DNA of 64,000 bases, taken from assembly GCA_031416535.1 (NCBI GenBank), contig JANOTT010000061.1, positions 30-64,029 of the forward strand, given 5' to 3'. The stretch comes from Novosphingobium sp. (GTDB lineage: Bacteria > Pseudomonadota > Alphaproteobacteria > Sphingomonadales > Sphingomonadaceae). The first letter of the stretch is position 1; each line of letters opens with the position of its first letter. The notes under the pieces were generated by a model that did no database searches, was not told the DNA's origin, and saw only the letters and a program-made list of their open reading frames with translations. The position numbers and the translations under genes were made by a program. This document shows, one piece after another, positions 1-64,000 of this stretch.

Positions 1-341
1 CCGCAGCACCAGAAATCCGAATTGCGCCAGCACATCATCGCGCAGCCGGTCCTTACCCTCATCGTGCGTATCGCCATCGACCTCGACGATCAGTGAGCGC
101 GCCGGACACATGAAATCGGCGATATAGGGTCCGATGACCTCCTGGCGGCGAAACTTCAATTCATCGAGCTGCCCGTTCGAAAGATTACGCCACAGGCGCT
201 TTTCCGGTTCGGTCGGATTGCGGCGCATTTCACGGGCGCGTTCGTGCAGCCAATCGATCTGCTCTTGGGACAGGCCCCACCCCAAACCCCTCCCCTGAAG
301 AGGAGGGGCTTCTTTTTGCCAGCCTTTATCGATGGGTGCGG

Positions 342-345
<4 letters not shown>
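1..345 (-). CDS. DUF559/Vsr-like endonuclease domain protein (3' end runs off window)
   Basis: Manual translation, not in ORF track: [95 protein letters not shown]. The [19 protein letters not shown] motif is typical of DUF559. ATG overlaps the sufB TGA (ATGA). Confidence 0.85.
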
Positions 346-1819
<1,474 letters not shown>

Positions 1820-1823
<4 letters not shown>

Positions 1824-2230
1824 GCCGGCAGCTCCGCCAGTTGCGTCAATGGCACGCCCGCCAGTGCCCCGCGCATCGCGGCATTGACCGCGCCCCAGTG
1901 CGGACGGACGGTGCAAGCACTCTCCAGTCCGCAATCATGGCGGCCATTATCGACGCACGGCGTAAGCGCAATCGGGCCTTCGACCGCCTCGATAATATCC
2001 GCCAGCGTAATTGCCGCTGCCGGGCGCGCCAGCTTGAGCCCGCCGCCCACGCCGCGCACCGACCGCAACAGACCGGCGGACGTAAGCCGGCTGACGAGCT
2101 TTTGCACGGTCGGCACCGGCAGCCCGGTTTCCTGCGCCAGTTGTGCCGCTGAAACCCGAATACCGCCGCAATGGCGCGCGGCGGCGCTCATCGTGACCAC
2201 GGCATAGTCGGCCATGCTGGAAAGGCGCAT
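1820..2230 (-). CDS. Rrf2-family SUF system transcriptional regulator (IscR-like)
   Basis: [47 protein letters not shown], plus Cys cluster ([11 protein letters not shown]). Directly upstream of sufB. Confidence 0.93.
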
Positions 2231-2243
2231 CGTGGTGGAATCC

Positions 2244-2270
2244 TAAATCAGACTGATTCGATCTGAATTA
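2244..2270. promoter_or_regulatory. Dyad-symmetric putative Rrf2 autoregulatory operator
   Basis: TAAATCAGA-N9-TCTGAATTA (8/9 inverted match), 14 bp upstream of the regulator start. Confidence 0.5.
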
Positions 2271-2324
2271 GCAGATAAGCGCGCCGGGACTGTTTTGCAA
2301 TCACCCCCGGGCTGCTGGATAGGC

Positions 2325-2361
2325 AAAAAAAGCGGCCTCCCGGAAAATCCGGAAAGCCGCT
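2325..2361 (-). terminator. Rho-independent terminator (minus strand)
   Basis: AGCGGC..CCGGA-AAA-TCCGG..GCCGCT stem with an A7 tract at 2325-2331 (U-tract on minus strand). Confidence 0.7.
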
Positions 2362-2490
2362 GTTTAAGTTAAGAGCCCATCGCCAAAGCAGTGGGTTCTT
2401 CGGGTCGCAATGATTGGATAGGCGCTTATTCGCGGCTCTAATTGTATGAACACGCCAGCTTTGCGAGCCAGGATGGCTCGATTCCGGAGA
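2325..2490 (-). ncRNA. Candidate structured small RNA of unknown family
   Basis: AT-richer intergenic stretch with hairpins at 2464-2480 and about 2370-2400, ending in a terminator. No convincing ORF. Confidence 0.3.
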
Positions 2491-2576
2491 TTTACGGATG
2501 TTAGAATTTTCGCGCCGCAGTTTTGGGATACTGAAGGCGAATCGACAGCTTTGCGCCGCGCTGCCATAGGCGCGTC

Positions 2577-3608
2577 ATGATTTATCCGCTGCTTCGCCCC
2601 GCGCTGTTCCTGCTCGATGCCGAGCGGGCGCACCAGATCTCGCTTGCCGCGCTGAAAGCCTTGCCGCTGCGCGCATCGGCCAGCGCCGGAGGACCACTCG
2701 CAACCGAAGTGGCCGGGCTGCGATTTCCCAATCCGCTCGGCATGGCGGCGGGCTATGACAAGGACGGCGAGGTGCCCGATGCGCTGCTGGGGCTGGGGTT
2801 CGGGTTTGTCGAGGTTGGTTCGATCACCCCGCTGGCGCAGGCCGGCAACCCCCGCCCGCGGCTGTTCCGACTGATCGAGGACCGTGCGGTGATCAATCGC
2901 ATGGGGTTCAACAACCACGGTGCCGAAGCGGCGGTGGCGGGGCTGGCGGCGCGATTGGGGCGGCCCGGGATTGTCGGGATCAATCTTGGCGCAAACAAGG
3001 ATTCGTCAGACCGGATCGCCGATTACGCCACCATGACGCGGTTGATGGCCCCGCTGGCGAGCTATCTTGCGATCAATGTGTCGAGCCCCAACACCCCGGG
3101 ACTGCGCGGACTGCAGGTCGAAGGCGTGCTGACGGCGTTGCTCGATGCGGTATTGGCGGCGCGTGGTCCGTCCGGCCCGCCGGTGTTCCTGAAAGTCGCG
3201 CCCGATCTTGAACTTGCCGATATCGACGCAATCGCCCGGATCGCGCTCGATAAAGGGCTGGGCGCGCTGATCGTGTCGAACACCACGATTTCGCGCCCGC
3301 CCTTGCGCTCGCGCCATTCCGGTGAGGCGGGCGGACTGTCAGGCGCGCCGCTGCGCGATCTGGCGCAGCAGCGGCTGCGCGATTTCCGCAGTGCAACCGG
3401 TGGAGCCATTCCGCTGATCGGAGTCGGCGGGATTGCCAGTGCGGACGACGCCTGGGCGCGGATTCGCGCCGGGGCCAGCTTGGTCCAGCTTTATTCGGCA
3501 ATGGTTTACCACGGGCCGGGGATCGCGCGCACAATTACCCGGGGGCTGGAGCGGCTGATGCGCCGCGACAGCTTTGCCAGCATTGCCGAAGCGGTGGGAA
3601 GCGAATAG
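2577..3608 (+). CDS. pyrD: Quinone-dependent dihydroorotate dehydrogenase (class 2)
   Basis: NPLGMAAGYDK, EVGSITP, VINRMGFNN, INVSSPNTPGLR, KVAPDL, GGLSGAPL. Confidence 0.97.
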   Translation: MIYPLLRPALFLLDAERAHQISLAALKALPLRASASAGGPLATEVAGLRFPNPLGMAAGYDKDGEVPDALLGLGFGFVEVGSITPLAQAGNPRPRLFRLIEDRAVINRMGFNNHGAEAAVAGLAARLGRPGIVGINLGANKDSSDRIADYATMTRLMAPLASYLAINVSSPNTPGLRGLQVEGVLTALLDAVLAARGPSGPPVFLKVAPDLELADIDAIARIALDKGLGALIVSNTTISRPPLRSRHSGEAGGLSGAPLRDLAQQRLRDFRSATGGAIPLIGVGGIASADDAWARIRAGASLVQLYSAMVYHGPGIARTITRGLERLMRRDSFASIAEAVGSE

Positions 3609-3617
3609 CACGGGCAG

Positions 3618-5342
3618 ATGCTGACCCGTCACCTGACCCTTCTGTTCGCCCCGCTGGCACTGGCCGGCTGCACCGCCGCCACCCAGACCGTTTCGGCTCC
3701 CCCACCCACCACGCAAGCATTTGCCAAGGGTATGGTCAGCGCGGCCGATCCCCGCGCGGCCGGAGCCGGGACCGCGATCCTGCGTCAGGGCGGCAACGCC
3801 ACCGATGCGGCGATCGCCACCATGCTGGCCCTGACCGTGGTCGAGCCGCAAAGCTCGGGCATCGGCGGCGGCGGATTTTATGTGACGGCCAACCCGCGCG
3901 GCGAGGTCGACACGATCGACGGCCGTGAGAAGGCTCCGGCAGCGGCGCATCCCAAGTGGTTCTTCAAGGACGGCAAGGTGATGGGCTTTGCCGATGCCGT
4001 GCCCGGCGGAACCAGCGTCGGGGTGCCGGGCAATGTTGCGCTGGCGGCAAAGGCGCACGCGCTCCACGGTCACTTGCCATGGGCCGCGCTGTTCGCCCCG
4101 GCGATCAAGCTGGCCAAGGATGGTTTCGCGGTAACCCCGCGGTTTTATGGCGCGCTCAAATCGAGCAGCGCGAGCGCCGCCTTCACCGCGGCCGGCCGCG
4201 CGCTGTATTACGGCGCCGACGGCCAGCCGCTGCCGGTTGGTACGCTGATCAAAAACCCGGCGCTGGCCGCCACGCTTGACCAGATCGCGCGGCACGGTCC
4301 CAAGGCGTTCTACAGCGGCGGTAATGCCCGCGCGATCACCGCACAGGTCACTACGGCGGCGCGCAACCCTGCGCCGATGACCACCGGCGACATCGCCGCT
4401 TATCAAGCCAAGGACCGTGCGCCGGTCTGCGCCGCCTATCGCCAGTACCGGATCTGCGGGATGGGCCCGCCCAGCTCAGGGGCGACGACCGTGCTGGCCG
4501 CGCTGGGCCAGCTTGAGCGCTTCGACCTGCACGCGCTGGGGCAATCATCACCCACCGCCTGGCACCTGATCGCCGAAAGTCAGCGGCTCGCCTATGCCGA
4601 CCGTGCGCGCTATGCAGCCGATGCCGATTTCGTCGCGGTGCCGGTCGCCGGGATGATCGACCGGCAATATCTCGCCGCGCGCTCGGCCCTGATTAATCCA
4701 GGCACGAGCATGCCGCAGGTCAGCGCCGGCGTCCCGCCGGGGGCCGAAGGATTAAGCCGCGCCGATGCGCCGCTGGCCGAAGAATTCGGCACCTCGCACA
4801 TCTCGGTGATCGACCGCAACGGCAACGCGGTGACTTACACCTCGACCATCGAAAGCGCGTTCGGATCGGGGCTGATGGCGGGCGGCTACTACCTCAACAA
4901 CGAGCTGACCGATTTCGATATGCAGCCCGAGCAAGCAGGGCGGATGGTCGCCAACCGGGTCGAAGGAGGCAAACGTCCGCGCAGTTCGATGTCGCCGACG
5001 TTGGTATTCGGTGCCGATGGAAAATTGCTGCTGGTGGTGGGTGCGGCGGGCGGCGCGACGATCCCTGCGCAAGTAATTCGCGCGGTGATCGGCGTGCTCG
5101 ATTGGAACTTGTCGCCGCAGCAGGCGCTGGCGCTGCCGGTGATCTTCGCACCCGGGATCAATACCGTGTTTGTCGAGCAGGGCAGCAGCCTTGAAACGAT
5201 GATCCCGGCCTTGATCGCGCTGGGCCACGCCCAGGTTCAGGCGCGCGGGTTGCCGCTCAAGGGCAATGCGATTGCGGTTTCGGGCGGGATGCTGCTGGGC
5301 GGCGCCGATCCGCGCAGCGAGGGCGTCGCGCTCAGCGAGTAA
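3618..5342 (+). CDS. ggt: Gamma-glutamyltransferase (lipoprotein)
   Basis: Lipobox LAGC; GGNATDAAIA, EPQSSGIGGG, IDGREKAP; catalytic Thr in GTSHISVID; KRPRSSMSP. Confidence 0.95.
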   Translation: MLTRHLTLLFAPLALAGCTAATQTVSAPPPTTQAFAKGMVSAADPRAAGAGTAILRQGGNATDAAIATMLALTVVEPQSSGIGGGGFYVTANPRGEVDTIDGREKAPAAAHPKWFFKDGKVMGFADAVPGGTSVGVPGNVALAAKAHALHGHLPWAALFAPAIKLAKDGFAVTPRFYGALKSSSASAAFTAAGRALYYGADGQPLPVGTLIKNPALAATLDQIARHGPKAFYSGGNARAITAQVTTAARNPAPMTTGDIAAYQAKDRAPVCAAYRQYRICGMGPPSSGATTVLAALGQLERFDLHALGQSSPTAWHLIAESQRLAYADRARYAADADFVAVPVAGMIDRQYLAARSALINPGTSMPQVSAGVPPGAEGLSRADAPLAEEFGTSHISVIDRNGNAVTYTSTIESAFGSGLMAGGYYLNNELTDFDMQPEQAGRMVANRVEGGKRPRSSMSPTLVFGADGKLLLVVGAAGGATIPAQVIRAVIGVLDWNLSPQQALALPVIFAPGINTVFVEQGSSLETMIPALIALGHAQVQARGLPLKGNAIAVSGGMLLGGADPRSEGVALSE

Positions 5343-5425
5343 AGCGCAGCGAAGTGCTTGCCGCCTCCGCCAAGCCGTCTTAGTCAGGTCATGGGCAAGG
5401 ATGCAGTGCGAAAGGGGCGCGAAGC

Positions 5426-7258
5426 GTGACGGATATTTCGGATCTGCCGGAAACCAGGAATCTGGTCGAACTGTTCCTGCACCGCGCCGACGAGCGCGGG
5501 GACACGCCGTTCCTATGGGCCAAGCACGACGGCACGTGGCAGCCACTGAGCTGGGCCGAGGTGGCACGGCAGGTTTGTACGCTGGCGCAGGCGCTGATCG
5601 GGCTGGGGCTCAAAGCCGGGGACCGGGTGCTGCTGGTCTCGGAAAACCGGCCCGAATGGTGCATCGCCGATTTCGCGATTATGGCTGCGGGCTGCATCAC
5701 CGTGCCGGCCTATGTCACCAACACCGAACGCGATCACCTCCATGTGCTCGATAATTCAGGCGCCGCGGCAGTGATCGTCGGCAACGAAAAGCTGGCCAAG
5801 TCGCTGCTTCCGGCGGTAATCCGCGCTGGTTCGGCGCGCCATGTGATCGGGATCGAGCCGCTCCGTTTCGCGCAGGCCAGCAATTTCGAATACCATGACT
5901 GGGCGGCGCTGGTCGCGGGCGACGCGGCCACCGCGCGGGCCGCGGTCGAGCAGCGCATCGCTGGCATCTCGCGTCAGGATACCGCCTGCATCATTTACAC
6001 CAGCGGCACCGGCGGCAGCCCGCGCGGCGTGCTTCAGCACCACGGCGCGCTGCTGTGCAATGTCGAAGGCGCGGCGCGCATCCTGTCGGAGGATTTCGGC
6101 ATTGGCGCGGACGAGGCGTTCCTCTCGTTCCTGCCGCTCAGCCACGCTTACGAGCACACCGGCGGGCAAATGCTGCCGATCGGAGTGGGCGCGCAGATCT
6201 ATTATTCCGAAGGGCTGGAAAAGCTCGCCTCGAACATCGAGGAAGTGCGTCCAACGGTCATGGTGGTGGTACCGCGCCTGTTCGAAGTGCTGCGCGCGCG
6301 GATTATCAAGCAGATCGAAAAGCAGGGCAAGCTGCCCAACTACCTGATGGAGCGTGCGCTGGGGATCGGGGCGATGAAAGCGGCGGGCAAGCGCCGGCTG
6401 CGTGACAAGCCGGTCGAGCTGCTGATCGAAAAGGCGCTGCGCCCGAAGATTCGCGCCAAGTTCGGCGGGCGGCTCAAGGCGATGGTCTCGGGCGGGGCGC
6501 CGCTCAATCCCGAGATCGGGGTGTTCTTCGATGCGATGGGGCTGACTGTGTTGCAAGGCTACGGCCAGACCGAGGCTGGCCCGGTGATTGCCTGCAACCG
6601 CCCCAGCGCCGGAATCAAGATGGATACGGTCGGCCCGCCGATGCACGGGGTCGAGGTGAAGATTGCCGCTGACGGCGAAATCCTGGTGCGCGGCGAGCTG
6701 GTGATGCAGGGCTATTGGCGCAATCCCGATGAGACTGCGAAGGCGCTGCAACCAGACCCGGCTGAGCCGAAAAAAGGCACCTGGCTGTATACCGGTGACA
6801 TCGGCCATATCGATCCCAAAGGCCGGCTGGTGATCACCGATCGCAAGAAAGATATGATTATCAACGACAAGGGCGATAATGTCTCGCCGCAGAAGATCGA
6901 AGGCATGCTCACGCTGCAGAACGAGCTGGCGCAGGCGATGGTCTATGGCGACCGCAGGCCGCATATCGTCGGGCTGGTGGTACCCGATGCCGAATGGGCG
7001 CTGGAGTGGGCGCGCGCCAATGGCGAGAAGTTCGATCTGAGGGCACTGCAGGATTTGCCCGCCTTCCGCAGCGCTGTGCGCAGCGCGGTTGACCGGGTCA
7101 ACCAGGACTTGTCGGTGATCGAAAAAATCCGCCAGTTCGCCTTTGCCGACGAAGCTTTCAGCATCGAGAACGAGGAAATGACCCCCAGCCTCAAGATCCG
7201 CCGTCATAAACTGAAAGAGCGTTATGGCACGCGACTGGACGGGCTTTACAAGGGGTGA
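5426..7258 (+). CDS. Long-chain fatty acid-CoA ligase (AMP-dependent synthetase)
   Basis: IIYTSGTGGSPRG, QGYGQTE, YTGDIG, ITDRKKD, TPSLKIRR. Confidence 0.93.
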   Translation: MTDISDLPETRNLVELFLHRADERGDTPFLWAKHDGTWQPLSWAEVARQVCTLAQALIGLGLKAGDRVLLVSENRPEWCIADFAIMAAGCITVPAYVTNTERDHLHVLDNSGAAAVIVGNEKLAKSLLPAVIRAGSARHVIGIEPLRFAQASNFEYHDWAALVAGDAATARAAVEQRIAGISRQDTACIIYTSGTGGSPRGVLQHHGALLCNVEGAARILSEDFGIGADEAFLSFLPLSHAYEHTGGQMLPIGVGAQIYYSEGLEKLASNIEEVRPTVMVVVPRLFEVLRARIIKQIEKQGKLPNYLMERALGIGAMKAAGKRRLRDKPVELLIEKALRPKIRAKFGGRLKAMVSGGAPLNPEIGVFFDAMGLTVLQGYGQTEAGPVIACNRPSAGIKMDTVGPPMHGVEVKIAADGEILVRGELVMQGYWRNPDETAKALQPDPAEPKKGTWLYTGDIGHIDPKGRLVITDRKKDMIINDKGDNVSPQKIEGMLTLQNELAQAMVYGDRRPHIVGLVVPDAEWALEWARANGEKFDLRALQDLPAFRSAVRSAVDRVNQDLSVIEKIRQFAFADEAFSIENEEMTPSLKIRRHKLKERYGTRLDGLYKG

Positions 7259-8421
7259 GCGACCCGCTGCTGGCCGGGATCAAGGTGGTCGACCTGACCA
7301 GTGTAGTGTTCGGTCCCTATTGCACACAAATCCTGGCCGATCTTGGGGCCGAGGTGGTCAAGGTCGAGAGCCCCGGGGTGGGCGACGCCTTGCGCTGGTC
7401 GGGCAAGGCGCCTGCATCGCCCAATATGGCGCCCGTGTTCATGGCACTTAACCGCGGCAAGCGTTCGATCGCGCTCGATCTCAAGGCGGCGGACGATCTG
7501 GCGGTGCTGCACGAATTGCTGGCCGAAGCCGATGTGTTTGTGGTCAATGTGCGCGGCAAGGCGCTTGAACGATTGGGGTTGGACCATGCGGCCCTAAGCG
7601 CGCGGTATCCCCGGCTGATCTATGTGCACTGTGTCGGGTTCGGACAGGATGGTCCCTATGCCGATCTGCAGGCCTATGACGATGTGATCCAGGCGGCCAG
7701 CGGCACTGCCACCTTGCTGCCGCGCGTCGATGGCGATCCGCGCCCGCGCTATCTGCCCTCGCTGCTAGCCGATAAAGTTGCCGGACTGCACGCAGCCTAT
7801 GCCGCGCTGGCGGCGCTGTTCCACCGCGAGCGCAGCAACGCGGGACAGCTGGTCGAAGTCCCGATGTTCGAAGCGTTCACCAGTTTCATGATGCTCGAAC
7901 ATCTGGGCGGGCAGACGTTTGATCCGCCGATCGGGCCGGTCGGCTACGCCCGCCAGCTCGATCCGGTGCGCCAACCGTTTCCCACAGCCGACGGGTATAT
8001 TAGCATCGTTATTTACACCTTGGATGCGTGGGACCGCGTGTTCGCGCTGCTGGGCGATTCGGACTTCATCGCGCAGGACCGCTTCAACGAGCCCGGCGGG
8101 CGGACACGGCACCAGACCGAGCTGTATGAACACCTGGCCTCACTGACCCCCCGGCTGGCCACGGCGGAGCTGCTGCGGCGCTGCCACGAGGTGCAATTGC
8201 CCGCGCAAGCGGTCTGCGATCTGGCTGATGTGATCAATGACCCGCACCTCGCGGCCACCGGCGTTTTCCGCCGCCGCGAGCACCCCAGTGAAGGCCCCTA
8301 TCTAGAGCAGGTGCCGCCGGTACGGTTTGGCGGCGGCCCCTCGCCGCTGCTGTCGATGCCGCCGCAACTTGACGGCGATGGAGCACAGCTTCGCGCCGAA
8401 CTTGCTGCGCGCCGGGACTGA
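7255..8421 (+). CDS. CaiB/BaiF family III CoA-transferase
   Basis: GIKVVDLT..FGPYCTQILADLGAEVVKVE, LNRGKRSIALDLK, AYDDVIQA. Overlaps the ligase stop by 4 bp. Confidence 0.92.
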   Translation: MSDPLLAGIKVVDLTSVVFGPYCTQILADLGAEVVKVESPGVGDALRWSGKAPASPNMAPVFMALNRGKRSIALDLKAADDLAVLHELLAEADVFVVNVRGKALERLGLDHAALSARYPRLIYVHCVGFGQDGPYADLQAYDDVIQAASGTATLLPRVDGDPRPRYLPSLLADKVAGLHAAYAALAALFHRERSNAGQLVEVPMFEAFTSFMMLEHLGGQTFDPPIGPVGYARQLDPVRQPFPTADGYISIVIYTLDAWDRVFALLGDSDFIAQDRFNEPGGRTRHQTELYEHLASLTPRLATAELLRRCHEVQLPAQAVCDLADVINDPHLAATGVFRRREHPSEGPYLEQVPPVRFGGGPSPLLSMPPQLDGDGAQLRAELAARRD

Positions 8422-8449
8422 CGCGCGACCCAGGCCGTATGCCAGACAC

Positions 8450-8493
8450 AAAAAGGCCGGGCGCGACGGAGGTCCAAATCCGTCGGCCCGGCC
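8450..8493 (-). terminator. Rho-independent terminator of the small lipoprotein gene
   Basis: GGCCGGGC..GACGGA-loop-TCCGTC..GCCCGGCC with an adjacent A5 tract (U-tract on minus strand). Confidence 0.7.
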
Positions 8494-8514
8494 CGCTTGG
8501 TATCGACTCGCGAT

Positions 8515-8715
8515 TTACATCGCGCTGTCGGATGCACTGCCAGCATCGGTCGAAGCCGCAGCAGCGTCTTCACTGGCAGCGGCCGTGATGTCGGCAGCCG
8601 GAGCGACAGCAGTTTCGACGACTTCGGGAACGGCCTCGTCAGCCTTCTTTTCACCGCAAGCGGCCAGAGCGAGCGAACCGGCAGCAATCGCTGCAAACAT
8701 TACAATCTTCTGCAT
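8515..8715 (-). CDS. Small Ala-rich lipoprotein (66 aa), hypothetical
   Basis: MQKIVMFAAIAAGSLALAAC lipobox; GGGGGA RBS upstream; own terminator downstream. Confidence 0.75.
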   Translation of the reverse strand: MQKIVMFAAIAAGSLALAACGEKKADEAVPEVVETAVAPAADITAAASEDAAAASTDAGSASDSAM

Positions 8716-8849
8716 TTGTATTCCCCCTTGGATGACCCACGCTGCGCCAATGGCGCGGCGCGCAAATATCTGCACGTGCTTGTCGCTGCTGTCGATTTGA
8801 AAAATTGGGCTGCGGCTTAGCTTGAGGATTCAGTTGGATTCTTTTTGCT

Positions 8850-9206
8850 TCAGACTGCGCGGCTAGCAGCTTTACGCTCCAAAAACAGCACGCGGGCGAT
8901 CATCGCCAGCAGACCGATGCTGCCGGTCATGGCAATCGCCACGAACCACGGCAGCACCCGCATTGCAACCGCCCGGGCTCGCGCCAGCAACAGAAAATAG
9001 GCGCACGAGGCTGACAGCAGCAGATCGATGAAAATCTGATTGTTCCAGTCATTGCGAATATGCTCTGCCCAGAATCCGAACACGCCGCCAGTCGCGATCG
9101 CACGCAGCGAGCCGGCAAAAAATAGCGCCGCGAGCAGCGCGGGAATCCACCACGAGCCTACCCTGGCAAATCGCGGCGCAACGAGTGCGGCCCCAATCCC
9201 GACCAT
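8850..9206 (-). CDS. Small multi-pass membrane protein (DUF2834-like, tentative)
   Basis: 118 aa hydrophobic; W..Q..IDLL and ..TGSIGLL.M.AR..FLE pattern. Confidence 0.6.
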   Translation of the reverse strand: MVGIGAALVAPRFARVGSWWIPALLAALFFAGSLRAIATGGVFGFWAEHIRNDWNNQIFIDLLLSASCAYFLLLARARAVAMRVLPWFVAIAMTGSIGLLAMIARVLFLERKAASRAV

Positions 9207-9249
9207 CAGCAGCGGCGCAATTCACGATCGGCCCGGCGGCGCGTCCGCA

Positions 9250-9432
9250 GATGCGGTTGTGAACAGTTTTAGTGCCTGGACCGAAACCCGGCTCGGTCCC
9301 GCCGGGCTACCTGATCCGCGCGCCACCGCGACCGGGATTGTCGCATTGGTCGACGGTTTGGCGGTAATCGCAGTCTGTGCCGACGAGGCGCTGGTAACGC
9401 GGGCCGCGAGCAGTCTGGGTGACTTGATTTAG
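9250..9432 (+). pseudogene. Possible C-terminal remnant of a TetR-like regulator
   Basis: Protein-like reading DAVVNSFSAWTETRL..PRATATGIVALVDGLAVIAVCADEALVTRAASSL* with no HTH or plausible start upstream. Confidence 0.25.
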
Positions 9433-9434
9433 CG

Positions 9435-9962
9435 TCAAGCCGCTTCCTTCTCCACCCATTCGGGATAGAAACTGGGTTCGCGCGCCGACCAGCCCGGGGC
9501 AGTCGCAGCAGCTTCGCTGATCGATTGCAGCAGATGCTTGCGCCGGTCGGGGCGGATTTGCGGCAGCGCGGCAGCGGCGCAGAAGGCCGATGGCAGGAAC
9601 GGCCGCACTTCGGCGCCGAGCAAGCGCTCATAGAGAAAGCGGAACGAGGAAAAGCAGGTCAACCGGTCCTGCGCCAGATCGAACGCGGCGACGCGCAGCA
9701 GCTTACCCATATAGGCCTCGATCGCATCGAATCCGGTTTCGGCCGGGAGTGAGGCGCGCAGCACCTTTAGTTCCTGATAGATCACATACTGGCTGCGGAT
9801 CGAGGCGCTTTCCACCGCATCGCGCGCCCACAGCTTGAACGCGTCCTGCCGCCCCAGCCCGATATCGAGACTGCGCTTGATATAACGCTGCTCGGCCGCC
9901 GAAAAACCGGCGAATTCCCGCAGTTCGGCGATGGTCAGCGATGCAGTGCCGGTATTAGCCAT
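9435..9962 (-). CDS. Conserved hypothetical protein (175 aa)
   Basis: Clean coding-like ORF MANTGTASLTIAELREFAGFSAAEQRYIKRSLDIGLGRQDAF; no function recognised. Confidence 0.8.
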   Translation of the reverse strand: MANTGTASLTIAELREFAGFSAAEQRYIKRSLDIGLGRQDAFKLWARDAVESASIRSQYVIYQELKVLRASLPAETGFDAIEAYMGKLLRVAAFDLAQDRLTCFSSFRFLYERLLGAEVRPFLPSAFCAAAALPQIRPDRRKHLLQSISEAAATAPGWSAREPSFYPEWVEKEAA

Positions 9963-10004
9963 GTGATGCCCCCAGTTGGATAGAAGCACTTCACCAGAAG
10001 ATGG

Positions 10005-10019
10005 TTATAAACCCGTTAA
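10005..10019. promoter_or_regulatory. CtrA-like box
   Basis: TTAT-AAACCCG-TTAA(C), 1 mismatch to TTAA-N7-TTAA, upstream of the 9962 gene. Confidence 0.45.
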
Positions 10020-10028
10020 CCATCACGG

Positions 10029-11021
10029 CTAAATCAATCCTGCCAACGGGCTCGAGGGATCTGCGTATTTGCGCGTCGCCATGCGGCCCGCCAAATAGGC
10101 ATCGCGCCCGGCCGCAACCGCCAGCTTCATCGCCCGGGCCATGCGCACCGGGTCCTTGGCCTCGGCGATCGCGGTGTTCATCAGCACGCCGTCCACCCCC
10201 AGTTCCATCGCCACCGCCGCGTCGCTTGCGGTGCCGACCCCGGCATCGACCAGCACCGGCACGCTCGCGCCCTCGACGATCAGCCGGATCGTCACCCGGT
10301 TCTGGATCCCCAGCCCCGAACCGATCGGCGCGCCCAGCGGCATCACCGCAACCGCGCCGGCTTGCTCAAGCTGCTTGGCGGCAATCGGATCGTCGGTGCA
10401 ATAAACCATCGGCAGAAAGCCTTCGTTGGCCAAGACTTCGCAGGCCTTCAGCGTCTCGCGCATATCGGGGTACAAAGTCCGTGCCTCGCCCAGCACCTCC
10501 AGCTTGACCAGATCCCAGCCGCCCGCCTCGCGCGCCAGCCGCAGCGTGCGGATCGCCTCCTCCGCTGAGAAACACCCGGCGGTGTTGGGCAGGTAGGTAA
10601 CTTTCTTGGGGTCGATGAAATCGGTCAGCATCGGCGCCTTGGGGTCGCTGACGTTGACCCGGCGCACGGCGACGGTGACGATCTCCGCCCCCGAGGCGGC
10701 CAGCGCGGCGGCATTCTCGGCAAAATCCTTGTATTTGCCGGTACCGACGATCAGCCGCGAGGTAAAGGTGCGGCCGGCCACGGTCCAGGTGTCAGCCGGG
10801 CCGGTTGCGGCTTGCCCGCCGCCAACGAAATGCACGATCTCCAGCGCGTCGCCGTCAGCCAGCGCGACGCTGGCCAAAATCGAGCGCGGCACAATCACGC
10901 CATTGCGCTCGACCGCAACTTTGGCCGGATCGAGTTCGAGACAGCGCACCAGATCGGCGATCGAGCCGGAAGCGGTGCGGCGGCTTTCGCCGTTGACGGT
11001 GATGGAGATGTAATCGGTCAT
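10029..11021 (-). CDS. thiG: ThiS-ThiG fusion (sulfur carrier + thiazole synthase)
   Basis: N-terminal ThiS ([25 protein letters not shown]) in frame with ThiG ([44 protein letters not shown]). Confidence 0.95.
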
Positions 11022-11040
11022 GGCTGACCGCAAATAGCGA

Positions 11041-11424
11041 TCAGAACCCGTGACGCAAGTTGCGCAAATGCGCCCAGGCGAGCAGCGCTACTCCCATGAT
11101 GGTCAGCACGCCCTCGGCGGTGCCGTGGCCGACGAACAGCGCCAGCGCCATCAAGCCGATCCCCGCAGCGCCGACTTGCAGTGGCACCGGATCACCGTGG
11201 CGGACCACGCCGAGCACCAGCGTGACCGAGCCGACGACAATGGCCAGCGCCAGACCAACGCGGTGAATGACCGGCGCGAGGAGCACTTCGCCGCCCAGTC
11301 CGAGCCCGGCCACCAGCAGTAGCCCAGCCACGCAATGCAGCGCGCACAGCCCCGAAAGGACCACGCCCACCCGGTCAAGCCGGCCACGAATCGAGATGAA
11401 TGCCTGTCTCACTGCGCCGCCCAT
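11041..11424 (-). CDS. MerC-domain membrane protein
   Basis: [16 protein letters not shown] motif, four TM segments, C-terminal AH..N. Start may be GTG 11412. Confidence 0.8.
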
Positions 11425-11426
11425 GT

Positions 11427-11443
11427 ATGTGATAGTGTAACAT
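11427..11443. promoter_or_regulatory. Zur-like box
   Basis: ATGTGATAGTGTAACAT, 2 mismatches to ATGTTATANTATAACAT, immediately upstream of the MerC-like gene. Confidence 0.5.
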
Positions 11444-11516
11444 CCCGCAAGGGGTCTTCCGCAATTTCTTCGCGGCAGGCTTGCGCTTTGCCGCACCGCA
11501 CATCACATGGCGCAGC

Positions 11517-12578
11517 ATGCAAATTGCGCTGTCAGTTCCGTCAGCAGCCCGGCCCTTGGCTGTGGCGCGTTGGCTGTGGGCGGTTGCCGCGCTGGTGGTG
11601 ACCATGGTGGTGGTTGGCGGGATCACCCGGCTGACCGAATCGGGGCTATCCATCACCGAATGGCAGCCGATCAGCGGGGCTTTACCGCCGCTGACCGAAG
11701 CGCAGTGGCAAACGCAGTTTGCCGCGTACCAGCAGATCCCGCAGTACACCCAGGTCAACGGGCCCGCCGGGATGACGCTGGCTGCCTACAAGTATATTTT
11801 CTTCTGGGAATGGTTCCACCGGCTGCTGGGGCGATTGGTCGGCCTGGCTTATGCCTTGCCGCTGGCGTGGTTCTGGCTGCGCGGCGCGATTCCGCACGGG
11901 TTTCACATGCGGTTGCTGGGCTTGCTGGCGCTGGGCGGATTGCAGGGGCTGGTCGGGTGGTGGATGGTCAGCTCGGGGCTCAGCCATGACGTCAAGGTCA
12001 GCCATTTGCGGCTGGCAACTCACCTCTCGCTGGCGCTGACCACACTGGCCTTGCTGGTCTGGACCGCCCTTGATTTGCGGGGTCATGCCCACGGCGCGAG
12101 CCGCGCGCGGCTCACCGGGCTCGGCGCGGTCGCACTGGGCGTGCTGGCGTTGCAGCTGGTTTATGGCGGCATGCTGGCCGGCCTGCGCGCCGGGCCGGTC
12201 GCCGGCGCCGGTTGGTTCAACTGGCAGGCCTGGCCGCTGATGCAGGGAAGCCTCGTTCCGGCCGGGATCGATTGGTCGCAAGGGGCGGTTCATGCACTGC
12301 TGAATGACCCGTACCTCGTACACTTCCTGCATCGGTGGTGGGCGTGGGTGGTGGTCGGTGTGCTCGTGGTGTTGGCCCGGCGGCTGCGCGGATTGGATCG
12401 GCGCGCTTCATTGGTACTGCACAGCGCGTTTGGCACGCAGATTTTGCTGGGGATCGCGACGGTGATGAGCGGCGTGTCGCTGTGGCTGGCCGTGCTGCAC
12501 CAGTTGACCGGGGCCGTGCTGCTGGTCAGCGTCACGTGGTGCGCGCATCTGTTGGGCCGACATAAATTATATGATTGA
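11517..12578 (+). CDS. ctaA: Heme A synthase (COX15/CtaA)
   Basis: VVVGGITRLTESGLSITEW, FFWEWFHRLLGR, LQGLVGWWMVSSG, VSHLRLATHL, HFLHR, VLHQ. Confidence 0.95.
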   Translation: MQIALSVPSAARPLAVARWLWAVAALVVTMVVVGGITRLTESGLSITEWQPISGALPPLTEAQWQTQFAAYQQIPQYTQVNGPAGMTLAAYKYIFFWEWFHRLLGRLVGLAYALPLAWFWLRGAIPHGFHMRLLGLLALGGLQGLVGWWMVSSGLSHDVKVSHLRLATHLSLALTTLALLVWTALDLRGHAHGASRARLTGLGAVALGVLALQLVYGGMLAGLRAGPVAGAGWFNWQAWPLMQGSLVPAGIDWSQGAVHALLNDPYLVHFLHRWWAWVVVGVLVVLARRLRGLDRRASLVLHSAFGTQILLGIATVMSGVSLWLAVLHQLTGAVLLVSVTWCAHLLGRHKLYD

Positions 12579-12749
12579 GTAGTTTAGGGCCAAGAACAGG
12601 CTATCTTCGGGAGATGGTACGGGCAGTAAATCGCACTGCTACTCAGGAGAAATACTTGACGAACGCGCTTGGTTCTGCGCGGATATGGCCCGTCCGCAAT
12701 GATTGCTTGAGAAGGCGACAGGCAATCAGGAAAGCGCGGGGAGGCCAAA

Positions 12750-12863
12750 ATGTTGTGTAAATTCAGCGCGATGGCGTTCGAACGGGCGACTGGACACTGC
12801 GCCCTGCTGCAGCCTGCTGTCATCTCGAACCTTCCCAGCTATGCGCGCTGGATGCAGCCATGA
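12750..12863 (+). CDS. Candidate 37-aa small ORF
   Basis: GGGGAGG RBS 5 nt before ATG; MLCKFSAMAFERATGHCALLQPAVISNLPSYARWMQP; TGA overlaps the next ATG. Confidence 0.3.
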   Translation: MLCKFSAMAFERATGHCALLQPAVISNLPSYARWMQP

Positions 12864-13594
12864 AGACCGCGGCGCTCTTGCTGGCCGGCGCCGCCTTGCT
12901 CCCGGTGTTCGGCTCGCAGTGGGCATTTGAAGCCATGGCGCAGGCGCCGCACCTGCGGTTTTCGCCGCCCAGCGTGCCCATGGTGCTGAGCCGCACTGTC
13001 GTCCGCGAGCTGTCGGGCGGACAGCAAGTTTTGGTCAAGCGCAGATTCCGTGTTCAGTTCCTGCCGGACGGCGACGGCTTCATGCTGACCGGTGCACCGA
13101 TCGACGTAAGCGTCGAAGTACCGCCGGTCCTCGCTCGGCTGGGCGAACTGGAACGGCAGCGCAGCGATCTCGGCCCTTTTCCGCTGCTGCTTGACGGCCA
13201 GGGCCTGATTCACCCCGCTGCTGCCCGCAAAGACGCTAACTTGCTTATTCGCCAGGATAGCCAGCAGGCGGCGCAATGGCTGATCCACGCCGCCGCAATG
13301 CCTGCGGTGCGCAAACGCGAAGGCGAGCAACTGCTGGGACAACTGACGATCGATCCGCGCACTTCGCCGTGGCCGACCGACCTGTTCGTGGCCAGCAATG
13401 GCGAACGCCGCCAGCACCGTACCGTCGCGCTGCCCGATGGCAGCCAAGGCGAGGTCGACGTTCTGCTCAAGGTCGGCAAGCTGCTGCCCGGCGGCATGCC
13501 GACCTCGTTCGAACGAGTCATCACCACGCAGCTGGCTGGAACCCGGCGAATCTCGCGCGAACTGTGGAATCTCGAACCTGCGCCGGGCAATTGA
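12860..13594 (+). CDS. Hypothetical exported protein (244 aa)
   Basis: N-terminal signal-peptide-like MKTAALLLAGAALLP; no family recognised. Confidence 0.7.
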   Translation: MKTAALLLAGAALLPVFGSQWAFEAMAQAPHLRFSPPSVPMVLSRTVVRELSGGQQVLVKRRFRVQFLPDGDGFMLTGAPIDVSVEVPPVLARLGELERQRSDLGPFPLLLDGQGLIHPAAARKDANLLIRQDSQQAAQWLIHAAAMPAVRKREGEQLLGQLTIDPRTSPWPTDLFVASNGERRQHRTVALPDGSQGEVDVLLKVGKLLPGGMPTSFERVITTQLAGTRRISRELWNLEPAPGN

Positions 13595-13649
13595 ACCCAG
13601 CGCCAGCTCTGCGGTATTATTTTACCTCTCTGGAAAGTCGCTCCAAAGC

Positions 13650-13762
13650 TTGACTTCTTAGCCACCATCACCGAATGGGCCGCTTCCACACGCGGATCGT
13701 CGTTAGCGAATCAGGTGCGCGTGTCACAGGGATAGATCCCTTACAGACAAGGAAGGCTGGCC
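13650..13762 (+). promoter_or_regulatory. rplM-rpsI promoter (-35 TTGACT) and leader
   Basis: TTGACT at 13650-13655; small hairpin GGGAT-AG-ATCCC; AAGGAAGG RBS. Confidence 0.45.
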
Positions 13763-14242
13763 ATGAAAGCGCTCAGCAAAGTCACCCGGTCGATCAAACC
13801 GGCCGAGGTGGAAAAGAAATGGCATTTAATCGATGCTGACGGACTGGTCGTCGGGCGGCTCGCCGTGGTTATCGCCAATCACCTGCGCGGCAAGCACAAG
13901 CCCAGCTTCACCCCGCACGTCGATTGCGGCGATCATGTCGTCGTGATCAACGCTGGCAAGGTGCGCTTCACCGGCAAGAAGCGCGGTGACAAGATTTACT
14001 ACAAGCACACCGGTTATGTCGGCGGGATCAAGGCCGTCACCGCCGCCAAGGTGCTGGAAGGCCGCTTCCCCGAGCGCGTGCTTGAAAAGGCAGTTGAGCG
14101 CATGGTGCCGCGCGGTCCGCTGGGCCGGGACCAGATGCGCAGCCTGCACCTTTATGCCGGGACGGAGCATCCGCACGGCGGAACCCAGCCCCAAGTACTC
14201 GACGTTGCCGCCATGAGCCGCAAGAACAAGGTGGGTGCATGA
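13763..14242 (+). CDS. rplM: 50S ribosomal protein L13
   Basis: [48 protein letters not shown]. Confidence 0.99.
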
Positions 14243-14736
14243 TGTCCGACACTACTGTCACCGATCTCGCCGATCTGGGCGAAATTGCCGAAGTCCCTGC
14301 CACTCCGGCGGCGCCGACCATGCCGCTGCGCGACAAGCAGATCGATGCCCAGGGCCGCGCCTATGCCACTGGCCGCCGTAAGGACGCGGTTGCCCGTGTC
14401 TGGATCAAGCCCGGTTCGGGCAAGGTCGTGGTCAATGGCCGCGATCAGGAAGTGTACTTCGCGCGTCCGACGCTGCGCCTGGTGCTCAACCAGCCGTTCC
14501 AGATTTCAGAGCGCGAAGGCCAGTATGATGTGATCGCTACCGTCAAGGGCGGCGGGCTGTCGGGTCAGGCCGGCGCGGTCAAGCACGGCATCTCGCAGGC
14601 GCTGACCAAGTTCGAGCCAGCGCTGCGCGGCGTGGTCAAGGCGGCCGGGTTCCTGACCCGCGACAGCCGCGCGGTCGAGCGCAAGAAGTACGGCAAGGCC
14701 AAGGCCCGCAAGAGCTTCCAGTTCTCGAAGCGCTAA
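14239..14736 (+). CDS. rpsI: 30S ribosomal protein S9
   Basis: [44 protein letters not shown]. Confidence 0.99.
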
Positions 14737-14758
14737 GCTTTACGGTCTTTCAGAAATT

Positions 14759-14790
14759 CAAACGGGCGGTCCTGCGGGGCCGCCCTTTTG
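14759..14790 (+). terminator. Terminator after rpsI
   Basis: GGGCGG..CC-loop-GG..CCGCCC followed by TTTT. Confidence 0.75.
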
Positions 14791-14796
14791 TTATGC

Positions 14797-15654
14797 CTAA
14801 TGGACCGGGGGATCGACCGGCGGCACCGCCCCGATTGGAGCAACCGGTTCGCCCGGTTGGCGCGGCGGCAGCGCGTCCTTGGGAACCGCGTCGAGCTGCA
14901 TTTGCGCGGTCGGCACGGCTTCGAAATTGCGCACCTGCACGCTGATCGTCGCGGGCCTTACGGTCAGCTCGTTATAGCTCGCCGGGGTTGAGCGGATGCG
15001 CTTGGACAGCGTCCCGGCGCCGATCATCCGCAGCGGCCCATGTTCGGTTTCGGCGATCAGATCGAACGGATCGTGGACGTGCCCGCTGAGCACCGCTGCG
15101 ACCCCGCGCGCGGCCAGCGCGGCCATTGCCCGGTTGCCGCCGATCGTCAGCAACTCACCGCGCGGGCTGCGTTCCGTCAGCGGGTGATGGGCGGTGACCA
15201 GCACGCGGGTGCCCGCAGGCACCCGATCGATCGCCGCCAGCGTTTGGGCTAGCGCGCGGGCACTGACCAGCCCTTCGGACCAGGGCCACCGCCACTGCGC
15301 CTTAACCGTGGTGAGCAGCGGGATCACTGCAATCCCCGGTAGCGCGAGCGACTTTTCAAGCAGCTGCTTGACCCCCAGAAAGCGCTTGTAGGGATCGGTG
15401 AAACGCTCCCACAGGTTGAAATAGGGCATATCATGATTGCCGACCTCGATCGTCACTGGCACGTCAAGGGTGGTGATCCAGTCGCGCGCCGCAGCAAATT
15501 CGCGGCGGCGCGCGCGCATCGTGAGATCGCCGGTGATCAGCACCGCGTCGGGCCGCTGCTGCGCAATGGCGATGCGCACCGCGGCCAGCGCGGCGCGATC
15601 CTCCAGCCCGAAGTGAATATCGCTAAGGTGAAACAGCGTTAGAGTGTCAGCCAT
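14797..15654 (-). CDS. Metallophosphoesterase (calcineurin-like)
   Basis: HLSDIHFG, ITGDLT, GNHD, AHHP, LSGHVHD metal motifs. Confidence 0.9.
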   Translation of the reverse strand: MADTLTLFHLSDIHFGLEDRAALAAVRIAIAQQRPDAVLITGDLTMRARRREFAAARDWITTLDVPVTIEVGNHDMPYFNLWERFTDPYKRFLGVKQLLEKSLALPGIAVIPLLTTVKAQWRWPWSEGLVSARALAQTLAAIDRVPAGTRVLVTAHHPLTERSPRGELLTIGGNRAMAALAARGVAAVLSGHVHDPFDLIAETEHGPLRMIGAGTLSKRIRSTPASYNELTVRPATISVQVRNFEAVPTAQMQLDAVPKDALPPRQPGEPVAPIGAVPPVDPPVH

Positions 15655-16498
15655 TCCCGGTTGCAAGCAGATCGACTGCCAGCGTGGCAAGCGAAAACCG
15701 CTCCTCGGCTTGACCTGTGGCGCGCTCGCCATCGATCATCAGTTCGATCGGTGAGCCATCCGCCGAGCGGCAAACCAGCGCCGGATGCGCGCCCAGTTCA
15801 TCGTGCGGGCCTTCGCGGAAATCGCGCTTGATTAGCGCCAGCCCCTGCTTGAGATAGTCTGCAAACCCTTCCGAACGGTACCCATCAGCCACCAGACCTT
15901 GGGCGTGCGGAACGATCCGAACCCCGGCATAGCCTTCATCGTGGCCCAGTACGGGATCCGTCACCTGCACCATCGCTCCACCCGCGCTTTCCTTGACGGC
16001 GTCAAGCGCGGTGCTGGCGAGCGTACCCAGTTGGCCTTCGCGCAGCCCTTCGCGCACGTCGCTCCACTTGGCGCCCGGCCCCGCTAGAACTTCGCAGAGC
16101 GCCACATGCGCGGACATCCGCACGCAGGGCTGCCGGACCGGCCGCGAACGCCCGGCCGCAAACGCGGTGATGATTGCGCCGGTTTCGCACGGCGAATGCA
16201 GCAGCTTGGCCAACAAATTGGTGGTCCCGCCGGGCAGCACCAGCGCTTGGCCCGACCAGCCTTCGAGCGGCGGCAGCAGGGCGCTCACGGTGCCATCGCC
16301 GGTGAATACAACCAGCGTGGCAACGCCCGCCTGTTCAAGCGCGGCGCGGCTGGGCAAGTCTTCAGCGGCGCAATCGATCACCCGCGCGGGCGCGTGGCCG
16401 ACGCTGCCGAGGTGCTCGACGAGCGCCGCCAGTGAAGTATCATCGTTGCTGCCACTGGCGCTGTTCGCGACCAGCCACAGCGGGCCAGGAGTTGTCAT
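15647..16498 (-). CDS. Diacylglycerol/sphingoid kinase family (DAGK) protein
   Basis: LVANSASG, VFTGDGTV, VLPGGTTNLLAK, MIDGE. The ORF-track start (16900) is over-extended. Confidence 0.85.
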   Translation of the reverse strand: MTTPGPLWLVANSASGSNDDTSLAALVEHLGSVGHAPARVIDCAAEDLPSRAALEQAGVATLVVFTGDGTVSALLPPLEGWSGQALVLPGGTTNLLAKLLHSPCETGAIITAFAAGRSRPVRQPCVRMSAHVALCEVLAGPGAKWSDVREGLREGQLGTLASTALDAVKESAGGAMVQVTDPVLGHDEGYAGVRIVPHAQGLVADGYRSEGFADYLKQGLALIKRDFREGPHDELGAHPALVCRSADGSPIELMIDGERATGQAEERFSLATLAVDLLATGNG

Positions 16499-16536
16499 GA
16501 TCGGAATCCTTTGCGCTAGAACGCGCACGGCGCGGT

Positions 16537-16803
16537 TTAGATCCGCCCACTCAGGATCAGCCAGGCCGAAGCCGCGTTGACTGCGCTGTAGCAGGCATAG
16601 AACAAGGCCCAGCCCCACGATCCTTGTGACACCATCAGCATGGAGCCGAGCAGCATGGTGAATTCGACAAAGATCGAAAAGCGCCCGCCGAGCAGGTGGA
16701 AAAAGAATGGCACCTTGCCGAGCAACGGGTGATGGCTCTCGAGCACAGCCTTGTGGACCGCGAAATTGCCCATGCCGAGCAGGAAGACAATGATCAGACC
16801 CAT
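16537..16803 (-). CDS. Small membrane protein (88 aa), hypothetical
   Basis: Three hydrophobic segments; NFAVHKAVLESHHP; sits inside the apparent operon. Confidence 0.7.
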   Translation of the reverse strand: MGLIIVFLLGMGNFAVHKAVLESHHPLLGKVPFFFHLLGGRFSIFVEFTMLLGSMLMVSQGSWGWALFYACYSAVNAASAWLILSGRI

Positions 16804-16815
16804 GACGCGTTGCTG

Positions 16816-17553
16816 TTAACGCCCCGCCATCGCCTTGGCACGCGAAAGATAGGTCCGCCCAATCCGCACCATCGTCCCGTCGCCGAGGTCGGCCGACCAC
16901 ACCCCCAGCCCATCGTGGCGCAGCCCGGTGATGCGGTCACGGCGCAGGATGGTTGAGCGATGCAGGCGGATGAAGCGTGTCGGATCGAGCCGCGCTTCCA
17001 GCCCCGAGACGGTCTGCAGCAGCAGATAGGACCGAGCGGCAACGTGCAGCCGTACATAATCGCGCTCGGCATCGATCCGCTCGACATCGGCGGCGGCAAT
17101 GCGCAGCAGCTCCGAACGATACGGCACCCAGAATTCGCTTAGCCACTGCGGCTCGCCGCGCGCGCGGGTGCTACGCCGCGCGATAGCGCGGGCGACTGCG
17201 CGTTCCAGCCGCTCGGGGGTGACCGGCTTGAGCACATAGTCGACCGCGTCGAGATCGAACGCCTCGACCGCGAAATTGTCATGCGCGGTGACAAATACCA
17301 CCGCCGGGGCCTGGTCGCGCTTGGTTAGCGCGCGCGCCACCGCCAGCCCGTCGAGCTCGGGCATGGTCATGTCGAGGAGCACCAGTTCGGGCGACAGTTC
17401 GGCGATTGCAGCAAGCGCGGCAGCGCCATCGCGCGCGGTGCCGACCACCCGCAAGCCGCTGATTCCGGCGCAGATCAGTTCCATCCGTTCCAGCGCGAGC
17501 GGTTCGTCATCGACGATCAGCGTAGCCAGTCCAGGCGCAGCGGGGTCAGCCAT
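16816..17553 (-). CDS. LytTR-family response regulator
   Basis: LIVDDEPLA, LLDMTMP, FVTAH, DYVLKP; LytTR domain AERDYV, F.RLHRS.I, IGRTY. Confidence 0.93.
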   Translation of the reverse strand: MADPAAPGLATLIVDDEPLALERMELICAGISGLRVVGTARDGAAALAAIAELSPELVLLDMTMPELDGLAVARALTKRDQAPAVVFVTAHDNFAVEAFDLDAVDYVLKPVTPERLERAVARAIARRSTRARGEPQWLSEFWVPYRSELLRIAAADVERIDAERDYVRLHVAARSYLLLQTVSGLEARLDPTRFIRLHRSTILRRDRITGLRHDGLGVWSADLGDGTMVRIGRTYLSRAKAMAGR

Positions 17554-18742
17554 CGGCTTCGAGCGGCAGTCGGATAATCGAACGCCATCCGCTGGGTTCA
17601 GCCGGTCCCGATTCGAGGCGCGCCGCATCGCCATAGCGTGCTGCGAGCCGGTCGCGAACATTGGCCAGCCCGATCCCGAACCCGTGCTCGCGGTCGTCCG
17701 GGCGGGCCGGACCATCGTTGCTTACTTCGAGCACCAGTTGCCCCGCTTCTTCGCGCGCGGCGATCGTCACGGTTACCGGGCGCGCGGTTAAGGCGACCGC
17801 ATAGCGCACCGAATTTTCGACCAGCGGCTGGAGGATCAGCCCCGGCACGCAGGCCTGTTCCAGCGCGGCGGGCAGATTGAACCGGGTGCGGAGCCGCTCG
17901 GGAAAGCGGACCGCCTCGATTTCCAGATACGAGCGCTGCAAAGCGACCTCAGCCTCGAGCGCGATATCGCCCGTCGGATCCTCGGCCAGGCTGCGGCGAT
18001 AGAACGCCGAGAGCGTCTGGATCATCTTTTCCGCCGCCGCGTCCTTGCCGGTCATGACCAGTGCAGACAATGAATTGAGCGTATTGAACAGGAAGTGCGG
18101 GTTCACCTGATAGCGCAGCGAGCGCAGTTCCGAAGCCTTGGCGGCGCGGCGATATTCGCCTTCGCGGCGCTCGGCGGCGCGGGCCTGCTCGGCATTGACC
18201 ATCGCGAAATAGAGCGCGGCCCACGCCAGCAGCAGGAAATAGCGCCCGATCGCAATGTCGGTCAATTGCCGCCACAGCCCCTGTTCGGCGAATTTCTGTT
18301 GCAGCTGGGACAGCTGCTCGCGAGTCAGCTGCGGCGGATCAGGCAGGTCGATCAGCACGTTGCCAGCGGTATCGTGGCGGATCTGGACCTGGCTGGGATT
18401 GCGCTCCTGCTTGAAATTGCGCTGGTCGATGCCGGAAAACACCTGCGTGTTGATCAGCGCCAGCGCCAGTGCGGCGGGCACGATCACGATCGCGGCAATC
18501 CCCATCCGCACGCCCACGCGGCGGTGATCGAACAGTCGCAGGATCGCCCAGACCATGACCGTCACCGCCATCCCGGCCAGCGTCACGACGCTGCGCAGCG
18601 CCAGCATCTCGCCAAAATAGGTGCGGTCGATCAGCAGGCTGCGCAGCGTGATCAGCCCGAGGTAGCACAGCCACAGCCCCGCGATTGAGGCGAGCACGGT
18701 CCGCGCGGGGACGCGGCTGGGCTGAAGGTCGAGTTCTTCCAT
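17546..18742 (-). CDS. LytS/YehU-type membrane histidine kinase
   Basis: LRYQVNPHFLFNTLN, IEAVRFPERL, LQPLVENSVRY, GIGLANVRDRL; N-terminal TMs. Confidence 0.93.
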   Translation of the reverse strand: MEELDLQPSRVPARTVLASIAGLWLCYLGLITLRSLLIDRTYFGEMLALRSVVTLAGMAVTVMVWAILRLFDHRRVGVRMGIAAIVIVPAALALALINTQVFSGIDQRNFKQERNPSQVQIRHDTAGNVLIDLPDPPQLTREQLSQLQQKFAEQGLWRQLTDIAIGRYFLLLAWAALYFAMVNAEQARAAERREGEYRRAAKASELRSLRYQVNPHFLFNTLNSLSALVMTGKDAAAEKMIQTLSAFYRRSLAEDPTGDIALEAEVALQRSYLEIEAVRFPERLRTRFNLPAALEQACVPGLILQPLVENSVRYAVALTARPVTVTIAAREEAGQLVLEVSNDGPARPDDREHGFGIGLANVRDRLAARYGDAARLESGPAEPSGWRSIIRLPLEADG

Positions 18743-18787
18743 GTCCCGGTCAGCGTTAGCCGCGAACGGGGGGGCAAGGCCAGCGGC

Positions 18788-18816
18788 TTGGTCGAAGCAC
18801 CTGTCCGGTTGGTCGA
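18788..18816 (-). promoter_or_regulatory. LytTR-type direct repeat operator
   Basis: TTGGTCGA at 18788 and 18809 (21-bp period), 46-74 bp upstream of the HK start. Confidence 0.55.
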
Positions 18817-18841
18817 TACCGCGCAGGGGCTTCAGCTCGCT

Positions 18842-20362
18842 TCAACCCAGCAAGTGCTCCCTGGCGATCTTCTCTTTCCACACTAGCGGGGCGAGCTGGT
18901 GAACATTGTTGCCTTCGCTGTCGACCGCGACGGTCACCGGCATGTCCTCGACCGTGAATTCGTAGATCGCCTCCATCCCCAGATCCTCGAACGCGACCAC
19001 CTTGGCACTGCGGATGGCGCGCGAGACGAGGTAAGCCGCGCCGCCCACTGCCATCAGGTAAGCGACCTTGTGCTTGGCGATCTCCTGCACCGCGCCCTGC
19101 CCGCGCTCAGCCTTGCCGATCATGACCAGCAGGCCAAGATCGAGCATCATGTCGGTAAATTTGTCCATCCGCGTCGCCGTAGTTGGCCCGGCCGGGCCCA
19201 TCACTTCGCCCAGCACCGGATCGACCGGGCCGACGTAGTAGATCGCACGGTTCTTGAAATCGACCGGCAATGCCTCGCCTTTGGCCAGCATATCCTGGAT
19301 CCGCTTGTGCGCGGCATCCCGGCCCGTCAGCATCTTGCCACTGAGCAACAGCCGGTCGCCTTGCTGCCAGCCGCACACTTCGGCTTGCGTCAGGGTATCA
19401 AGATTGACGCGCTTGGCGGCCTCGTCGGGCTCCCACTGCACGTCGGGCCACTCATCGAGCCTCGGCGTCTCGAGGAAGCTGGGCCCCGATCCGTCGAGCG
19501 TGAAATGCGCGTGCCGGGTGGCGGCGCAATTGGGGATCATCCCCACCGGTTTGCCCGCCGCATGGCACGGCGCGTCGAGGATCTTGACGTCGAGCACGGT
19601 CGACAGCCCGCCCAGCCCCTGCGCGCCGATGCCCAGCGCGTTGACCCGGTCGAAGATCTCGATCCGCATTGTCTCGATATCGGTCTGCGGCCCGCGCTCT
19701 TTCAACTGCGCCATGTCGATCGGCTCCATCAAGGCCTGCTTGGCGAGCTGCATGCAATGTTCGGCAGTGCCGCCGATGCCGATCCCCAGCATTCCCGGCG
19801 GACACCAGCCCGCGCCCATCTGCGGAAGCATTTCGATCACCCAGTCCTGGATCGAATCGCTGGGGTTCATCATCTTGAACTTCGACTTGTTCTCGCTCCC
19901 CCCGCCCTTGGCCGCGACATCGATGCCGACCGTGCGCCCCGGAACCATGGTCACGTGGACCACGCTGGGGGTATTGTCGCGGGTGTTGCGGCGGGTGAAG
20001 GCCGGGTCGGCCAGGATCGACGCGCGCAGCGTGTTATCGGGGTTGAGGTAAGCCTGGCGCACCCCTTCATCGACCACTTCCTGCAACGAACGCGACGATT
20101 CGAGTCGGCAGTCCTGACCCCATTCGATCAGGACATTGACGATCCCCGTGTCCTGGCAAATCGGCCGGTGGCCTTCGGCGCACATCCGGCTGTTGGTCAG
20201 GATTTGGGCAATCGCGTCTTTCGCCGCCGGGCCCTGCTCGGCCTGATAGGCCACGCCCAGCGCTCGGATGTAATCCATTGGGTGAAAATAGCTGATAAAC
20301 TGCAGCGCATCGGCGACGCTCTCGATCAGGTCAGCCTCGCGGATAATAACCATTTCAGCCAC
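18842..20362 (-). CDS. Class I (Fe-S) fumarate hydratase
   Basis: RPICQDTG, KGGGSEN, GAGWCPPG, NCAATRH, LTGRDAAH, GPTTATRM. Confidence 0.95.
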   Translation of the reverse strand: MAEMVIIREADLIESVADALQFISYFHPMDYIRALGVAYQAEQGPAAKDAIAQILTNSRMCAEGHRPICQDTGIVNVLIEWGQDCRLESSRSLQEVVDEGVRQAYLNPDNTLRASILADPAFTRRNTRDNTPSVVHVTMVPGRTVGIDVAAKGGGSENKSKFKMMNPSDSIQDWVIEMLPQMGAGWCPPGMLGIGIGGTAEHCMQLAKQALMEPIDMAQLKERGPQTDIETMRIEIFDRVNALGIGAQGLGGLSTVLDVKILDAPCHAAGKPVGMIPNCAATRHAHFTLDGSGPSFLETPRLDEWPDVQWEPDEAAKRVNLDTLTQAEVCGWQQGDRLLLSGKMLTGRDAAHKRIQDMLAKGEALPVDFKNRAIYYVGPVDPVLGEVMGPAGPTTATRMDKFTDMMLDLGLLVMIGKAERGQGAVQEIAKHKVAYLMAVGGAAYLVSRAIRSAKVVAFEDLGMEAIYEFTVEDMPVTVAVDSEGNNVHQLAPLVWKEKIAREHLLG

Positions 20363-20475
20363 AGCCCGGCTCCTTGTTCAACACGTCCTTACGCACCCAA
20401 TAGGCGCAGCTTTGCCCACCCGTCAAAGCGCTTGGCGCAGCATGCGCCATCGCTTATGAGGCAAGCGATTGCCTA

Positions 20476-20499
20476 GCTGTTTTAGTTGTGTAATACAGC
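20476..20499 (+). promoter_or_regulatory. Palindromic operator upstream of pcm-tolC
   Basis: GCTGTTTTA-GTTGTG-TAATACAGC; near-identical site at 55826-55847. Confidence 0.6.
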
Positions 20500-20519
20500 A
20501 CGCGAAAAGGGCCATTTCA

Positions 20520-21131
20520 ATGACTGCTATCCCAGCCGCGTACACCGGCAACGCTGCCGATACCACTGCCGCGCGCCGCGCGATGATCGACAGCCAGCTG
20601 CGCGTCAGCGGGGTCAATCACGAACGTGTGCTGGCGGCGATGACCAAGGTTGCGCGCGAAGACCATGTCCCTGCCGCAGCACGCGGTCATGCCTATATCG
20701 ACCGGGCAATTCCCCTTGGCAACGGCGCGGCGTTGCCCGCGCCGCTGGTGCAGGGCCTGATGCTCAGCGAGGCACTGCCCGCCGCCGGCGAGCGCGTGCT
20801 GGTGGTCAGCGGTGGCAGCACGTATCTGGCGGCACTGGTCGAAGCCATGGGGGCGTTGGTCGATAGCATCGACGCAGCCGACGCCGGTGCGGTTAATCAG
20901 GACCAGAAGTTCGATTTGCTACTGATCGACGGTGCCATCGAACAGCTGCCCGCAGCGCTCGCTGGGGCTGTGGCTGAAGGTGGGAGAGTGGTTACCGGGT
21001 TGGTGCTGCGCGGCGTCACGCGCTTGGCCAGCGGCCGCAAACTGGGCGGCGAGGTGCAATTGCTCCCGCTGGCCGAGGTGGGAATACCGGTGCTGGGCCA
21101 GTTCGCCCGGGCCAAAAGCTGGAGTTTCTAG
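20520..21131 (+). CDS. pcm: Protein-L-isoaspartate O-methyltransferase-like
   Basis: RRAMIDSQLR, VAREDHVP, AYIDRAI; pcm-tolC-popZ synteny; SAM motif degenerate. Confidence 0.8.
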   Translation: MTAIPAAYTGNAADTTAARRAMIDSQLRVSGVNHERVLAAMTKVAREDHVPAAARGHAYIDRAIPLGNGAALPAPLVQGLMLSEALPAAGERVLVVSGGSTYLAALVEAMGALVDSIDAADAGAVNQDQKFDLLLIDGAIEQLPAALAGAVAEGGRVVTGLVLRGVTRLASGRKLGGEVQLLPLAEVGIPVLGQFARAKSWSF

Positions 21132-21135
21132 GCAT

Positions 21136-22605
21136 ATGGTCATGCTCGATGTCGCGCGATTGGGGCGTTCGCGTCTGGCGCGCAGCATTCTGTTGGCGGG
21201 CGCGGCGGTCCTGGTCGCCGGGCCAGCACTGGCTGACGAGCTGCGCGAGGCGCTGGCGCTGGCTTATGTGTCCAACCCGGCGCTGCAGGCCGCTCGCGCC
21301 CAGCAGCGGGCGATCGATGAAAACGTCCCGATCGCGCGCGCGGCCGGGCTGCCTTCGCTGGCCGGGACCGCCACCTATACCGAATTCCTCAAGACCAGTT
21401 CGAACTCGTTCACCTCGCCCAGCCGGGCGTTCGATGCACAAACCCAGTTGGGCGTGCCGCTTTACACCGGCGGCGCGGTCAAAAATTCGGTCCGCGCGGC
21501 CAAAACCCGCGTGGGTGCCGGGCAGGCCGACTTGCGCGGGGTAGAAAGCGGCGTTTTTGCCCAGGCTGTCGCCGCCTATATGGACGTGATTCTAGCGCAG
21601 GAAGTCGTCAAACTGAATCGCGCCAATGTCCAGCGGCTCGAGGTCAACCTCCAGGCCAGCAGTGACCGCTTCGAACTCGGCGATCTGACCCGCACCGACG
21701 TGGCCCAATCGCAGTCGCGGCTGTCGCTCGCCCGCGGGCAAGTCCGCAGCGCCGAGGCGAACCTGATTGCCGCGCGCGAACGCTATATCGAGGTAGTAGG
21801 CAAGGCGCCGGTGAATTTGCAGACCCCGCCGCCTTTGGCCGGGCTGCCGGACAGCGCCGCTGAGGCGGTGGCGATCGCGCTCGATCACAACCCCGATCTG
21901 CTGGCGGCGCGCCACCGCGCCACCGCCGCCGGATATGATGTGCGGGTTGCCAGCGCCGGCAAGCTCCCCAGGATCAGCCTGTTCGCAGGCGCCGGCTACA
22001 GCGATTATCTGGGCACGCTGGGCGGCTCGGTTCCGGGCAATTTTACCCAGAATTCGACCAATGCGCAGGCTGGTGTTCGCGCCACCATCCCGATCTTCCA
22101 GGGCGGCTTGCCCGCCGCGCAGCGCCGCGCCGCGCAGGCCCGCCAGGATGTGGTAATGGAGCAGGAAATCGGGGTTGAGCGGGCTGTCATAGCCAATGTC
22201 CGTTCGGCCTTTGCGCAGTGGCAGGCCGCCCAGTCGCTGATCGCTTCATCGCAAACCGCGGTCGATGCCGCCGCGCTCGGCCTTGAAGGGGTGCGCGCCG
22301 AAAACACCGTCGGCAACCGCACAATCCTCGATATCCTCAATGCCGAGAACGAATTGCTGACTGCGCAGGTCCAACGCGCCACCGCGCAGCGCAACGCCTT
22401 TGTTGCCGGGTTCAACCTGCTCGCTGCGATGGGCAAGGCCGAAGCGCGCGACCTCGGGCTCGATGGCGGCTTGCTCTACGATCCGCAGGTCAATTATAAC
22501 CGCGTTCACGGCAAGATCTGGGACTGGAGCCAAGACCCCGATCCGACGACCGAATCCACGCGCACCGTTGACACACCCGCGCAGGACGGTTCAGTTAGCC
22601 CGTAA
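21136..22605 (+). CDS. tolC: TolC-family outer membrane channel
   Basis: AY.SNP.LQAARA, G.LTRTDVAQ, G.RTILDILNAE; signal peptide. Confidence 0.93.
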   Translation: MVMLDVARLGRSRLARSILLAGAAVLVAGPALADELREALALAYVSNPALQAARAQQRAIDENVPIARAAGLPSLAGTATYTEFLKTSSNSFTSPSRAFDAQTQLGVPLYTGGAVKNSVRAAKTRVGAGQADLRGVESGVFAQAVAAYMDVILAQEVVKLNRANVQRLEVNLQASSDRFELGDLTRTDVAQSQSRLSLARGQVRSAEANLIAARERYIEVVGKAPVNLQTPPPLAGLPDSAAEAVAIALDHNPDLLAARHRATAAGYDVRVASAGKLPRISLFAGAGYSDYLGTLGGSVPGNFTQNSTNAQAGVRATIPIFQGGLPAAQRRAAQARQDVVMEQEIGVERAVIANVRSAFAQWQAAQSLIASSQTAVDAAALGLEGVRAENTVGNRTILDILNAENELLTAQVQRATAQRNAFVAGFNLLAAMGKAEARDLGLDGGLLYDPQVNYNRVHGKIWDWSQDPDPTTESTRTVDTPAQDGSVSP

Positions 22606-22645
22606 TGATTCTTGTCCCGATTGGGGACAGCGTGGAGTTGGGGCG

Positions 22646-23146
22646 ATGCGCCAGGCCGGAGAACCATCGGTCGAGGAAATCCTCGAATCGATCAAGAAAG
22701 TCATCGCGCGCGATAATCGGGCCGGGGCTGCAGAACAACGGCGTGAGCGCGAAGAGCGCGGGCTTCCGGGCGATGCGGCCATTGAACCGCTCACCGCCGC
22801 GCAAGACGACGTACTCGATCTCGCCGCAATCGGCGCATATATCGAAGACGACGAAGCCGCCGACGACGCGGCGCATTATGCCGAGGCCGAGATCGCATCG
22901 AGCGATCGCCCGCTGGTCGGCACCGAGACGGTGAGCTCGATCAGCGAATCGCTGGCCGCGCTGGCCCTGCTGGCGCAGCCGCCAGCCGCGCCGCAGATCG
23001 TCCGCTCGGGCGAAACGTCGCTCGAGGCGATGGTCCGCGATTTGCTCCGTCCCGAACTGGCCGCCTGGCTCGACAATCACCTGCCGGCGCTCGTGGAAAA
23101 ACTGGTTGCCACCGAAATCGCGCGGATCGTCGGCAAGAAAGGCTAG
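22646..23146 (+). CDS. popZ: Pole-organizing protein PopZ (DUF2497)
   Basis: EPSVEEILESIKKVIARD N-terminus; acidic linker; SLEAMVRDLLRPELAAWLDNHLPALVEKLVATEIARI C-terminus. Confidence 0.92.
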   Translation: MRQAGEPSVEEILESIKKVIARDNRAGAAEQRREREERGLPGDAAIEPLTAAQDDVLDLAAIGAYIEDDEAADDAAHYAEAEIASSDRPLVGTETVSSISESLAALALLAQPPAAPQIVRSGETSLEAMVRDLLRPELAAWLDNHLPALVEKLVATEIARIVGKKG

Positions 23147-23179
23147 GATGCGCGGCCACGGCCCGCTAGCCTTGGCCGC

Positions 23180-23437
23180 ATGATCAAGACCACAATCGCG
23201 CTCGGTGCGCTGGCGATTGCCGTAACAGGCTCGCCCGCTTTAACTCAAACCCGCGCGCAGATCATGTCGCCACAGGATCTCGCTGATTTGATCGGGGTGT
23301 ACTTCGCGGCACGGCAGGCTGATCGTCATAAGCCGGGCGCAACCAAAATCGATGCGGGGCACAGCCCGCTGGGCGGCAGTGCCCCGCATACCGCCGTGGT
23401 TACGCGGTTGGCACGCGCTCTGCAGCCGGCGACTTGA
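23180..23437 (+). CDS. Hypothetical small exported protein (85 aa)
   Basis: Signal-peptide-like N-terminus; fills the gap between popZ and the thioesterase. Confidence 0.4.
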   Translation: MIKTTIALGALAIAVTGSPALTQTRAQIMSPQDLADLIGVYFAARQADRHKPGATKIDAGHSPLGGSAPHTAVVTRLARALQPAT

Positions 23438-23444
23438 GCACGGC

Positions 23445-23876
23445 ATGCCGCGTCCCGATCCCGCGCTGCTCGACCCCGCACGCTATCCGTTCGTCCACAC
23501 GGTGACCACGCGGTTTGCCGATGTCGATCCCAACCAGCACCTCAACAATGTGGCGTTGGCAGCGATGATGGAAGACGCGCGGGTGCGCTTCAACCAGATG
23601 ATCGGGCTGAATGTGAAGATTGGCGAGCGGCGCGCGATGGTCGCCAGCGTGGGCATGGAATACCTCGCCCAAGGGCATTTTCCGCAGCCGGTCGATGCGC
23701 ACTGCGGCATCGAACAGGTTGGCCGGACCAGTTGGTCGATCGCCCAGTTGCTGACACAGGAAGGCCGGGTAGTGGCCTTTGCCCGCTCGGTGATCGTGGC
23801 GATTGCCGACGACCGTCCGGCGCCGGTCCCCGATGCCACCCGCGATCTGCTCAATCATTGGAGTCTGAAGCAATGA
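23445..23876 (+). CDS. Acyl-CoA thioesterase (hotdog, 4HBT/FcbC-like)
   Basis: [24 protein letters not shown]. Confidence 0.88.
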
Positions 23877-24256
23877 CCGCGAAACCTGCCGAGCTGGCCA
23901 AGGCCCGCGCTGCGCTGACCAAGACCGGCGGTGATCAAATTCGCCGCCACATCTTCCTGTGCGCCGAGTCAGAGAAGGCCGCGTGCTGCGCAAGCAGCGT
24001 CGGCACCCCGGCATGGAAATATCTTAAGAAGGCGCTCAAGCAGCGCGGGCTCGAGCAGCGGATTGCGCGGACCAAGGCCGATTGCCTGCGAATTTGCGCC
24101 GCCGGCCCGGTCGCGGTGGTCTGGCCTGAGGGAGTCTGGTATCATTCGTGCACGGAACGCGTGCTCGAGCGGATCATTGAGGAGCATCTGGTCGGCGGCG
24201 TGCCGGTCGAGGAGTTCAGGCTGTATCCGGCAGCCGGCGACGTTCTGGACGACTGA
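23873..24256 (+). CDS. Thioredoxin-like [2Fe-2S] ferredoxin
   Basis: [28 protein letters not shown]. Confidence 0.9.
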
Positions 24257-24317
24257 TTCGCCAAACGCCGCGGTTCGTGGCAACGTGCGCAGATCGTATT
24301 CAGCCGGGAGAGTTGTC

Positions 24318-24746
24318 ATGACGATTGCGCGACTAATCGAAGGCCGCAGCGGCGAAATCGTCAGCTGTGACGCATCAGCCAATGTCAGCGAAGCGGTCAG
24401 GCTTCTGGCCGAGAGACGGATCGGCGCGCTGCCGGTCTACCTGGACGGTGGAATCGTCGGGATCTTTTCGGAACGCGATGTGATTTACCAGCTCGCTGCG
24501 CACGGCCCCGCCATGCTCGACAAAACCGTGGGCGAAGTGATGACCTCGCCGCCAATCACGGTCGAGAAGCACAGCGGCGTGCTCGATGCGCTCGGCCTGA
24601 TGACCCGCCGCCGAATCCGCCATTTGCCGGTCGTCGAGGGCGGGCAGGTGTGCGGATTTGTCTCGATCGGCGATCTGGTCAAATACCGGATCGAAACGAT
24701 CGAGGCCGACGCCGAAGCAATGCGCAGCTACATCCAGAGCGCGTGA
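24318..24746 (+). CDS. Tandem CBS-domain protein
   Basis: RIGALPV, GIFSERD, RIRHLPV, VSIGDLVK. Confidence 0.92.
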   Translation: MTIARLIEGRSGEIVSCDASANVSEAVRLLAERRIGALPVYLDGGIVGIFSERDVIYQLAAHGPAMLDKTVGEVMTSPPITVEKHSGVLDALGLMTRRRIRHLPVVEGGQVCGFVSIGDLVKYRIETIEADAEAMRSYIQSA

Positions 24747-24788
24747 CGCGGCCTTGCTGATAGCAGGACAAGCGCTTACATCAGTTCC

Positions 24789-25121
24789 ATGGACGCTCTT
24801 ACCATGACCTTCAGCCCGTCTGCCGCCGCCCGCGTAGCGGTGATTGCCGGCAAGCAGGGCAAACCGGCGATTTTGCGGCTGTCGGTCGAAGGCGGGGGCT
24901 GTTCGGGGTTCCAGTACAAATTCGGTCTGGCCGATGCGCCTGAGGGCGATGATCTGGTGGTCGAACAGGGCGGTGTACGGTTGCTGGTCGATGCAGTGAG
25001 CCTCGATCTCGTCGCCGGGTCCGAGGTCGATTACGTTGAATCGCTGGGCGGGGCCGCTTTCAAAGTCACCAATCCTAATGCGGCGTCAGGCTGCGGCTGC
25101 GGCTCGTCCTTCGCGATTTGA
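24789..25121 (+). CDS. erpA: Iron-sulfur cluster insertion protein (ErpA/HesB family)
   Basis: LSVEGGGCSGFQY, NPNAASGCGCGSSF. Confidence 0.92.
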   Translation: MDALTMTFSPSAAARVAVIAGKQGKPAILRLSVEGGGCSGFQYKFGLADAPEGDDLVVEQGGVRLLVDAVSLDLVAGSEVDYVESLGGAAFKVTNPNAASGCGCGSSFAI

Positions 25122-25891
25122 TGCGGATCGCCACTTACAACATCAACGGGATCAAGGCACGGTTGCCGCGCTTGCTCGAATGGCTCGCAGAAACGCGGCC
25201 TACGGTCGCCTGCCTTCAGGAAATCAAGACGCAGAACGAAGGCTTTCCGGCGGATGCGTTCGAGAAGCTGGGTTATCAGTCGATCTGGCACGGTCAAAAA
25301 GGCTTCAACGGCGTCGCGATTCTGGCTGATGGCCAGGCTCCGGTCGAGGTGCAGCGGGCGCTGGCGGGCGAGCCCGACGACGAGCATTCGCGCTATCTCG
25401 AAGCCGCTGTGGCCGGCGTGCGGGTAGCGTGTATATACTTACCCAACGGCAATCCGCTGCCCGGTCCGAAGTTCGATTACAAATTGCGCTGGATGGAGCG
25501 ACTGCGAGCGCGAATGGTGACCATCGCGGCCGAGGAAGTTCCGGCCATCGTGCTGGGCGATTATAACGTCATCCCGCGCGATAATGACGTCTGGTCACCC
25601 GCCGCGATGGCCGCCGACGCGTTGATGCAGCCCGGATCGCGCGACGCTTATGCCCGGCTGATGGCCGATGGCTGGACCGATGCGTTGGGTACGCTCAATC
25701 CGCAAGGCGGGGTCTGGACCTATTGGGATTACCAGGCCGGGGCCTGGCAGCGCGATCACGGCTTCCGCATCGATCATGCGCTGCTCTCACCCGAACTGGC
25801 TGACCGGCTGGTCAGCGCCGGCGTCGACAGGGACCACCGCGCGCGCGAAAAGGCCAGCGATCACGCACCGGTGTGGTTTGAATTTGGATGA
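25121..25891 (+). CDS. xth: Exodeoxyribonuclease III
   Basis: MRIATYNINGIKAR, CLQEIK, YLPNGN, GDYN, TYWDY, RIDH, SDHAPV. Confidence 0.96.
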   Translation: MRIATYNINGIKARLPRLLEWLAETRPTVACLQEIKTQNEGFPADAFEKLGYQSIWHGQKGFNGVAILADGQAPVEVQRALAGEPDDEHSRYLEAAVAGVRVACIYLPNGNPLPGPKFDYKLRWMERLRARMVTIAAEEVPAIVLGDYNVIPRDNDVWSPAAMAADALMQPGSRDAYARLMADGWTDALGTLNPQGGVWTYWDYQAGAWQRDHGFRIDHALLSPELADRLVSAGVDRDHRAREKASDHAPVWFEFG

Positions 25892-25892
25892 A

Positions 25893-25923
25893 CGGGCGGG
25901 GGCGAGCCAGCCGCCCCGGCCCG
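25893..25923. terminator. GC-rich hairpin between convergent xth and cell wall hydrolase
   Basis: CGGGC-GGGGGCG..CGCCCC-GGCCCG. Confidence 0.5.
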
Positions 25924-25945
25924 GATATTTCTCTACCGACTTATC

Positions 25946-26605
25946 TCACCGATAGAAAACGTGGTTTTCGACCCGGCCCACGCGCTTCAGGCGCCAGCCA
26001 GGGCTGACATAGGCGGCATGGAAGAACAGCGCGCCTTCGACCGGGCTGCGCCAGGTGCCCGAATGCGCGATCTGTGCAATTGCCACCGCATTCTTCCACT
26101 GGCGCGAAGTTTTGGCGATCCCTGGCATCGAGCTACCGCGCACGAACGAGAATTGCGAGGGCTGGAACACCACGCCGCAATACGAGTTGGGGAAGCGGCC
26201 CGATTTGGAGCGCGCCACAATCACCCGGCCCACTGCCAGCTGGCCAGCAAGCGATTCGCTCTTGGCCTCAAAATAGATCGCCCCGGCGAGGCAGTTAAGT
26301 TCGCGCGAAACTTCGCCTGGTTGCGGCTGCGCGGAGACCAAGGTAGCCAGCGATCCGGCGCGGATCTGCGGAGCATCGGCCGGCAACGCCTTGTCTGGGG
26401 TGGCGAGGGATGGGGGCGCAGACTGGCTGGCCGACACGTCGGCAGGCGCGGGTTCCGACTGGGACAGGGTCTGATTGACCGGTACCGCTGTGTCATCCGC
26501 TGCAATTGTCTGCGCGGAGGCGCCCGAACCATTGGCGCTAAAAATAATTGTAACAATCATTGCGGCCACTGCGAGTGCACTGGCCCGGTGGAGCTTCTTG
26601 CTCAT
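25946..26605 (-). CDS. SleB-like cell wall hydrolase (Hydrolase_2)
   Basis: CLAGAIYFEAKSE, GQLAVG.V, YCGVVFQPSQFSF, ALFFHA, HVFYR. Confidence 0.92.
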   Translation of the reverse strand: MSKKLHRASALAVAAMIVTIIFSANGSGASAQTIAADDTAVPVNQTLSQSEPAPADVSASQSAPPSLATPDKALPADAPQIRAGSLATLVSAQPQPGEVSRELNCLAGAIYFEAKSESLAGQLAVGRVIVARSKSGRFPNSYCGVVFQPSQFSFVRGSSMPGIAKTSRQWKNAVAIAQIAHSGTWRSPVEGALFFHAAYVSPGWRLKRVGRVENHVFYR

Positions 26606-26794
26606 CGATAATCATTCTTGGGCGGTTGGCGCGCCTGACGCAGGATTGTTTGGAGCTCGTCGTTCTTGCTCTGCCCCAACCGAAAATCCTGCCGGCTGCC
26701 CCCCGACTGCGTGCTTGCATCCTGGGCCGATCTGTCCAGCACGCCGCCCACGCATCAAAAGGTGGACGCCCTTTGATGGTGCGGTGCAGCAATG

Positions 26795-27136
26795 TCAAAT
26801 GTTAGATTCCCCCAATCCGATGAACCGTTCACCATTTGCGATATCCAGTTCGATAGTCCACAAATCGCGATCCTGGGCCTGACGCCGGACCAAGTAATCA
26901 TCGATAAACTTCTTATTTTCAGCATCTTCCGAACGGGTGAGCACCCAAGTGCGGTCTCCATCGACGCTTGGCATGCGTTCGAAAACTCGCCGGTTTGCGC
27001 CGTTTTCGGCACAAACCACCACGATCGTCCCGGCTTCGCGTTCACCTTTGTGCAATACTGCAGCGAAACCACCAGCAGCCGCTACCTGACGCAACAAGCC
27101 CGAGACTTCGAGGTGCGCGGGGAGACGCGGTGCCAT
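26795..27136 (-). CDS. DUF1491 family protein
   Basis: RLPAHLEVSG, VLHKGEREAG, DRDLWTIELD. Confidence 0.85.
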   Translation of the reverse strand: MAPRLPAHLEVSGLLRQVAAAGGFAAVLHKGEREAGTIVVVCAENGANRRVFERMPSVDGDRTWVLTRSEDAENKKFIDDYLVRRQAQDRDLWTIELDIANGERFIGLGESNI

Positions 27137-27159
27137 GCTGGTCGCGTCAGCCCGGCCGG

Positions 27160-27621
27160 TCAGGCCGCGTCGCGGTCAATGCTGTTGGCGAGCAGCGCAT
27201 AGAGCCCTTCGGCATCGGTCGCTTCGCCCAGCGCGGTGTGCATCTTGTCATTGCGCATCATCCGGCTGATCGCAGCCAGTGCATGGAGGTGCGCGGCGCC
27301 GGCAGCTTCGGGCGAAAGCAGCCCGAATACCAGATCGACCGGCATCCCGTCGGCCGCCTCGAACGCTACCGGGGTTACCAGCCGCAGGAACACCGCCACT
27401 GGCCGGCCCAGATCGGGAATGCGCGCGTGCGGAATCGCCACACCGCGGCCAAACCCGGTGCTGCCCAGCTTCTCCCGCTCTTCGAGCCGTTCGAGCACCA
27501 GCACTGGATCAAGCCCATAAACCTCGGCAAAGCGCTGAGCGAGTCGGTCAAGGATGATCTGCTTACTCTCGGCAGCAATCGTGCCAACTGCTTCTGGCAG
27601 CAGTGTGAAAAGGGCGGTCAT
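27160..27621 (-). CDS. ptsN: PTS IIA(Ntr) nitrogen-regulatory protein
   Basis: REKLGSTGFGRGVAIPHARI (phospho-His), VDLVFGLL; follows hpf. Confidence 0.92.
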   Translation of the reverse strand: MTALFTLLPEAVGTIAAESKQIILDRLAQRFAEVYGLDPVLVLERLEEREKLGSTGFGRGVAIPHARIPDLGRPVAVFLRLVTPVAFEAADGMPVDLVFGLLSPEAAGAAHLHALAAISRMMRNDKMHTALGEATDAEGLYALLANSIDRDAA

Positions 27622-27742
27622 AGCGGGCACACTACTTTAAAAAATTGCAAAGATGGTTCGGACAGCGGGCCAAGCGGCGGGAAAATCCCGACGGCTTGCC
27701 CCTCCTCGCCTGATGAAAACTTGTGCGCCCTTACGCTACGCG

Positions 27743-28309
27743 TCAGGAAGGTTCAACCCAGCCGATCGAACCATCACCGCGCCGATAGACCATATTATGT
27801 CGCCCCGTGCCAGCGTTTTTGAACAGCAGCGCGTTGGTGTTTCTGAGGTCGAGCATCATGACGGCATTGGAAACTGTCGTTTCGGGCACGTCGACGCGGG
27901 TCTCGGCAATGACCAGCGGGGAATCGCCGGTCACTTCATCGGCAAGTTCGTCGGGTTCGGCAAAGACGGTGTAGCCGGCTTCCTCTTCGCGCACCGCCGG
28001 AGCACTGTGCGACGAATGGTCGGTCAAGCGGCGCTTGTAACGGCGCAACTGCTTGTCGATCTTCTCGGCCGCCTGATCGAGCGCCATGTGCGCATCCTGC
28101 GCGATTCCGGCGCCTTTGAGCACCAGGCCTTGCATCACGTGCGTCACCACATCGGCACGGAACGCACCGGCCGGTGCACGGTTGAACGTGATCGTGCTCG
28201 ACAGTGCCCCGGCAAAATATTTTCCGACAATCGCGGATATGCGGTCTTGCGCGTGGTTCTGCAGCGCCTCGCCGGTTTCGACCTGATGGCCCGATACGCG
28301 AATGTCCAT
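27743..28309 (-). CDS. hpf: Ribosome hibernation promoting factor (long HPF)
   Basis: MDIRVSGHQVETGEAL, KQLRRYKRRL, C-terminal S30AE domain NMVYRRGDGSIGWVEP. Confidence 0.95.
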   Translation of the reverse strand: MDIRVSGHQVETGEALQNHAQDRISAIVGKYFAGALSSTITFNRAPAGAFRADVVTHVMQGLVLKGAGIAQDAHMALDQAAEKIDKQLRRYKRRLTDHSSHSAPAVREEEAGYTVFAEPDELADEVTGDSPLVIAETRVDVPETTVSNAVMMLDLRNTNALLFKNAGTGRHNMVYRRGDGSIGWVEPS

Positions 28310-28345
28310 AGCACTGGTACTCCTTCTAGAATGCGCGAAACGGGG

Positions 28346-29032
28346 TCAATCCAGCCAAAGCGGGGCCTTCACCGTTTCGAGAAAGGCGGCATGTGCCGCC
28401 AGCTCGGCCTCGCTTGGCCGATGCGGGCGGGCGGGGCGGAACAAGCGTTGGCGCTGGAGCAGGCCGGGGGCAGACGCCCCGCCCTCCGCGCCGCGTTCGG
28501 CCGCCAGACTCAACCCGATCTGGCGCCCGCCGGTCAGCTCGACATAAACCTGCGCGAGCAGCTCGGCGTCAAGCAGCGCGCCATGACGCGTGCGGTGACT
28601 GCGATCGATCCCATAACGGGTGCACAGCGCGTCGAGCGACAGCTTGGCCCCGGGGTGGCGCACCCGCGCCAGTTGCACTGTATCGATCATCCGCTCACGG
28701 CCCAGGTGCGGTAGTCCACACATCTCGAGCTCGGAATTGACGAAGCCGAAGTCGAACCCGGCATTGTGTGCAACCAACATCGAATCGCCGAGGAATTCGA
28801 GCATATCGTGGGCGCGTTCGTGGAACCGGGGTTTGTCCGAGAGAAAGGTGATCGAGAGTCCGTGCACCGCTTCAGCCGCCGCGGGCATATCGCGATCGGG
28901 ATGGAAATAAGCGTGAAAGGTGGCGCCGGTCGGCACCCGGTTGACCATTTCGATGCAGCCGATTTCGACCAGCCGGTCACCGCTTTTGGGATCAAGTCCG
29001 GTGGTTTCGGTGTCGAAGATAATCTCGCGCAT
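28346..29032 (-). CDS. dnaQ: DNA polymerase III epsilon subunit
   Basis: FDTETTGL, VAHNAGFD, HGALLDAELL. Confidence 0.96.
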   Translation of the reverse strand: MREIIFDTETTGLDPKSGDRLVEIGCIEMVNRVPTGATFHAYFHPDRDMPAAAEAVHGLSITFLSDKPRFHERAHDMLEFLGDSMLVAHNAGFDFGFVNSELEMCGLPHLGRERMIDTVQLARVRHPGAKLSLDALCTRYGIDRSHRTRHGALLDAELLAQVYVELTGGRQIGLSLAAERGAEGGASAPGLLQRQRLFRPARPHRPSEAELAAHAAFLETVKAPLWLD

Positions 29033-29082
29033 CGTCCCTTCGATATCAGCTTAACGGGCGCGGGTTACAAGGGGGCAGCACG

Positions 29083-29682
29083 CTATTTTTGAACTCGGGT
29101 CAGCGCGTGCACCAGCCGCTGTACCGCATGGCGGGTTTCCGCCAGTGAGACCCCGGTATCAAGCACATGGTCGGCGCGCGCGCGCTTGTCGGCATCGGAC
29201 ACTTGCAGGCCCAAAATCTGCGCAAACTTCGCCTCGCTCATCCCGGGCCGGGCGAGAACGCGATCACGCTGCATGGCGGCCGGGGCCGAGACCACCGCCA
29301 CCGCATCAAGCCCGTGCGGGCTGCCCTTTTCGTAAAGCAACGGGATGTCGAACACGATCAGCGGGGCCGCGATGTGTTCGGCCAGAAAAACCTGGCGCAG
29401 TTCGCCGACCGCCGGGTGAACAATCGCTTCCAGCCGCTTGAGCGCCGCAGGATCGCCGAATACTGCCGCGCCGAGTTTCTGCCGGTCGACCCCGTGCGCA
29501 CCGGTCGTACCGGGAAACGCTTGCTCGATCACGGCAAGCAGCGCGCCCTGCGGTCCCTGCAATTCGTGCACCGCGGCGTCGGCATCGAATACCGGCACGC
29601 CAGCTTCGCGAAACATCGCCGCGACCGCCGATTTGCCCATGCCGATCGAGCCGGTCAGGCCCAAGATAAAAGGTTTGCTCAT
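29083..29682 (-). CDS. coaE: Dephospho-CoA kinase
   Basis: GLTGSIGMGKS, DADAAVH, FDIPLLYE. Confidence 0.96.
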   Translation of the reverse strand: MSKPFILGLTGSIGMGKSAVAAMFREAGVPVFDADAAVHELQGPQGALLAVIEQAFPGTTGAHGVDRQKLGAAVFGDPAALKRLEAIVHPAVGELRQVFLAEHIAAPLIVFDIPLLYEKGSPHGLDAVAVVSAPAAMQRDRVLARPGMSEAKFAQILGLQVSDADKRARADHVLDTGVSLAETRHAVQRLVHALTRVQK

Positions 29683-30530
29683 CGGGTCAGCAAGCTGCGC
29701 AGTTCAATGTCATGCTGGCGCGGAGCCGGTTCGCCGAAGAACATTTCGAACGCCGCTGCGGCCTGTCCGATCAGCATGGCGAAGCCGTCAATCGTCGAAA
29801 ATCCAGCGCCGCGCGCGGCTTTGAGCAGCGGAGTCTCAAGCGGGTGCGTGACAATGTCGTAGACCACGCTGCCCGGCGGAATATGGCTGAGATCGAGGTC
29901 TAATGGTGGCTGCCCGGCCATCCCCAGCGGACTGGCATTGACCACCAGATCGAACAGCTGAGTGCGGTCGTCGAAGGCAAAGTCGGTCGGATGCGCAAAG
30001 TGGTCCAGCGGGGGCGTGTGATGCTCACCACGCGGGGCCAATTCATTCAGCAATTCCCGTGCTTTGCCGGGATCGCGCGCGGCCAGAACCAGCGTGAAAC
30101 CCTGATCGGCCAGCGCCGTCACAATCGCCCGCGCGGCTCCGCCGGCCCCGAAAACCCGCGCCATTCGGACCAAATGCGGCTCAGCCAGCAGCGTTTTCAA
30201 CGGTTCGAGGAACCCCGGCACGTCGGTGTTGAACCCGCGCAGCAGGCCGTCAGGACCGCGCACTACGGTGTTGACTGCACCCACCCGGGCGGCGCGCGGA
30301 TCGAGCCCAGCCAACAGCGGCATGACCGCCTGTTTGTGCGGCATGGTCACGTTGCAGCCGCGCCAATCGGGATCGGTGCGGCGCGCGGTGAAATAGTCGG
30401 CCAGGCCATCAGCGGTGACATGGCACGCCCGGTAGTCCGCCGCGATCCCCAACTGTCCCAACCAGAACTTGTGGATCGCAGGCGACTTCGATTGTGCGAT
30501 CGGATCGCCGATCACTTCGGCGTAGATCAT
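29679..30530 (-). CDS. aroE: Shikimate dehydrogenase
   Basis: [35 protein letters not shown]. Confidence 0.95.
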
Positions 30531-31114
30531 CGCGGCAACTCCCCGTGCTCGCGCAAGGCAGACAGGACCGCCAGCAAGGGCATCCCCAGCACGGTGAAGT
30601 GGCTGCCCGCGATCTGCTCGAACAGCTGGACCCCCAGCGCCTCGATCCGGAACACCCCGACGCAGCCTGCCACCGCCGGCCATTCGGCGGCCAGGTAGCT
30701 GCCGATAAATTCATCCGACAAGGTGCGGACCTTGAGCACCGCCACTTCGCCATGCCGCCACCGCACCTGCCCGTCACGCACCAGCGCGGCGGCGCTGTGC
30801 AGTTCCATCGACTGGCCCGAGAAGGCGCGCAAATGCTTCGCCGCGTCGGCCCGGCTGGCGGGTTTATCGAACCGCCGCCCAGCCACCTCGACCAGCGAAT
30901 CGCTGCCCAGCACCAGCGCCCCGGGCCGCGCTGCGCTGACCGCCAGCGCTTTGGCCTCGGCCAGCGCCAGCGCCACCGCGCCCGCGCTGGCCCCGGTCAG
31001 TCCGGCCTCCAACGCGCGTTCGTCGATTGCTGCCGGGACCGCTTGGTAAACTACCCCAGCGGCATCAAGCATCGCGCGGCGTGAGGCGCTGTGCGAGGCG
31101 AGCACCAAGGTCAT
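30527..31114 (-). CDS. maf: Maf nucleotide pyrophosphatase
   Basis: [31 protein letters not shown]. Confidence 0.93.
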
Positions 31115-31953
31115 GCCGCGCCGCCGCTGGCTGGATCGACGCGCGCCGCCTGGAATTCGTTATAGAGGTTGATGATTGCCGCCGCCGCCTCCTCGATCGA
31201 GCGCCGGGTCACGTCGATCACCGGCCAGCCGTTGTCGGCAAACATCCGCCGTGCGTACTGCACTTCGCGCGCCACTCGCTCGTCGTCGACATAAGCCGTT
31301 TCGGGGGCCTGGCCCAGCGACAGCAGCCGGTTACGCCGCACCTGCACCAGCCGCTCGGGCGCGGTGGTCAGCCCGACCACCAGCGGATGCCGCAGCCCGA
31401 ACAACAGCGAGGGCGGCGGGCTTTCGATCACGATCGGGATATTGGCGACCTTGTAGCCGCGGTTGGCGAGGTAGATGCTGGTCGGGGTCTTCGAGCTGCG
31501 CGATACCCCCGCGAGCACGATGTCGGCCGCTTCCCAGTTTTCCCAGCCAACCCCATCATCGTGCGCAATCGTATAATGGATCGCATCGACCCGGGCAAAA
31601 TACGCCTCGTCCATCGCGTGCTGGCGGCCCGGCCGCGCCTCGGGGTGCTGACCCAGCGCCGCCTCGAGCGCCGCGACCGCCGCATCGAGCACCGGCACCA
31701 CCGGCAGCCCCAGCGTGCGGCAATGTTCTTCCAGGCGTCCGCGCGTATCGGCATTGACCAGCGTGTAAAACACCAGGCCCGGATTGGCCGCGATCTCGCC
31801 CATGATCCGGTCGAGGTGCTGCTGCGAGCGGACCATCGGCCAGAAGTGGCGCACCACGTCGGCGCCTTCGAACTGCGCCAGCGCGGCCTTGGCCAGCATC
31901 TCGAGCGTTTCGCCGGTCGAGTCCGAGAGGAGATGAAGATGGAGGCGCGACAT
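31111..31953 (-). CDS. PEP synthase/PPDK regulatory kinase-phosphotransferase (DUF299)
   Basis: [40 protein letters not shown]. Confidence 0.93.
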
Positions 31954-32274
31954 GCGGGTAAGCGGGCCAGCAGGCTGTGGATGATTGGCGGCATAAACCA
32001 CGGGAGGAGAGGGCTTACAAGTTCGGGATGGAATTCTGCCCCCGCTAACGGCGTCCCGATCGGCAGCTTGTGGACAGGTGGATAGACCTACCCACAGGCT
32101 GGGGATAGCGGGCAAAAGGCGTGCTTGACGCCGCGCCCGCACGATTCGGACCAACCCGGGGACTGTTCACGCCGGGAGAATTCCGGCATGCGCGGCCAAT
32201 CCCCGCTTTCCACAGGGCCAACTACAACAGAATCCTTTTAAGACTCTAATATGATTTGAATTGGAATCGCTGCG
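31954..32274. other. oriC: Probable chromosomal replication origin (oriC)
   Basis: DUF299/hemE divergent interval, as for the Caulobacter Cori. DnaA-box-like 9-mers at 31976, 32069, 32077, 32088, 32100, 32206. AT-rich 32220-32268. GANTC at 32143, 32230, 32242, 32264. Local gene orientation diverges here. Confidence 0.85.
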
Positions 32275-33300
32275 ATGCCCGGTTTACTGCTCGATACATT
32301 GCGCGGCGCCAACGTCCGGCCCAGGCCTGCGTGGCTGATGCGCCAGGCCGGGCGCTACTTGCCCGAATACCGTGCCCTGCGCGCTGAAAAGGGCGGATTT
32401 CTGCCGCTGGTGTATGATAGCGCCGCCGCCGCCGAGATTACCCTGCAGCCGATCCGGCGCTATGGTCTGGACGGGGCAATCCTGTTTTCGGACATCCTGA
32501 TCGTGCCGTATGCGATGGGGCAGGAGCTTGAATTCCTGGTCGGCGAAGGCCCGCGGCTTTCACCTCGGCTGGTCGATGCGGCGCTCGCGAGCCTGCACGC
32601 GGTGCCGTCGCGGTTGAGCCCGATTTACGAGACGGTCAAACTGGTCAAGGGCGCGCTCCCGGCAGACAAGACCATGCTGGGCTTTGCCGGTAGCCCGTGG
32701 ACCGTGGCGACGTACATGGTGGCCGGCGAAGGCAGCCGCGACCAGCACGATACCCGCGCCATGGCCTACCGCGATCCCCCGGCCTTCCAGGCGATCATCG
32801 ATGCGATTACCGCGGTGACGATCGAATATCTGGGCGGGCAGATCATCGCCGGCGCCGAAGCGGTGCAATTGTTCGACAGCTGGGCCGGCAGTCTGGCTCC
32901 GAGAGAATTCGAACGCTGGGTAATCGCCCCGAATGCCAACATCGTGGCAGCGCTGGCTGCGCGCTTCCCGCACATTCCGGTAATCGGTTTTCCCAAGGGC
33001 GCAGGCGAAAAACTGCCCGCCTATGCGCGTGAAACCGGGGTGGCTGCACTGGGCCTGGACGAGACCATCGACCCGCTGTGGGCGGCGCGTACGCTGCCTG
33101 AGGGGCTGCCAGTGCAGGGCAACCTGGATCCGCTGCTGCTGATCGCTGGCGGGGCTGAACTGGAGCGGCAGACATTGCGCATTCTTGCAGCTTTTGCCGA
33201 TCGTCCGCATGTGTTTAACCTGGGCCACGGGATCGGGCAGACCACGCCGCTCGAACATGTCGGCGAATTGCTGTCAGTAGTGCGCGGGTGGCGCGGATAA
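32275..33300 (+). CDS. hemE: Uroporphyrinogen decarboxylase
   Basis: WLMRQAGRYLPEY, ILFSDIL, GFAGSPWT, QLFDSW, QGNLDP, FNLGHG. Confidence 0.97.
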   Translation: MPGLLLDTLRGANVRPRPAWLMRQAGRYLPEYRALRAEKGGFLPLVYDSAAAAEITLQPIRRYGLDGAILFSDILIVPYAMGQELEFLVGEGPRLSPRLVDAALASLHAVPSRLSPIYETVKLVKGALPADKTMLGFAGSPWTVATYMVAGEGSRDQHDTRAMAYRDPPAFQAIIDAITAVTIEYLGGQIIAGAEAVQLFDSWAGSLAPREFERWVIAPNANIVAALAARFPHIPVIGFPKGAGEKLPAYARETGVAALGLDETIDPLWAARTLPEGLPVQGNLDPLLLIAGGAELERQTLRILAAFADRPHVFNLGHGIGQTTPLEHVGELLSVVRGWRG

Positions 33301-33314
33301 GCTATGAGGCAGCA

Positions 33315-33758
33315 ATGGAGCGGGTTTTGGCAATGACCTATCTTTGGCTCAAGGCAGGCCATATCATTTTCGTGATCTTCTGGATGGTGGGGCTGTTCAT
33401 GCTGCCGCGGTTCTTCGTCTACCATCAGGAAGCCGCGCCGGGTTCGCCCGAAAATTCCGCCTGGGCCGAACGCGAGGCGCGGCTGCTGCGGATCATCCTG
33501 TGGCCAGCGATGGTGGTAACCTGGGTGCTGGGGCTGGCGCTGGCTTACAGTACCGGCGCATATTTGCAGGGCTGGTTCCATGTGAAGCTGGCGCTGGTGC
33601 TGACGCTGACGGCCTATCACGTCTGGCTGGCGGGCTATCACAAGGTGCTGGCGCGCGGCGAGCGGCGGTTATCGGGCAAACAGCTGCGGCTGCTTAACGA
33701 AGTGCCCGGGATTGCCGCCGCGCTGATCGTGATCATGGTGGTGCTGCGCCCGTTCTGA
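33315..33758 (+). CDS. hemJ: Protoporphyrinogen oxidase HemJ
   Basis: WLKAGHII, LPRFFVYH, WFHVKL, RLLNEVP; between hemE and rho. Confidence 0.92.
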   Translation: MERVLAMTYLWLKAGHIIFVIFWMVGLFMLPRFFVYHQEAAPGSPENSAWAEREARLLRIILWPAMVVTWVLGLALAYSTGAYLQGWFHVKLALVLTLTAYHVWLAGYHKVLARGERRLSGKQLRLLNEVPGIAAALIVIMVVLRPF

Positions 33759-33899
33759 TTGACGCGGCGCGGTCAAGCGCCTAACCGTCATCGCCGACCG
33801 GCAAGGCCAGCGCACCTGTGCGCGGCGCGATCTGCTTTCTCCAAGCCCGATGATCGTCCGGCCATCCCCAGACTGCACATTCACGGAACTGACACGCAC

Positions 33900-35156
33900 A
33901 TGCATCTCAAAGATCTCAAGAAGAAAACTTCCGCCGAGCTGGTCGAAATGGCCGAAGAGCTGGGGGTTGAAAGCGCCTCGACCATGCGCCGCCAGGATCT
34001 CATTTTCGCGATCCTCAAGGAAGTGGCCGAGGACGGCGAGGAAATCATCGGTCAGGGTACGATCGAAGTGCTGACCGACGGCTTTGGCTTCCTGCGCAAT
34101 GCCGAGGCCAATTACCTGGCCGGCCCGGATGACATTTACGTTTCGCCAAACCAGGTCCGAAAATGGGGTCTGCGCACTGGCGATACCGTGGAAGGCGAGA
34201 TTCGCGCGCCCAAGGATGGTGAGCGCTATTTCGCGATCATCAAGCTGATGAGCGTCAATTTCGACGATCCCGAAGTGGTCCGCCACCGCGTCAACTTCGA
34301 CAACCTGACCCCGCTCTATCCGGACGAGAAGCTCAACCTCGATACGCTTGATCCCACGGTCAAGGACAAGTCGGCACGGGTAATCGACATCATCTCACCG
34401 CAAGGCAAAGGCCAGCGCGCGCTGATCGTCGCGCCGCCGCGTACCGGCAAGACCGTGCTGCTGCAGAACATCGCCAAGGCGATCACCGACAATCACCCCG
34501 AGGTGTTCCTGATCGTGCTGCTGGTCGACGAACGCCCCGAGGAAGTCACCGACATGCAGCGCAGCGTCAAGGGTGAGGTGATCTCCTCGACCTTCGACGA
34601 GCCCGCCCAGCGCCACGTGCAAGTGGCTGAAATGGTTATTGAAAAGGCCAAGCGGCTGGTCGAACACAAACGCGATGTGGTGATCCTGCTCGATTCGATC
34701 ACGCGGCTGGGCCGGGCTTACAACACCGTGGTGCCAAGCTCGGGCAAAGTGCTGACCGGCGGTGTCGATGCCAACGCTCTGCAGCGCCCCAAGCGCTTTT
34801 TCGGTGCGGCGCGCAATATCGAGGAGGGCGGGTCGCTGTCGATCATTGCCACCGCGCTGATCGATACCGGCAGCCGCATGGACGAAGTGATTTTCGAAGA
34901 GTTCAAGGGCACCGGCAACTCCGAAATCGTGCTCGATCGCAAGGTCTCGGACAAGCGGATCTTCCCCGCGCTCGATGTCGGCAAGTCGGGCACCCGCAAG
35001 GAAGAACTGCTGGTGGCCAAGGACAAGCTCTCCAAAATGTGGGTGCTGCGCCGGATCCTGATGCAGATGGGCACGATCGACGCGATGGAATTCCTGCTCG
35101 ACAAGATGAAGGATTCCAAGACCAACGAAGACTTCTTCGCGACGATGAATCAGTAA
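33900..35156 (+). CDS. rho: Transcription termination factor Rho
   Basis: [47 protein letters not shown]. Confidence 0.99.
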
Positions 35157-35171
35157 GGCGGGAACCAGTAA

Positions 35172-35717
35172 GTGGCATTGGCTCATCCCCGGCACGCGGT
35201 TCTGACCGGCGCGCCGGGGGCGGGCAAGACCACCTTGCTGGGTGCGGCGGCGGCGGCGGGCTATGCGACCTCGCCCGAAGTTGCGCGGTTGTTGCTCCAG
35301 CAGCCCGGCGGGATGGAACTGCGCGCGGCCGGCCCGCTGGAGTTCGCCGAAGCGATGCTCGAGGCGCATGTCCGCGAATTCGAGCGGCACACAGATCAGG
35401 TCGGCCCGGTGCTGTTCGACCGCGGCTTTCCCGATGTCGCGGGGTTCCTCGATGTTTCAGGGCTGCCGGTGCCCAAGTCGGTCGATGCGGCCTGCCGCCT
35501 GCTTCGGTACCACGGCCCAATCCTGCGCGCCCCGGCCTGGCCGGAAATTTACCAGCAGGACGCCGAGCGGGTTCAGGACTGGGATCAGGCCGTCGCGAGC
35601 GATGCGGCAGTCACCGCAGCGTGGCGGCGCTATGGCTATGAAGTCGTGGATCTGCCGCTGGTCCCGGTTGCGCAAAGGCTGGAATTTCTAGGGATGCAGC
35701 TTCAGCCCGCCGCCTGA
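35172..35717 (+). CDS. Predicted AAA-family ATPase/nucleotide kinase-like
   Basis: LTGAPGAGKTTL, FDRGFPD, PAWPEIY..D.ER. Confidence 0.8.
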   Translation: MALAHPRHAVLTGAPGAGKTTLLGAAAAAGYATSPEVARLLLQQPGGMELRAAGPLEFAEAMLEAHVREFERHTDQVGPVLFDRGFPDVAGFLDVSGLPVPKSVDAACRLLRYHGPILRAPAWPEIYQQDAERVQDWDQAVASDAAVTAAWRRYGYEVVDLPLVPVAQRLEFLGMQLQPAA

Positions 35718-36100
35718 AGCTGCGCCGCCATCAGCTCCCACAGCTTGTTCATGGCCTTCATCGGGCGGACCATAACCTTGAAATCCTTTATCATTCCGGC
35801 ATCGTCGAACGCGATCAGATCAATCCCGTTGACGTGGATGCCGTCCACCTCGTTGGTGAATTCCAGCATCACGTGATTGCCGTCGACCAGCTCGCGGACA
35901 TAGGCAAAACCCTCGCCGCCAAGCACCTGGGCCGCCGCGCCGAGGTAGGCCATGACCTTGACCTTGCCCACCTGCGGGGTGTGCACCACCGGCGAGTGGA
36001 ACACCGCATCGCCCGCCACCATCGCGCCGAGCAGCGTCAGATCGCCGTGGCTCTCCACATATTCGTGCCATTTGGCCAGGCCGTATTCGCCGCCGTTCAT
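35702..36100 (-). CDS. NTF2/SnoaL-like protein
   Basis: DAVFHSPV, GIDLI.FD..G.I.DFKVMVRP. Confidence 0.85.
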   Translation of the reverse strand: MNGGEYGLAKWHEYVESHGDLTLLGAMVAGDAVFHSPVVHTPQVGKVKVMAYLGAAAQVLGGEGFAYVRELVDGNHVMLEFTNEVDGIHVNGIDLIAFDDAGMIKDFKVMVRPMKAMNKLWELMAAQLQAAG

Positions 36101-36792
36101 GCCAGATGCTCCTGCAGGAATGCCGCAGTCCGCCCATCTGCCAGCTGCGCCCCCGCAGCATCGCGCCGAGCCCCGCTTTCGGCGGCAAAGCCGTGGTCGA
36201 GGCCGGGGTAATCGTGCAGCGTAACCCGCGGGTGATCGTCAAACGCGGCGTGGATCGCGGCCTGTTCGGCCGGCCCGACAAAGTGATCGGCGGTCGGGAT
36301 GTGCAGCATCAGCGGCTTGGCGATGTGGTGCGCTTCGTCCAGCAGCTGGTCGATCATCACCCCGTAATAGCCGACTGAGGCATCGGCATCGGTGCGGGCC
36401 GCCGCCATATAGGCGAGCCGCCCGCCGAGGCAGTAGCCGACGCAGCCGACCTTGGCCGTGCCCTGACTGCGCAGCCAGCGGATTGCCGCTTCGATATCGT
36501 AAATGCCCAGATCGGCGTCGTACTGCTGGAAATAGCCGAACGCTTGTTGCAGCTCGGCAGGTATATCGGGATTGAGCTCAACCCCCGGGGCCAAGCGCCA
36601 GAAAATATCCGGCGCGACCGCCAGATAGCCGAGTCCTGCCCAAGTGTCGCACTTCTGGCGGATTCCGGCATTGATGCCGAAGATTTCAGGGATGACCACT
36701 ATGCCAGCGTGCGGGGTACCCGCTGGCCGCGCGACATAGGCCGGGATCGTGCCATCGTCCTTCAATGAAGCGATCTGGGCGGTTTCGGTCAT
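36097..36792 (-). CDS. Dienelactone hydrolase family
   Basis: PEIFGIN, APDIFWR, GYCLGG nucleophile, YPGLDHGF. Confidence 0.92.
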   Translation of the reverse strand: MTETAQIASLKDDGTIPAYVARPAGTPHAGIVVIPEIFGINAGIRQKCDTWAGLGYLAVAPDIFWRLAPGVELNPDIPAELQQAFGYFQQYDADLGIYDIEAAIRWLRSQGTAKVGCVGYCLGGRLAYMAAARTDADASVGYYGVMIDQLLDEAHHIAKPLMLHIPTADHFVGPAEQAAIHAAFDDHPRVTLHDYPGLDHGFAAESGARRDAAGAQLADGRTAAFLQEHLA

Positions 36793-36907
36793 GGCTTGAT
36801 CTCCTGCAGCGATTTGGCGCCATCCTAAGCGCGGCGTGGACTTTGTGAAGGGGCTATGCCAGCTTGCCTGGCCATATCAACTCCGCCACCAGCCAGGAGC
36901 AAGCCCG

Positions 36908-37165
36908 ATGAAAGTTCATGTCGAGATCGAATGCACTCCAGAGGAAGCGCGCAGTTTTCTGGGGCTGCCCGATGTGTCGAAGGCCAACTCGGTCTATGTC
37001 GACATGATCGCCAAGGCGATGAAGGGCGCGGGCAGCGTCGAGCAGATCCAGGATTTCGCCAAGGGTATCGCGCCGATGGGACAAATGGGGATCAAGCTGT
37101 TCCAGCAATTCATGGAAAGCGGCGCGGCGTTTTCGGCGGGGGCGGGCAAGAAAAAGGACGGCTGA
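36908..37165 (+). CDS. DUF6489-like small protein
   Basis: MKVHVEIECTPEEARSFLGLPDV. Confidence 0.75.
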   Translation: MKVHVEIECTPEEARSFLGLPDVSKANSVYVDMIAKAMKGAGSVEQIQDFAKGIAPMGQMGIKLFQQFMESGAAFSAGAGKKKDG

Positions 37166-37187
37166 GCACGCTCAGCCCGCACAGCTT

Positions 37188-38465
37188 ATGAGTGACACCA
37201 TTTTTGCCTTGTCGAGCGGCGCGGCGCCGGCCGCGATTGCGGTGGTACGGGTAAGCGGCCCGCAGGCCGCTGCGGCGATGCGCGCACTGGTCGGGCGCAA
37301 GCTCGCGCCGCGCCATGCCACCAGCGCGGCGCTGCGCGACGCGGCGGGTGGGATAATTGATCATGCGCTGGTGCTGTGGTTGCCCGGACCGCACAGCGCG
37401 ACCGGTGAGGATACGCTCGAACTGCACTGCCACGGCGGCCGCGCGGTGATCGGCGCGGTCGAGGCGGCGCTGGCCAAAATGCCGGGGCTGCGCGCGGCCG
37501 CGCCGGGAGAGTTCACCCGCCGCGGCTTCACCAATGGCAAGATCGATTTGGCGCAGGCCGAGGGACTGGCTGATCTGCTGACCGCTGAAACCGAATTGCA
37601 GCGCCAGTCAGCGATGGCGATGGCGGGCGGCGCGTTTTCGCAGCAGGTTGCGCAGTGGCGTGACACGCTGCTGATGCAATCGGCCACGCTGGAAGCGGTG
37701 CTCGATTTCGGTGATGAGGATGATGTTGCCTTGCTCCCGGCCAACTTCGTCAGTGATCTGGCGGCGCTTGAAGCAGAACTGGCGCTGTGGCTGGCCCGGC
37801 CGCGCGCCGAGCAGCTGCGCGAGGGTTACCGGGTGGTCGTGGCTGGCCCGCCCAATGCCGGAAAAAGTACCCTTTTCAATACCTTGGTTGAGGCTGAGGC
37901 GGCGATTGCCACGCCGATCCCGGGCACCACCCGCGATGTACTGACCCGCCCGGTGACCTATTCGGGGGTGCCGTTCCTGTTCGCTGATACGGCGGGATTG
38001 CATGACGCGGTGGACGACGCGGTGGAAGCGATCGGGATCGAGCGCGCGCTCGAAGCGCTCGACCGCGCCGACCTGGTGCTGTGGCTCGGCCCCGAAGGCA
38101 CGGGGCCACAGGGGGCCTGGGAAATCGCCGCGCAGATCGATCGCAGCGATGCCCTGGCCAAGTCGGCAGCGCGGCACCGCATTTCGGCCAAAACCGGCGC
38201 GGGGATTGCGGCGCTGCGCGATGATCTGATCGCCACCGCGCGCGCCGCTTTGCCGCGACCGGGCGAGGCCGCGCTCAACGAGCGGCAGCACACCCACTTG
38301 CGCCATGCCCAGCGCGCACTGGCAGCGGCGCGGCACGAGCACGATAGCTTGTTGATGGCCGAAGCACTGCGGCTGGCGCGGGTGGCGTTCGATGGCTTGC
38401 TTGGGCGCACCACCACCGAGGATATGCTCGACACGCTGTTCGGACGTTTCTGCATCGGTAAATGA
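37188..38465 (+). CDS. mnmE: tRNA modification GTPase MnmE
   Basis: DTIFALSSG, TGEDTLELHCHGG, GPPNAGKST, GTTRD, DTAG, FCIGK. Confidence 0.97.
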   Translation: MSDTIFALSSGAAPAAIAVVRVSGPQAAAAMRALVGRKLAPRHATSAALRDAAGGIIDHALVLWLPGPHSATGEDTLELHCHGGRAVIGAVEAALAKMPGLRAAAPGEFTRRGFTNGKIDLAQAEGLADLLTAETELQRQSAMAMAGGAFSQQVAQWRDTLLMQSATLEAVLDFGDEDDVALLPANFVSDLAALEAELALWLARPRAEQLREGYRVVVAGPPNAGKSTLFNTLVEAEAAIATPIPGTTRDVLTRPVTYSGVPFLFADTAGLHDAVDDAVEAIGIERALEALDRADLVLWLGPEGTGPQGAWEIAAQIDRSDALAKSAARHRISAKTGAGIAALRDDLIATARAALPRPGEAALNERQHTHLRHAQRALAAARHEHDSLLMAEALRLARVAFDGLLGRTTTEDMLDTLFGRFCIGK

Positions 38466-38466
38466 A

Positions 38467-38482
38467 TGTTCCACGTGGAACA
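38467..38482. other. parS: parS centromere site (intergenic)
   Basis: Perfect palindrome TGTTCCACGTGGAACA between mnmE and mnmG. Confidence 0.9.
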
Positions 38483-38506
38483 CACCTGCGCTAAGGCGCA
38501 GGCAAG

Positions 38507-47273: not shown

Positions 47274-48428
47274 ATGTCGATGGATTTGCTGGCGCGCACC
47301 GCCTACAACGAAGATCACGAAGCTTTCCGCCAGACCGTTCGCCGGTTTCTTGAGGCTGAGGTGGCACCGCACCAGGCCGAATGGGCCGATGCCGGGATCG
47401 TCCCCAAGGCGCTCTGGCCCAAGGCCGGCGCGCTCGGCATGCTATGCCCGACCGTGCCCGAGGAATACGGCGGGTTGGGGCTCGACTTCGGCTATAACGC
47501 GATCGTCGACGAGGAAAGCGCGTATTACGGGCGGGTCACCACCGGGTTTTCGCTGCAATCGGACATCGTCTGCAACTACCTCGTCTCGTATGGTTCGGAT
47601 GAACAAAAGGCCAAGTGGCTGCCCAGGATGGTCGCGGGCGAGGTGATCACCGCCATCGCCATGACCGAGCCGGGCACCGGCAGCGATCTGCAGGCGATGC
47701 GCACCACCGCCAGGAAAGATGGCAACCACTATGTCATCAACGGGTCGAAAACCTATATCACCAACGGCCAGAACGCCGACCTGATCCTGGTCTGCGTCAA
47801 GACCGATACCGATGTGCAGCCGGCCTGGAAGGGCGTGTCGATCGTGCTGGTCGAGGCCGACCGCGACGGCTTCAAGCGCGGCCGCAACCTCGACAAGATC
47901 GGGCAGGACGAGGCCGATACCTCGGAACTGTTCTTCGAGGATGTGCGCGTGCCGATCACCAATTGCCTGGGCGAGGAAGGCAAGGGGTTTATCTACCTGA
48001 TGAGCGAACTGCCGCAGGAACGGCTGTCGATCGCGGTATCGGCGCAGGCTTCGGCGCAGCGCGCGTTCGACGATACGGTCGAGTTTACCCGGACCCGCAT
48101 GGCGTTCGGCAAGCCGGTGCTCGATTTCCAGAACACCCGGTTCACCTTGGCCGACCTCAAGGCCAAGCTGCAGGTCGGCTGGGCGCACCTTGACTGGGCC
48201 CTGACCCGCCACCTGAAGCGCGAATTGACCGCCGAGGAAGGCGCTGCCGCCAAGCTGTGGCACACCGAACTGCAGTGGGAAGTGATGGACAAGTGCCTGC
48301 AGCTGCACGGCGGTGCGGGCTATATGAATGAATATCCGATCGCGCGGGCCTGGCGCAGCGCCCGGGTCACCCGGATCTTCGGCGGCACCAACGAGATCAT
48401 GAAAGAGCTGATCGGACGCAAGCTTTAG
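47274..48428 (+). CDS. Acyl-CoA dehydrogenase
   Basis: AIAMTEPGTGSD, NGSKTYITNG, DTSELFFED, ERL, IFGGTNEIMKE. Confidence 0.95.
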   Translation: MSMDLLARTAYNEDHEAFRQTVRRFLEAEVAPHQAEWADAGIVPKALWPKAGALGMLCPTVPEEYGGLGLDFGYNAIVDEESAYYGRVTTGFSLQSDIVCNYLVSYGSDEQKAKWLPRMVAGEVITAIAMTEPGTGSDLQAMRTTARKDGNHYVINGSKTYITNGQNADLILVCVKTDTDVQPAWKGVSIVLVEADRDGFKRGRNLDKIGQDEADTSELFFEDVRVPITNCLGEEGKGFIYLMSELPQERLSIAVSAQASAQRAFDDTVEFTRTRMAFGKPVLDFQNTRFTLADLKAKLQVGWAHLDWALTRHLKRELTAEEGAAAKLWHTELQWEVMDKCLQLHGGAGYMNEYPIARAWRSARVTRIFGGTNEIMKELIGRKL

Positions 48429-48490
48429 CAAGACCCGGAAACAGGGGGCTTGGCGGCTCCCGTTTCACCCATGCTTGCTCCCGGCGCAGC

Positions 48491-49165
48491 TCAGTTCGTC
48501 CGCACCCGCTTGTCGGCTACGACTTGCAGCCGCGGCGCTGACAGCGGGCGGCGCGCGCGAATGGTGCGGCGCAGCACCCGGCGCGGGGTCTCGGTGACAT
48601 AGTCCTCGGTCACCACCGTCTCGGTGCATGCGCGCTGACCGTCGCCGGGCGCCTGCAGCAGCATCACCGGGACCATCATCATCGGCTGATAACCATCGGC
48701 ATAGCCCGGCTGGGCGTAGCCATAGCCGCCCGGCTGGCCCGTGTACTGGTCGAGGTAGGCCTCGCAGTAATCGCGCGCGCCGCGCCGGTCGGCGGCACTG
48801 CCGATCACCCCGCCGGCGACCGCGCCCACTGCAGCGCCAACCACCGTGCCTTCGACCCGGTTGCCGCGCCCGGCCACCCGGTTGCCGATTACGCCGCCGA
48901 TTAAGCCGCCCAGCACAGCACCGCCCACGGTCTTGCCGCTGCCATGGTTGCGGCGGCACACGTCCAGCCAATCCGCCCGGTCCCGGTCATAGCGGGCCTG
49001 GTCATAGCGGGCCTGGCCATTGCTTGCGGGCTGTTGCGGCATCGCCGCCGGGCCGCCTTGCCATTCGGGACGCGGATCGGGCAGGCCCGGCTGCGCCACG
49101 GCCGGCGCCGCCAGCGCGATTGACAGCACGGCCAGCAGCGGCAGGCAAAGAGCTCGAGACTTCAT
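48491..49165 (-). CDS. Secreted glycine-zipper 2TM (YMGG-like) protein
   Basis: Signal peptide; GGAVLGGLIGGVIGNRV..GTVVGAAVGAVAGGVIG; paired Cys flanking the zipper. Confidence 0.85.
   Translation of the reverse strand: MKSRALCLPLLAVLSIALAAPAVAQPGLPDPRPEWQGGPAAMPQQPASNGQARYDQARYDRDRADWLDVCRRNHGSGKTVGGAVLGGLIGGVIGNRVAGRGNRVEGTVVGAAVGAVAGGVIGSAADRRGARDYCEAYLDQYTGQPGGYGYAQPGYADGYQPMMMVPVMLLQAPGDGQRACTETVVTEDYVTETPRRVLRRTIRARRPLSAPRLQVVADKRVRTN
48985..49016. repeat. 15-bp tandem repeat (about 2 copies) in coding sequence
   Basis: GGTCATAGCGGGCCT x2, encoding QARYD repeats. Confidence 0.85.
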
Positions 49166-49313
49166 GGCAATCCCCTGAACTGAGCCGGTCGAATCCGGCG
49201 CTAACCGGGAATTTAGCATTGCCCGGCGCAGAACTCCAAGGTGCTCAAGCCATTACTATCGCGGCTGTCCCGATTCGGTGCAGCCCCGCGCGGCGGATAA
49301 ACCGGCTTTCGCG

Positions 49314-49796
49314 CTAGATCGCCTGCCCGATAGCTGCCGCCAGCGCCTCGATCCCGCGCGCGTCTTCGGCGTCGAACCGGGCCAGGTCGGGGCTGTCGAG
49401 GTCGATCACCGCCACCACTGCGCCGCCGCGCCGCACCGGCACCACCAGTTCGGAGGCGCTGGCTGCGTCGCAAGCGATATGGCCCGGGAACGCATGGACA
49501 TCGCGCACCAGTTGCGTTTCGCCGCTGGCCGCAGCCGTGCCGCAGACCCCTTGCCCAAACGCGATCCGGATGCAGGCCGGGGCGCCCTGGAACGGACCCA
49601 GCACCAGTTCGCCATCGACCACGCGGTAGAACCCGGCCCAGTTGAGCCGCGGCACAATTTGCCAGATCAGCGCGGCCAGATTGGCCATGTTCGCCACCGG
49701 ATCGGGCTCGCCGGCGGTCAGCGCGGCGGCCGCATCGGCCAGTTCGCGGTACATCTGGGGCTTGGTCTGGTGCGGATCGGGGGCAAAATGATACAT
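49314..49796 (-). CDS. GAF-domain protein (free Met-R-sulfoxide reductase-like)
   Basis: ANMANLAA, NWAGFY, LGPFQGAPAC, GQGVCG, HIACD..SELVVP, DLDS. Confidence 0.9.
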   Translation of the reverse strand: MYHFAPDPHQTKPQMYRELADAAAALTAGEPDPVANMANLAALIWQIVPRLNWAGFYRVVDGELVLGPFQGAPACIRIAFGQGVCGTAAASGETQLVRDVHAFPGHIACDAASASELVVPVRRGGAVVAVIDLDSPDLARFDAEDARGIEALAAAIGQAI

Positions 49797-49858
49797 CGCC
49801 TTGCCAATAGCGCAGTCGCCTGTTGCCGCCTAGCCAGCTTCGCCCTAAGTCTGGCGCC

Positions 49859-51331
49859 ATGTCGACCAAACGCAAATTGCTTGTCGCCCTTGCCGTGTTC
49901 CTGCTGGTGCTCGGCGGCTTCTTCTTCTGGATCTGGCGCGGCACCCCGGCGCAGCACACGCTCGAACAGTTATCGGGCAAGGACCCGGTGCTGGTCGAGC
50001 CCAAGCAAGAACGGATCCCTTCGGTGGCGATTGCCAAAGCGATCGGCTGGGGCCCGAACGAAGCGCCGACCGCGGCGCAGGGGCTGCAGGTCACCCGTTT
50101 TGCCGAAGGGCTGGATCACCCGCGGGTGATCTATCCGCTGCCCAACGGCGATGTGATCGTGGCCGAAGCCGATGCGCCCAAGGGCAACATGGGCTCTGGC
50201 ATCACCGCCGCGATCGGCAAATTCCTGATGAACCGCGCCGGGGCCAACCAAGGCTCGCCCGATGCGCTGGTGCTGCTGCGCGACAGTGACGGCGATGGCA
50301 AGGCCGACGAGCGGTTTGTGCTGCGCCAGGGCAATGGCCTGGTCTCGCCCTCGGGCCTCGCCTGGCACGAGGGCACACTCTATGTCGCCAATCATGACGC
50401 GGTTCAGGCGTTTGCCTACCAGCTGGGTGAGACCGCGCTGGCCGCGCCGCCGACCAAGATCATGGATCTGCCCGGCGGCGGTAATCACTGGATGCGCAAC
50501 CTGCTGCTGAGTCCTGATGGCAAGCGGCTCTATGCCGCGGTTGGTTCGGCGAGCAACGTCGGCGAACGCGGAATGGACGCTGAAAAAGGCCGCGCCGCGA
50601 TCTGGGAGAAGACGCTGGGCAAGCCGGGCTTTCCGCGGATGTACGCCCAAGGGCTGCGCAATCCCAACGGGCTCGGCTGGAACCCGGCCACCGGCGAGCT
50701 GTGGGTGGTGGTTAACGAGCGCGATCTGCTTGGGCCCGATCTGGTCCCCGATTATCTGACCAACGTGCCGATTGGCGCGCATTATGGCTGGCCGTGGGTG
50801 TGGTGGAAACGGAACAACGATGACCGCGTGAGCGCTGCCCCGCCCGCTTATTTCGACGACTATGTGCGCAAGCCTGAATATGCCCTCGGCGCGCACGTCG
50901 CCCCGCTCGGGCTGGCCTTCGTCCAGGGCGGCGCGCTGCTCGGGCCGAATTTTGCCAATGGCGCGGTGATCGCACGGCACGGGTCGTGGAACCGCACCCC
51001 GCTGTCGGGCTATGACGTGGTGTTCGTGCGGTTCGACGCCAAGGGCAACCCGCTCGGCCTGCCGCTGCCGCTGCTCGGCGGGTTCCTGACCGGAAATGGC
51101 AGCACGCACGGCCGGCCGACCTGGGTGGCCTTTGCCAAGGACGGGGCGCTGCTGGTCAGCGACGATACCGGCGGGATCATCTGGCGCGTCACTGCGCCGG
51201 GGGCAGCGCCAGCAACCGCGATCGCACCGATTGTGTCGCAGCGGATTCCCCCGCAGCGCAGTCTGATCAGCAATCCCGAGGCGCGCTACACCGCCAAGCT
51301 TAAACAGGATTCGGTGGTCAAACAGCAGTAG
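49859..51331 (+). CDS. PQQ-dependent sugar/sorbosone dehydrogenase family
   Basis: GLDHPR, HWMRN, VGSASN, GLRNP.GL, NERD, HVAPLG, HGSWNR, GRPT..VSDD. Confidence 0.9.
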   Translation: MSTKRKLLVALAVFLLVLGGFFFWIWRGTPAQHTLEQLSGKDPVLVEPKQERIPSVAIAKAIGWGPNEAPTAAQGLQVTRFAEGLDHPRVIYPLPNGDVIVAEADAPKGNMGSGITAAIGKFLMNRAGANQGSPDALVLLRDSDGDGKADERFVLRQGNGLVSPSGLAWHEGTLYVANHDAVQAFAYQLGETALAAPPTKIMDLPGGGNHWMRNLLLSPDGKRLYAAVGSASNVGERGMDAEKGRAAIWEKTLGKPGFPRMYAQGLRNPNGLGWNPATGELWVVVNERDLLGPDLVPDYLTNVPIGAHYGWPWVWWKRNNDDRVSAAPPAYFDDYVRKPEYALGAHVAPLGLAFVQGGALLGPNFANGAVIARHGSWNRTPLSGYDVVFVRFDAKGNPLGLPLPLLGGFLTGNGSTHGRPTWVAFAKDGALLVSDDTGGIIWRVTAPGAAPATAIAPIVSQRIPPQRSLISNPEARYTAKLKQDSVVKQQ

Positions 51332-51361
51332 CGGCCAGAACGCCCGCCTTTCGGCCATTCC

Positions 51362-51408
51362 CAGATCGGTCGCCGTGCGGCTGTTTTCAGATTGGTCGCC
51401 GTGCGGCT
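51362..51408. repeat. 21-bp direct repeat duplicating the 3' end of the DUF815 gene
   Basis: CAGATCGGTCGCCGTGCGGCT (51362) vs CAGATTGGTCGCCGTGCGGCT (51388); 26-bp period. Confidence 0.8.
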
Positions 51409-52211
51409 CCGGCCAATTCAGTGACGAATTGCCAGGCGACCCGGCCCGAGCGGGCGCCGCGCCGCTTGGCCCATTCGAGCGCGTCTGCCGCCTGCCACGC
51501 CAGCCCATGCGCCTCGGCATAACCAGCAACCATGGCGAGGTAATCGTCCTGGCTGCAAGCGTGGAAGCCCAGCGCCAGACCGAACCGGTCGGCCAGCGCC
51601 AACTGGTCATCGACCGCATCGCGCGGATTGATGGGGTCGTCTTGTTCGGACAAGTGGCGCGGCACGATCGCGCGGCGGTTCGAGGTTACCGCCAGCCGGA
51701 CATTGCCCGGACGCGCCTCAACCCCGCCCTCAAGCCACGAGCGCAACGCGCGCGGGCCGGTGCTGTCACCGTCCTCGAACCCCAGATCGTCGATAAACAC
51801 CAGAAAGCGGCGCTGGACCGCGCCCAGCGCGGCGAACAACGCGGCCAGGCTGTCCAGCGCAGCGGGGGCAACCTGCACCAGCGCGATTGCGCCCGGATTG
51901 TCCGCTTGCGCCGCAGCGACCGCGGCGCGCAACAGCGCCGACTTGCCCATCCCGCGCGCGCCCCACAGCAGCATGTCGTGCGCCGCGTGTCCCGCCGCGA
52001 GCCGGGTGATGTTGGCGGTAACGCGCTCTTTCTGGTCGTCGATGCCTTTGAGCAAGCCGAGCGGCGGCGCGCTGATCGCCGCTACGGCGCGCGCGGTACC
52101 GTCCCAGACATAGGCGGGGGCCGCCAGCCAGTCGGTGCCGCTGTTCGCGGCCGGGACCATCGCCTCAAGCGCGGCGGCGATCCGCGCCAGTACCGGATCG
52201 GCGCCGCTCAT
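51387..52211 (-). CDS. DUF815 AAA+ ATP-binding protein
   Basis: LLWGARGMGKS, FIDDLGF, TSNRR, LADRFGL, RSGR.AWQF. Confidence 0.9.
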   Translation of the reverse strand: MSGADPVLARIAAALEAMVPAANSGTDWLAAPAYVWDGTARAVAAISAPPLGLLKGIDDQKERVTANITRLAAGHAAHDMLLWGARGMGKSALLRAAVAAAQADNPGAIALVQVAPAALDSLAALFAALGAVQRRFLVFIDDLGFEDGDSTGPRALRSWLEGGVEARPGNVRLAVTSNRRAIVPRHLSEQDDPINPRDAVDDQLALADRFGLALGFHACSQDDYLAMVAGYAEAHGLAWQAADALEWAKRRGARSGRVAWQFVTELAGAARRPI

Positions 52212-53944
52212 CCCGCCAGCGCCGCTGCATCGAGCGCATAGAGCAGCTCTGCTCCGGCCATCGCGGCGGCTTTCAGCCCGCGTGCTTCGGGCACCAGCTG
52301 CTCGTTAAAATAGCGCGCCACCACCGGTTTACTGGCGGCGAGCGGTCCGCCTTCGGCAATAACCGCGCGCGCCTGCCGCTGCAACTGCCAGCCCGCCACC
52401 GCCACCGCGGCCATCGTGCAGAACGGCACGCTGCCCGCCAGCCGGTCGTCGAGGCTGGCCTGGCCCGCCATCCAGCTTGCGATTTCGGCGCAATCCTGCG
52501 CCAGCCCGGCCAGCTGCGGCAAATCGGCGCAGTCGCGGGCAATATCGGCGAACAGCGCTGCCACAACGCCGCCGCCCTCATAGCCCAGCTTGCGGGTCAC
52601 CAGATCGGCCGCCTGGATCCCGTTGGTGCCTTCGTAGATCGGGGCGATGCGGGCATCGCGGTAGTGCTGCGCGGCGCCGGTCTCCTCGATGAAGCCCATC
52701 CCGCCGTGGACCTGAATACCGATGCTGGCCACCTCGCAGCCGATGTCGGTGCCCCAGGCCTTGAGCATCGGCACCAGACAGTCGGCCCGCGCCTCCGCCT
52801 CCGCCAGCCCGAGCGCGCCGCGATCGACCTGCCCGGCGGTGTAATAGAGCAGCGCGCGCGCGCCTTCGGTCAGCGCGCGCATCCGCAGCAGCATCCGGCG
52901 CACGTCAGGATGCTCGACAATGGCCACTGGCGTCTTGTCGGCCGCTCCGGCCCGCGCCGATTGCACGCGCTCACCGGCATAGTACTGCGCTGCCTGCAGC
53001 GCGCGCTCGGCGATCTGCACGCCCTGGCTGCCGACATTGATCCGCGCCGAATTCATCATCGTGAACATGGCCTTCAGGCCCTCGTTCTCGCGCCCGATCA
53101 GTTCGCCTATGCAGGCATCGCTGTCGCCAAAGCTCATCACGCACGTGGGCGAAGCCATGATCCCCAGCTTGTGCTCAAGGCCCACACAGCGCAGGTCGTT
53201 GCGCGCGCCGGGGGCGCCATCGGGGTTGACCAGAAACTTCGGCACCACGAACAGCGAGATCCCGCGGGTGCCCGCCGGAGCGCCGGGGGTGCGCGCCAGC
53301 ACCAGATGGATCACGTTGCCGGAAAGCTCATGATCGCCCCAGGTGATATAGATCTTGGTGCCCTTGATGGCGTATTTTCCGGCGTGTTCGCCCGCTGCGA
53401 TCGGCGCCGCGGCGGTGCGCAGCGCGCCCACGTCTGATCCTGCCTGCGGTTCGGTCAGGTTCATCGTCCCCGACCATTCGCCGCTGATCAGCTTGGCCAG
53501 GTACCGGTCCTTCTGCGCGCCGCTGCCGTGGTGGCTGATCGCCTCGATCGCGCCCACGGTCAGCATCGGCAGCAGCCCGAAGGCCATGTTCGCGCTGCCC
53601 AGATTCTCGATCACAGTGGCCGACAGCGTAAACGGCAGGCCCTGTCCGCCATAGGCCGGATCGCCCGAAATCGCGTTCCAGCCCTGTTCGACGTAATGGT
53701 GATAGGCGGCGGCAAAACCCCTGGGCAGCGAGACCGTGCCATTGGCCAGCACCGCGCCCTGCTGATCGCCGATGCGGTTGAGCGGTGCCCACTCGCCCGC
53801 CGCAAACTGGCCGATGCCTTCGACAATCGCCTCGACCATATCGGGGCTGGCAGCGGCAAAGCGCGCATGCGCGGCGATCTCTTCAATCCCGGCATTGACC
53901 CGGATGGCGAGGAGCTGATCGGCAGTGGGGGCAGTATAATCCAT
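52208..53944 (-). CDS. Acyl-CoA dehydrogenase (long type)
   Basis: GTMNLTEPQAGSD, GTKIYITWG, EHKLGI.ASPT, MFTMMN.AR, IYEGTNGIQA. Confidence 0.93.
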   Translation of the reverse strand: MDYTAPTADQLLAIRVNAGIEEIAAHARFAAASPDMVEAIVEGIGQFAAGEWAPLNRIGDQQGAVLANGTVSLPRGFAAAYHHYVEQGWNAISGDPAYGGQGLPFTLSATVIENLGSANMAFGLLPMLTVGAIEAISHHGSGAQKDRYLAKLISGEWSGTMNLTEPQAGSDVGALRTAAAPIAAGEHAGKYAIKGTKIYITWGDHELSGNVIHLVLARTPGAPAGTRGISLFVVPKFLVNPDGAPGARNDLRCVGLEHKLGIMASPTCVMSFGDSDACIGELIGRENEGLKAMFTMMNSARINVGSQGVQIAERALQAAQYYAGERVQSARAGAADKTPVAIVEHPDVRRMLLRMRALTEGARALLYYTAGQVDRGALGLAEAEARADCLVPMLKAWGTDIGCEVASIGIQVHGGMGFIEETGAAQHYRDARIAPIYEGTNGIQAADLVTRKLGYEGGGVVAALFADIARDCADLPQLAGLAQDCAEIASWMAGQASLDDRLAGSVPFCTMAAVAVAGWQLQRQARAVIAEGGPLAASKPVVARYFNEQLVPEARGLKAAAMAGAELLYALDAAALAG

Positions 53945-54001
53945 TGGCTGGTGCTCGCGCTTTTGCTTGGCATTGACCCGCGTGGCCTATAGCGCAGCGG
54001 C

Positions 54002-54952
54002 ATGTCCGGCAAGCATCTCGGCCCTGTTGTCCGTCCCGCCGATGCGGCCGGCGTGGCCAAAGCCGCCGCGCTGCTGATCGCCGGCGTGCCGGTCGCGCTG
54101 CCAACCGAGACCGTCTATGGCCTCGCCGCCAGGGCCGATATGCCGCAGGCCGTAGCGGCGATCTATGCCGCCAAAGGCCGGCCCGGCTTCAACCCGCTGA
54201 TCGTCCACGTTGCCGATCTGGCGCAAGCCGAAACGCTTGGCCAGTTTGATGACCGCGCGCGGGCGTTGGCGGCGGCGTTCTGGCCCGGGGCGCTGACCAT
54301 CGTGTTGCCGCTAAAAGCCGACGCGCGAATCGCCCCGGCAGTGACCGCCGGTTTGCCGACCATCGCGCTGCGCTGCCCGGCGCACCCGGTGATGCGCCAG
54401 GTGCTGGCGGCCACCGGCTTGCCGCTCGCCGCGCCATCGGCCAACCGCAGCGGCGGGATCAGCCCAACCAGCGCAGCACACGTGGCCGCCTCGCTCGCCG
54501 GGCGGATCGCACTGGTGCTCGATGGCGGGGCCTGCGCGGCGGGGCTCGAAAGCTCGATCGTGGCGTTGCGTGCCGATGGCAGCTGGCACCTGCTGCGCCC
54601 CGGTCCGATTGCGCAAGCGCAGCTTTCCGCGCTGCTTGGCCCGCAGTCTGACGTCATGGATGATGCTGTGATCGAAGCTCCCGGCCAGCTTGCCAGCCAC
54701 TATTCGCCGGGCAAGCCGCTGCGGCTAGACGCGGCCCAGGCCGCGCCGGATGAGTTCCTGATCGGGTTCGGCGCGCTGGCCGGCGATTACAACCTGTCCG
54801 CCGCCGCTGACCTGGCCGAGGCCGCGGCGCGGCTTTACGCCGCCCTCCATCGCGCCGCCGCCGCCGCGCAGCCGCGCATCGCGGTCGCGGCGCTGCCGCA
54901 CGACGGACTGGGCGCGGCGCTCAACGATCGGCTGCGCCGCGCCGCAGTGTAA
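54002..54952 (+). CDS. tsaC: L-threonylcarbamoyladenylate synthase (Sua5 type)
   Basis: PTETVYGLAA, KGRP..NPLIVH, WPG.LT, APSAN, PGQLASHYSP. Confidence 0.94.
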   Translation: MSGKHLGPVVRPADAAGVAKAAALLIAGVPVALPTETVYGLAARADMPQAVAAIYAAKGRPGFNPLIVHVADLAQAETLGQFDDRARALAAAFWPGALTIVLPLKADARIAPAVTAGLPTIALRCPAHPVMRQVLAATGLPLAAPSANRSGGISPTSAAHVAASLAGRIALVLDGGACAAGLESSIVALRADGSWHLLRPGPIAQAQLSALLGPQSDVMDDAVIEAPGQLASHYSPGKPLRLDAAQAAPDEFLIGFGALAGDYNLSAAADLAEAAARLYAALHRAAAAAQPRIAVAALPHDGLGAALNDRLRRAAV

Positions 54953-54955
54953 CGC

Positions 54956-55807
54956 TCAGGGCTGGGGTGCGGGCGGCGCTGGCGGTGCGGCCGGGGACGC
55001 TGGCGGTGCGGCCGGGGGCGCTGGCGCGGCCGGAGCGGGTTCGGCCTCCACCGCGTTGCGCTTGGTCACGCCGCTTTCGCAGATCAGCTGACCTGAACCA
55101 AGCGCGCTGACCGTGCAGCGGGCGCGGCCTTTGACCGTGACCGAGCCGGAGCCAACAATCGTCGCAGCGACATCCCCGTCCGACGAAAATATTGCCCCGC
55201 CCGAGCCGAGCACGTTAACTTTTGCCTTGTCCGCAGTGACCGCGCCAAGTTCGGCCGAGCCGCTGCCCAGGATCGTCAGGTCAAGCTGGCCGACTCGGCC
55301 GGCCGCGCGAAAGCTGCCCGATCCGGGCAAGGTCACTTCAAGCCGGTCACCCGAGACGCTCTGGGTATCGATCCGGCCCGAACCCAGGATCGTTACTGTT
55401 GCGCCCGGGGCGAGCGCCGCGGCGCTGATCTTGCCCGATCCGCCCATCGTCACATCCTTGGGCGCGGGCATGGTGACGCGGACCACCGCCAGTTTGCTGT
55501 CGCCCGAGAACAGCTTGCCTTCGCGCAGGATCGACAGCGTTCCGTCCTTGAGCGTGAAGCGGAGCTTGTCCACCGCAGCGGGATCGCCATCGACGGCGAT
55601 CGCCAGCTTGTCCCCCTGGGTAACCTGCACTTCGTCGGGGCCGAACATCACCAGCTTGCTGGGCGCGGCGCCGCTGAGGTCGAGCTCGGACAGCTTCTTG
55701 CCGTCGTCACCGATTGAAACCTTCGCATCGTTGCAACCGGCCACGCCGACCGCCAGCGCGACCGCGAGGATCGGGGCGAGCCCATTGAGGAATTGGCTGA
55801 ACTTCAT
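54956..55807 (-). CDS. Head-GIN (DUF2807) lipoprotein with Pro/Ala-rich tail
   Basis: Lipobox VAGC; repeated GSG..; C-terminal [18 protein letters not shown]. Confidence 0.85.
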   Translation of the reverse strand: MKFSQFLNGLAPILAVALAVGVAGCNDAKVSIGDDGKKLSELDLSGAAPSKLVMFGPDEVQVTQGDKLAIAVDGDPAAVDKLRFTLKDGTLSILREGKLFSGDSKLAVVRVTMPAPKDVTMGGSGKISAAALAPGATVTILGSGRIDTQSVSGDRLEVTLPGSGSFRAAGRVGQLDLTILGSGSAELGAVTADKAKVNVLGSGGAIFSSDGDVAATIVGSGSVTVKGRARCTVSALGSGQLICESGVTKRNAVEAEPAPAAPAPPAAPPASPAAPPAPPAPQP

Positions 55808-55825
55808 CGTAAGCCTCCGTCGCTG

Positions 55826-55847
55826 TGTATTAATGACATAATACAGC
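55826..55847 (-). promoter_or_regulatory. Palindromic operator upstream of head-GIN gene
   Basis: Minus strand GCTGTATTA-TGTCAT-TAATACA, about 19 bp before ATG; matches 20476-20499. Confidence 0.65.
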
Positions 55848-55872
55848 AACGCGGCCCGTGCAAGCGGCAAAC

Positions 55873-55903
55873 GAAAAGGGCCGCCCCAGCGGACGGCCCT
55901 TTC
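55873..55903 (-). terminator. Terminator after carD (bidirectional-looking)
   Basis: GAAAAGGGCCG..CGGCCCTTTC. Confidence 0.7.
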
Positions 55904-55922
55904 AATGTTCTGGCATTACCGC

Positions 55923-56459
55923 TCAGACGGCCACAGCCGCTTCCGCGTAGTACTTTGGCGCATGCTCGTTGAGGATCGCGAGGATCTTCTGCAGCGCTGA
56001 AGGCTCGTCGGTCTTTTCCATCGCGGCCAGTTCGCGCGCGAGGCGCGATGAGGCGGCTTCGAAAATCTGCCGTTCGGAATAGCTCTGTTCGGGCTGATCA
56101 TCGGCGCGGAACAGATCGCGGGTCACTTCGGCAATCGACACCAGGTCGCCCGAATTGATCTTCGCTTCGTATTCCTGCGCGCGGCGGCTCCACATGGTCC
56201 GCTTGACCTTGGGTTTGCCGGTGAGCGTATCGAGCGCTTCGCGCAGGGTCTTGTCCGAGGACAGCTTGCGCATGCCGATCGCCTCGACCTTGCTGACCGG
56301 AACCCGCAGCGTCATCCGTTCTTTTTCGAACCGCAGCACGTAGAGTTCAAGCTGCATCCCGGCGATTTCCTGCTCGAGCAGTTCGATCACCCGGCCAACG
56401 CCATGCTTTGGATAGACAACGTAGTCACCAACATCGAAGGCCTGCGCCTTGATTACCAT
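55923..56459 (-). CDS. carD: CarD family RNA polymerase-binding factor
   Basis: FDVGDYVVYPKHGVG, MWSRRAQEYEAKINSGD. Confidence 0.95.
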   Translation of the reverse strand: MVIKAQAFDVGDYVVYPKHGVGRVIELLEQEIAGMQLELYVLRFEKERMTLRVPVSKVEAIGMRKLSSDKTLREALDTLTGKPKVKRTMWSRRAQEYEAKINSGDLVSIAEVTRDLFRADDQPEQSYSERQIFEAASSRLARELAAMEKTDEPSALQKILAILNEHAPKYYAEAAVAV

Positions 56460-56729
56460 GTTACGTCCTTTCACGCGCCGGTGCGACCCGGCTGATTGTT
56501 TTGACGGGGACTACGGTCAAACGCTGACGGTGCGGGGCGCGGGGGTTAAACCTCGGCCCGTGGCTGCCATTGACTGCTGTCTTGAGTCCCGTCCGGTCTG
56601 GATGCCTTGTTAACGCAGAACCGGAATCCTGCATGTCTTGCGCAGCATGTAACACGCCCGCAACAAAATTACCAGTGGCGAGAATCGCGCCGCTGGCTGG
56701 CCTGTCTTAACCGGTATTGCTGAGCAGGC

Positions 56730-57068
56730 TCAGTCGCCCTCGCCCGGCTCGGCCGAGAAGTACTTGTCGAACTTGCCGTCTTCGCCCTTGAACTCGTCGG
56801 CGTCGGCCGGCGAATCCTTCTTGGTGGTGATATTGGGCCATTCGGCCGAATATTTGGTATTGAGTTCAAGCCACTGCTCCAGCCCGCTCTCGGTATCGGG
56901 GAGGATCGCCTCGGCCGGGCATTCGGGCTCGCACACCCCGCAATCGATGCATTCGCTGGGGTTGATCACCAGCATATTGTCGCCCTCGTAGAAGCAATCG
57001 ACGGGGCAGACCTCGACGCAGTCCATATATTTGCATTTGATGCAGGCGTCGGTGACGACATAGGTCAT
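56730..57068 (-). CDS. fdxA: Ferredoxin FdxA
   Basis: [29 protein letters not shown]. Confidence 0.96.
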
Positions 57069-57376
57069 GGCAGTGAGTCCCCATAAGGCAGGTGTGTTGG
57101 TCGCGGTGCTATGGGATTTGCGCCGCGCTCGTCAAGCACGCGGTAACACGATTGCGCTTCGCTGGGCGGACCACGGCGTTCAGGCAGCGCCAGCAGGTCG
57201 ATCACACAGACCCTGGTTCGTAGCGGCAGGGTCAACACATCGCCGATCCTGACCGTCGTTCCGGGCTTCTCGATCCGCTGCCCATTGAGCCGGAAATGCC
57301 CGCCTTCGACCCATTTCTGGGCCAGACTGCGGCTGGCGGCAAAGCGCAAGAACCAGACGAGCCTGTCGATCCGCAT
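57065..57376 (-). CDS. S4-domain RNA-binding protein (Hsp15-like)
   Basis: [33 protein letters not shown]. Confidence 0.9.
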
Positions 57377-59904
57377 CAGCCCAGCAGCGCGGCAAAAGCA
57401 TTGCCAGCCTGGGGCAAGCCGGGAGCAGCTGGCGCGGGCTGGCCCGGACGGGTCAGTGGCAGCCAGCGCCAGCGCGGCGGCACCGGCGGCCCGAACTGAC
57501 CCGCGCGCAGCGGCCGCGGCATGATCGGCCTGAACCCTGCCTGGCGCAGCAGCTGCGCGTAACCCGGCGTCGCCAGCCCGGTTGAAATCGCCAGCGCCGG
57601 GTCAACCACAAAGGTCTTGCCCGCTGCCGCCACCCGCGCGCCATGCGCGGCGCGCACCAGCTTTTCCGCCATGTCGAGCCGCAGCGCCTGCGCCCCCAGC
57701 CGGCGGTAGCCCGGCGGGGTCGGGGCAGACGCCGGCAGCATTACCGCCGGCGGCATCCCCGGCACCGGAGCGGCCAGCCCGGTTCCGCGCGCGGCGCACA
57801 GCGTGCGCCATGCCGTCAGGGCCGGCCCCTTGAGCATGGCGGGCGCGAACAGATCGAGCGCGCCCACCCGTACGCCCAATTTGCGCAAGTAATCGCGCTG
57901 GTCCTTGCTCAGCCGGTCAAGCCCCGCGCCGTGCCGCTCCAGGATACCGCCAGCCTCGACCAGCCGGATCAACAGCGCGCGCAAGGCTGGTCCTGCCACC
58001 GGATCGCTCGCCGCTGCCTCGATCCGCCGCAGCGGTGCGAGCGGGGCGAGCGCCTGCTCCAGCCAGCGTTCCAGCGCACTGCTCAAACGTTGGCGCAGAC
58101 CGGGCTCAAGCCCCGTGAGCGCGGGATCGAGCACCAGCTTGGACGTGAGCAGCGCCTTGCCGCGGCTGAGCTGCGCGATCGGCTCGTCCTCCCACGCCAG
58201 GGTTGCTCCGGCCAGCGCCAGCACGGGCTGCGCTTCATCCAGCGCCGCGATCAAATGCTCGGCCCGCGCGCTGCGCAAGGCCGGCAAATGCCGCTCGGCC
58301 GCCGCCAGCAGCAGCTTGCGATCGGCCAGCCGCGCCGCCGGATCGACCCGGAAGCGAAACCCCGCAAGGTGGCCAATCGCTTCGCCATCGACCAGCACTT
58401 CGTCGCCCGCTAGCGTCACCGGGAGCAGCGCCGCATCCGTCCCGACTTTCTTCATCAGCACCGCAGTGCGGCGATTGACGAAGCGTTCGGTCAGCCGCGC
58501 GTGCAGCGCATCGGATAGCCGCGCTTCGGCCGCGCGGGCGCGCGCCGCCATCTCTTCGCGCGCCAGGACCCAGTCGGGCCGCTGCGCGATATAGGCCCAG
58601 CTGCGGATCGCCGCGATCCGCATTTGCAGTGTGTCGATATCGCCAGCCGGATTATCGAGATCGGCGATCGCCTTGGCCACGAAATCCCCGCCGAGCATGC
58701 CGCTGTGCAAATCTTGCCACAACCGCGCGACGAACCGGGCATGGACTTCGGCGCCATGTTGACGAAAATCGGGGAGGCGGCACACCTCCCACAGCCGCGC
58801 CACCTGCGCGCGGCCGCACACGCCCGCCGCCAGGTCAGCGTCTTCGGCCAGCCGGCGCAGCACCGCCAGATCGATCGCCTCGGGGGCGGGGACCAGTTCG
58901 GGGCGTTCGGGCGGGCGGCACAGGTCGGCAATCAGCGCCGCGATCGTGCCGCAATCGGGTTCGGGCTCGCGCCAGAACAGCTTGGTCAGCGGCGGGAACC
59001 GGTGCTCCTCGATCGCATAAACCTCCTCGGGGGTGAAGGCGGCGTCGTGGCCACCGCTTCCCGCCAGCGTGCCGAAGGTGCCGTCGCGCTGGTGCCGTCC
59101 GGCGCGCCCGGCGATCTGCGCCATTTCCGCCGTGGTCAGGCGGCGCTGGCGCTGGCCGTCGAATTTGGACAGCCCGGCAAACGCGACATGATCGATATCG
59201 AGGTTGAGCCCCATCCCGATCGCGTCGGTTGCGACCAGATAATCGACCTCGCCCGATTGGTACAATGCGACCTGCCGGTTGCGCGTTTCGGGCGAAAGTG
59301 CGCCCATCACCACTGCCGCGCCGCCGCGGAACCGCCGCAGCATCTCGGCCACTGCATAGACCTGCTCGGCCGAGAAGGCGACGATGGCGGCGCGCGGCGG
59401 GATCCGCGACAGCTTGCGCGCGCCGCTGTGGCTGAGCGTGGAAAAGCGCGGGCGCGAGACGATTTCGGCGCGCGGCAACAGCGCCTTGACCAGCGGTTCG
59501 AGCGTGGCCGAGCCGAGCAGCATCGTTTCCTCGCGCCCGCGGGCATGCAGCAGCCGGTCGGTAAAAATGTGTCCGCGCTCGCGGTCGGCGGCGAGTTGCG
59601 CTTCGTCGAGCGCAACGAATGCCAGATCGGCCTCCACCGGCATGGCTTCGACCGTGCACAGCAAATAGCGCGCGTGCTGCGGCTCGATCCGCTCCTCGCC
59701 GGTGATCAGCGCCACCTGCCTTGCGCCCTTGATCAGGCAAACCTTGTCATAGACCTCGCGCGCGAGCAGCCGCAGCGGAAAGCCGATTGCGCCCGAGGAA
59801 TGCGCGCACAGCCGTTCGATTGCGAGATGGGTCTTGCCGGTGTTGGTCGGGCCGAGCACTGCCTTGAGGCGCGAGGAATCGGCGGAACCGGAATGCTGGG
59901 GCAT
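57376..59904 (-). CDS. SF2 Suv3-like helicase
   Basis: GPTNTGKTH, PLRLLAREVY, DEAQ, ATDAIGMGLN, QIAGRAGR. Confidence 0.92.
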   Translation of the reverse strand: MPQHSGSADSSRLKAVLGPTNTGKTHLAIERLCAHSSGAIGFPLRLLAREVYDKVCLIKGARQVALITGEERIEPQHARYLLCTVEAMPVEADLAFVALDEAQLAADRERGHIFTDRLLHARGREETMLLGSATLEPLVKALLPRAEIVSRPRFSTLSHSGARKLSRIPPRAAIVAFSAEQVYAVAEMLRRFRGGAAVVMGALSPETRNRQVALYQSGEVDYLVATDAIGMGLNLDIDHVAFAGLSKFDGQRQRRLTTAEMAQIAGRAGRHQRDGTFGTLAGSGGHDAAFTPEEVYAIEEHRFPPLTKLFWREPEPDCGTIAALIADLCRPPERPELVPAPEAIDLAVLRRLAEDADLAAGVCGRAQVARLWEVCRLPDFRQHGAEVHARFVARLWQDLHSGMLGGDFVAKAIADLDNPAGDIDTLQMRIAAIRSWAYIAQRPDWVLAREEMAARARAAEARLSDALHARLTERFVNRRTAVLMKKVGTDAALLPVTLAGDEVLVDGEAIGHLAGFRFRVDPAARLADRKLLLAAAERHLPALRSARAEHLIAALDEAQPVLALAGATLAWEDEPIAQLSRGKALLTSKLVLDPALTGLEPGLRQRLSSALERWLEQALAPLAPLRRIEAAASDPVAGPALRALLIRLVEAGGILERHGAGLDRLSKDQRDYLRKLGVRVGALDLFAPAMLKGPALTAWRTLCAARGTGLAAPVPGMPPAVMLPASAPTPPGYRRLGAQALRLDMAEKLVRAAHGARVAAAGKTFVVDPALAISTGLATPGYAQLLRQAGFRPIMPRPLRAGQFGPPVPPRWRWLPLTRPGQPAPAAPGLPQAGNAFAALLG

Positions 59905-59944
59905 GACTGGCCGAACTGTGGCAGCGCGGTGCCGCCCTCGCAAG

Positions 59945-59995
59945 CGGGCTGCGCCAGTCTTCCCCCGGGCTGCGCCAGTCTTCCCCCGGGCTGCG
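59945..59995. repeat. 21-bp tandem repeat x2.4 in divergent promoter region
   Basis: CGGGCTGCGCCAGTCTTCCCC twice, perfect, plus a 9-bp partial copy. Confidence 0.9.
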
Positions 59996-60023
59996 TTGGA
60001 CGCCGCGCAAATATTCCCCGGCT

Positions 60024-60038
60024 TTAGGCGAAGATTAA
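60024..60038. promoter_or_regulatory. CtrA-like box upstream of M23 peptidase
   Basis: TTAG-GCGAAGA-TTAA(C). Confidence 0.5.
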
Positions 60039-60100
60039 CCACCCCGGGTGCAGGGAAATGGCTGCTTAGCGGGCACTATTTTGCGCGCAGGGGGTGGGAC

Positions 60101-61660
60101 GTGTTCAAGCCACGCGAATTTACGGGATTCGGGCAGGCCCGCGCGGTCGCGGTGGCCGCCGCGCTGTTGCCTGCTCCGGCAGCGCCTGCCAGCACCCTCC
60201 GGTCTCGAATTGTCGCCGCATTTGCAACGCTCGAACTGGCCAAACTGGATTGGGCCCCCGATCTGGCCGAACAGATCGGCAGCCGCCGGTGGTTTCGCGG
60301 TCTTGCGACGATGCTTGGGCTGATGTTCGCCGCACTGGCACTGTGGCCTGATGCCAATGCTGTCGCCGCGCGGCCAGCGATGCCGCTCGATTCGGCCGCG
60401 CGCGAGGAATTCCGCAGCCAGATGATCCAGCCGCTCGCACTGGGCGGCGACAGCGGCCGCCACATGGGCCCAACCGCGGCGGTGGTGCGCGCGGCCGACA
60501 TGCCCGAACGCAGCCGGTTAAAGTTCATCGCCACCCTCGGCCAGGGCGACACGCTGCCCGGAATGCTGGCGCGCGCCGGATTGAGCGCCCAGGACACTGC
60601 TGCAGTCAGCCGGCTGGTTGGCGGCGCAATGCCGGGCAGGCAGATTGCGCCGGGCACGCAGTTCGACATTGCCCTGGTTGACCAGAACGGCAGCGCGCGG
60701 CTGCTTGAGCAGCTGGCGTTTCGCGCGCGGTTCGATCTCGACCTGTCGATTTCGCGCAGCGGCGGCCAGCTCCGGCTGGTGCAACAGGCACTTGCAGTCG
60801 ATACTACGCCGCTGCGGATCCGCGGCACGGTGGGCACCAGCGTCTACCTTTCGGCGCGTGCGGCCGGAGCTCCGATCGAGGCAATCCAGCAATATCTCGC
60901 GGTGCTCGACCAGCATCTCAGCCTCGATACCGCGATCGAGCCGGGTGATACCTTCGACATCATCGTGTCCTATCGCCGGTCGGCCAGCGGCGAGAACCAG
61001 GTCGGCGAATTGCTTTACGCCGGGCTCGAACGCGCTGACCGCGCGCAGGCGCAATTGCTGCGCTGGGGCAAGGACGGCCAGTTCTTCGAAGCCTCGGGGA
61101 TGGGCCAGCAGCGCACCGGGCTGATCATGCCAGTGGTTGGCGGGCGCGTCACTTCGGGCTTTGGCGCGCGGCGGCACCCGGTCCTGGGCTATACCCGGAT
61201 GCACGCCGGGATCGATTTCGGCGCGGCCTACGGCGCGCCGATCTATGCGGTCAGCGACGGCACGGTCGCCTTTTCAGGGTGGCACGGCGGGCATGGCAAT
61301 TTCGTCAAGCTGGCGCACGGCGGCGGGTTTGCGACCGGCTATGGCCACATGAGCCGGATTGCGGTGTCGGGCGGAACCCAGGTCCGCGCCGGCCAGGTGA
61401 TCGGCTATGTCGGCTCGACCGGACTGTCGACCGGGCCGCACCTGCATTACGAGCTGTATCGCGGCGGCCTGCCGGTCAACCCGATGACGGTCAGCTTCAC
61501 CGTAACCAATCAGGTCGATCCGGCCGAACTGGCCGCGTACAAATCCCGGCTGGCACAATTGAAGACGGTCAAGGCCGGCGCGGCGATGGCCAGCCTGGCT
61601 CCGCGCCAAGCCGCGACCGGCCCCGGTCCGCGCCGCGAGATCGACCGGTTGGGGGGCTAA
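60101..61660 (+). CDS. M23 family metallopeptidase (cell wall)
   Basis: RHPVLG..RMHAGIDFGA (HxxxD), GYGHMS, GLSTGPHLHYE (HxH); N-terminal TM. Confidence 0.92.
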   Translation: MFKPREFTGFGQARAVAVAAALLPAPAAPASTLRSRIVAAFATLELAKLDWAPDLAEQIGSRRWFRGLATMLGLMFAALALWPDANAVAARPAMPLDSAAREEFRSQMIQPLALGGDSGRHMGPTAAVVRAADMPERSRLKFIATLGQGDTLPGMLARAGLSAQDTAAVSRLVGGAMPGRQIAPGTQFDIALVDQNGSARLLEQLAFRARFDLDLSISRSGGQLRLVQQALAVDTTPLRIRGTVGTSVYLSARAAGAPIEAIQQYLAVLDQHLSLDTAIEPGDTFDIIVSYRRSASGENQVGELLYAGLERADRAQAQLLRWGKDGQFFEASGMGQQRTGLIMPVVGGRVTSGFGARRHPVLGYTRMHAGIDFGAAYGAPIYAVSDGTVAFSGWHGGHGNFVKLAHGGGFATGYGHMSRIAVSGGTQVRAGQVIGYVGSTGLSTGPHLHYELYRGGLPVNPMTVSFTVTNQVDPAELAAYKSRLAQLKTVKAGAAMASLAPRQAATGPGPRREIDRLGG

Positions 61661-61708
61661 AATCGGGCCAAGCTTTCACGCCGGGTAATTTCTCGCTACG
61701 AACCCGGT

Positions 61709-62704
61709 ATGACCGGCCAATTCCCCGCCACCCGCCTGCGCCGCACCCGTGCCTCGGCCTGGAGCCGCGCGCTGCACCGCGAAGTGGTGCTGACCCCGGC
61801 CGACCTGATCTGGCCGCTGTTCGTAACGGATGGCAGCGGCGTGGAGGAGCCGATCGGCTCGCTCCCGGGGGTGTCACGCTGGTCGGTGGATCTGGTGGTA
61901 GCGCGGGCGCATGAGGCCGTGGCGCTGGGCATTCCGTGCGTGGCGCTGTTCCCCAACACCCAGCCCGATCGGCGCAGCGATGATGGCCGCGAAGCGCTTA
62001 ACCCCGACAACCTGATGTGCCGCGCGATTGCCGCGATCAAAGCCGCTTGCGGTGACCAGCTCGGCGTGCTGACCGACGTCGCGCTCGATCCCTATACCAG
62101 CCACGGTCAGGACGGGCTGGTCGATGCGGCTGGCTATGTCGGCAATGATGCCACGGTCGAGGTGCTGATCGGGCAGAGCCTCAACCAGGCCGCCGCCGGG
62201 GCGGATGTGATCGCCCCGTCGGATATGATGGACGGGCGGTTCGGCGCGATCCGCGCGGCGCTGGAAGCCGCCGGGCATCACAACGTCCAGATCATGAGCT
62301 ACGCCGCCAAATATGCCAGTGCGTTCTATGGCCCGTTCCGCGACGCCGTGGGTTCGCGCGGGCTTTTGAAGGGCGACAAAAAAACCTATCAGATGGACCC
62401 GGGCAATGCCGAGGAAGCGCTGCGCGAGGTTGAACTCGATCTGCTCGAAGGGGCGGACAGCGTGATGGTAAAACCGGGGCTGCCCTACCTCGATATCGTC
62501 GCCCGCGTGAAAGAAACCTTTGGGGTGCCGGTGTTCGCCTACCAGGTCAGCGGCGAATACGCGATGATCGAGGCAGCGGTCGCGGCTGGGGCCGGAGAGC
62601 GCGACGCGCTGGTGCTCGAAACCTTGCTGGCGTTCAAGCGCGCCGGGGCATCGGGCGTGCTGACCTATCACGCGGCGCATGCGGCGCGGCTGCTGGGCGC
62701 GTGA
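61709..62704 (+). CDS. hemB: Porphobilinogen synthase
   Basis: RLRR, TDVALDPYT.HGQDG, APSDMMDGR, MSYAAKYASAFYGPFR, MVKPG, AYQVSGEY. Confidence 0.97.
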   Translation: MTGQFPATRLRRTRASAWSRALHREVVLTPADLIWPLFVTDGSGVEEPIGSLPGVSRWSVDLVVARAHEAVALGIPCVALFPNTQPDRRSDDGREALNPDNLMCRAIAAIKAACGDQLGVLTDVALDPYTSHGQDGLVDAAGYVGNDATVEVLIGQSLNQAAAGADVIAPSDMMDGRFGAIRAALEAAGHHNVQIMSYAAKYASAFYGPFRDAVGSRGLLKGDKKTYQMDPGNAEEALREVELDLLEGADSVMVKPGLPYLDIVARVKETFGVPVFAYQVSGEYAMIEAAVAAGAGERDALVLETLLAFKRAGASGVLTYHAAHAARLLGA

Positions 62705-63252
62705 TTGCGAGCGATCGTCTGGTTTTGCGTGTGCCCGAACCGGCCGACCTCGCCTGGCAGATCGCGGAACTCAATTCGTCTGCAGTGATGCAGCATCTTG
62801 GCGGGCCTCGGGCCGGAACGGCCATCACGGAAAGCTTTGAAATCAACCGTACCGCCTTGATTCGGGGTGATCTCGGGTTCTGGACTCTGACACTGCGCGA
62901 AACTGGCGTACCGGTGGGCAAGTGCGGTCTGTGTTTGATCGATTCCCCAGCCGCGCCTGCTGAAATTCGCGGCGCAGTGCAGATCGGCTGGACTCTGGCC
63001 GAGCCATTCTGGGGCAAGGGCCTCGCCAGCGAAGCGGCGCGCGCGGTGATCGCGCACGGGTTTGCCGCGCTCGATCTGCCGGTTGTCTGGTCGCAAACCA
63101 GCGGTTCCAATGTTGCTTCGACCCGCATGATGGTGCGGCTGGGGTTCGAGCGATGTGCGGCGCTTGACTATGTCGATCCCGACTATCCCGCCGCCGACAA
63201 CCCCACAACAGTCTACCGGATGGCGCGGAATGCAGAGGCGTATAAGGCGTGA
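62701..63252 (+). CDS. RimJ/RimL-type GNAT acetyltransferase
   Basis: SDRLVLR, QIGW.L..FWGKGLASEAA, N.AS..M..RLG. Confidence 0.88.
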   Translation: MIASDRLVLRVPEPADLAWQIAELNSSAVMQHLGGPRAGTAITESFEINRTALIRGDLGFWTLTLRETGVPVGKCGLCLIDSPAAPAEIRGAVQIGWTLAEPFWGKGLASEAARAVIAHGFAALDLPVVWSQTSGSNVASTRMMVRLGFERCAALDYVDPDYPAADNPTTVYRMARNAEAYKA

Positions 63253-63803
63253 ACGGGACGTTCATTGAGACCGAGCGGCTGGTGCTGCGTTCTTGGCGGG
63301 CCGAAGACCGCGCACCGTTCGCCGCGATCTGTGCTGATCCGCAGGTCATGGCAACATTGGGCCCCGTCATGGACCGCGAAGGCAGCGATTCTTTATTGGA
63401 CCGGGTGGAGGCGATCGAGGCTGCCCGCGGCCACACTTTCTGGGCGCTCGAGCGGCGCAGCGATGCAGTGCTGATCGGGTGGTGCGGGGTGATCCGCGGC
63501 GACACCGGGCCGGTTAGCGGTAAAGCCGAAATCGGCTGGCGACTGGCGCACGCGGCGTGGGGTCATGGCTATGCCAGCGAAGCCGCCCGGGCCAGCGTGG
63601 ACTGGTTGTTCGCCAACCTTGCAGACGACGCAGCCTGGGCAATCACCAACACTGCCAACAGCCGCAGCCGCGCGGTGATGGAGCGGCTGGGGATGCAATA
63701 CCGTCCCGACCTCGATTTCAGTCATCCGCGGATTGCGGCAGACAGCCCGCTGCGCCCGCACGTCACCTACGCGCTGACGCGTAGCGACTGGGCCGCAGTA
63801 TGA
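63249..63803 (+). CDS. RimJ/RimL-type GNAT acetyltransferase
   Basis: TERLVLR, EIGWRL..AWGHGYASEAA, N.RS..VMERLGM. Confidence 0.9.
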   Translation: MNGTFIETERLVLRSWRAEDRAPFAAICADPQVMATLGPVMDREGSDSLLDRVEAIEAARGHTFWALERRSDAVLIGWCGVIRGDTGPVSGKAEIGWRLAHAAWGHGYASEAARASVDWLFANLADDAAWAITNTANSRSRAVMERLGMQYRPDLDFSHPRIAADSPLRPHVTYALTRSDWAAV

Positions 63804-64000
63804 CTGCTGACACCGCCCGCCCGGCGCGCGCGTTGTTCACCGCGACGATCCTGACTGGCAGTTTCTTGCTGTTCCTAATCCAGCCGATGGTCGCGCGGAT
63901 GGCGCTGCCCCGGCTGGGCGGCGCGCCCAATGTCTGGAACAGCGCGATGCTGGTCTATCAGGCGCTGCTGCTGGGCGGGTATTACTATGCGCACCGCCTG
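63800..64000 (+). CDS. Membrane-fused spermidine synthase-like methyltransferase (5' part, runs off window)
   Basis: Manual translation: MTADTARPARALFTATILTGSFLLFLIQPMVARMALPRLGGAPNVWNSAMLVYQALLLGGYYYAHRL. Confidence 0.8.
   Translation, partial: MTADTARPARALFTATILTGSFLLFLIQPMVARMALPRLGGAPNVWNSAMLVYQALLLGGYYYAHRL

Follow-up and report, generated by a model that had tools for sequence, protein, structure and literature searches.

A palindrome shared by the pcm-tolC-popZ and DUF2807 lipoprotein promoters of Novosphingobium and its relatives is probably the operator of a YtrA-type repressor

Two palindromes lie 35 kb apart in a 64,000-nt stretch of Novosphingobium sp. DNA (hereafter the window; G+C about 65%), one in front of a pcm-like, tolC and popZ-family gene group and the other in front of a gene for a DUF2807 lipoprotein. 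Comparison with related and unrelated genomes suggests, with good confidence on our part, that the two are co-evolving operators of a single YtrA-type repressor. YtrA-type regulators and their long palindromes are already known; what is new here is the regulon, that is, an order-wide operator unlinked to regulator or ABC-transporter genes, and not a mechanism.

Results

The two sites and their gene context

Operator 1, read on the plus strand, is the 24-bp palindrome GCTGTTTTA-GTTGTG-TAATACAGC (20476-20499), and its end lies 20 nt upstream of the start codon (ATG, 20520) of the Pcm-like gene. Operator 2 reads GCTGTATTA-TGTCAT-TAATACAC on the minus strand (55847-55825), or GCTGTATTA-TGTCAT-TAATACACA when taken as the full 24-mer (55824-55847), and its end lies 17 nt upstream of the start codon (ATG, 55807) of the DUF2807 lipoprotein gene. 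The arms are complementary at 8 of 9 positions in operator 1 and at 7 of 7 in the core TGTATTA/TAATACA of operator 2. With up to two mismatches allowed, the pattern TGTWTTA-N6-TAAWACA occurs in the 64 kb at these two sites only, against 0.02 matches expected from shuffles, and a weight matrix trained on sites from other genomes only (the window sites being left out) gives 34.4 bits to operator 1, 28.4 bits to operator 2 and 4.1 to the next-best position of the window. An earlier, sequence-only reading of this DNA had placed the same palindrome, with a 6-bp centre, about 20 bp upstream of both start codons; the re-read sequences and the pattern and matrix scans agree with it.

Operator 1 is situated inside the 157-bp divergent region between the fumarase and pcm-like genes (Table 1). 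The popZ-family gene is probably part of one transcription unit with pcm-tolC, no terminator-like site having been found on the plus strand between 22400 and 24000, a range that spans the tolC-popZ gap and leaves out the pcm-tolC gap (21132-21135); as a probable co-transcript, it would also be under operator 1. The sequence-only reading spoke of a "Pcm-like protein (possibly popZ)" and thereby merged two genes, since the family matches identify the PopZ homologue as the third gene of the group (22643-23146). The N-terminus of its product (…EPSVEEILESIKKVIARD…) is similar to the N-terminal motif conserved in PopZ. At the other locus, a hairpin with a T-run after carD isolates the DUF2807 promoter, which is thus confined to about 65 bp; a strict terminator scan missed this hairpin because its run holds only four T.

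In Erythrobacter-type loci, the gene divergent from pcm encodes a class II (FumC-like) fumarase (L051 4302-5828; also L039, L047, L052-L054, L057 and L063). The operator keeps its place beside pcm with either fumarase class, class I in Novosphingobium and class II in the Erythrobacter type.

Table 1. Positions of features in the window (upper rows) and in compared loci (last three rows, as locus or locus:position)
Feature	Position	Strand	Basis or remark
LytS-like histidine kinase, LytTR response regulator and 88-aa membrane protein	16537-18742	-	downstream of fumarase
Class I fumarase gene (Fe-S)	18842..20362	-	divergent from pcm-like gene
Predicted -35, TTGCCT	20469..20474	+	3 nt before TGT of operator 1; TTG position in orthologues
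Putative operator 1, palindrome GCTGTTTTA-N6-TAATACAGC	20476..20499	.	pcm-tolC-popZ promoter
Predicted -10, TAATAC, 16-nt spacer	20491..20496	+	inside right arm of operator 1; geometry
Pcm-like gene (PCMT family), first 3' of operator 1	20520..21131	+	PF01135, E = 5.7e-13; NCBIfam matches below equivalog cut-off
TolC-family outer-membrane channel gene (OEP)	21136..22605	+	PF02321; TIGR01844 281.7 bits, above cut-off; 4 nt after Pcm-like gene
PopZ-family/DUF2497 gene	22643..23146	+	PF10691; NF052660 PopZ_fam 98.6 bits, below cut-off 125; 37 nt after tolC
DUF2807 (head GIN domain) lipoprotein gene	54956..55807	-	PF10988, E = 6.8e-35; lipobox LAVGVAG|C
Putative operator 2, palindrome	55824..55847	.	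DUF2807 promoter
Predicted -10, TATGTC, 17-nt spacer	55835..55840	-	left arm and centre of operator 2; TAT kept in 5/5 orthologues
Predicted -35, TTGCAC	55858..55863	-	CTTGMA kept in orthologues (alignment of 5 promoters)
Hairpin and T-run after carD/cdnL	55874..55899	-	sequence; kept in L073-L076
carD/cdnL	55923..56474	-	precedes DUF2807 gene
Sites at UrcA-family genes	L018:1000-1019, L029:1007, L030:1748, L031:1752, L070:1740		
pcm loci lacking the palindrome	L033, L037, L038, L040, L044, L048, L050, L056, L059, L060, L064, L066		
GCTGTATTGCAATTACAATACAGC with ~805-aa ORF	L083:6641, L086, L090, L115, L139, L173, L196		

Promoter geometry

The TGT of the left arm is preceded, at a distance of exactly 9 nt, by a TTG in 44 of the 49 pcm promoters that carry the motif; this TTG starts a -35-like hexamer (TTGACG or TTGCCT), which is followed by 3 nt. 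Given this fixed offset, a spacer of 16-17 nt places the predicted -10 inside the right arm of the operator. The DUF2807 promoters share a conserved CTTGMA 12 nt ahead of the TGT; a 17-nt spacer puts the -10 (TATnnn) across the left arm and centre, with the start site predicted to fall in the right arm of operator 2. Transcription would accordingly start at about 20503-20506 for pcm and within 55826-55830, on the minus strand, for DUF2807. The -35, -10 and start-site assignments of both promoters are all predictions, and a strict sigma-70 consensus scan of the two called nothing. The register of the palindrome after the -35 therefore differs between the two promoters (3 nt at pcm versus 12 nt at DUF2807), and the core promoter is overlapped in both, as is typical of repressors that act by occlusion. 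Our search for RNA sequencing runs with this organism found none, the only matching runs being of low coverage and of unrecorded or DNA type; low-coverage metagenome contigs that match the sequence cover the intergenic region evenly.

Conservation of the sites in Sphingomonadales

Using the Pcm-like protein, we retrieved 61 genome loci (36-87% protein identity) from Novosphingobium, Erythrobacteraceae (Erythrobacter, Altererythrobacter, Qipengyuania and Porphyrobacter) and Sphingopyxis. The motif TGTRTT-N8-AATACA, with at most two mismatches, is found just 5' of the pcm-like gene in 49 of them, its arms constant and its centre variable, and with at most one mismatch it is nearly absent elsewhere across the roughly 730 kb of these loci. 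Isolates with the site at pcm include Novosphingobium aquiterrae NCAIM B.02537, N. piscinae KCTC 42194, Novosphingobium sp. B 225, Qipengyuania benthica DY56-A-20, Sphingopyxis terrae NBRC 15098 and S. jiangsuensis XHP0097. The DUF2807 sample comprises five loci, namely L072, a Logan contig with the same sequence as the window, and the four orthologues L073-L076 (60-78% identity), and all five have [TC]GTATTA-N6-TAA[TC]ACA at the same position, after the carD terminator. The motif of operator 2 also occurs at two distant DUF2807 loci, L143 and L193; in the latter the site adjoins carD, and the gene product is only 28% identical to the DUF2807 protein of the window. Both sites are present in the same assemblies, on one contig in one case (L021 and L075) and within one assembly in another (L017 and L073). 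The pooled half-site is R-C-T-G-T-A-T-T-R, which gives RCTGTATTR-N6-YAATACAGY with a variable centre for the full site; arm positions 4-5 (G, T) are invariant in 56 distinct sites. Orthologous promoters had been named in the sequence-only reading as the place to look for the motif, and it is indeed kept there, at pcm-tolC as at DUF2807 and in the more distant metagenome examples.

The palindrome is absent from the remaining 12 of the 61 pcm loci, mostly Altererythrobacter-like (Table 1); isolates without it at pcm are Altererythrobacter segetis YJ20, Altererythrobacter sp. KTW20L and Novosphingobium sp. FKTRR1. Common to these loci is a different conserved stretch (…cctaaggc…caagagtgacgagaga…) about 150 nt 5' of pcm, which may be another regulatory element in the operator's stead.

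A third target was a chance encounter in the flanks of the fetched loci. Five Novosphingobium-like loci carry a site between the gene for the 88-aa membrane protein and an inserted UrcA-family gene (TIGR04433). The UrcA-family gene is inserted between the LytTR regulator and 88-aa membrane-protein genes, and each copy is preceded by a YtrA-type site at a distance of 55 to 170 nt; the genome of the window is without this insertion.

The motif beside YtrA-like genes in other phyla

We scanned a metagenome collection with the sphingomonad consensus RCTGTATTRNNNNNNYAATACAGY, a pattern derived from sphingomonad target promoters only, and obtained at least 120 loci of 28-70% G+C from very different phyla. 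A GntR-family ORF, called with a profile of short GntR proteins, starts at the site in 50 of the 120 loci listed, 0-70 nt away from it (except in L126, where the site is 332 nt from the stop-to-stop ORF edge). Three more of the listed loci carry such an ORF as a downstream member of an ABC-transporter operon, and contig ends truncate several others. The proteins adjoining the sites are 120-140 aa long, with PF00392 as the sole family above the Pfam gathering score, and a profile built from them aligns full-length to YtrA-type structures (4HAM, 3NEU, 4R1H, 6SBS and 2DU9/2EK5; E = 1e-17 to 1e-28). A TTGACA directly precedes many of the ytrA-linked sites, which are also flanked by additional half-sites (gtatt…aatac). 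Among the matches listed, the ytrA-like genes preceded by a site all belong to non-Sphingomonadales taxa.

Because the pattern came from sphingomonad targets only and yet matches at ytrA starts in unrelated phyla, these results are strong evidence for YtrA-type operators. The sites have the form of such operators, a long palindrome of about 24 bp with GT...AC far from the dyad and a variable centre, and in other taxa the motif is found in the promoters of ytrA-type genes themselves, as in autoregulation. A copy of the motif ahead of a gntR/ytrA gene is what the sequence-only reading had proposed to look for, and the 50 short GntR/YtrA-type genes among the 120 listed loci answer to that description.

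Some matches are of another kind. One consensus match (L089), located between convergent gene ends, is unlikely to be an operator. In a 1.5-kb contig of 41% G+C, ACTGTATTGCTGTGCTAATACAGT occurs in three tandem copies within a repeat of about 96-144 bp (L125 14-277), with no ytrA visible. GCTGTATTGCAATTACAATACAGC precedes an ORF of about 805 aa, at a distance of about 11-26 nt, in contigs with a G+C of about 40%, some of which bear the label human gut metagenome (Table 1); no ytrA is nearby, and the N-terminus of this ORF looks like that of a Lon protease.

Search for the sphingomonad regulator

An HMM scan of all ORFs found no YtrA-like ORF in the window, in line with the earlier proposal that the repressor is not encoded there, and none in 66 sphingomonad loci (about 830 kb); these amount to only about 0.2 genome equivalents, so that missing a single-copy regulator gene is expected. 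Among the matches listed, the metagenome scan included about 25 sphingomonad-like ones (some 13 pcm promoters and two DUF2807 promoters among them), none of which lies ahead of a ytrA gene. A profile search of a 5.8-billion-protein set returned, as its best 120, Planctomycetes-like and Rubrivivax-like proteins only and no sphingomonad protein; the named relatives of the site-linked regulators include proteins of Planctomycetes and Rubrivivax and one with the JGI label 'YhcF (GntR family)'. Matches of tblastn against plasmids extended to every GntR subfamily and were unspecific.

Several local candidates were rejected. The only match to the YtrA profile in the window is weak (E = 0.04), and this ORF, 1823-2242 (-), belongs to the Rrf2 family (IscR-like) and not to GntR; another, 23873-24256, was considered as a GntR protein and reads as a Cys-rich ferredoxin-like protein. 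The LytS-like kinase and LytTR regulator beside fumarase are not the cognate regulator, because their presence does not track the motif: the motif occurs without the pair in L036, L058, L065, L068 and L069, and the pair without the motif in L038, L044, L056, L059, L060 and L066. LytTR proteins bind direct repeats. No regulator genes were found beside pcm in the distant loci L068 and L051, and the ABC ATPase of L040 has no ytrA upstream.

Discussion

Proposed mechanism and alternative explanations

We propose that one dimeric YtrA-subfamily GntR repressor (COG1725/YhcF type, about 120-140 aa), encoded outside the window, would serve both palindromes. The half-sites RCTGTATTR, the non-conserved 6-bp centre and the total of 24 bp fit an extended YtrA dimer with its recognition helices about two DNA turns apart. 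At the pcm-tolC-popZ promoter, operator 1 would fill the spacer after the -35 and cover the -10, and at the DUF2807 promoter, operator 2 would cover the -10 and the start site. Since the operators overlap the core promoters, the bound repressor should keep RNA polymerase out, and its departure from the DNA should free both units at the same time. We infer that a sphingomonad YtrA homologue exists, that it binds both sites and represses, and that its signal is envelope-related. The unlinked YtrA-type repressor with an envelope regulon, as first put forward in the sequence-only reading, draws support from the conservation at orthologues, from the motif at ytrA-type genes and from the lack of a regulator in the window.

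That the sites instead belong to another dimeric family (TetR, MarR, Xre or similar), and share the YtrA half-site and spacing by coincidence, is distinctly unlikely. Such a coincidence would agree with the finding of no YtrA-like gene in the sphingomonad sequence scanned (the window and 66 loci) and of no ytrA autoregulatory site among the sphingomonad-like matches listed. However, with about 0.2 genome equivalents sampled a single-copy gene would be missed as expected, convergence on an identical 9-nt half-site with identical spacing is in itself improbable, and the sphingomonad-only pattern fell on ytrA-like starts in unrelated phyla. We consider it highly improbable that the sites represent a conserved core-promoter feature only, an odd spacer plus a -10 read by the housekeeping sigma factor or by an alternative one, and that they have no repressor of their own. 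While the predicted -10 does coincide with the right arm at pcm and with the left arm at DUF2807, dyad symmetry plays no part in sigma recognition, both arms are kept in both promoters in spite of their different registers, and in other genomes the motif goes together with a regulator gene.

An RNA (or DNA) hairpin, such as a 5'-UTR stabiliser or an attenuator, has an even smaller probability. When folded as RNA and compared with shuffles, operator 2 does form a hairpin (-14 kcal/mol, z = -2.34), and some G-T oppositions between the arms would become G-U pairs in a transcript; operator 1, by contrast, is at z = -0.38, and in its minimum-energy fold the arms are not paired as a simple hairpin. 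Moreover, there are zero compensatory double changes at core arm positions 3-8 in 56 distinct sites, where variation is all one-sided, and many one-sided mismatches persist, such as a T-T arm mismatch throughout the window's own clade; a search of Rfam with the sites matched no family, and the predicted start site is within or after the palindrome. The covariation and the stability above shuffles that mark a structured RNA are thus lacking, and the absence of compensatory arm changes together with unremarkable RNA folding points to a protein-binding DNA site. As to a chance likeness of two AT-rich intergenic stretches, the whole-window shuffles do underrate the AT content of intergenic DNA, but the probability of this explanation is negligible and it is effectively refuted by the conservation of both loci across Sphingomonadales families and by scores of 28-34 bits versus 4 for the next-best position.

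Content and meaning of the regulon

Of the products of the target genes of the putative repressor, the TolC channel, the DUF2807 lipoprotein with its lipobox and the secreted UrcA are envelope proteins, whereas the Pcm-like and PopZ-family proteins are cytoplasmic. The identities of target and neighbour genes fit the envelope regulon of the sequence-only reading. In other high-G+C contigs, which may or may not be sphingomonad, the neighbours of the motif include a class A PBP/transglycosylase (twice), TelA (twice), MAPEG, an S41-like peptidase and DUF6326, besides several lipoproteins, a membrane protein of 73 aa and a weak LiaF-C-like protein. The consensus sites there lie 4-14 nt 5' of the class A PBP/transglycosylase (L117:6588, L174:9888) and TelA (L104:987, L155:3983) genes, in contigs of 60-66% G+C.

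Envelope stress could be the signal that is sensed, a suggestion that we make tentatively, by analogy with Bacillus subtilis YtrA. Rather unlikely, in our estimate, is the wider idea that a YtrA-type repressor standing alone, without an ABC transporter as its partner, acts as a master regulator of envelope homeostasis in Sphingomonadales; such a regulator would jointly govern TolC as an exit duct, PopZ as a polar organiser, the DUF2807/LiaF-like beta-helix lipoproteins, UrcA and possibly the class A PBP and TelA. If true, this would be an envelope-stress pathway of a kind undescribed in Alphaproteobacteria, and the YtrA literature that we found deals mostly with Gram-positive or archaeal regulators. 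Should the assignment of both operators to one YtrA-type repressor hold, the only TolC-family channel gene of the locus, a PopZ homologue and a widespread DUF2807 lipoprotein would be under one small repressor order-wide. Uncharacterised families (DUF2807, Pcm-like and UrcA) would then gain a shared regulatory context, and the single repressor would offer a simple handle on how bacteria with a sphingolipid envelope perceive envelope trouble.

Comparison with known systems

Several known operators were compared with the motif and rejected. The gammaproteobacterial LexA SOS box (CTGT-N8-ACAG) shares the outer CTGT...ACAG palindrome, but the spacing here is CTGT-N14-ACAG, ATT/AAT extends inward, and there is no DNA-repair gene among the identified site neighbours; alphaproteobacterial LexA uses the direct repeat GTTC-N7-GTTC. 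The boxes of CRP/FNR, GacA, CtrA, PhoB and Zur/Fur, and those of NtcA (TGTA-N8-TACA), TyrR (TGTAAA-N6-TTTACA) and PadR (ATGT-N8-ACAT), were dropped on spacing or half-site. A literature search for the motif string found nothing relevant, nor did we find in it a paper linking YtrA to sphingomonads.

Bacillus subtilis YtrA, the prototype of the subfamily and a short GntR repressor, resembles the proposed system in its long palindrome, with GT/AC far from the centre, and in its envelope-tied targets. Its half-site is AGTGTA with a 13-nt gap, as against CTGTATTR with TGTA-N12-TACA here. The host here is a Gram-negative alphaproteobacterium, unlike B. subtilis, where YtrA is moreover the first gene of its own ABC-transporter operon, whereas our targets are unlinked to a regulator gene or an ABC transporter. 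YtrA motifs are typically 24 bp long with distant half-sites, matching the extended dimer (PMC6746942; PMC4494728), and B. subtilis YtrA responds to cell-wall antibiotics (PMC6746942). In a published comparative study, most YtrA regulons consisted of one ABC-transporter operon that holds the regulator gene, and no more than three of the regulators covered there were alphaproteobacterial (PMC4494728). This classical one-operon architecture of regulator and ABC transporter is not what we see, the pcm-tolC-popZ, DUF2807 and urcA targets having neither gene, which lowers the standing of a typical YtrA regulon and not that of a YtrA-type operator.

Among small GntR proteins, Staphylococcus aureus PmtR (NF047563) and Mycobacterium tuberculosis Rv1152 (NF053730), which are of the same kind as the site-linked regulators, provide the top NCBIfam models that align over most of these regulators. 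Their scores are far below the equivalog cut-offs (65 vs 200 bits; 58 vs 170 bits), so that they are relatives and not orthologues. Rv1152 affects vancomycin sensitivity. In the NCBIfam description, PmtR regulates a PSM-export ABC transporter.

The solved YtrA-type proteins C. glutamicum CGL2947 (2DU9/2EK5), Lmo2241 (4HAM), Lin1836 (3NEU) and Lmo0741 (4R1H) match the site-linked regulators over their full length; all four come from outside Sphingomonadales, and the PDB matches listed include no entry described as a complex with DNA. The recognition helices of CGL2947 are about 62 A apart, or about two DNA turns (PMC6746942), a spacing that fits the 24-bp site described here. YtrA of Sulfolobus acidocaldarius (6SBS) represses its own operon and a second, unlinked membrane-protein locus (PMC6746942). 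It differs from the proposed system in being archaeal, in its 14-bp core motif and in a regulon of two loci only. Its operator covers the start site with half-sites flanking the core, and the extra half-sites that have been described for the YtrA family (PMC4494728; PMC6746942) are likewise present at many of the ytrA-linked sites that we found.
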